A DNA stretch of 28,704 nucleotides from a virus (Duplodnaviria > Caudoviricetes), in the IMG/VR virus record IMGVR_UViG_3300017988_000022, positions 1 to 28,704 of that record. One strand, given 5' to 3'. Under the pieces are notes generated by a model. That model was not told the DNA's origin. It ran no database searches and saw only the letters and a program-made list of their open reading frames with translations. Positions 1 to 28,704 of this stretch are shown piece after piece (positions within the stretch are counted from its first letter, which is position 1; each line of letters starts with the position of its first letter). Made by a program: the position numbers and the translations under genes.

Positions 1-99
1 GTGACGCCGATGACCTTCTGGCGCACCGTGCTTGCGGTCATTGTTGGGATGGCCGTCTACTCAGCCGTCGCGTGGCTGCTCTATCTCATCACCCACTAG
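1..99 (+). CDS. Small single-TM protein (possibly 5'-truncated), MTPMTFWRTVLAVIVGMAVYSAVAWLLYLITH
   Basis: Open frame from GTG at 1 (ATG at 10) to TAG at 97-99; hydrophobic; too short for the ORF track. Confidence 0.5.
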   Translation: MTPMTFWRTVLAVIVGMAVYSAVAWLLYLITH

Positions 100-113
100 C
101 CTTCTCCGCAACT

Positions 114-183
114 GCAAGTATTCCAGCTATCGCAGCTATTTCCCGTGATTCAAAGCGCGGCGAAGCCGCGCCTTACTCTGGCC
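114..183 (+). promoter_or_regulatory. Putative activator-dependent late promoter of the lysis/packaging operon (Plys-like)
   Basis: GCAAGTATT-CCAGCTATC-GCAGCTATT (114-140) and -10-like TACTCT (174-179) followed by GGCC; same motif and same spacing recur at 9175-9244. Confidence 0.7.
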
Positions 184-326
184 TCACCCAAACCGGGGAA
201 CTGGAACCGCGAAATCTTGAGAAAGGCTACGCGGAGAGCCAGAGCGGCGTGGAGATAAGGCTAGTTCTGCGATGGCCAGCCCATTGCAAACTAGCCGCCG
301 CGCCCCTACGCCCGGTGAGGCCAGAG
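176..326 (+). repeat. Perfect 13-bp inverted repeat enclosing a structured leader; right arm overlaps the endolysin RBS
   Basis: CTCTGGCCTCACC (176-188) is the reverse complement of GGTGAGGCCAGAG (314-326); inner stems 259-266/289-296 and 268-275/281-288. Confidence 0.75.
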
Positions 327-333
327 GCGCGCC

Positions 334-852
334 GTGACCGAGAAGCAAAACGCATTCCTGAAGATGGCAGTGCCGGCGGCGCAGGCCGCGCAGCGCAGAT
401 GGGGCGTACCTGCCTCGGTGACCATCGCCCAGGCGATTCTGGAATCGAGCAATGTGCTGGGCTGGGGCCAGAGCGAGCTGGCGCGCGAGGCGAACAACTA
501 TTTCGGCATCAAGGCTGCGCATGGGGCCGCGCCTGAGTGCTACATGGAACTGCCCACCCATGAGTACGTCAACAATCAACTGGAGCCGATCGATGCCCAA
601 TTTGCCCGGTATCCCGACATTGCGGAAAGCTTCGACGCCCATGCGAAACTGCTGGCCGTCGCGCGGCGCTACCGTCCGGCGATGGCGGTGGCTCACGATC
701 CGGCCAGCTTCGCGCTGCAGTTGCAGCGCTGCGGCTACTCCACCAGCCCCACTTACGCCGCATCGCTGACCAAGCTGATGCGCCTTTACGACCTGGAACA
801 GTACGACGTACCGCCCGAAGATCCCGCTGCCGCGCAGGAAGTCGCGGCCTGA
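334..852 (+). CDS. Endolysin, GH73 glucosaminidase / FlgJ-like muramidase
   Basis: Motifs AQAILES, GWGQS, NNYFGIKA, GYSTSPTYA; GTG start with GAGG at 324-327. Confidence 0.9.
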   Translation: MTEKQNAFLKMAVPAAQAAQRRWGVPASVTIAQAILESSNVLGWGQSELAREANNYFGIKAAHGAAPECYMELPTHEYVNNQLEPIDAQFARYPDIAESFDAHAKLLAVARRYRPAMAVAHDPASFALQLQRCGYSTSPTYAASLTKLMRLYDLEQYDVPPEDPAAAQEVAA

Positions 853-871
853 AAAGGAAAAGGAGAATCAC

Positions 872-1708
872 ATGAACCTGTTGAGCAATATCTGGAATCA
901 CCCCAAGACGTCAGTTACCGGCATCATCCTCGGCCTGGTCACCGTCTGCGGGGTTCTTTCCCAGCAAGGGATCACGCTGGGTAACGCGGGCACGGGCACC
1001 GTGGTGGCGCTGGTTGCCGGGCTCGGCACCGCACTGCTCGGCTTATTTTCGAAGGATCCTGGATCCGAAGTGACGCTGCCCACCAGCTCAAAGCTGGGCT
1101 GCTTCGCGCTGATCCTGCTGCTTTTCATGCTGCCTTTTGAGACGGGCTGCACGCAGCAGCAGAAGATCTCGGTAGCCCAGGAAATCGTCAACTGGACGCC
1201 GGTCCTGGTCTCGACCGCCGACACGGTGAGCGCCGCAGTGCAAGCGCTCGATCCGGTGACGGTGGTGATCCTCGGCCCGGCAACTCTGGCTCTGAACACG
1301 CTTGCTCCGGAGGTGCAGAAGGCCGCGCAGGCGTACCTGGCGAATCCGAATCAAACCACGCTTCAGGTGCTCCAGTCGGTCATAACGCAAATTCAGCAGG
1401 ATGTGAATTCGACGCTGCTGGCTGCGGCTAAAATCACCAATCCGAACAGCCAGGCGCTCGCCGTCAAGGATGTGAATCTGATTGCAACCATCGCGAATAC
1501 ATTGCTCGCCCTGGTGCAGTCGATCAGCACCAAGACGCAAGTGACAGCCATGGCCGCAAAGGTGCGTGTGACACTGGCCCAGGTGCGTCCGCTGCTGGAT
1601 CAAGGCGCGCTGCAGGCCGCGTCTGTGCGGGTTTCGAGCGATCTTGCTCTGAACCATGCGCCCACGGTGAATCAGTTCTTCGCCTACGAAGCGCAGTCCG
1701 GCTTCTAG
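872..1708 (+). CDS. Membrane protein: N-terminal 2-TM holin-like unit fused to a third TM / lipoprotein-like segment and helical domain
   Basis: Strong RBS AAGGAG; hydrophobic stretches at about aa 14-30, 43-60 and 75-89; TGC at aa 91-93; Ala/Gln-rich helical remainder; directly after the endolysin. Confidence 0.6.
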   Translation: MNLLSNIWNHPKTSVTGIILGLVTVCGVLSQQGITLGNAGTGTVVALVAGLGTALLGLFSKDPGSEVTLPTSSKLGCFALILLLFMLPFETGCTQQQKISVAQEIVNWTPVLVSTADTVSAAVQALDPVTVVILGPATLALNTLAPEVQKAAQAYLANPNQTTLQVLQSVITQIQQDVNSTLLAAAKITNPNSQALAVKDVNLIATIANTLLALVQSISTKTQVTAMAAKVRVTLAQVRPLLDQGALQAASVRVSSDLALNHAPTVNQFFAYEAQSGF

Positions 1709-1783
1709 CCGAAGGCGAAATAGAAACTGGAATAATTTGTGCGCGATTTTACAACGCCGCGCACCAAGAATTCCGGAGGAACC

Positions 1784-2047
1784 ATGAAGCCGACGTTTCA
1801 AATCACACTGAACGCCGAGCAGTTCAACGCCATGGCCTCGAAGCTCAAGGAGATGGGCTTCGGGGCCGATGCGTTGGAAAAGGGCACGCTGCCGGAGACG
1901 CAGGGCGTCGTGCTGAGTTATGTGACCGATGTGCAGTTAGGCGCGTCGCCGAGCGCTACGGTCACCTTCACAGTTGAGAAGAAGCCTTTCATCGCGCCGG
2001 TAAGCGTGATCGAGAGCCATGTAAAGCAGTTGATGGGCATCGGATGA
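1784..2047 (+). CDS. Hypothetical protein (87 aa)
   Basis: GGAGGA RBS before ATG 1784; stop lies 1 nt before the next start. Confidence 0.7.
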   Translation: MKPTFQITLNAEQFNAMASKLKEMGFGADALEKGTLPETQGVVLSYVTDVQLGASPSATVTFTVEKKPFIAPVSVIESHVKQLMGIG

Positions 2048-2048
2048 G

Positions 2049-2387
2049 ATGAGTACGACCGTCCATTGCCCGTGCTGCGGCAAGGCGCTGGTTCTGAGCG
2101 CGCCCCGGCGTCGTGAGGCCCCGGCAATGAACGGTCTGGATGGCATCACGTTCAAGGGCCGCTTTGGCCTGACGGAGCGGGAAGCCGATTGCGCGGACCT
2201 AGCCATCCGCGGAGCGCGCAGTACGGAGATCGCGCAGCGGATGGGGTACGCAAACGCGCAGGTGGTGCGCAACACGATGACGCGGATCTTCGATCGGATT
2301 GGGGTCCGCAACCGGACGGAGCTGCTGATCGTGGGCGTCTTCGGCCGGCGAGGATTGGAAGTGGAGGAGCGGCAATGCAGATCCTGA
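2049..2387 (+). CDS. LuxR/GerE-type HTH protein with N-terminal CPCCG knuckle
   Basis: LTEREADCADLAIRGARSTEIAQRMG...VVRNTMTRIFDRIGVRNRTEL matches the LuxR HTH pattern. Confidence 0.8.
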   Translation: MSTTVHCPCCGKALVLSAPRRREAPAMNGLDGITFKGRFGLTEREADCADLAIRGARSTEIAQRMGYANAQVVRNTMTRIFDRIGVRNRTELLIVGVFGRRGLEVEERQCRS

Positions 2388-3439
2388 AATCCAGTACGCT
2401 TTTGGACTGGGCGCTCCACCTAATGCGCTTGGTGGGCTGGGGATTGATGATTTTCGGCGCGATGACGCTGCTGGGCAGCCTGATGCGGGGCTGTGACGAT
2501 GCGACTCTGCCCGCGGCTTACGCCCAGGGCGCGCCCGTCCATCCCGCCATGCTGCAGGCCCGCTATGACGAGCTGACTGCCGCGTACTGGATGGCTCCCG
2601 ATCCTCAACTTAAGGCGGCACTGCGGGATAGGATGACGACTCTTGAGAAGACGCTGACTGAGATCGACCGCACCGAGCTGGCCGCGAACACCATGGCCCT
2701 TACCGCAGCGCCAGAGCCGCCGGCGAGCTATCGCCTGGAAGACGGCCTGGCGCTGCCCGATCCCGATCTCACGCCCGGCGCGGTGAATCCCGATGCGATC
2801 GCCGATCTCAGTGGGAAGCCGCACAAGGTCCACGGCCTGGAGATGAATCTCTGCGCCAAAGACTTTCGCGCCACGGCGGTGCGCAAGACGATCACGAACT
2901 TTGCCGGGTTGAAGAAGAAGGCCTGCGCCGAGTACGGCCTGGACAAATGTGACGCCAGCGTGGAGGGCGATCACCTGATCTCGATCGAGATCGGCGGCTG
3001 CCCGGATTGCCTCACGAATATCTGGCCGCAGCCGATGGACGAGGCCCGGAAGAAGGATCACCAGTTGGAGGACGTGCTGCCCGGCCTGATCTGCTCGGGG
3101 AAAATGACCCTCCCGGCGGCACAGAAGTGCATCGCCTCGGACTGGGTTGCCTGCGCCAAGCGGATCGACGGGACGGCCATGACTTGGAATTTCCCTCCGC
3201 CAGCTGTTTTTTCGCCTCCGGCAGGGCCATTCTGGGACCTTCGCGACCCCCTGGAGGCTACTACCCCACCACCCGAGTTTGCGTCACGCGTGCGTGGCGC
3301 CCAGAATCGCCGGGAATCCATGCCAGATTTTCTGGTCTTAACCGTTCGGAACGGGATTTTTGGGGTTTGGAGGGGTTGGTCCGGGCTTTTTGGGGGTTCT
3401 CGGGGCTCCGCAACCGGATCGGAAAGGGCTTCCCGATGA
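2375..3439 (+). CDS. Membrane-anchored or exported HNH-like (His-Me) nuclease-family protein
   Basis: GGAGGA RBS before ATG 2375; N-terminal TM; LPDPDLTPG...EGDHLISIEIGG...NIWPQP...KKD..LE...ICSG...AQ..IASDW pattern; ATGA overlap with the next gene. Confidence 0.65.
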   Translation: MQILKSSTLLDWALHLMRLVGWGLMIFGAMTLLGSLMRGCDDATLPAAYAQGAPVHPAMLQARYDELTAAYWMAPDPQLKAALRDRMTTLEKTLTEIDRTELAANTMALTAAPEPPASYRLEDGLALPDPDLTPGAVNPDAIADLSGKPHKVHGLEMNLCAKDFRATAVRKTITNFAGLKKKACAEYGLDKCDASVEGDHLISIEIGGCPDCLTNIWPQPMDEARKKDHQLEDVLPGLICSGKMTLPAAQKCIASDWVACAKRIDGTAMTWNFPPPAVFSPPAGPFWDLRDPLEATTPPPEFASRVRGAQNRRESMPDFLVLTVRNGIFGVWRGWSGLFGGSRGSATGSERASR

Positions 3440-3951
3440 CCACCCTGGGACTGGGCAGCGCGGGCGTTCCCTCTGGGGAAGTTACGGGGCATTTCAGGAC
3501 CGGCGGCCTGAAGCACGTTCGGGTAGCTCTCAGCTCGGCTGGAGGGGCGGCGGTGATCTTTGCCCTCTTCGAGCTGCTGCAGAAGCAGCCTGCCGATGGA
3601 TTCAAGTTGCTGGCGGAGTGGGGACCGTGGCCGATCATCGCCCTGGTTGCCCTGGCTCTCATAGCTCCGTTTCTTTCGGCCATGAACGACACGGTGCGCA
3701 CCGCCTTCGGATCGATCGTCGCGAACTTCGAGCAGCAGACGCAGGCCACAAGTAAACAGGCGGAAGCGTTGACCAGGTTGGCGGATCAGGGGAGCCGCCA
3801 GTCGGAACAGATCGAACGGCTGGTTATCTACTCGGCGCAGGAATGGCCGGGCGTGTATGACCGGTTCGATCGGCAGGACGAAGTGTTGCAGAAGCTGACA
3901 GAAGCGCTGGTTGATCTTCGCGCCCACGTCGGACAGACCAATGGGGGATAG
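3436..3951 (+). CDS. Membrane protein with coiled-coil C-terminus (position of Mu gp25; holin or lysis accessory candidate)
   Basis: ATGA-coupled start; two hydrophobic segments followed by heptad-like Q/E-rich helix; precedes gp26/gp27-like genes. Confidence 0.55.
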   Translation: MTTLGLGSAGVPSGEVTGHFRTGGLKHVRVALSSAGGAAVIFALFELLQKQPADGFKLLAEWGPWPIIALVALALIAPFLSAMNDTVRTAFGSIVANFEQQTQATSKQAEALTRLADQGSRQSEQIERLVIYSAQEWPGVYDRFDRQDEVLQKLTEALVDLRAHVGQTNGG

Positions 3952-3953
3952 AG

Positions 3954-4277
3954 ATGGAAGCGGCTGAACTCAAATTGATCCAGGCCCGGCGGCGCAGGGG
4001 CATCATTCTCAAGCTGATTCGCGAGGGGCACGAGAATCAACTTTCACGGATGGATGACCTGGAAGTCTGGGGCGTCCTGCTGAAGATGCGCCAGACGGTG
4101 GGCCGCGACCAGACGGTCACGCTGCTGCAGGATCTGCGCATCCTGGATTACATCGACTTCAAATCGCAGATGAACGAAAACTCGGGCCGGATGGAGCTAA
4201 GCGAGATCCAGCTCACTGCGCGCGGGCTGCGCTTTATGACCGAGGGCCGCAGCAACGACGACGTGCTTTTCAACTAG
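3954..4277 (+). CDS. Mu gp26-like winged-helix protein
   Basis: RRGIILKLI...LQDLRILDYI...LTARGLRF pattern, 107 aa, directly before the small terminase. Confidence 0.65.
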   Translation: MEAAELKLIQARRRRGIILKLIREGHENQLSRMDDLEVWGVLLKMRQTVGRDQTVTLLQDLRILDYIDFKSQMNENSGRMELSEIQLTARGLRFMTEGRSNDDVLFN

Positions 4278-4279
4278 CC

Positions 4280-5026
4280 ATGACCAAGCCCAGGCCAAAA
4301 ACCGGAGAGCCGCGGAAAGTGCATCAGCCGCTGAAGATCGATCTGCTGCCGCAGTCTGCGCGCGACGCGATCGAGCAGCTCTATGACCGCTTGGGCACCT
4401 GGAAGGAGATCGAGGATCAATCCGCGATGCCCTACAGCGCCAAGTGGGCGTCGGACGGCGGCGGCTTCGTCGACTGGGAATCGCTGGATCTGCGGATCCT
4501 GAACGAGTTCCCGCTGATGCGGCTGCCCAAGAGCACGCTGCAGCGCTGGTTCGATCTGCGCGTGGCCCAGGCGCGCAAAGAGGTGTTGCGCGAGAGCGCC
4601 CAGGCGCGGGAGTTCGCCTCAGCCTTCGCCGGCAACGATCTCTTCAATTCGAATTCGGCCGTGATTAACGCGCTGCGCGACCAGGTCTTCAACCTGATCC
4701 AGAGCGCCGGCATGGGAGACAAGGAGCGCTTTGCGAAGGGCCTGAAGGATCTGACTCTCGCCATGAGCCGCATGCAGCGCGTGGAGCTGCAGGCGAAGCG
4801 GGTGGAAGCGGATCTGAAAAAGATCGATGCCGAGCGGGCCAAGCTGGCGGCCGAGGCCGGCGATCCGCGCGAGATCTACCTGCTGGCTTCGCAGGACCTA
4901 CTGAAAAAGCTGCGTACCCGCGAGCCGGTGCGCGCGGTCATCGATCCCATCAAGGAAGAACTGATCCAGGAGTTCACGCATGGCGCTGAAAGTTTCGCAA
5001 AACAAATCGAAGCGTCAGCAGCGTGA
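4280..5026 (+). CDS. terS: Mu gp27-like (DUF3486) putative small terminase subunit
   Basis: KIDLLPQSARDAIEQL N-terminus, KSTLQRW helix, coiled-coil C-terminus; overlaps terL. Confidence 0.65.
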   Translation: MTKPRPKTGEPRKVHQPLKIDLLPQSARDAIEQLYDRLGTWKEIEDQSAMPYSAKWASDGGGFVDWESLDLRILNEFPLMRLPKSTLQRWFDLRVAQARKEVLRESAQAREFASAFAGNDLFNSNSAVINALRDQVFNLIQSAGMGDKERFAKGLKDLTLAMSRMQRVELQAKRVEADLKKIDAERAKLAAEAGDPREIYLLASQDLLKKLRTREPVRAVIDPIKEELIQEFTHGAESFAKQIEASAA

Positions 5027-6599
5027 GGATGCGGCTGCCCGGCTGCGCGCCGTCTTCGGCGTGGTGCCGGGGGAGCTGCGCCCGGAGAAGAAAGACGCCG
5101 GCCAGGTTCTCGACCAGGCTTGGGCGCTGGCGACCGACATCACCAACTTCGCGGTCAAGTACATGCGCCACTTCATGGTCGATCAGCAGACGGGCGCGAT
5201 CATTGAGCCGGCGGAGTTCCACCGCGAACTCTACCAGACGCTGCTGACCGAGCAATACGCCGCGATCGCCGCACCCCGCGAGCATGCCAAATCGACCTGC
5301 GTATCGGTGATCTTTGTTCTCTATTGCGTGTGCTACAAGCTGCGGCGGTTCATCGTGCTCATCTCGGACACCCAGCCCCAGGCGGCGCTGCAGCTCGCCG
5401 CGGTGAAGGAAGAGATCGAGTCAAACTCTGCGCTGATCGCGGACTTCGGCAGCCTGCAGGGTGACCGGAAGTGGGATATCAACGATTGCCGCACGACGAC
5501 GGGCATCACCCTCGCCGCGCGCGGCGCGGGGCAGAGCCTGCGCGGGCTGCGCTTCCGGCTTTACCGGCCGGATCTGGTCATCTGCGACGACATGGAGAAC
5601 GAAGAGGACGTCGACAATCCCGAAACCCGCGACAAGCTGGAACGCTGGTTCACGGGCACGGTGCTCAACCTGGGCAAGAAATGCCAGGTGTTTGTAATCG
5701 GCACTATCCTCCACTATGACGGGCTGCTGGCCAAGCTGCTCGATCCGGAGAAATTCAAGAAGTTCGTGAAGCACCGCTATATGGCGGTCGATCAGGAGTG
5801 GGCGCCCGAGTCGGTGCTGTGGCCGGCGAAGTGGGATATCGAGTCGCTGCGCGAAAAAGAAGATGTGATCGGTTCGGTGATGTTCAATCAGGAGTTTCGC
5901 AACCTGCCCATCTCGGAATCGACACAGGTCTTCAAAGAGGAGTGGATCACGCGCCACGCCTTCCGCCGCGAGGAGCTCGCCGGCAAGCCCACGGTGAAGA
6001 TGACCTACAACGATCCGGCCATCTCGCAGAAGGCGACCGCGGACTTCTTCGCGTCCGTCACCATCGACGTCGATGCGCAGGGCTTTATCTATGTGACGCG
6101 CGCCGAGCAGGATCGCATGCCGTTCACGCAGCAGGTCGATTTCATGCTGCGGCGCGCCGACGAAGAGCAGCCGATGGTGATCGGCATCGAGGATCAGGCA
6201 TACCAGGCCGCGCTGAAACAAGCGCTCGACGAGGCTTCGCGGCTCAGCGGGCGCTATCTCAATGTCGTCGGCATCACCAACCTGACAGATAAGTTTCTGC
6301 GCATCTCGACCATGAGCCCGCTGGTTGAGAACGGAACCATCCGCTTCTGCCTGGATGGCACGCAAAAGACGCTGATTTCACAGTTGCTGTTCCTGGGCAA
6401 GATCAAGGATGACCTGGCCGACGCGCTGCAAGGCGCTGTGCAGTTGGCGCGCAACTACAACTTCCAGGCCGCGATCGCATCGAGCCCTGTGCAGGTGGGC
6501 GGACGCGAGCAGGGGTTTGGGCGGGAAGAGATTTTAGCCGGCGCAGGCCGGGGAGGCGCGGACTTTGTGCGCCGTGACAGGAGATCGAGATGGGCCTGA
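4980..6599 (+). CDS. terL: Terminase large subunit
   Basis: Walker A APREHAKST, Walker B RPDLVICDDMEN, coupling motif IGT, nuclease motifs YNDPA..ADF and DDLADAL; AGGAG RBS upstream of 4980. Confidence 0.92.
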   Translation: MALKVSQNKSKRQQREDAAARLRAVFGVVPGELRPEKKDAGQVLDQAWALATDITNFAVKYMRHFMVDQQTGAIIEPAEFHRELYQTLLTEQYAAIAAPREHAKSTCVSVIFVLYCVCYKLRRFIVLISDTQPQAALQLAAVKEEIESNSALIADFGSLQGDRKWDINDCRTTTGITLAARGAGQSLRGLRFRLYRPDLVICDDMENEEDVDNPETRDKLERWFTGTVLNLGKKCQVFVIGTILHYDGLLAKLLDPEKFKKFVKHRYMAVDQEWAPESVLWPAKWDIESLREKEDVIGSVMFNQEFRNLPISESTQVFKEEWITRHAFRREELAGKPTVKMTYNDPAISQKATADFFASVTIDVDAQGFIYVTRAEQDRMPFTQQVDFMLRRADEEQPMVIGIEDQAYQAALKQALDEASRLSGRYLNVVGITNLTDKFLRISTMSPLVENGTIRFCLDGTQKTLISQLLFLGKIKDDLADALQGAVQLARNYNFQAAIASSPVQVGGREQGFGREEILAGAGRGGADFVRRDRRSRWA

Positions 6600-8221
6600 T
6601 TCCGGGACGGATCAAGAACATGCTGCGCTGGCGTTCAATTGCCGAGCGCAATTCGCTCACGCTGCTCAACCTGGACGAAGCCAGGCGCTGGCAGCAGGCG
6701 CGCGCCGACGCCGACACTGCAGCGAAAGAGAAGCTGGCGGCCGAGGCTGTGGCGCCGCAACTCTTCACATTGACCACGGGTGACGGCGAGGATCCCGGCT
6801 TCCGGCGTATTACATCGCTGGCCACGCTTCGCGACCTAAACCCGTTGATGCACGACCGCATGCTGCAGGTGTGCTACTTCCTGCGCGTGACCACGCCCTT
6901 CGGCAAGCGGATCGTCGAGATCATCACGGATTACACCGTCGGCAAAGGCGTGCGCGTGACAGCCAAAGATCCACGCGTGCAGAAGGTGATCGACGATTTC
7001 TGGAACGACGAAGTCAACAACATGGACGAGAACCTTTCCATGTGGTGCGACGAGCTAACCACCTTCGGTGAGATGTGCCTTCCGGTGGCGAAGAACCCCG
7101 TGTCCGGCAAGGTGCGCGTGGGCTACATCGATCCCATGAACATCGACACCATCCAGTTCGCGGAGATGGCCACCGCCGACGGCACCGCCTCGATCAACGT
7201 ACCGTTTGCGGTACGCCTGCGCCGCGAAGTCGGTGAAGTGCTGCAGAAGCCGATGCTGCTCGTCAAACGCGTCGAGGATCCGCAAGCTGAGAACTATGGC
7301 CGGCTCTCGGGCGAGTGCTTCTACTTCACGCTCAACAAGGCCAAGAGCGCCAGCCGCGGATTCTCGGAACTCTTCAGCCTGGCGGACTGGATCGATCTGT
7401 TTGACCAGATGATCTTCGACTTCGGCGACAAGGTGCGCTTCCTGAACTCGTTCGTGTGGCACTACATCCTGGAGGGCGCCGACGAAAAGAAGGTTAACGA
7501 ATACAAGGACAAGCTCACCAAGGATCCTCCGCGCCAGGGCGGCGTGATGGTGACCAATGAGCGCGTGAAGATCGAGGCCCAAACTCCGGAGTTCCACGGC
7601 CAGGATATGGCCGAGGGCGCGTCGATGGTGAAGCTCTACGGCCTGGGCGGCGCGGGCTTGCCGGCCACGTTCTTCGGCGATGGCGTGGACGCCAACCGCT
7701 CCACGGCCGTGGAGATGAATGCGCCGGTGCACCGGAAGATTCAATCGCGGCAGAATCACCTGGCGCGTTGTCTTAAGCCTGTGCTCGATTTTCAGATTGA
7801 GTCGGCGCAGGAAGCGGGCGCGCTGCCCCAGGACGTCGACACTTCTTACACGATCGAGTTCCCCGAGATCGCGACGCAGGACCTTACCAAAGGCGCTCAG
7901 ACGTTGGCGGGAGTTTCGACCTCCATGCAGATCGGGCAGCAGGAGGGCTGGGTGACCGGGCAGACCGCCGCGCGCGCCTTCCACACGGTGCTGGCCGAGA
8001 TCGGCGTGGATATTGAGGATTCGCAGGAAGAGTACGAGGCCGCGCAGCAGGAGAAGGACGATCGCGCGGCCAAACAGCAGGACTTGTTCGCGCCGCAGTC
8101 GGCGCTCGATGCCGCGCTGAAGGGACTGAAGACGCCGCCGCCCAACAAGGCAGACGAAGCCGGCAAAGGTCCGGACAATGATCTGCTCGATGCCGGCGAA
8201 GCAAAGAACCTAGTGAACTAA
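6590..8221 (+). CDS. Portal protein
   Basis: 543 aa after terL; IVEIITDYTVGKG, FWN..N, TFGEMCL, SRGFSEL, DANRSTA portal-type motifs; AGGAG RBS. Confidence 0.85.
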   Translation: MGLIPGRIKNMLRWRSIAERNSLTLLNLDEARRWQQARADADTAAKEKLAAEAVAPQLFTLTTGDGEDPGFRRITSLATLRDLNPLMHDRMLQVCYFLRVTTPFGKRIVEIITDYTVGKGVRVTAKDPRVQKVIDDFWNDEVNNMDENLSMWCDELTTFGEMCLPVAKNPVSGKVRVGYIDPMNIDTIQFAEMATADGTASINVPFAVRLRREVGEVLQKPMLLVKRVEDPQAENYGRLSGECFYFTLNKAKSASRGFSELFSLADWIDLFDQMIFDFGDKVRFLNSFVWHYILEGADEKKVNEYKDKLTKDPPRQGGVMVTNERVKIEAQTPEFHGQDMAEGASMVKLYGLGGAGLPATFFGDGVDANRSTAVEMNAPVHRKIQSRQNHLARCLKPVLDFQIESAQEAGALPQDVDTSYTIEFPEIATQDLTKGAQTLAGVSTSMQIGQQEGWVTGQTAARAFHTVLAEIGVDIEDSQEEYEAAQQEKDDRAAKQQDLFAPQSALDAALKGLKTPPPNKADEAGKGPDNDLLDAGEAKNLVN

Positions 8222-8269
8222 CCGCCCCAGCGACGAAGACCCGTCGCCGGGGACCCCGGAAAGGATTTG

Positions 8270-9172
8270 ATGGCAGACTCCCGCGCCCAGGCCTACGCCC
8301 AGCAGCTCGACGTGCTCACGCGCCGGGCCGAGGCTTTGACGCCCGAGGCGCGGCTGCGCATCCTCAAGCTGCTGGACGACGCCAACCGCGAGATCCTCGG
8401 CGATCTGGCACGCAGCAAGCCGGGCAGCTATAACGCGGCGCGCCTCCAGGCACTCAAGGCCCAGGTCGATCGAGTGATGGAAGAGTTCTCGAAGCAGGCC
8501 GCTTCTGAAGTGAGCGACCTGGAGAGCCGGAGTTACGCTGAAGCCGCGCAGAGCGTGGACGCCACGGTGGCCGCGGGAACGGGCTCGCTGCTGGTGCAGC
8601 CGGTGGTGGACCAGGCGGCGCTGCAGGTTGTCCAGGGCTACACTGCCGATCTCATTGGCGGCCTCACGCGCGACATGTCCGCCAAGATCAACGCGGCCAT
8701 CCAGCGCGCGTTTCTCGGCGGCAGCAACCTGCAGCAGCTCGTGGAGCAGATCGGATCGACACTGGAGGGCGGAAAGTTCAGCGGGCTCTTCAGCCAGGTG
8801 GGCGAGCGCGCCATGACCATCGCCACCAATGAAATCATGCGCGTGCAGTCGCTGGCGTCGGTCGCGCGCATCAACGATCTCGCGCCGCACCATCCCGGCC
8901 TGGAGAAGCTCTGGAAGCACATCCCCGTAGCCCGTGTGCCGCGCATCGGGCATCTGCTGGCCGATGGCCAGGTGCGCAAGCCCAGCGAGCCGTTCCTCGT
9001 GGAAGGCGAGGAACTGCAATATCCCCGCGATCCATCGGGGTCTGCGGAGAACACGATCAACTGCCATTGCCTGGTCATTCCGCATTTGAGCGACGACCAG
9101 CTGAAGGCCACAGATCAGGAGCGCGACCTGCTGAAAAGCTACGGCATTTCGGTTGTGGCGTCCCCTGGATGA
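8270..9172 (+). CDS. Minor head protein (Mu gpF / SPP1 gp7 family)
   Basis: RAMTIATNE, KLWKH, R..H...DGQ, YPRDPSGSAENTINCHC motifs. Confidence 0.88.
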   Translation: MADSRAQAYAQQLDVLTRRAEALTPEARLRILKLLDDANREILGDLARSKPGSYNAARLQALKAQVDRVMEEFSKQAASEVSDLESRSYAEAAQSVDATVAAGTGSLLVQPVVDQAALQVVQGYTADLIGGLTRDMSAKINAAIQRAFLGGSNLQQLVEQIGSTLEGGKFSGLFSQVGERAMTIATNEIMRVQSLASVARINDLAPHHPGLEKLWKHIPVARVPRIGHLLADGQVRKPSEPFLVEGEELQYPRDPSGSAENTINCHCLVIPHLSDDQLKATDQERDLLKSYGISVVASPG

Positions 9173-9174
9173 CG

Positions 9175-9244
9175 GCAACTATTCCATGTTTCGCAGCTCT
9201 CGCGCCTGCCGCAATGAACCGCACGCGCGCTGACTAATCTGGCC
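9175..9244 (+). promoter_or_regulatory. Putative activator-dependent late promoter of the head operon (PI-like)
   Basis: GCAACTATT-CCATGTTTC-GCAGCTCTC (9175-9201) and TAATCT (9235-9240) followed by GGCC; 21/27 identity and identical spacing with 114-183. Confidence 0.7.
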
Positions 9245-9285
9245 GCATGTGACCCGGCCGTCAACGAACGAAGGAGAACAGTGAT

Positions 9286-9621
9286 ATGGCACCACAGACA
9301 GCACCTACAGTGATCACCCCGAATCCGCCCGCGCATATGTCGGACAAGGCGCAGAAGCAGTGGACCGCGACCTACATCAAGGCGCTCGCCCAGGCCAAGC
9401 TTGATTCGCCCGACAACGAGCGTGCACAGCGTATCGCCGCATTGAAGGCTGCTAACGCATTGCTGGCAGTGCCCGCGCCCACCAGCGCCGCCGACATCGA
9501 CAAGCTGGACGATTGGCAAGTGATCCTGCGCGAGGACCGCACCGCGAAGGATGGAACGAAGATGCGCGTCTGCGTGACGGCGGACGGCCGCAAATACGCG
9601 TTCCCGATCGCCACTAAGTAA
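9286..9621 (+). CDS. ChaB-like small protein
   Basis: PAHMSDKAQKQWTATYIKAL...AQRIAALKAAN resembles the ChaB helical pattern; AAGGAG RBS. Confidence 0.5.
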   Translation: MAPQTAPTVITPNPPAHMSDKAQKQWTATYIKALAQAKLDSPDNERAQRIAALKAANALLAVPAPTSAADIDKLDDWQVILREDRTAKDGTKMRVCVTADGRKYAFPIATK

Positions 9622-9634
9622 CCCGAGGACCGAG

Positions 9635-12304
9635 ATGAACCAGGAACTCGTTTATCTGATCGCGGCCGAGGCCGCAAAGACCAAGTCGGTGGATGGGAAG
9701 GAACACCCATCCTCCGACTTTGCCTACGTGGGCGATGCCGAAGATATCTCGACATGGAGCCTTCCAGACTTCGACGAGGCCCATGTGCGCGATGCGCTGG
9801 CGCGCTTCGACCAGGACAAGGTGATCCCCGCGGCGAAGAAGAAGGCTGTGGCCCGTAAGCTCGCCGCGAAAGCCACGAAGCTGGGCATCGACTGCACGAA
9901 CTTCAAAAAGGAGTACGTGTCGGCCGAGGCGGATCTTTCGCTGGACGAGCAGCAGCAGCTCATCAACGGCGAGCTGCGCGAGCAGTTTGGCCTGGACGAG
10001 CAGGGCTGCCAGCGCTTCTATCTCTTTGAAACCTTCAGTGACTACCTGATCGCGCGCGGTCCGGAGTCGAAGCTCTTTCGTATCCCTTACACCATCGCCG
10101 GCGACGAGGTGACCTTTGGCGACGCGCAGGAAGTGACCACGGCCTATGTGCCAGTGGCCGAGGCTTGTGAGTTCATGGCCGCTGAAGGCGATGCGCAGCC
10201 GCAGTCGGGGAAGTATAAGATCCGCGTTCTCAAGCCCGGCTGGGGCATGGGCGCCGTCAATGGCAAAGCGGTTCCGCACTACTATCCTCCCGCGTTCGTC
10301 GCGAGGGTAGCGGAGGCGGTGGCCGGCAAGCCTTTTGGGCGCAGGCATCCCAACCAGCAGGGCAACGATCCGACCGGTGCCACCGATCCCGATCGCATCG
10401 CGGGCTGGCTGGAGGGCGGTTCGCATGACGCCGGGGGCGCCTACTCTACTGTGAATCTCTTCTCGGCCGAGTCAGATCTCCGTTCACGCCTGGACGATGC
10501 TCGGCAGAACAACAAGCTCGATCTCTTTGCCGTGTCTATGTTGGCCGCGGTGGGCTACAAGCCCGGCCAGGTCGAAGGCAAACAGTGCCTGGTCGCCGAA
10601 GATCTGGGCACGCTCTATTCTGTCGATCTTTGCGCACGGGCCGGCGCTGGCGGTGAATTCCTTACCGCGGCCAGCTTCGCGGCCAACGATGTCTCTGCGG
10701 CGCAATTGCGCGCCGTGAGTCCCAACACAATCGCCATCGCCCCAACCCGGCGTGGCCCCAGCAGCGGCGGCGCTTCAGGCGCTACCGAAGGAGCAGCGTC
10801 CATGAAGGATACCCTTCGCAGACTGCTCGAAGCGCTTCGGCTGAAGAACGCCGGCCGCGCTGCCGAGCTCACCATGAAATTCGCCACCGTGACCGAGGCT
10901 GAATATCCGGCCCTGTTGACGGAAGTGACCACCGCGGTGCTGGAAGCGAATTCGACCGCAGCGGCCACCGCAGTCACCGCTGAAGCCGCCGCGACGCAGC
11001 TGGCTGAGGCACAGCGCATCCAGAGCCGCAACCGCATCGAGACGTCGCTGACGGCATCAAGGCTACCCAAGCCGGCGCAGGACCTGGCGCGCGGACATCT
11101 AGAGCAGGCGCTGGTTGCCGAAGCCGATCTGCCCCAAGCCAAGATCGACGCCGAGATCACCACGGTGCGGACCGCCTTCGCGGCGTTCAACACGGTGGGC
11201 CGTGTGCAGCCTGGCTCAACCGTCACGCTCGACTCCGCCGACAAGATGGCCCTGGCCATGGAAGCGGCGGTGGGCGTCAAGGACTCCATGAACAAGGGCG
11301 TGCCGGCATTCCGCAGTTTGCGCGAAGCCTACACCACCGTCACCGGCGACTGGAATCTGGATAAGCTGCGCGCGGGCGCGGGCTTTACGGGTCATGTGCT
11401 GGCGTCGGAAGCGGTGCTGGCTGCCGACTTTCCGAACATCCTGCTGAACTCGATGACCAAGCGCCTATTGCAGGACTGGGCAGAGCTGGCGCTCGACGGC
11501 CTGCCGAATCTCTACACCAAGGCGTCGATCTCCGACTACAAGATCCAGGACCGCGTGCGTGAGGGCTACTTCGGCGAGCTGGCGACCGTGGCAGAAGGCG
11601 GCCCCTACGTCGAGGTGGCCTATCCCACCGACGAGCTGGTTACCTACCAGATGGTTAAGCGCGGCGGGATGCTCACCATCTCGGAAGAGACCATCCGCAA
11701 CGACGATCTGGGAGCCATCGCCCGCTTCCCCGGCCGCCTGGCGCGGGCTGGACGCTGGACGCTGAAGAACTACATCACCCAGTTCTTCGTCACCAACCCC
11801 AACTACACCGGTGATGCGGTGGCCTGGTTTAACGCCGGGCACAACAACCTCTCGACGGTCGCTTTGTCGCAGGACTCGCTGATCGCCGACGAAGTGGCGC
11901 TGATGACCCAGACCGAGAAGGATTCCGGCGAGCCGCTGGGATTGCCTCTGGACTGGCTGATGGTGCCTGCGGCCCTGGCCGCCACCGCGCGCCAGATCAA
12001 CCAGACCAACACCGCCGGTTCGAACGCGTTCTTCCAGCGTTTCGGCGTGAACAACGAGCGCATCTACGTCAACGAAAAGCTGACCGATGTGATCGACTAC
12101 TACTACGGCACCAACCAGAACAACGCGCCCTTCCTGGAGATGGGCTTCCTCGACGGCATCGAGAACCCGCAGATCTTCCTGGCCAACCAGCCGACGATCG
12201 GCACCCAGTTCACGAACGACGAGCTCCAGTACAAGGTGAAGTTCCCGTTCGCGGGCGCGATCATCGACTTCCGTGGCGTCGGGAAACACGTCGTCGCCGG
12301 CTAA
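9635..12304 (+). CDS. Fused prohead protease - scaffold - major capsid protein (Mu gpT-like HK97 fold) with DUF6582-like N-terminal domain
   Basis: N-terminal SDFAYV..WSLP.FDEAHVRDALARF; protease-like RRH...IAGW...FAVSM...SVDLCARAGAGG; Ala/Glu-rich helical scaffold; capsid motifs FPNILLNSMTKRL, KRGGMLTISEETIRNDDLGA, QYKVK..FAGAIIDFRG. Confidence 0.88.
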   Translation: MNQELVYLIAAEAAKTKSVDGKEHPSSDFAYVGDAEDISTWSLPDFDEAHVRDALARFDQDKVIPAAKKKAVARKLAAKATKLGIDCTNFKKEYVSAEADLSLDEQQQLINGELREQFGLDEQGCQRFYLFETFSDYLIARGPESKLFRIPYTIAGDEVTFGDAQEVTTAYVPVAEACEFMAAEGDAQPQSGKYKIRVLKPGWGMGAVNGKAVPHYYPPAFVARVAEAVAGKPFGRRHPNQQGNDPTGATDPDRIAGWLEGGSHDAGGAYSTVNLFSAESDLRSRLDDARQNNKLDLFAVSMLAAVGYKPGQVEGKQCLVAEDLGTLYSVDLCARAGAGGEFLTAASFAANDVSAAQLRAVSPNTIAIAPTRRGPSSGGASGATEGAASMKDTLRRLLEALRLKNAGRAAELTMKFATVTEAEYPALLTEVTTAVLEANSTAAATAVTAEAAATQLAEAQRIQSRNRIETSLTASRLPKPAQDLARGHLEQALVAEADLPQAKIDAEITTVRTAFAAFNTVGRVQPGSTVTLDSADKMALAMEAAVGVKDSMNKGVPAFRSLREAYTTVTGDWNLDKLRAGAGFTGHVLASEAVLAADFPNILLNSMTKRLLQDWAELALDGLPNLYTKASISDYKIQDRVREGYFGELATVAEGGPYVEVAYPTDELVTYQMVKRGGMLTISEETIRNDDLGAIARFPGRLARAGRWTLKNYITQFFVTNPNYTGDAVAWFNAGHNNLSTVALSQDSLIADEVALMTQTEKDSGEPLGLPLDWLMVPAALAATARQINQTNTAGSNAFFQRFGVNNERIYVNEKLTDVIDYYYGTNQNNAPFLEMGFLDGIENPQIFLANQPTIGTQFTNDELQYKVKFPFAGAIIDFRGVGKHVVAG

Positions 12305-12342
12305 CCATTAACCCGCCAACGCAGCAGTAGACGCATAGCAGG

Positions 12343-12371
12343 CGCGGCCCCGGACGATCTCCGGGGCCGCG
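12343..12371 (+). other. 12-bp GC-rich stem-loop after the capsid gene (no U-tract)
   Basis: CGCGGCCCCGGA-cgatc-TCCGGGGCCGCG. Confidence 0.6.
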
Positions 12372-12390
12372 GATGAAAAGCGAGGACCCC

Positions 12391-12783
12391 ATGCAGGACA
12401 GTTTCCGCCGAAGCACTCTTACCCTCCCGTTGCCCGCGCCTCTGGCAGTGGGCGTAGGCCAGGTGACATACACATCGCCGCGCTCGCAGCGCATTGTGAG
12501 CGCGCAACTCTGCGAGAGCGATAACGGAACCGGCAATCAGGGACTGGCCGTCAACATCAACGTGAATGGCGTGCAGATCGCTTTCCTGGAGATCCCCGGA
12601 GCCACAGTGAACAACTCATATCTGGACACAATGAGCGCGGATGTCACTGTGAATTCGAACTTCCCCGGCGGCTTCCGCATCGACGAAGGAGACGTGGTGA
12701 CCGTTGACGTGGCCTTGGTGCCCGCGACGACCGTCCCGAAAGCGGCCTTCGTGGCGCTGGACATGCTCCAGATCGACATTTAA
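12391..12783 (+). CDS. Putative head decoration / head fibre protein (beta-rich)
   Basis: GAGGA RBS before ATG 12391; follows the capsid gene; VNINVNG and GDVVTVDV beta-sandwich pattern. Confidence 0.55.
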   Translation: MQDSFRRSTLTLPLPAPLAVGVGQVTYTSPRSQRIVSAQLCESDNGTGNQGLAVNINVNGVQIAFLEIPGATVNNSYLDTMSADVTVNSNFPGGFRIDEGDVVTVDVALVPATTVPKAAFVALDMLQIDI

Positions 12784-12829
12784 CCAGATAGCCCTGAGCC
12801 GGCGAAGTTTGCCGGAGAAGATCAACCGA

Positions 12830-12853
12830 GGGGCGCTCGCGTACGGGCGCCCC
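12830..12853 (+). other. Intergenic stem-loop before the neck genes
   Basis: GGGGCGCTCG-cgta-CGGGCGCCCC; smaller hairpin at 12799-12815. Confidence 0.45.
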
Positions 12854-12872
12854 GCAACCTTAGAGGCGCGAC

Positions 12873-13607
12873 GTGCCCTTTCCTTACGCCATCTCGGACT
12901 TTGTTGCGGAGATCCCCAACGCGCTCGCTGACGACGCGAAGCGCGTGACGAGCGGGCAGTGGGCCGCACTGGCGGCTCGCGCCATCCTGGAACGCTACTC
13001 GGCCGACGCGCCACTCTTGATCGTGAGCGATGTCGAGGGAACTGGAACCAACCTGGTTGCCCTTCCCATCGCGCCAGGCACGGGTGGCGATCTGCCGGTG
13101 TGGGAAACGAACTTCTCCGTCGTCAAGCAAATCGAATATCCCATTGGCCAGCAGCCGCCGCAGTTCGTTCTCGATTCCGATCTGCGCGTCTACCAGACGC
13201 CGGGATCTCCGGATCGGATCCTGCTCAACTTCGATGCGCCGCCCGAGGGCGACACTCTGCGCGTGACCTGGACCGCGCGTCATCTGCGCGACGGATCGAC
13301 GGTCCCCGACAAGGACTTCTACGCAGTGACGGACTTCATCGCCAGCCTGGGCGCGGAGTGGATCGCCAGCTTTTATGTGGGCACGGGCGATGCAACTCTC
13401 CAGGCCGACGTGGTCAACTACCGATCCAAATCGCAGGAGATGCTCAACGTGGCGAAGGTGCTGCGCAAGCGCTACTACAACCACATGGGCATCGAGGAAG
13501 GCGCGGCCGGCGAGGCGGAAGTTGGGCCGGCATTCGCGCTGGGCAATCAATACCTCGAACAGAACAGCGGCGTCGACCGCCTGGTGCACGACAAGTACTC
13601 ACGATGA
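12873..13607 (+). CDS. Putative head-tail connector/adaptor protein
   Basis: Position after capsid genes; GTG start with GAGG; ATGA-coupled to the next gene. Confidence 0.6.
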   Translation: MPFPYAISDFVAEIPNALADDAKRVTSGQWAALAARAILERYSADAPLLIVSDVEGTGTNLVALPIAPGTGGDLPVWETNFSVVKQIEYPIGQQPPQFVLDSDLRVYQTPGSPDRILLNFDAPPEGDTLRVTWTARHLRDGSTVPDKDFYAVTDFIASLGAEWIASFYVGTGDATLQADVVNYRSKSQEMLNVAKVLRKRYYNHMGIEEGAAGEAEVGPAFALGNQYLEQNSGVDRLVHDKYSR

Positions 13608-14143
13608 GCTGGAACGCCACAATCCGCGGAGCTGAGAATCTTGAGCCCGGCATGCTGTCTGCCTTCAATGAAGGCGTGCAGGCTGGTCTCGAAGCTCTGG
13701 GCGTCAAAGGCGCGGAGATGGTGCAGGAGTTTATCACCACCCCTTACGGCGCGCTGCCTCCCGCCGTGGCCTTCGGCAACTTGGCCGCTTCCATCGTTTC
13801 CAATTTCGTGCGCGATGCGTCGATGGCCCGCGAGATCATCGGCGTCTCGCCCTCTGTGGGCGCGGATGTATACGCGGCCCCGGTCGAGACCGGCGCGCGG
13901 CCGCACATGCCGCCGTCCTCAGCGCTGGTGCCGTGGGTGCAGAAGAAGTTTGGCATCGAGGATGAGAAGCAGGCGACGAGTGTGGCCTTCGCGATCGCGT
14001 TGAAGATCCGTAAGAAAGGCACGCAAGGGCACCAGATGTTTTCGCGGACGTTGGAAGCGATTGAGCCGCTGTGCACACCGGTACTGGAGCGCGAGATTGC
14101 CTTGGCCTTTGCGGCGCGTGGATTCGCAGGAGGCACGGCATGA
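13604..14143 (+). CDS. Neck / tail completion protein (HK97 gp10-like)
   Basis: ATGA overlap start; TP..GNLAASI, YAAPVETGARPHMPP, AFAIALKIRKKGT motifs. Confidence 0.7.
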   Translation: MSWNATIRGAENLEPGMLSAFNEGVQAGLEALGVKGAEMVQEFITTPYGALPPAVAFGNLAASIVSNFVRDASMAREIIGVSPSVGADVYAAPVETGARPHMPPSSALVPWVQKKFGIEDEKQATSVAFAIALKIRKKGTQGHQMFSRTLEAIEPLCTPVLEREIALAFAARGFAGGTA

Positions 14144-14607
14144 GTGCACAGACTGCCATCGCCGCGGCCTACGACCTGCTGAAGACCGTCCCGGAGTGCG
14201 GGCCGAATGTCTACGACCAGATCCGCTACTCGAACGACGATGCGGAGTTCAAGGCACTTTTTGTGGATGCGATGACAGATCCGGCCAACCCGGCGGTGCG
14301 CACCTGGATGGTGAATCGCGACGCGTCGCCTGCCAGGGACAAAGAGATGCAGGCCTGGGGACGGACGCACACCATCGCCATGACTGGCTATTACGCCTTT
14401 AAGGATGGAGTGAGTTCGCCGGTGTGGGAAGCGGCCATCGAAGCCGTCGTCGCGGCGTTCGGTCCGCTCGCCGGGCGCCATTTCGCAGGGCAGTTCGACT
14501 GGTCGGGACCGCCCCAGGTGGAGGGCAACAAGCTGGTGTTCTTCGGTAACGTGCTTTGCCATTCGGTTCGCATCATTCATACATTCGAGGAATTTCCGCT
14601 CAGCTGA
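14140..14607 (+). CDS. Putative tail terminator protein
   Basis: AGGAGG RBS and ATGA overlap; 155 aa; directly before the tail tube gene. Confidence 0.55.
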   Translation: MSAQTAIAAAYDLLKTVPECGPNVYDQIRYSNDDAEFKALFVDAMTDPANPAVRTWMVNRDASPARDKEMQAWGRTHTIAMTGYYAFKDGVSSPVWEAAIEAVVAAFGPLAGRHFAGQFDWSGPPQVEGNKLVFFGNVLCHSVRIIHTFEEFPLS

Positions 14608-14623
14608 GCGCGAGGAGAGAGCA

Positions 14624-15643
14624 ATGCCAACAGCTTTTACGACACAACGATCGATTCTTCGCAACGTGGTAGTGGGCGGAAATATCCAGGCCACGCTTGC
14701 CGAGGTCATGGCCGACGCCGCGCTGACCTATCGTGGCCGGCCCGAGACCAACGGCTTCTTCCAGGTTGCTCTGGAAAAAGAGTCGGACTACAAATATGCG
14801 GGCAAGGGCACTTCCTTTGCTACCGAGTCGCGGCTCATCGCGCAGAGTTCCTCTGGCGAACTGAGCACACGCCTGGACGATTACCTGGCCGGCTGGTTCC
14901 TGGCCATGGTGATGGGCAACGAGAACTTTACCGCCGGGACGGTGGGACCGCCCGCAACGCCGAACACCCACGTCCTCACCTGGGCAGACACAGGCGCGGC
15001 GGCCAACATGACCAACGTCTACATCGAGGATGCGCCCGGCCTGAAGCGCAAGTTCCAGGACATCAGCTGCACCAAGGTTGTGCTGAGCGGTTCGGACAAG
15101 GGCTCGGTGATGGTGAAGGCCAACTTCATCGGCACGGGCCGCTACGCCGACGGCGCCATGGTCACGCTGCCCGCGCTGCCCACCGCGCAATATCTCTACG
15201 GCTCGGACTCCGTGTTCTCGCTGGGTGTGGCCGGCGGCGCGGTTTCGATGTCGCCGCGGATCCTGAGCTGGGAAGCGACCTTCGATCATGCCAACGATCT
15301 CTTCCGTTCCTGCGGCGGCGGCGTCTATCCCGTCTTCCCGCGCTACGGCAATCCAATCGTGGCGTTGAAGGTTGTGGTAGCGATCGACACCACGAGCGAT
15401 ATCCGCGACTGGATGATGGCGCAGACGCTGCTCGAAGCCAAGATCGCCATCAACAGCGGCGCGGCCTCGCTGGTTGTCGACTATCCCAACGTGATCATTC
15501 CCAAGGCGGACCTGGGCGAGCAGGACAAGTACGTGATCTACACCATCGAGCTCGACCAGGAATCCATCCTGAAGCCGACGGGCGGCCAGGTGTGCACGGC
15601 GACTGTGCAGAACAGCGCCAGCGCGTACCTGATCTCCGCCTAA
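14624..15643 (+). CDS. Major tail tube protein
   Basis: 339 aa, beta-rich; position before chaperones and tape measure; GAGGAG RBS; no sheath gene nearby. Confidence 0.75.
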   Translation: MPTAFTTQRSILRNVVVGGNIQATLAEVMADAALTYRGRPETNGFFQVALEKESDYKYAGKGTSFATESRLIAQSSSGELSTRLDDYLAGWFLAMVMGNENFTAGTVGPPATPNTHVLTWADTGAAANMTNVYIEDAPGLKRKFQDISCTKVVLSGSDKGSVMVKANFIGTGRYADGAMVTLPALPTAQYLYGSDSVFSLGVAGGAVSMSPRILSWEATFDHANDLFRSCGGGVYPVFPRYGNPIVALKVVVAIDTTSDIRDWMMAQTLLEAKIAINSGAASLVVDYPNVIIPKADLGEQDKYVIYTIELDQESILKPTGGQVCTATVQNSASAYLISA

Positions 15644-15658
15644 CCCGAGTTTCTTCCA

Positions 15659-15691
15659 AGGGGGCGGCGGAATGGCCGTCCCCTCATTTTT
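15659..15691 (+). terminator. Rho-independent terminator-like hairpin after the tail tube gene
   Basis: AGGGGGCGGC-ggaatg-GCCGTCCCCT followed by CATTTTT. Confidence 0.55.
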
Positions 15692-15720
15692 AGCCAGAGC
15701 TGCACGACTTGGAGGATCCA

Positions 15721-16470
15721 ATGAGCAAGCACGCTGCACCCACACCGGACCCTGAGCAGCAGGCACTGCTGCCTCTCGACACACCGCGATCCGTCGCCTT
15801 CAAATCCAAGCAGGGAGCCTTCATTTATCACTTCCGCCGCATCGCCGCCGCGGACTGGGGGCGGTTCTTCCAGTCGATCGTCAACCAGGTCATTCAAATT
15901 GGCGATGCGCGCGAACGTGTCTTTGAGAGCGAATCGGCGCTGCTGGAACTGGTCGAGAACACGCTGGTCTCGGTCGACGGCTACGGCGACATGAGCAAGC
16001 TGAAGGACTGGAAGCGCGCTCTTCCACTCAATCACCGCCTGGGCGCGGGCATCGCGCTGCGCAGCGTCGGGCCGTCACAGTCCAAAAGCGAACCACCTAT
16101 TCTCTGTGACCTGGTCGAGGTGAGCCTCGATGCAAATTGGGGCGGTGCTGCGGATGGCAAGACAGTCTTCTATTCCGGCCTGATCCATCGCTTCCGCCAA
16201 CCGGGTATTGCGGATCTAAAGCGCTTCAACTTTGAGAGTGCGCGCACGCGGGTGACCGGAACCGCTCAGAACGGCGTCACCACCTATCCGCCGCGCCAGG
16301 CCATCGCGATGAAGGTCTACGACGATCTCATTGAATCCGTGGACGGCTATTCGGTGGGCGGTATAGCGCTCAGCGGCGCCGGTGCAATCAAGTGTGAAAT
16401 GGATGGAGCGCACAAGGCTGCTGCGGCGCTGGCGCTCTTCGATGCGGACGATGAAATCACTATTGAATAG
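15721..16470 (+). CDS. Putative tail assembly chaperone with internally duplicated domain
   Basis: GGAGGA RBS before ATG 15721; lies between tube and tape measure; two HxFR..AD..RF / SVDGY / H..A..AL units. Confidence 0.6.
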   Translation: MSKHAAPTPDPEQQALLPLDTPRSVAFKSKQGAFIYHFRRIAAADWGRFFQSIVNQVIQIGDARERVFESESALLELVENTLVSVDGYGDMSKLKDWKRALPLNHRLGAGIALRSVGPSQSKSEPPILCDLVEVSLDANWGGAADGKTVFYSGLIHRFRQPGIADLKRFNFESARTRVTGTAQNGVTTYPPRQAIAMKVYDDLIESVDGYSVGGIALSGAGAIKCEMDGAHKAAAALALFDADDEITIE

Positions 16471-16478
16471 AGGCTGTC

Positions 16479-16847
16479 ATGCGCGATCTGGCCATGCTAC
16501 GGCGCGCCGCGGCAGAGTTCTTTCTGGAAGGGTTCTTTGCCAAGGAAGCGGAGCGCATGCTGGCCAACACTCCGCCCGAGCTGCAGAACGAGGCGCGCGC
16601 GAGCATCCTGCCGGCGCGCACTGTTCCGGACGGAGCCTTCGAGTGGATCGAGTACTTCTTCTGGCTGGAGCGTGTGCTGGAGGTTGTCGATCTGCCCTTG
16701 ACTGGCGTGGAAGTGGAAGGGCTGCTGGTATTGAAGCGCGAGCGCAATAGGTTCCAAGCGGAACATCCGCCGTGTCCGCATTGCGGCATGCCCAACGAGC
16801 CGCACGCGCTCCGCTGCAGGGAGTGCATGGGGGAAATAGGTAGCTGA
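16479..16847 (+). CDS. Pre-tape-measure protein with C-terminal zinc ribbon
   Basis: CPHC-x10-CREC; TGATG overlap with the tape measure start. Confidence 0.6.
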   Translation: MRDLAMLRRAAAEFFLEGFFAKEAERMLANTPPELQNEARASILPARTVPDGAFEWIEYFFWLERVLEVVDLPLTGVEVEGLLVLKRERNRFQAEHPPCPHCGMPNEPHALRCRECMGEIGS

Positions 16848-19800
16848 TGGCCACCGCCGTACAAATCGAACTGCTGGTGGACGAGAAGGGCGCAGTCTCG
16901 GGTGTGCGTGTCTTTGACAGCGCCATCAAGGGCACGTCGGGCTCGGTGCGCCAGTTGGGCGCGGAGCTCGCCGCCGTGGGCACCCGCGCCGCGGCCGCGG
17001 GAAACCAGACCAAGGCTGCACTGGATAAGACGGGCGTGGCCGCGCTGTCGAGCGTCGAGAAGACGCGGCTCTTAACTGAAGAGTTCGGCATCCGGCTGCC
17101 CCGCGCCATGGTGCGCCTAGCTGCAGAGAGCAAGATCACCCAGGCCGCGATTGGAGCGATTGGCCCAGCGCTCATTGGGCTGGGCGCGATTCAGATCGGG
17201 ACGATGGTGTTTTCACAGCTCGTCGAGGGCGCGCAAAAGCTGTGGCGTAACTATCTCTCCCTAAACTCAGCCCAGAAGGAGTACGAAGAACAACTCGAAA
17301 AGACCAAGGATGAGGACTATTGGAATTCGCACGATATTGAGACCACGACGCTGCGAATCAAGGAAGCCACCGCGGCGGCCAGAGGCTATCGCACTGAGGC
17401 TGAGGCGGCGAATAAGGGTGGCTGGGGCAGCATATTAACTGGTGGCCCCATGGCAATGGGCGTGGGCCTTGGAATGCTCTATGCGGCGCACAAACAGGCC
17501 GGCCTCGGCGTCGCGCAGCAGCAGGGCTTGGATAAGCTCACTCTGGAAAAGGCCCAGGAGCAGCACGAGCTGACGCTCCTCGCAATCCAGGCAACTCATC
17601 CTGATGCCAAGGGCCGGAAACTCGCCGAGAATCAGGAGGATTATTCCTATAAACGCGCGCTCAACGCCAGGCTTGGCAATGCGACCCCCGACGATGCTGA
17701 TGCGAAAGAGAAGGCTCTCAAGGATCAGATTGCGCGGCAGGATGCAAGCGGCGGCGGCCGTGACGCGAAGTCGCAGATCGAGGAACTTGCGCGCCTGCGC
17801 GAACAGGCGCTCGAATCTGGGCTGCGCGGTGTAGCTCTCTACCATGCACAGGAAGCCGCGGCGATCGCGGACTTGAAGACTCGCGATATCGATTCAACCT
17901 CCGCCCGTGAATATGTCCATCAAAAGTTCCACAACGAAGAAATGAAGCGTCTGGAAGATCAGACCCGCGCGACTGAGAAGATCGTCCGCGCGTCGACCAT
18001 CACGGGCATGAGCGGCATTGCCAAGACACAGCGCCAGGGCGAGGATCGCATCGCCGAAGTGCGCGACTCTGACTTTGAGGATGTTGATGCAAGCGGCCAC
18101 TCGGCGCTGGCTGATCAGCAGCGCGCAGCGATCAGCCGCGAGACGGATCAACAGATCGCCGAAGAGAAGCGCTCGCTCGCCGATTATGTGAACAATCTCT
18201 CCGACGAGTCTGCCACGCACCAGATCTCAGGTTTCGTGCGGATCAACGCCGAAGCTTCTAAACAGATTGAAGAACTGCGGAGAAAGATCGAAGCGGGCTA
18301 CGGCAAAGCGCCAAAGATCGGGCCGCCATCGGTCGACCAGGCGGAGGGCGCGAGCCTTCTTCAGCAGGGAACCGCAGCGATCGAGCGCAATGCCGCGGAC
18401 CAACGTTTAGAGCTGGCCCAGCGCAATGCCGACGAGACGGCGCAGATCGAGGCTGAAGCAAATGTGCGGTCGCTGAGCGCGGAGAAGCAGCGCACCGCCG
18501 CGATCGAGGCCGAGTACCGGGCGCGCACACAGAAATACGAGGAGGAACTCAAGGCCCAGGAGATCTCCGACGACGACTATAACCGGCGGGTGGCCGCGGC
18601 GGCCGAGCAGCGCGATGCGGATATGGTGCAGGCCTCGCGCGAAGCCCGCGAGAAGATGGCCGGCGAGTTCGATTCCTTTTTCAAGAGCCTTGATCATCCC
18701 GCCGAAGCGCTGAAGAGCCTGGGCGACAAGGTCGCGGGGCAGGCCGCGGCCATGCTGGTGCAACGCATTCAGCAGCATGGCCAGGGCGCGGCGGCGACGC
18801 CCGCAACACCCGAGGGTGGCATTATCGGGTTGCTCACGGGCGGCGTCTTCACGCGTGGATCTAAATCTGCTGCTGCAATGCAGGATGCGAAAGCCGAGAT
18901 GCCGCGCAGCCATGGCGCGGCCGGCGAAAAAGAGAAGACCTTCACCGTCTCGCAGGCCACGATTCACATCGGCAGCGCTACGTTTGCAGGCAGCGCGCTC
19001 GCGCAGCCTGGAGCGCCTGGATGGAGCGCACCGAGCACAAGCACGAGTCTGCTCGCTCCCACAGCGATTCACCAGCGCTCGCCCTACACCGGCGCGTCTG
19101 TTCCGGCGTCGACGAGCGAGGCCTCGCCGGCCTGGGGCACAGGCGCCGGCACATCTGATTTCAGCACAGGGAGTCCCGGCGCGGCTCCAACACCAGTTGG
19201 TGGTATGGGCGCGGTGATGGGCGACCTGCAGCAAGGCACCGCACTCGCAAGATCGGGAATCAGTCTCTTCAATGGCAGCAAAGGCGGCGGCGGTGAGACT
19301 GGCAGCGGTGACTTCGCGGAGACGCAGAGCGCCAGCGCACCTGGGCAGTTCGACGAGAACGGGAACTTCGTTTCAAGCGGCAGCACTACCGCGAGCGCGA
19401 GCGGCGGCGGCATGCTGGGCGGCGGTGGCGTGGGCGCGAATGCGATGGGCGCGGTGAGTGGAGGGTTGGGCCTCTTCAGTGCCTACGAAGGCAATGGCGG
19501 CGTGGGTGGCGCGCTGGGCGGAGCTATGAGCGGCATGAAGCTCGGCATGGCTCTCGGCGGCCCTGTGGGCGCGGCGATCGGCGCGGCGGCCGGCGCGGTG
19601 ATTGGAGCCATCGGCTTTGGCGGCCGGGAGAAGGCGCGCGTCTACGACTTGAAACAGGTTCGTCCACGCATCGGGAATGACATCGACGGCTACCAGCAGG
19701 GTTCGATGGACTACCTTGGCGCCTACGCGGATGTGCAGAGCCTCGACCAGGAGGCCAAGCACGCAACAAACGCGCTGGGACCTGCAGCGCAGCGCTACTA

Positions 19801-20257
19801 CCAAGACACGATCAAAAAGGAGATTAAGGATGCGGAAGGCAAGCTGAGCGCGGAGCAGAAGGCCGGCCGCAGCCAATATACGGCCACCGCGGCGCAGTAC
19901 GACACGGGCGGCCCGGTCAATGACTTCGGCGATCTGGCGACTTCTCCCGATCACGGCCTGGTCCACATGCAGCTGGGCGAATTCACCGTGAAGCCCAACG
20001 TCTATCAGCGCAACAAATCCACACTGGACGCACTGAACGCCGGCGCTTCGATGGACTCCATCCACCGCAGCTACCAGGCGGCGATGCAGAGCCGCGACGC
20101 GCGGCGCAGTTCCTCGGGCGGTGACCGCACCATGAACATGAACGTCCACGCGATTGATTCCAAGGGTGTGATCCAGTTCTTCAACCAATATAAGCACCAC
20201 ATGCGCGCGGCACTCAACAGCAGTTACGCAGAGAACTCGGGGAGCGCCGATGCCTGA
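16847..20257 (+). CDS. Tail tape measure protein
   Basis: 1136 aa; N-terminal VQIELLVDEKGAV; long Ala/Glu/Gln coiled coil; Gly-zipper hydrophobic segment; C-terminal YDTGG...GEFTV motif. Confidence 0.9.
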   Translation: MATAVQIELLVDEKGAVSGVRVFDSAIKGTSGSVRQLGAELAAVGTRAAAAGNQTKAALDKTGVAALSSVEKTRLLTEEFGIRLPRAMVRLAAESKITQAAIGAIGPALIGLGAIQIGTMVFSQLVEGAQKLWRNYLSLNSAQKEYEEQLEKTKDEDYWNSHDIETTTLRIKEATAAARGYRTEAEAANKGGWGSILTGGPMAMGVGLGMLYAAHKQAGLGVAQQQGLDKLTLEKAQEQHELTLLAIQATHPDAKGRKLAENQEDYSYKRALNARLGNATPDDADAKEKALKDQIARQDASGGGRDAKSQIEELARLREQALESGLRGVALYHAQEAAAIADLKTRDIDSTSAREYVHQKFHNEEMKRLEDQTRATEKIVRASTITGMSGIAKTQRQGEDRIAEVRDSDFEDVDASGHSALADQQRAAISRETDQQIAEEKRSLADYVNNLSDESATHQISGFVRINAEASKQIEELRRKIEAGYGKAPKIGPPSVDQAEGASLLQQGTAAIERNAADQRLELAQRNADETAQIEAEANVRSLSAEKQRTAAIEAEYRARTQKYEEELKAQEISDDDYNRRVAAAAEQRDADMVQASREAREKMAGEFDSFFKSLDHPAEALKSLGDKVAGQAAAMLVQRIQQHGQGAAATPATPEGGIIGLLTGGVFTRGSKSAAAMQDAKAEMPRSHGAAGEKEKTFTVSQATIHIGSATFAGSALAQPGAPGWSAPSTSTSLLAPTAIHQRSPYTGASVPASTSEASPAWGTGAGTSDFSTGSPGAAPTPVGGMGAVMGDLQQGTALARSGISLFNGSKGGGGETGSGDFAETQSASAPGQFDENGNFVSSGSTTASASGGGMLGGGGVGANAMGAVSGGLGLFSAYEGNGGVGGALGGAMSGMKLGMALGGPVGAAIGAAAGAVIGAIGFGGREKARVYDLKQVRPRIGNDIDGYQQGSMDYLGAYADVQSLDQEAKHATNALGPAAQRYYQDTIKKEIKDAEGKLSAEQKAGRSQYTATAAQYDTGGPVNDFGDLATSPDHGLVHMQLGEFTVKPNVYQRNKSTLDALNAGASMDSIHRSYQAAMQSRDARRSSSGGDRTMNMNVHAIDSKGVIQFFNQYKHHMRAALNSSYAENSGSADA

Positions 20258-21098
20258 GACTGACATCCTCAATCCGACCGCGGGCTGGGACTCGGTGCTC
20301 CACGACTCGATGAACCCCAGCTATGGTTTCACGCGGAAGCGCTCTACGACGCAGTTGCATAAGAAGGCAGTCGGCGGCATCCCCTGGACGCGCGAAACGC
20401 AGAATGTGGGCCACAGCTTCAGCCTGAGCTGGCTCGGCCGGACCTGGCCGTGCGTGCAGCGCCTGAAGCAGTACTACGAGCAATATGAGGATGGGTACTT
20501 CACCATCATCGATTACGAGGGCGGCGGAAGGCACTATGTAGGCCGCTTCACCACCGAAGTGACGCCGGTTGTGACCGCCAACAATAAATGGGATGTGCAG
20601 AATGTGACCTTCGAAGAGATGCCGCGCGTCCCAATGGTGCTTTATCCCTCCGATTGGGATCACGACTCGATCCTCTTCCTGGCGGTCAATGACTTCGGCG
20701 ATCAGAAGCTGGCCGTCAATGGCGCCTGGACGCAGGTCACGCTGGCAACAGTCCCCACCATCACGCTGGGCGGTATCGCGCGCGCTACGCTGCCGACGAC
20801 AGCGATGACCGACGCCGGAACCGCCGGCGACTGGGCGCAATATGAGTACCGCGGCTACGGCTTCCAACTCTGGCTCTCGCAGGGTCCGGAGTTCGGCAAG
20901 TGCGATGTGTATCTCGACGGGGTGCTGTTGCAGACCGTCGATTGCTACAACGCCGCCGAACTGGGACCGCAGGCTGTGCTCACGCAACAGTCGGTCTCGC
21001 TCGACATCCACCGCGTGAAGATTATTTGTGACGGAACCAAGAATAGCGCAGCCACCGGAACAAATATCACCTGGTGGGCCCTCCAGGTGATGCGATGA
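20250..21098 (+). CDS. Distal tail (Dit-like) protein with C-terminal carbohydrate-binding-like domain
   Basis: First gene after the tape measure; C-terminal YRGYGFQL..GPEFGKCDVYLDG...HRVKI..GTKN jelly-roll pattern. Confidence 0.6.
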   Translation: MPETDILNPTAGWDSVLHDSMNPSYGFTRKRSTTQLHKKAVGGIPWTRETQNVGHSFSLSWLGRTWPCVQRLKQYYEQYEDGYFTIIDYEGGGRHYVGRFTTEVTPVVTANNKWDVQNVTFEEMPRVPMVLYPSDWDHDSILFLAVNDFGDQKLAVNGAWTQVTLATVPTITLGGIARATLPTTAMTDAGTAGDWAQYEYRGYGFQLWLSQGPEFGKCDVYLDGVLLQTVDCYNAAELGPQAVLTQQSVSLDIHRVKIICDGTKNSAATGTNITWWALQVMR

Positions 21099-22285
21099 GC
21101 ACTCCGTACCCGGCCTCACTGAAGGCTGTGGGCGGCGCGCGGCCTGGCATCGCGCCCGTGAACCTGCTCGATGTGCAGGACGTGAACGGCAACCTCTATT
21201 ACTGGAGCGATCGCCCGTCGAATGCACCCTTTGCGATCACTGGCCAGGAAGATGTTGTTGTCAACGCCGCGCCGCCTTTGCTTCCTATTCCGCCCGGAAA
21301 ATCTGTAGCCTGGTCGCTGCCGACTGTGGCAACTACCTCAATCGATGGCGGCGGAGGCACAGTGAGCGCGAGTCCTGCCGGCGGATTGCTTGTGTCTCTC
21401 GCGCCGGGCGGTGTCGCTGCCACATGGAAAGGCTTCTCCATCCCGGCCGGCGTGCCCGAGTCCGCGATCACCGGGGTCTATTACGTGATGATCCTGACCG
21501 GGAGCATGCTAGGCCCCGCGGCCGTGTATCTTCCCATCACGACTCCCACGGATATGAACGGGCAGTATAGCAACGGCCCTTACGGGCTTGGGCCTGATTG
21601 GGCTGCCGGCATCGCAGCCATCAGCCTGACGGCCACCATGGTGCGCGCGTGGTACAACCCCGCGTCCGCCGGCGCCCAGATGCTGCAGGTCAGCTTTGTG
21701 GGCGTCGCGATTTACTACACCACTCCCACGACGCCTCCCGTTCCTCCATATCCATGGAAAGAATCGGGCTGGAACGGGCCATCGCCTTATCTGCCTTGGA
21801 TCATCGGTGTTCCGAAGTTCACGTTTCATCGGTCGCTGGTGACCGATGTCGGCAATTTCGTTTTACAGAACCTCTCCGGCGACACGCTGCAGCGCGACTT
21901 TGAGCGGCTGATGCGGCGATCCGCGCTCGAAGGCGCACTCTTTGTGTATCGCTGCTGGCAGCCCGACGCCGAGGCCGCATGGCTCGAAGTACATGGCAAA
22001 CTGACCGTGGACGATGTGGGCACCGACACGGTGAGCCTGCGCGGCGAGAATCTGATCAGCCCTGCACAGGAAGACACACCGCTGGAGATCTACAGCGAAA
22101 CGTGCCAGCTCAACTGGGGCGGCCCGCGCTGCGGATCGACGCAGCCGACCGAGTGCCAGTACAGTTTCCAAACCTGCCAGGTGCCTGAGCGCATCATGGT
22201 CGCGCTCAACGATTACGAAAAGAACTACGGCGAAGCCACCGCCAACACAGCGCTGAAAGTAATCAACCGCGCGAGGCGTATCTGA
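21095..22285 (+). CDS. Lambda gpL-like tail tip protein with C-terminal four-Cys cluster and an inserted domain
   Basis: ATGA overlap start; C-terminal CQLNWGGPRC-x7-C-x6-C. Confidence 0.6.
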   Translation: MSTPYPASLKAVGGARPGIAPVNLLDVQDVNGNLYYWSDRPSNAPFAITGQEDVVVNAAPPLLPIPPGKSVAWSLPTVATTSIDGGGGTVSASPAGGLLVSLAPGGVAATWKGFSIPAGVPESAITGVYYVMILTGSMLGPAAVYLPITTPTDMNGQYSNGPYGLGPDWAAGIAAISLTATMVRAWYNPASAGAQMLQVSFVGVAIYYTTPTTPPVPPYPWKESGWNGPSPYLPWIIGVPKFTFHRSLVTDVGNFVLQNLSGDTLQRDFERLMRRSALEGALFVYRCWQPDAEAAWLEVHGKLTVDDVGTDTVSLRGENLISPAQEDTPLEIYSETCQLNWGGPRCGSTQPTECQYSFQTCQVPERIMVALNDYEKNYGEATANTALKVINRARRI

Positions 22286-25200
22286 TGGCGAACGCCTCCA
22301 CAACGCAAGCCTCCAGCGCCAGCGAGACGACGGGTACGCCGATCCCGCTGACCTACGGCTACGCGTGGGTGACGGGCAAGCGGCATGCCTATTACATGCT
22401 GCAGGACACCGGGAACGATTACATGGACTACCATCGCGTCGGCGTCTGGCTGCTGGGCCATGGCGAATGGGATGGATGCACGGAGCTGTGGATCAACGAC
22501 CTGCTGACATGGGAGAGCAATATTCCGGCTGCAGCGCCTCCAGGCTTCAGCGGGCAGAACTGGCTCAAGGCTGAAGACGGCGATGCTAACTTCGTTTTCA
22601 ACTTTCACAGCGGCTGCGATTCCGTCATCGGCTCCGGACTCGCGCCTTCATCGAGCGGCCCGGACCAGGGCGTCGACGTGCTCTATGCGCAGTTTCCCTC
22701 AGCCATCCAGCCGCTGGCCTTTTCGCGCATCGCCTACTACACGCTGATGCGCAAGCAGGCCATCCAAAACCAGACCAACACACACCGCGCCGACCCTACG
22801 CAGTGGACCGACATCAATCCCATCGGCCTGTGGCGCGCACTGAAGTGCCGGCTCTTTGACGACGAAGGAAATCAGACCGGCTACGCCTTCACCACCAACC
22901 CGGCGTGGCATTTCGTCGATCTGATCCTGCGCCGCAAGCTGATGCCCGATTACGGTCTCAGCATCACCGCCGGTCCCGATCAGCTTTCGGCGGCCATCGG
23001 CAATCGCTTCGACTGGGGCTCGATCTACCAGGCTGCGCAATATTATGATGAGATTCTAGCCAACGGACGCCGGCGCTTCCAGGGCAGCTACTCTTTCGCA
23101 CAACAAACGTCGCTGCAGGCGTGCCTGGAACAGATTCTGCTGGTCTGCCGTAGTTGGATGGGCGAGTACGCCGGCAAAATCAGTCTGAACTGCGACATGC
23201 CGCGGCCGAGCGTGTTTACATTCAGCCGCGATTGCATTCTGCCTGGCAGCTTCGATGCGGATGACAAGGTGGTGCACACCGCGGGCAACCGCTACGTGGC
23301 CACCATGCGCGACCTGCTGGTTCCGCAGGCTGCGGTGATCGCGTCGATCACATGTGTGGCGAACGGCCGCCCTGTGGTCACGACAGAGACGCCGCATCCC
23401 TTCAACGCCGCCGACCGCATCGCCATCGGGGGCACAAACACCACCTATGACGGCGAGTGGACTGTCTACAGCGTCCCGCCTGTTGCGAACGTGGGTACAC
23501 CTGAAGAAACGGATCCCACCACATTTGTGATGAATCGCAAAGGCTCGAACTATCCCACCAGCGTGGGTTCGGGCGGCGGGGTGGGGCTGTTGTATTCGCG
23601 CTTCACGAAGCGCTCACCGGAGTTCTGGCACAAAAATCACATGCTGGCCGAAGGCGCGCGGGGCGTGGGGATCCCGCGCCAGCGCAACAAAGTAAAGCAT
23701 GCGATCGACCTGAGCATCAGCACCTATGACCAGGCCAGCCGCATCGCCCGCTACGAACGCGACCGCGCGTTGGGCCTGGATGTCTCGCCTTACATCACGC
23801 CGCCTTTGGTGAGGGTGAAGACATCGATGTTCGCCAAGGACGCCTACGGCGACCTGGCCTCCGCGGTGCGGCCCGGCGATCATGTCACCGTCGACGACAC
23901 GCTGAGCTTTACTTATGCGGGCGAATACGAAGTGATCGATCCGCTCGAAATGTCGGTGCCCACGGCACGCGCTGACAGTCAGAATGGCTCCATCCAGCGC
24001 GAGCCCGATGCGGAGAGCGGGGAGATCGCGTTCACGCTCGGTACTTACAACCCAGCCATCCTCTACGACGACAGTGACACGCTGCAGGCGGGCTGGCCGA
24101 GCGTGCCTGGCAGCGATCCAGGCAACGAGTCGAACTTCACCGGAATTGATTTGGCCAGCGGCGGCATCTTCGTTTTCTTCACCGGGATACAAGCGAGCGG
24201 AAGCCAATTCCAACTGCCGTCGACAGGCTTCCCGCCGGGCAACCTGCTCGACTGGGTTGGACCGGCCGGCACCAACGTCAACTACCACGCCATGCGCGTG
24301 ATTCAACTCTGCGACGCGGATTCCAATCGCAACCTCTCACTGGTCTACACCGACGACATCGGCAACTTCTGGGGCGGCGATGTGAACTTCGGGGCGCTGA
24401 GCTGGTTGAACGCCGCGACGTCGCCCACCCTCTCCGGCGGCATGAACTGGATGGAATTGACGTTGCTCGGCGGAGAAAAGGTCCTCTTCGGCGAAGGCGT
24501 CCTGGTCGATGGAACGACGGTCGCGCTTCCTGCGGGCTATTCGCTGGCGCAGGCTTTTGCCGTTGCCTTTCCGCACGACACACCGACAACGGCGACCCAC
24601 AATCCCCGCATCGTCGGCGCGAACGTCGATTCCGGCGGCACTGTCCATTTCACCTACAACGATGGAGCGGGAAACACCTGGCACGGCAACGCGGCGGTGC
24701 TTGTCTTTGCGTGGAAGAACAACATGGGCACCGTGACCACAGAAACCGTGGGCGCGGGCAAGTGGATGGAGATCACCCTCTCGAACGGGAAGAAGTTCGG
24801 AGTGGGCTGCGCGCTGGGCGTCGCGGATGGCTCGACATTCCAGACACCAGCGTCGGCCGGCGCGGCCTCTACGCTGCAGGCGATCGCAGGCACCAGCACG
24901 TTTGTTGTGCCCGCCGGAGCTGGCCAGACACAGGGCGTGCTGTCCTGTTATCTCGATGGCAGCAATGTTGTGCATGTGACCTTCGGCGGCGGCGGCAGCC
25001 CCACCGTGAGCGGCGTCGCCGATGTGTTTGGGCTTTACTGTGAATCGGGCTCAGGACTGCCGCTGCTGATCACCGTGAGCCCCAGCTCCGCGTCGCTGGC
25101 CGCGGGAGCGACGCAGCAGTTCAGCGCAGCCGTGGGCGGCGCCGCGAACCAGGGCGTGACGTGGAGCGTCGACGGCATCCTGGGCGGCAACGTGACCGTG

Positions 25201-25401
25201 GGCACCGTCGACAGCAGCGGCCTCTACAGCGCGCCGACCGCGGCAGGCAACCACACCATCACCGCGACCAGTGTCGCCGATCCGACGGCCTCTGGATCTG
25301 CGGCGGTGAGCGTCTGGGGCGCGGTGCTCACTGGTGACATCCTGACCGACGACGCGGGCAATCCCATCTATGCCAACGGAGACACGATTTATGTCGAATA
25401 G
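22285..25401 (+). CDS. Lambda gpJ-like central tail tip / hub protein with C-terminal repeats and Ig-like (Big_2) domain
   Basis: GTPIPLTYG, LLGHGE, TTNPAWHFVDLI, FDWGSI..AA.YYD motifs; ITVSPSSASLAAGATQQFSA...VTWSV...GTVDSSGLYSAP Ig repeat. Confidence 0.8.
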   Translation: MANASTTQASSASETTGTPIPLTYGYAWVTGKRHAYYMLQDTGNDYMDYHRVGVWLLGHGEWDGCTELWINDLLTWESNIPAAAPPGFSGQNWLKAEDGDANFVFNFHSGCDSVIGSGLAPSSSGPDQGVDVLYAQFPSAIQPLAFSRIAYYTLMRKQAIQNQTNTHRADPTQWTDINPIGLWRALKCRLFDDEGNQTGYAFTTNPAWHFVDLILRRKLMPDYGLSITAGPDQLSAAIGNRFDWGSIYQAAQYYDEILANGRRRFQGSYSFAQQTSLQACLEQILLVCRSWMGEYAGKISLNCDMPRPSVFTFSRDCILPGSFDADDKVVHTAGNRYVATMRDLLVPQAAVIASITCVANGRPVVTTETPHPFNAADRIAIGGTNTTYDGEWTVYSVPPVANVGTPEETDPTTFVMNRKGSNYPTSVGSGGGVGLLYSRFTKRSPEFWHKNHMLAEGARGVGIPRQRNKVKHAIDLSISTYDQASRIARYERDRALGLDVSPYITPPLVRVKTSMFAKDAYGDLASAVRPGDHVTVDDTLSFTYAGEYEVIDPLEMSVPTARADSQNGSIQREPDAESGEIAFTLGTYNPAILYDDSDTLQAGWPSVPGSDPGNESNFTGIDLASGGIFVFFTGIQASGSQFQLPSTGFPPGNLLDWVGPAGTNVNYHAMRVIQLCDADSNRNLSLVYTDDIGNFWGGDVNFGALSWLNAATSPTLSGGMNWMELTLLGGEKVLFGEGVLVDGTTVALPAGYSLAQAFAVAFPHDTPTTATHNPRIVGANVDSGGTVHFTYNDGAGNTWHGNAAVLVFAWKNNMGTVTTETVGAGKWMEITLSNGKKFGVGCALGVADGSTFQTPASAGAASTLQAIAGTSTFVVPAGAGQTQGVLSCYLDGSNVVHVTFGGGGSPTVSGVADVFGLYCESGSGLPLLITVSPSSASLAAGATQQFSAAVGGAANQGVTWSVDGILGGNVTVGTVDSSGLYSAPTAAGNHTITATSVADPTASGSAAVSVWGAVLTGDILTDDAGNPIYANGDTIYVE

Positions 25402-25410
25402 GAGCAAACG

Positions 25411-25764
25411 ATGACAACACTTTCAGCCGTGATCGCTTCCGGCGCGCTCAGCGCAATCCCCGTGGCAGGCATCGCGGGCCGCATCTACTTTGCCACCGAC
25501 ACCAAGCACACATTCCGGGATAACGGGGCGACCTGGGACGATGTGACGTCTTCGGCGATCCTCGGCTCCGTGGCGCTGGCGCCTGGCGCTGGAGGCAACT
25601 TCACCGTTGCGCACGGGCTGCCCGCGGCGCCGTCGCATGTGGCCTTTCAGAAAACCTCGGGGGGCGACTTCTGGTTCCAGACGCCCACCGCGTTCGACGC
25701 GACCAACCTTTACCTCGTGGCCTCCGATGCGGACGTCACGGGCGTGGCGATCTGCTTTGCGTGA
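25411..25764 (+). CDS. Small tail fibre-associated protein
   Basis: AGGAG RBS; GRIYFATDT...NGATW fibre-type motif and VAHGLPAAP motif. Confidence 0.6.
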   Translation: MTTLSAVIASGALSAIPVAGIAGRIYFATDTKHTFRDNGATWDDVTSSAILGSVALAPGAGGNFTVAHGLPAAPSHVAFQKTSGGDFWFQTPTAFDATNLYLVASDADVTGVAICFA

Positions 25765-25774
25765 GGAGTTTCCT

Positions 25775-28519
25775 ATGAAAAAGAGTCTTTTGATTCTAGC
25801 TTTGAATGTTGCCGCGCTCGTTGCTCTGGTCTTGTTGGTGAGCATTGCCGCTCGTGGGCAGCAGCCTCAGTCGCAGACCGCGCCGCTCTTCGCGGTGAAC
25901 GCCAAATATGCGCAGGGCGTTGCCCCTGGCTACTGGCCCACAGCCGGAACTGGCCTCACGCTGAATCTGGCCGCGGGGACGGCATTCTGCGGCGGCTCGG
26001 TGGTCACCTACGCCGGCGGCACGCTGACCATGACCGCGTCGGCGACCAACTATGTCTACCTGAACGCGGCGGCGAGCTGCGCGCCTGCGGTAAAGACCAC
26101 AGCCTTTACATCGAGCGATATCCCCATCGCGACTGTGGTTGCAGGATCGAGCGCGATCGGCAGCATCGCCGACGATCGCACAATGTTTCAGCAGCCTGGC
26201 GGATCGAGCGGCAGCGTTGTGTCTTCGATCAACGGTGCGGCGGGCTCGTTCACGCTCTCCGGCGCTGGTGTATCGTGCAGCGGAACAACGTGCACCTTCA
26301 GTACCAGCGGCGCGGGTGCTGGGCCATCGCCTTGCCCTTCCGGCGCAACCTGCGATGCCTTTCCCAATTATTCGGTGGGTGGAACGGCCCTAAATCTGAT
26401 GGCTGCTTATCAGAGTTGCTCTGACGCATCTACCAGTCCAATCGTGACGCTTTCGCACACGAATACCAACGGAACCGATAACGCGGCCTGTCCGGTGGGA
26501 GTGGTGATCAACAATCCGGGCACAGCCGGAACAGCTCTTGCCCAATCCACAGGTCCAGCGCCTTGGATATGCGACAACGCTACCCAGGTGGGCGACTGGG
26601 TGACGCTCTCGATTGCGGCTGATGGAGAGTGCGACGACCGTGGCAGCGGGTTCGGTTACGCGGAAAATGGACTGGATGAAACGCCGCAGACCAACACGAT
26701 TGTGGGTCGGGTGATCACCAGTGGAGCGGCGGGGGCTGTGTCACTTATTAACCTTTTTGACAAGCCTCCCATCTCCTGGGGCTACTCTCCAAACAGACCG
26801 TTTTTCCCGCTGTTCAACGGGCCGGGGTCCAAGTACTTCAACTACAGCGCGTGGTGGCAAGATCCGTCCAGCCTCAACCAGGCCTTCTCGGGCAAGGGTC
26901 AAATCCATCTTTATTTTATCGGCAACGCTGGCTACGACCTGATCGATAATGGCGCGGGTGGCATCGGCAACAGCGGCGCGGATTTCGGTTTCGACACAAT
27001 CAGTCACGGTCTTGGGTTGCCCGCGGCCCAGGAAACCTACTTCAACACGTCCACCTATTACCCGCCGAATGTGCAGAGTGCGAATGGCACTGTCAGTGTT
27101 GGCCAGAACGGTTTTTTCCGGATGTCCGCGTCGTCGGGGCACTTTATCTGGACGCTGGCCGGAAACTCCACCACCTACTGTCCGGTGCAGGATAACCCGG
27201 TGCATCACGTTACCTTCGACATCATCCAAGCGGCGAGCGGCGGCCCATATACCTGGACCTGGCCGAGTTGTTTTAAGAATCCTCCGGCAATTCCGACGAC
27301 TGCCGGGGCTTCGACCATGGTCGGCTTTGTGACGTTCGACGCGGTGAACTATTTCTGTGAATGGGGCTGCCCGGGCAGTGCAGGTGGCCCTCCCACAGGA
27401 TCGGCGAGCGGCGATCTCTCGGGCAGTTATCCAGATCCGACAGTCAGCGGTTTAGAAGGCGTTCCATTTTGTACGGGTTTTACCCCGGCTGCAGGACAGA
27501 GCCTTCAATACACGACTTCAAGTTCTCCTAATCCTTGCTATACGGCGGCAACCGTGAGCGGCGGCAGCGGCGGCATCCCCTATGGCATAGCGACGGGCCC
27601 CGCAAACGCTCAGACCTTGACAACTTCGCCGGCGGTTACATCCCTGACTCCCGGCACGATGGTTATATTCCTCCCGAGTGGCAGCCCGTCGGTGGGAAAT
27701 CCGACACTCAATATCGGGGGCACCGGAGCTAAAACCATCGTCAAGAATGGGGCCTATTTCCCTGTTCCCTTATTCGTGGGCGCGAACGGAGACATGAACG
27801 CTTCGGTCCGTGCAATCGTTGTGTACGATGGAACCTATTTGGTGCTTCAAAATCCGGCCTCTGCGACTTCCTACCTCTATGCAGGCGGAAACAATCTCGG
27901 CTTTTCCGACTCGCCTCCGGCGTCTGCGAGCGTGCAGATCGGAATTGGCGCTCTGACGGCTTCTCAGGATGTGGTGATAGGAACCTCCGCCGAGGGCGGT
28001 GGCCCTGGTGGCGGCAATGATGTTGCTGCGGGATACTATGCTTGCTCAATCTCGGGCGGGTCAAACATTTGCGTCGGGCACAATGCGGGCCGATCTGGGC
28101 CCGGCGCGGGGAATACCATCGTCGGTGCGGAAGCTGGCTACGGCACGACCCATAACTACGGCGAAACGGACGGTGGATACTTTGGGACCGGCACATCTCC
28201 CAGCGCGAACAATGTTAACAATCAATGGCTTTTTGGCTATGGGATTACTTCCTCCTTAAGCAATTACCAGCAGTTAGGCAACTCACTTATCACGGAAACG
28301 GCGATTGGCGGGGTTGAGGTTCCGGTGATAACTTACGGCCACGCTGGAACGCCGTTAATGGCTTGTGTTGCTGGTTTTGAGGGAGCAACGGCGCCTGTGA
28401 ATGATGCGATCTCCCTGACCCCCGGGACGCCTTATTCACCCTCAGCGGGAGCGGGCGGCGATACGACGCGAGTGCAATGTACCTATAACGGCAGCACCTA
28501 CGCCTGGCAAACGATGTGA
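25775..28519 (+). CDS. Mosaic tail-fibre / adhesin-like protein with N-terminal signal peptide (914 aa)
   Basis: GAGGAG RBS before ATG 25775; MKK + long hydrophobic core + IAARG/Q; Gly/Ser/Thr-rich fibre domains, GDLSGSYPDPTV, PTLNIGGTGAKTI, N..VG..AG repeats; 20 Cys. Confidence 0.75.
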   Translation: MKKSLLILALNVAALVALVLLVSIAARGQQPQSQTAPLFAVNAKYAQGVAPGYWPTAGTGLTLNLAAGTAFCGGSVVTYAGGTLTMTASATNYVYLNAAASCAPAVKTTAFTSSDIPIATVVAGSSAIGSIADDRTMFQQPGGSSGSVVSSINGAAGSFTLSGAGVSCSGTTCTFSTSGAGAGPSPCPSGATCDAFPNYSVGGTALNLMAAYQSCSDASTSPIVTLSHTNTNGTDNAACPVGVVINNPGTAGTALAQSTGPAPWICDNATQVGDWVTLSIAADGECDDRGSGFGYAENGLDETPQTNTIVGRVITSGAAGAVSLINLFDKPPISWGYSPNRPFFPLFNGPGSKYFNYSAWWQDPSSLNQAFSGKGQIHLYFIGNAGYDLIDNGAGGIGNSGADFGFDTISHGLGLPAAQETYFNTSTYYPPNVQSANGTVSVGQNGFFRMSASSGHFIWTLAGNSTTYCPVQDNPVHHVTFDIIQAASGGPYTWTWPSCFKNPPAIPTTAGASTMVGFVTFDAVNYFCEWGCPGSAGGPPTGSASGDLSGSYPDPTVSGLEGVPFCTGFTPAAGQSLQYTTSSSPNPCYTAATVSGGSGGIPYGIATGPANAQTLTTSPAVTSLTPGTMVIFLPSGSPSVGNPTLNIGGTGAKTIVKNGAYFPVPLFVGANGDMNASVRAIVVYDGTYLVLQNPASATSYLYAGGNNLGFSDSPPASASVQIGIGALTASQDVVIGTSAEGGGPGGGNDVAAGYYACSISGGSNICVGHNAGRSGPGAGNTIVGAEAGYGTTHNYGETDGGYFGTGTSPSANNVNNQWLFGYGITSSLSNYQQLGNSLITETAIGGVEVPVITYGHAGTPLMACVAGFEGATAPVNDAISLTPGTPYSPSAGAGGDTTRVQCTYNGSTYAWQTM

Positions 28520-28541
28520 GATAGCGAGCGCTGCGGCGTCA

Positions 28542-28609
28542 TTTGGGGTGGCTTTTGGAGGGAAGTGAGGGTGCTGGATGCTGGATTGGGACCCTGCTTT
28601 GGGGTGGCT
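28542..28609 (+). repeat. 12-bp direct repeat TTTGGGGTGGCT
   Basis: Exact copies at 28542-28553 and 28598-28609. Confidence 0.6.
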
Positions 28610-28637
28610 GGACGCTGAGCCTATGAAAAAATGGATA

Positions 28638-28704
28638 CCGGAATTATTTGTCACACCTATGACACGTAATTCTGGGAACCCATGACACGCAATTCCGGCA
28701 GCCA
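28638..28704. repeat. Putative right end (attR) of the transposable phage: three transposase-binding sites and terminal CA
   Basis: TGACACGTAATTCTGG (28660-28675), TGACACGCAATTCCGG (28683-28698) and inverted TGACAAATAATTCCGG (28638-28653, minus strand); sequence ends ...CA. Confidence 0.8.

Follow-up and report, generated by a model that had tools for sequence, protein, structure and literature searches.

A predicted secretion leader on a cysteine-paired, tail-fibre-like protein of a peat-soil phage

Tailed-phage assembly is, in the textbook account, wholly cytoplasmic. We know of no precedent for an exported fibre in a tailed phage, and a literature search that covered few subscription journals found no description of an exported fibre or receptor-binding protein in these phages. 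In the anchor-plus-branch systems (G7C gp66/gp63.1, the CBA120 tailspikes and the Klebsiella KP32-type proteins), adjacent genes encode a tail-anchored first protein and a second protein whose N-terminal part is conserved and whose distal part varies; neither partner has a leader, and both stay in the cytoplasm. The receptor-binding protein of filamentous phages, pIII, carries a signal peptide and forms its disulfides outside the cytoplasm; these inoviruses assemble at the membrane without lysis. The lom-type morons of lambda, located in the fibre region, have their own promoter and terminator and stand apart from the late operon. A beta-sandwich shoulder of the same fold is found in the long tail fibre of cyanophage A-1(L) (8kec), ORF18 of lactococcal phage p2 (2wzp), the receptor-binding protein of phage 1358 (4l92) and Bordetella phage Mtd (1yu0). 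Receptor-binding proteins of this type are virion components, homotrimers attached to the baseplate or the tail tip. The genes for the MAT fibres of Bdellovibrio bacteriovorus are reportedly chromosomal genes of the predator that lie outside tail modules, and their products are said to act on the predator's surface or vesicle. MAT fibres are described as exported proteins with a signal peptide, a beta-rich N-terminal domain of ~130 aa, a phage-fibre-like stalk and swapped tips (PMC10769870). WceF of Pantoea stewartii has a Tat signal, belongs to the stewartan EPS cluster and contains a P22-type head-binding domain (PMC7949094). Both are exported phage-fibre-like proteins that keep a virion-binding-type N-domain without being parts of a virion (PMC7949094, PMC10769870).

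The gene considered here lies in the window, by which we mean the whole stretch of 28,704 nt analysed (IMG/VR record IMGVR_UViG_3300017988_000022); the source virus is a peat-soil phage. Unlike an inovirus, this phage is tailed, and genes for a terminase, a portal and a capsid occur in the window. Its small terminase gives a match to Mu Gp27, and the window also encodes a Mu F-like protein. The element is likely a Mu-like siphophage, with the open reading frame at 25775..28519 (+ strand; ATG at 25775, stop codon at 28517-28519, 914 aa) as its last gene, at the right end. In the window this gene follows those for the tape measure, proteins of 282 and 403 aa and a J-like protein of 1038 aa, and the contig ends 185 nt past its stop codon, in agreement with the original prediction that it is the last gene. 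In the terminal segment (28659..28704, + strand), direct repeats of 17 nt occupy 28659-28675 and 28682-28698, and the last letters are ...GCAGCCA; the segment is likely the right end of a transposable Mu-like genome. Three related loci, L002, L005 and L006, have the same repeats and terminus, and beyond these each continues into a different flank; the contig end looks like the phage's own right end. The possibility of a host gene abutting a prophage end was ruled out by this nearby phage end and by the gap of 10 nt between the ATG of the fibre gene and the stop codon of the gene upstream (g117).

A strong ribosome-binding site, GAGGAG (25763..25768, + strand), can be read from the sequence 6 nt 5' of the ATG, where it overlaps the TGA stop codon of g117. 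For comparison with the lom-type morons, the gap is short, this site lies over the upstream stop codon, and no promoter-like site was seen on the + strand before the gene; the last of these is a weak test, and the site counts, like the scan for promoters and terminators around the gene, are at chance level. The ATG upstream of the hydrophobic N-terminal segment held up as the start codon. The first in-frame Met that follows is M85, within the conserved domain; for that reason no start 3' of the hydrophobic segment is plausible, and an alternative start after the leader was ruled out.

As judged by sequence rules and by comparison with homologues, the protein has a leader of the Sec/signal peptidase I type (residues 1-28; 25775..25858, + strand). 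It begins MKKSLL and comprises an MKK n-region charged at K2 and K3, a long hydrophobic core (roughly residues 5-25, with a hydropathy of 3.07 in the best 12-residue stretch) and a cleavage region, A26-R27-G28 before Gln29, with small residues at -3 and -1, so that it has the sequence features of a Sec signal cut by signal peptidase I. A Tat signal was ruled out by the absence of a twin-arginine motif (no RR) from the n-region, and a lipoprotein by the absence of a lipobox and of Cys at +1. Most homologues have a shorter hydrophobic core than the ~20 residues seen here, and the leader of the window copy may go uncleaved and, as a signal anchor, keep the protein at the inner membrane on its periplasmic side. 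AF2 models the leader as one helix (residues 2-25). The unusual length of the core and this single helix also suit a reading that we regard as improbable, namely that the hydrophobic N-terminus does not serve export; the protein would then be cytoplasmic (for example, with Sec saturated or shut down late), the helix would act as a tether or as an element of assembly or trimer formation, and the cysteines would be oxidised after release.

The features of the family argue for export. All 55 other matches of the first search have a leader on reading, and of 133 new representative clusters, drawn from the best 150 matches, 126 have a clear leader, 6 a short or truncated one and 1 none; the homologues do keep the leader. 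The parse of 45 members was built around Gln at +1; the residue before it, at -1, is A (29 members) or G (11) in most, and those at -3 include A (17), L (12) and V (6). Of 112 further members, 99 have a small residue (A, G or S) at -1. These statistics fit signal peptidase I cleavage, with suitable -3/-1 residues in 40/45 and 99/112 members, and the leaders have no common sequence but only the signal-peptide pattern in common. Both observations tell against a cytoplasmic protein with a helical tether, and so does Gln at +1, with the proviso that the parse itself imposes it on the 45 members. Export of the fibre from the cytoplasm is thus well supported by the leader patterns of the window copy and its relatives.

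The original prediction described 20 cysteines that fall into ten neighbouring pairs. This was confirmed, the pairs being 72/102, 168/173, 187/193, 215/239, 266/286, 469/499, 528/532, 566/588, 757/766 and 864/902, and the four motifs that it quoted (CSGTTC, CPSGATC, CEWGC and CSISGGSNIC) are all present. When the cysteines were placed at random 200,000 times, only 0.4% of the placements had within-pair distances that summed to no more than 188, and in only 0.16% did no pair span more than 38. The Cys content of the fibre is 2.19% as compared with 0.92% in 22 other window ORFs counted, and the tape measure has no Cys at all. The homologues keep one of the pairs: C72/C102 is invariant in 38/38 aligned copies. 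In 8kec, the cyanophage fibre that has no leader, S and A occupy the equivalent columns, and a leaderless Syntrophomonadaceae phage relative (P0062, one weak relative from a search of the INPHARED phage collection) contains just one Cys over its entire length. Without export the cysteine pairs could still oxidise in air after lysis, but the S and A columns of the one leaderless protein and the single Cys of the other speak against this reading. The mature Cys count is even in 33/45 and in 77/112 family members. Because a secretion leader is combined with ten Cys pairs, the fibre is predicted to fold outside the cytoplasm.

The domain typical of fibre N-termini that had been proposed to follow the leader is real and has a receptor-binding-protein shoulder fold homologous to a solved tail fibre. 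This shoulder domain (residues ~50/56-141; 25940..26197, + strand), which holds the invariant pair C72/C102, is identified by fold and by profile matches and was modelled by AF2 with a pLDDT of 92-97 over residues 61-130. The closest fold match is 8kec_A (Z 10.0, rmsd 2.8 over 87 aa, 24% identity), followed by 2wzp_A (Z 8.2, rmsd 3.4 over 93 aa), 1yu0_A (Z 6.0) and 4l92_A (Z 6.0). The profile of the N-domain also matches the A-1(L) tail fibre 8kec_A by sequence (E 3e-6, 87 positions), and the BFVD matches are Mtd_N-type and hyaluronidase fibre proteins. The N-domains of 38 members were compared with Pfam, and none gave a match with E ≤ 1 to any model, Mtd_N (PF18454) and BppL_N (PF18338) included. 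The window fibre has in common with the shoulder-bearing receptor-binding proteins a particle-proximal N-terminal part, a variable distal part and a gene that ends the tail module. It differs from them in that the domain lies behind a leader of the cleavable secretion type and contains the invariant Cys pair. With the MAT fibres (PMC10769870), the likeness is one of layout only.

Between the leader and the shoulder lies a pre-shoulder segment (residues 29-55, QQPQ...NAKY..G..PGYWPT; 25859..25939, + strand), the conserved mature N-terminus and a candidate docking segment. Its residues N42, G48 and G52 are invariant in 38/38 rows, and its pLDDT is below 50 in the monomer AF2 model. The remainder of the protein is divided into a middle region (residues 145-560; 26207..27454, + strand) with six Cys pairs and a pLDDT mostly below 50, and a C-terminal region (residues 595-914 plus the stop codon; 27557..28519, + strand) with two Cys pairs. 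The middle region is common only to P0003, P0006 and P0042, and the Atlas clusters closest to it, every one of them viral and fibre-like, offer no more than a lead. The C-terminal region is 62% identical to the C termini of P0004 and P0005, which have leaders of their own and other N termini. It is likely the distal, ligand-binding end, and its Atlas matches point, again as leads only, to viral tail-fibre clusters; the Atlas neighbours of the two regions score 0.80-0.92. A search with residues 150-914 found only 9 proteins at E of 1e-5 or better, which places a deeper alignment of this part out of reach. The full-length AF2 model has a mean pLDDT of 47, and only the shoulder, the helix of the leader and some stretches within residues 560-700 could be used; no fold can be assigned to residues 145-914 because of the low AF2 confidence. 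In searches with the full-length protein, no Pfam family was found at E of 0.01 or better and no PHROG family, and the full-length alignment retrieved nothing from the PDB by sequence. There was no match to the S74 chaperone-protease (Peptidase_S74), which marks one MAT subfamily, and no beta-helix family by Pfam in a protein whose residues 145-914 are modelled at low confidence. With regard to a diversity-generating retroelement that might target the gene, no reverse transcriptase caught the eye in the window.

The leader and shoulder together define a large family. A profile search with this part gave 2595 clusters at an E cut-off of 1e-3, 775 at 1e-10 and 462 at 1e-30, so the family, which is uncurated and almost all from Acidobacteriota, comprises at least 462 clusters. 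About 50 of 56 matches have the N-domain alone in common, directly behind the leader; the leader and the Gln that follows it (+1) are kept throughout, one Cys pair never varies, and the C termini swap freely. Pectate-lyase-type tailspike domains are found in P0029 and P0030; these two and P0018 have domains of the right-handed beta-helix kind that is catalytic in WceF-like EPS hydrolases. GDSL and Laminin_G_3 domains also occur among family members. In a phylum-wide genome sample the domain was found in the query genome only (1/301), a narrow distribution among the genomes searched.

The gene that directly precedes the fibre gene in the window, g117 (25411..25764, + strand), encodes a mini-fibre of 117 aa in which a fibre-anchor motif at the N terminus is followed by a beta-sandwich knob at the C terminus; the protein has no leader and 1 Cys, and matches phrog_19068 (E 8.7e-10). 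The AF2 model of residues 50-117 has a pLDDT of 89-96. Fold matches to the knob are middling (Pam1 tailspike RBD, Z 7.3; AP22 gp53, Z 6.7; R2 pyocin fibre, Z 6.1), and the best of them are fibre or spike tip domains, not known adaptor domains. A g117-like knob gene is located directly upstream of the leader-plus-shoulder gene in 42/53 related loci; in 40 of these 42 the end of the knob ORF is 64-276 nt from the shoulder domain, in L004 and L002 the distance is greater than 1 kb, and in L027 the start of the fibre gene overlaps the stop codon of the partner (ATGgTAA). By this recurrent arrangement, g117 is the conserved upstream partner of the putatively exported protein. The pair resembles the anchor-plus-branch systems but differs in that only the second protein carries a leader; binding between the partners is proposed. 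The relative conservation of the pre-shoulder segment is 1.18 in loci with a g117-like partner (n=42) versus 0.99 in those without (n=9; one-sided Mann-Whitney p=0.005, a statistic that ignores relatedness).

The location of the family genes bears on whether the exported protein belongs to a particle. The tail module ends with the fibre gene in the window and in L001 (the same element as L005), L004 and L006; the J-like proteins of these four are 55-63% identical, and their putatively exported fibres are alike in the N-domain only. A leader-plus-shoulder gene also ends an unrelated head-tail cluster with a short tape measure in ~31-35 of 53 loci, and in L009, a satellite-like island with an integrase, a D5-type primase and a small terminase, it begins 3 nt past the terminase gene. 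Nine to eleven of the 53 loci have neither the partner gene nor a tail module, so the domain also works without a virion. Two such copies, in L043 and L028, are located amid sugar-nucleotide and glycosyltransferase genes, that is, in polysaccharide loci.

These copies lend weight to the main rival of a virion fibre, which we consider a real possibility though a doubtful one. The protein would be exported but never enter the particle, and would be a periplasmic or surface fibre or a depolymerase that acts on the envelope polysaccharide of the producing cell. It could trim EPS or capsule for the escape of progeny, destroy or mask the receptor (giving superinfection exclusion and less re-adsorption to debris) or bring about lysogenic conversion. 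The evidence for export belongs to this rival equally, and the pectate-lyase-type, GDSL and Laminin_G_3 domains of family members suit it, as do two precedents. WceF is a Tat-exported EPS hydrolase of tailspike fold that keeps a P22-type head-binding domain, and the shoulder would serve only trimer formation or stability, as proposed there for WceF (PMC7949094). WceF and the window family are alike in export, tailspike-type architecture and a virion-binding-type N-domain, and its position in an EPS cluster parallels that of the L043 and L028 copies; the window gene differs from it in the Sec-type leader, the phage tail module and the shoulder-type domain. Proteins of Porphyromonas phages with leaders and Gln at +1 are read by the authors who described them as surface modifiers (PMC10367356). 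A protein that stays off the particle is not readily reconciled with a gene that is terminal in tail modules of two unrelated types and in a satellite-like island, and that adjoins a fibre gene in close coupling instead of standing off under a promoter of its own (on a weak promoter scan). Nor does it account for a pre-shoulder segment that is best kept where the partner gene is present, and no enzyme domain was found in the window protein by Pfam or PHROG searches.

The original prediction left a choice between a virion fibre attached at lysis and a cell-surface adhesin or decoy. Export, on which both depend, stands, and the choice between them is undecided by the data: the gene context favours the virion fibre, and the copies in polysaccharide loci together with the WceF and MAT precedents keep the adhesin or decoy alive. 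The evidence on the fibre comes from sequence, predicted structure and gene context. Our preferred reading, to which we give a probability of roughly 45%, is that the fibre is secreted and then attached to the tail tip of the virion at lysis. Sec would carry the unfolded fibre to the periplasm, where it would be cleaved before Gln29 or retained as a signal anchor, fold oxidatively with formation of its disulfides and be built into a trimer. The particles, built in the cytoplasm, would bear the leaderless mini-fibre together with the J-like protein of 1038 aa. Once lysis opens the inner membrane and the wall, the shoulder and the segment of residues 29-55 would bind the tail tip, possibly by way of the mini-fibre. 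The variable distal part would then be a module for host recognition or for cutting glycans, and the disulfides would give it stability in acid peat. In its general form the proposal is one of assembly in two compartments, with heads and tails made in the cytoplasm and secreted, disulfide-bonded and possibly pyroglutamate-capped fibres joining the leaderless mini-fibre at the tail tip within the seconds that separate membrane breach from burst. We advance it tentatively, at rather less than even odds, for tailed phages of Acidobacteriota and for a head-tail cluster that over half of the genomes in one acidobacterial family have inherited.

The conserved pairing of the knob gene with the exported-fibre gene, and the resemblance of the knob to lectin-like fibre tips, could also be accounted for if the fibre were a self-made receptor, placed on the cell surface as a docking point for the mini-fibre knob of kin particles. 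We think this very unlikely. The transposable phage of the window would thereby waste progeny on immune lysogens, and the shoulder is the particle-proximal part in the solved fibres. It is conceivable for the vertically inherited short-tape-measure cluster, should that be a gene-transfer agent: the cluster is present in 71/133 genomes of one acidobacterial family (a count that includes the unpublished genome G333), and 12/53 loci have the same chromosomal neighbours downstream.

If fibres of this kind mature in the periplasm across a large soil-phage group, phage production would be limited by Sec, by the disulfide machinery and by the timing of lysis, and cytoplasmic expression would fail, which changes how such fibres are to be produced in the laboratory. 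The reading of "secreted phage CAZymes" in soil metagenomes would change, as would host-range prediction for the Acidobacteriota, a dominant and poorly cultured soil phylum. If instead the exported protein stays off the particle, the family would be a large one of phage-borne exported envelope fibres or depolymerases, with an undescribed accessory function. Other candidate receptor binders are encoded by the phage, namely the 1038-aa J-like protein, which contains Big_2, and the mini-fibre with its lectin-like knob, and the phage need not depend on the exported fibre for this reason.

The HNH-like and lipoprotein-like late proteins that had been brought forward as further exported products give weak support: hydrophobic segments are present in them, and neither has a Pfam match. 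Their ORFs are located just 5' of the small terminase. Mu-like phages keep their lysis genes just upstream of the small terminase, and the support is weak because membrane or exported lysis proteins are ordinary at that site. Metatranscriptome data are available as contigs, from which expression levels are not comparable or rankable. Three libraries contain short, low-depth contigs that are 100% identical to the phage and scattered over the capsid-to-fibre genes, with DNA carry-over as a possible source; in the fibre gene they cover positions 26047-27380 and 28066-28354.

The plus strand of this single virus contig of 28,704 bases, which is the whole record, carries a siphovirus-type late region. 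The listed gene order begins with a Mu Gp27-type small terminase and continues with the large terminase, the portal, a Mu F-like protein, an 889-residue protease-capsid fusion (9635–12304), the tail tube, a tape measure of 1136 residues, two tail proteins of 282 and 403 residues, a J-like protein of 1038 residues (Big_2; phrog_1727, "tail protein and host specificity"), the next-to-last gene g117, which encodes a leaderless mini-fiber of 117 residues (25411–25764; phrog_19068), and, as the last gene, the 914-residue target (25775–28519). In the fusion ORF, an HK97-type capsid domain (Phage_capsid_4, residues 593–882) follows a long N-terminal part, and the ORF matches PHROGs labeled "head maturation protease" and "major head and protease protein." Just 5′ of the small terminase gene lie three ORFs with several hydrophobic segments (872–1708, 2189–3439, and 3007–3951), which have no Pfam match and are probably the proteins termed "exported HNH-like and lipoprotein-like" in the original prediction; in Mu-like phages, lysis genes occupy this position.

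The target had been predicted to begin with a hydrophobic signal segment and to carry its cysteines in sequential pairs, and both features hold on closer analysis. A GAGGAG sequence lies 6 nt 5′ of the ATG, overlapping the stop codon of g117, and no further in-frame Met occurs before residue 85, so the start is real, and with it the hydrophobic N terminus. The 20 Cys residues form ten neighboring pairs, an arrangement equally tight in 0.2–0.4% of random placements, and Cys is 2.4 times as dense in the target as in the window's remaining ORFs. A blastp comparison divides the protein into modules: the leader (residues 1–28, a predicted Sec/signal peptidase I signal peptide), the N-domain (29–140), a middle region (145–560) common to P0003, P0006, and P0042, and a C-terminal region (595–914) common to P0004 and P0005.

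A search with the whole target returned 56 proteins, one of which is the window's own cluster, and about 50 match residues 29–140 only. Retention of the leader by homologs, which the original prediction had put forward as a check, is borne out by a hydrophobic N terminus, as read by eye, in all 55 others; the leaders have no sequence in common among them. Parsing succeeded for 45 family members: the conserved QQPQ is preceded by Ala in 29 and by Gly in 11, and position −3 is Ala, Leu, Val, or Ile in 38, which is the pattern of signal peptidase I sites. A profile of 38 N-domain copies, run against 1.84 billion representatives, matched 2595, 775, and 462 clusters at E-values of 1e-3, 1e-10, and 1e-30, respectively. 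Among its best 150 matches were 133 new proteins: a leader was found in 112 by script and in 14 more by eye, in six the leader is short or truncated, which looks like an effect of gene calling, and one, P0067, has none. P0067 is a 1155-residue protein in which the profile matches nine separate stretches. Cys72 and Cys102 are invariant in 38 of 38 N-domain copies, and the number of Cys in the mature part is even in 33 of 45 and 77 of 112 members. A Gln comes directly after the predicted cleavage site of almost every family member, and also of P0004, P0042, P0054, P0056, and P0057, whose mature N termini are unrelated; it may reflect a habit resembling the Q-rule (pyroglutamate capping) outside Bacteroidota.

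The AF2 model, computed with a 56-row alignment, is confident only at the leader helix and residues 55–135 (pLDDT 92–97). The N-domain, which is covered by no Pfam model, superimposes best on the tail fiber of cyanophage A-1(L) (8kec_A; Z 10.0, rmsd 2.8 over 87 residues, 24% identity). Lower scores were obtained for the shoulder of the receptor-binding protein of lactococcal phage p2 (Z 8.2), for Mtd, the phi812 baseplate, and the receptor-binding protein of phage 1358 (Z about 6), for the fiber of Haloferax virus HFTV1 (Z 5.5), and for TssK (Z 4.7). The N-domain profile also matches 8kec by sequence (E 3e-6), and the proposal of a fiber-type N-terminal domain behind the leader is thus supported by both fold and sequence. 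In contrast to the family, 8kec has Ser and Ala in the columns of the two invariant Cys, and the sole relative among the phages of the cultured and curated collection, a 175-residue "tail protein" of a Syntrophomonadaceae phage, lacks a leader and has one Cys in the whole protein. From these matches and the Cys state of the leaderless relatives, the N-domain is a true receptor-binding-protein shoulder domain, and the leader and Cys pair were gained in the lineage of the target. A canonical leader kept in hundreds of clusters, together with the +1 Gln and with Cys pairs missing from leaderless relatives, makes the predicted export the well-supported step of the mechanism proposed below.

Gene context was compared in 53 loci, four from viral contigs and 49 from genomes, 47 of the latter being Acidobacteriota or Terriglobia MAGs by record titles. 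L001 (the same element as L005), L004, and L006 contain a tail module of the window type, with J-like proteins 55–63% identical, and each module ends with a leader protein whose similarity to the target is confined to the N-domain; a shared module with a divergent last gene shows the mosaicism seen in host-range genes. A partner gene with a C-terminal knob homologous to g117 is present in 42 of the 53 loci and ends 64–276 nt before the shoulder domain, its stop codon overlapping the ATG of the leader gene in L027; the partner protein is leaderless. Modeled g117 (knob pLDDT 89–96) resembles fiber and spike tip domains with middling scores (Pam1, Z 7.3; AP22 gp53, Z 6.7; R2 pyocin, Z 6.1). The pre-shoulder segment (residues 38–58) is relatively better conserved where the partner is present, by a statistic that ignores kinship. 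In L009 (3769–11955), a satellite-like island encodes an integrase, a D5_N/NrS-1-type primase, and a small terminase (Terminase_2, E 2.5e-29), directly 3′ of which are a 298-residue leader-plus-shoulder gene and then a second leader protein of 347 residues.

We propose that the target is a receptor-binding fiber that would mature in the periplasm and, once mature, would join the tail tip at lysis. The probability of this full chain is, in our estimate, about 0.45. A place in the virion is suggested by the shoulder domain, which is the particle-proximal part in solved fibers, by the position of the gene at the close of the tail module beside a leaderless fiber gene, by the leader-plus-shoulder gene of the satellite-like island, and by distal parts that swap like host-range modules. 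Tail fibers and tailspikes can add to particles in vitro, which makes attachment after lysis physically conceivable. In a full-text literature search, an exported fiber of a tailed phage was described nowhere among the results. The main competing explanation, that the protein is an exported fiber or depolymerase working on the envelope of its producer and never part of the particle, is somewhat less likely but deserves serious weight. It is favored by free-standing copies: 9–11 of the 53 loci have neither partner nor tail module, and the leader genes of L043 and L028 sit amid sugar-nucleotide and glycosyltransferase genes. It also has precedents in two published cases: WceF of Pantoea stewartii, an exported enzyme of tailspike fold that retains a head-binding-type domain (PMC7949094), and the Bdellovibrio MAT fibers, in which a signal peptide precedes a conserved β-rich N-domain (PMC10769870). 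Among the papers retrieved, the nearest statements come from a soil-prophage CAZyme survey, which gives leaders on 5% of enzymes, with fiber proteins set aside (PMC13507307), and from a study of Porphyromonas phages, which describes leader proteins with Gln at +1, interpreted as surface modifiers (PMC10367356).

The window ends 185 nt 3′ of the target with two 17-nt direct repeats and a terminal ...GCAGCCA (28659–28704). The same repeats and terminus occur in L002, L005, and L006, with a different flanking sequence beyond them in each of the three; an ORF in the L006 flank looks, when read by eye, like alanyl-tRNA synthetase. Positions 28659–28704 are likely where the genome of a transposable, Mu-like siphophage infecting Acidobacteriota has its right end. 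From the shared terminus with differing flanks, the F protein, and the terminase of Mu type, we infer that the window element is such a phage, with the target as its last gene. The left early region, where a transposase would be expected, lies outside the window.

A second, different head-tail cluster is present in approximately 31–35 of the 53 loci. Its order is large terminase, portal, protease, capsid, a 262-residue tube-like protein, a short tape measure of 277 residues, a hub of about 1500 residues, a 165-residue protein, a 218-residue fiber, and a leader protein of 700–2564 residues. The cluster is seen in L027 (1–14161) with L054 and also in L007, L011–L017, L019, L022, L024–L026, L031, L036, L037, L045, and L050. 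The N-domain occurs, mostly as a single copy, in 71 of 133 genomes of one acidobacterial family, a count that includes the unpublished genome G333, and in only 1 of 301 genomes of an even phylum-wide sample. The same genes follow the cluster in 12 loci, named dienelactone-hydrolase-like and MsrQ/MsrP-like from reading the sequences by eye, and no integrase was noticed near it. This pattern makes the cluster a candidate for a vertically inherited, possibly domesticated prophage or gene-transfer-agent-like element, which merits separate study. In one genome (L055, 8342–14541), genes for two further leader proteins, of 1541 and 505 residues, separate the portal gene of the cluster from its protease gene. 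In L027, the 5′ end of the leader coding sequence (9786–9935) is a long hairpin (−60.4 kcal/mol, z −5.4, with none of 200 shuffles as good), the two arms of which encode the n-region and hydrophobic core of the leader. Other species have different peptide words at the L027-type leader that are again reverse-complement translations of one another, which points to a structure, in RNA or DNA, that is conserved where the leader gene adjoins its partner.
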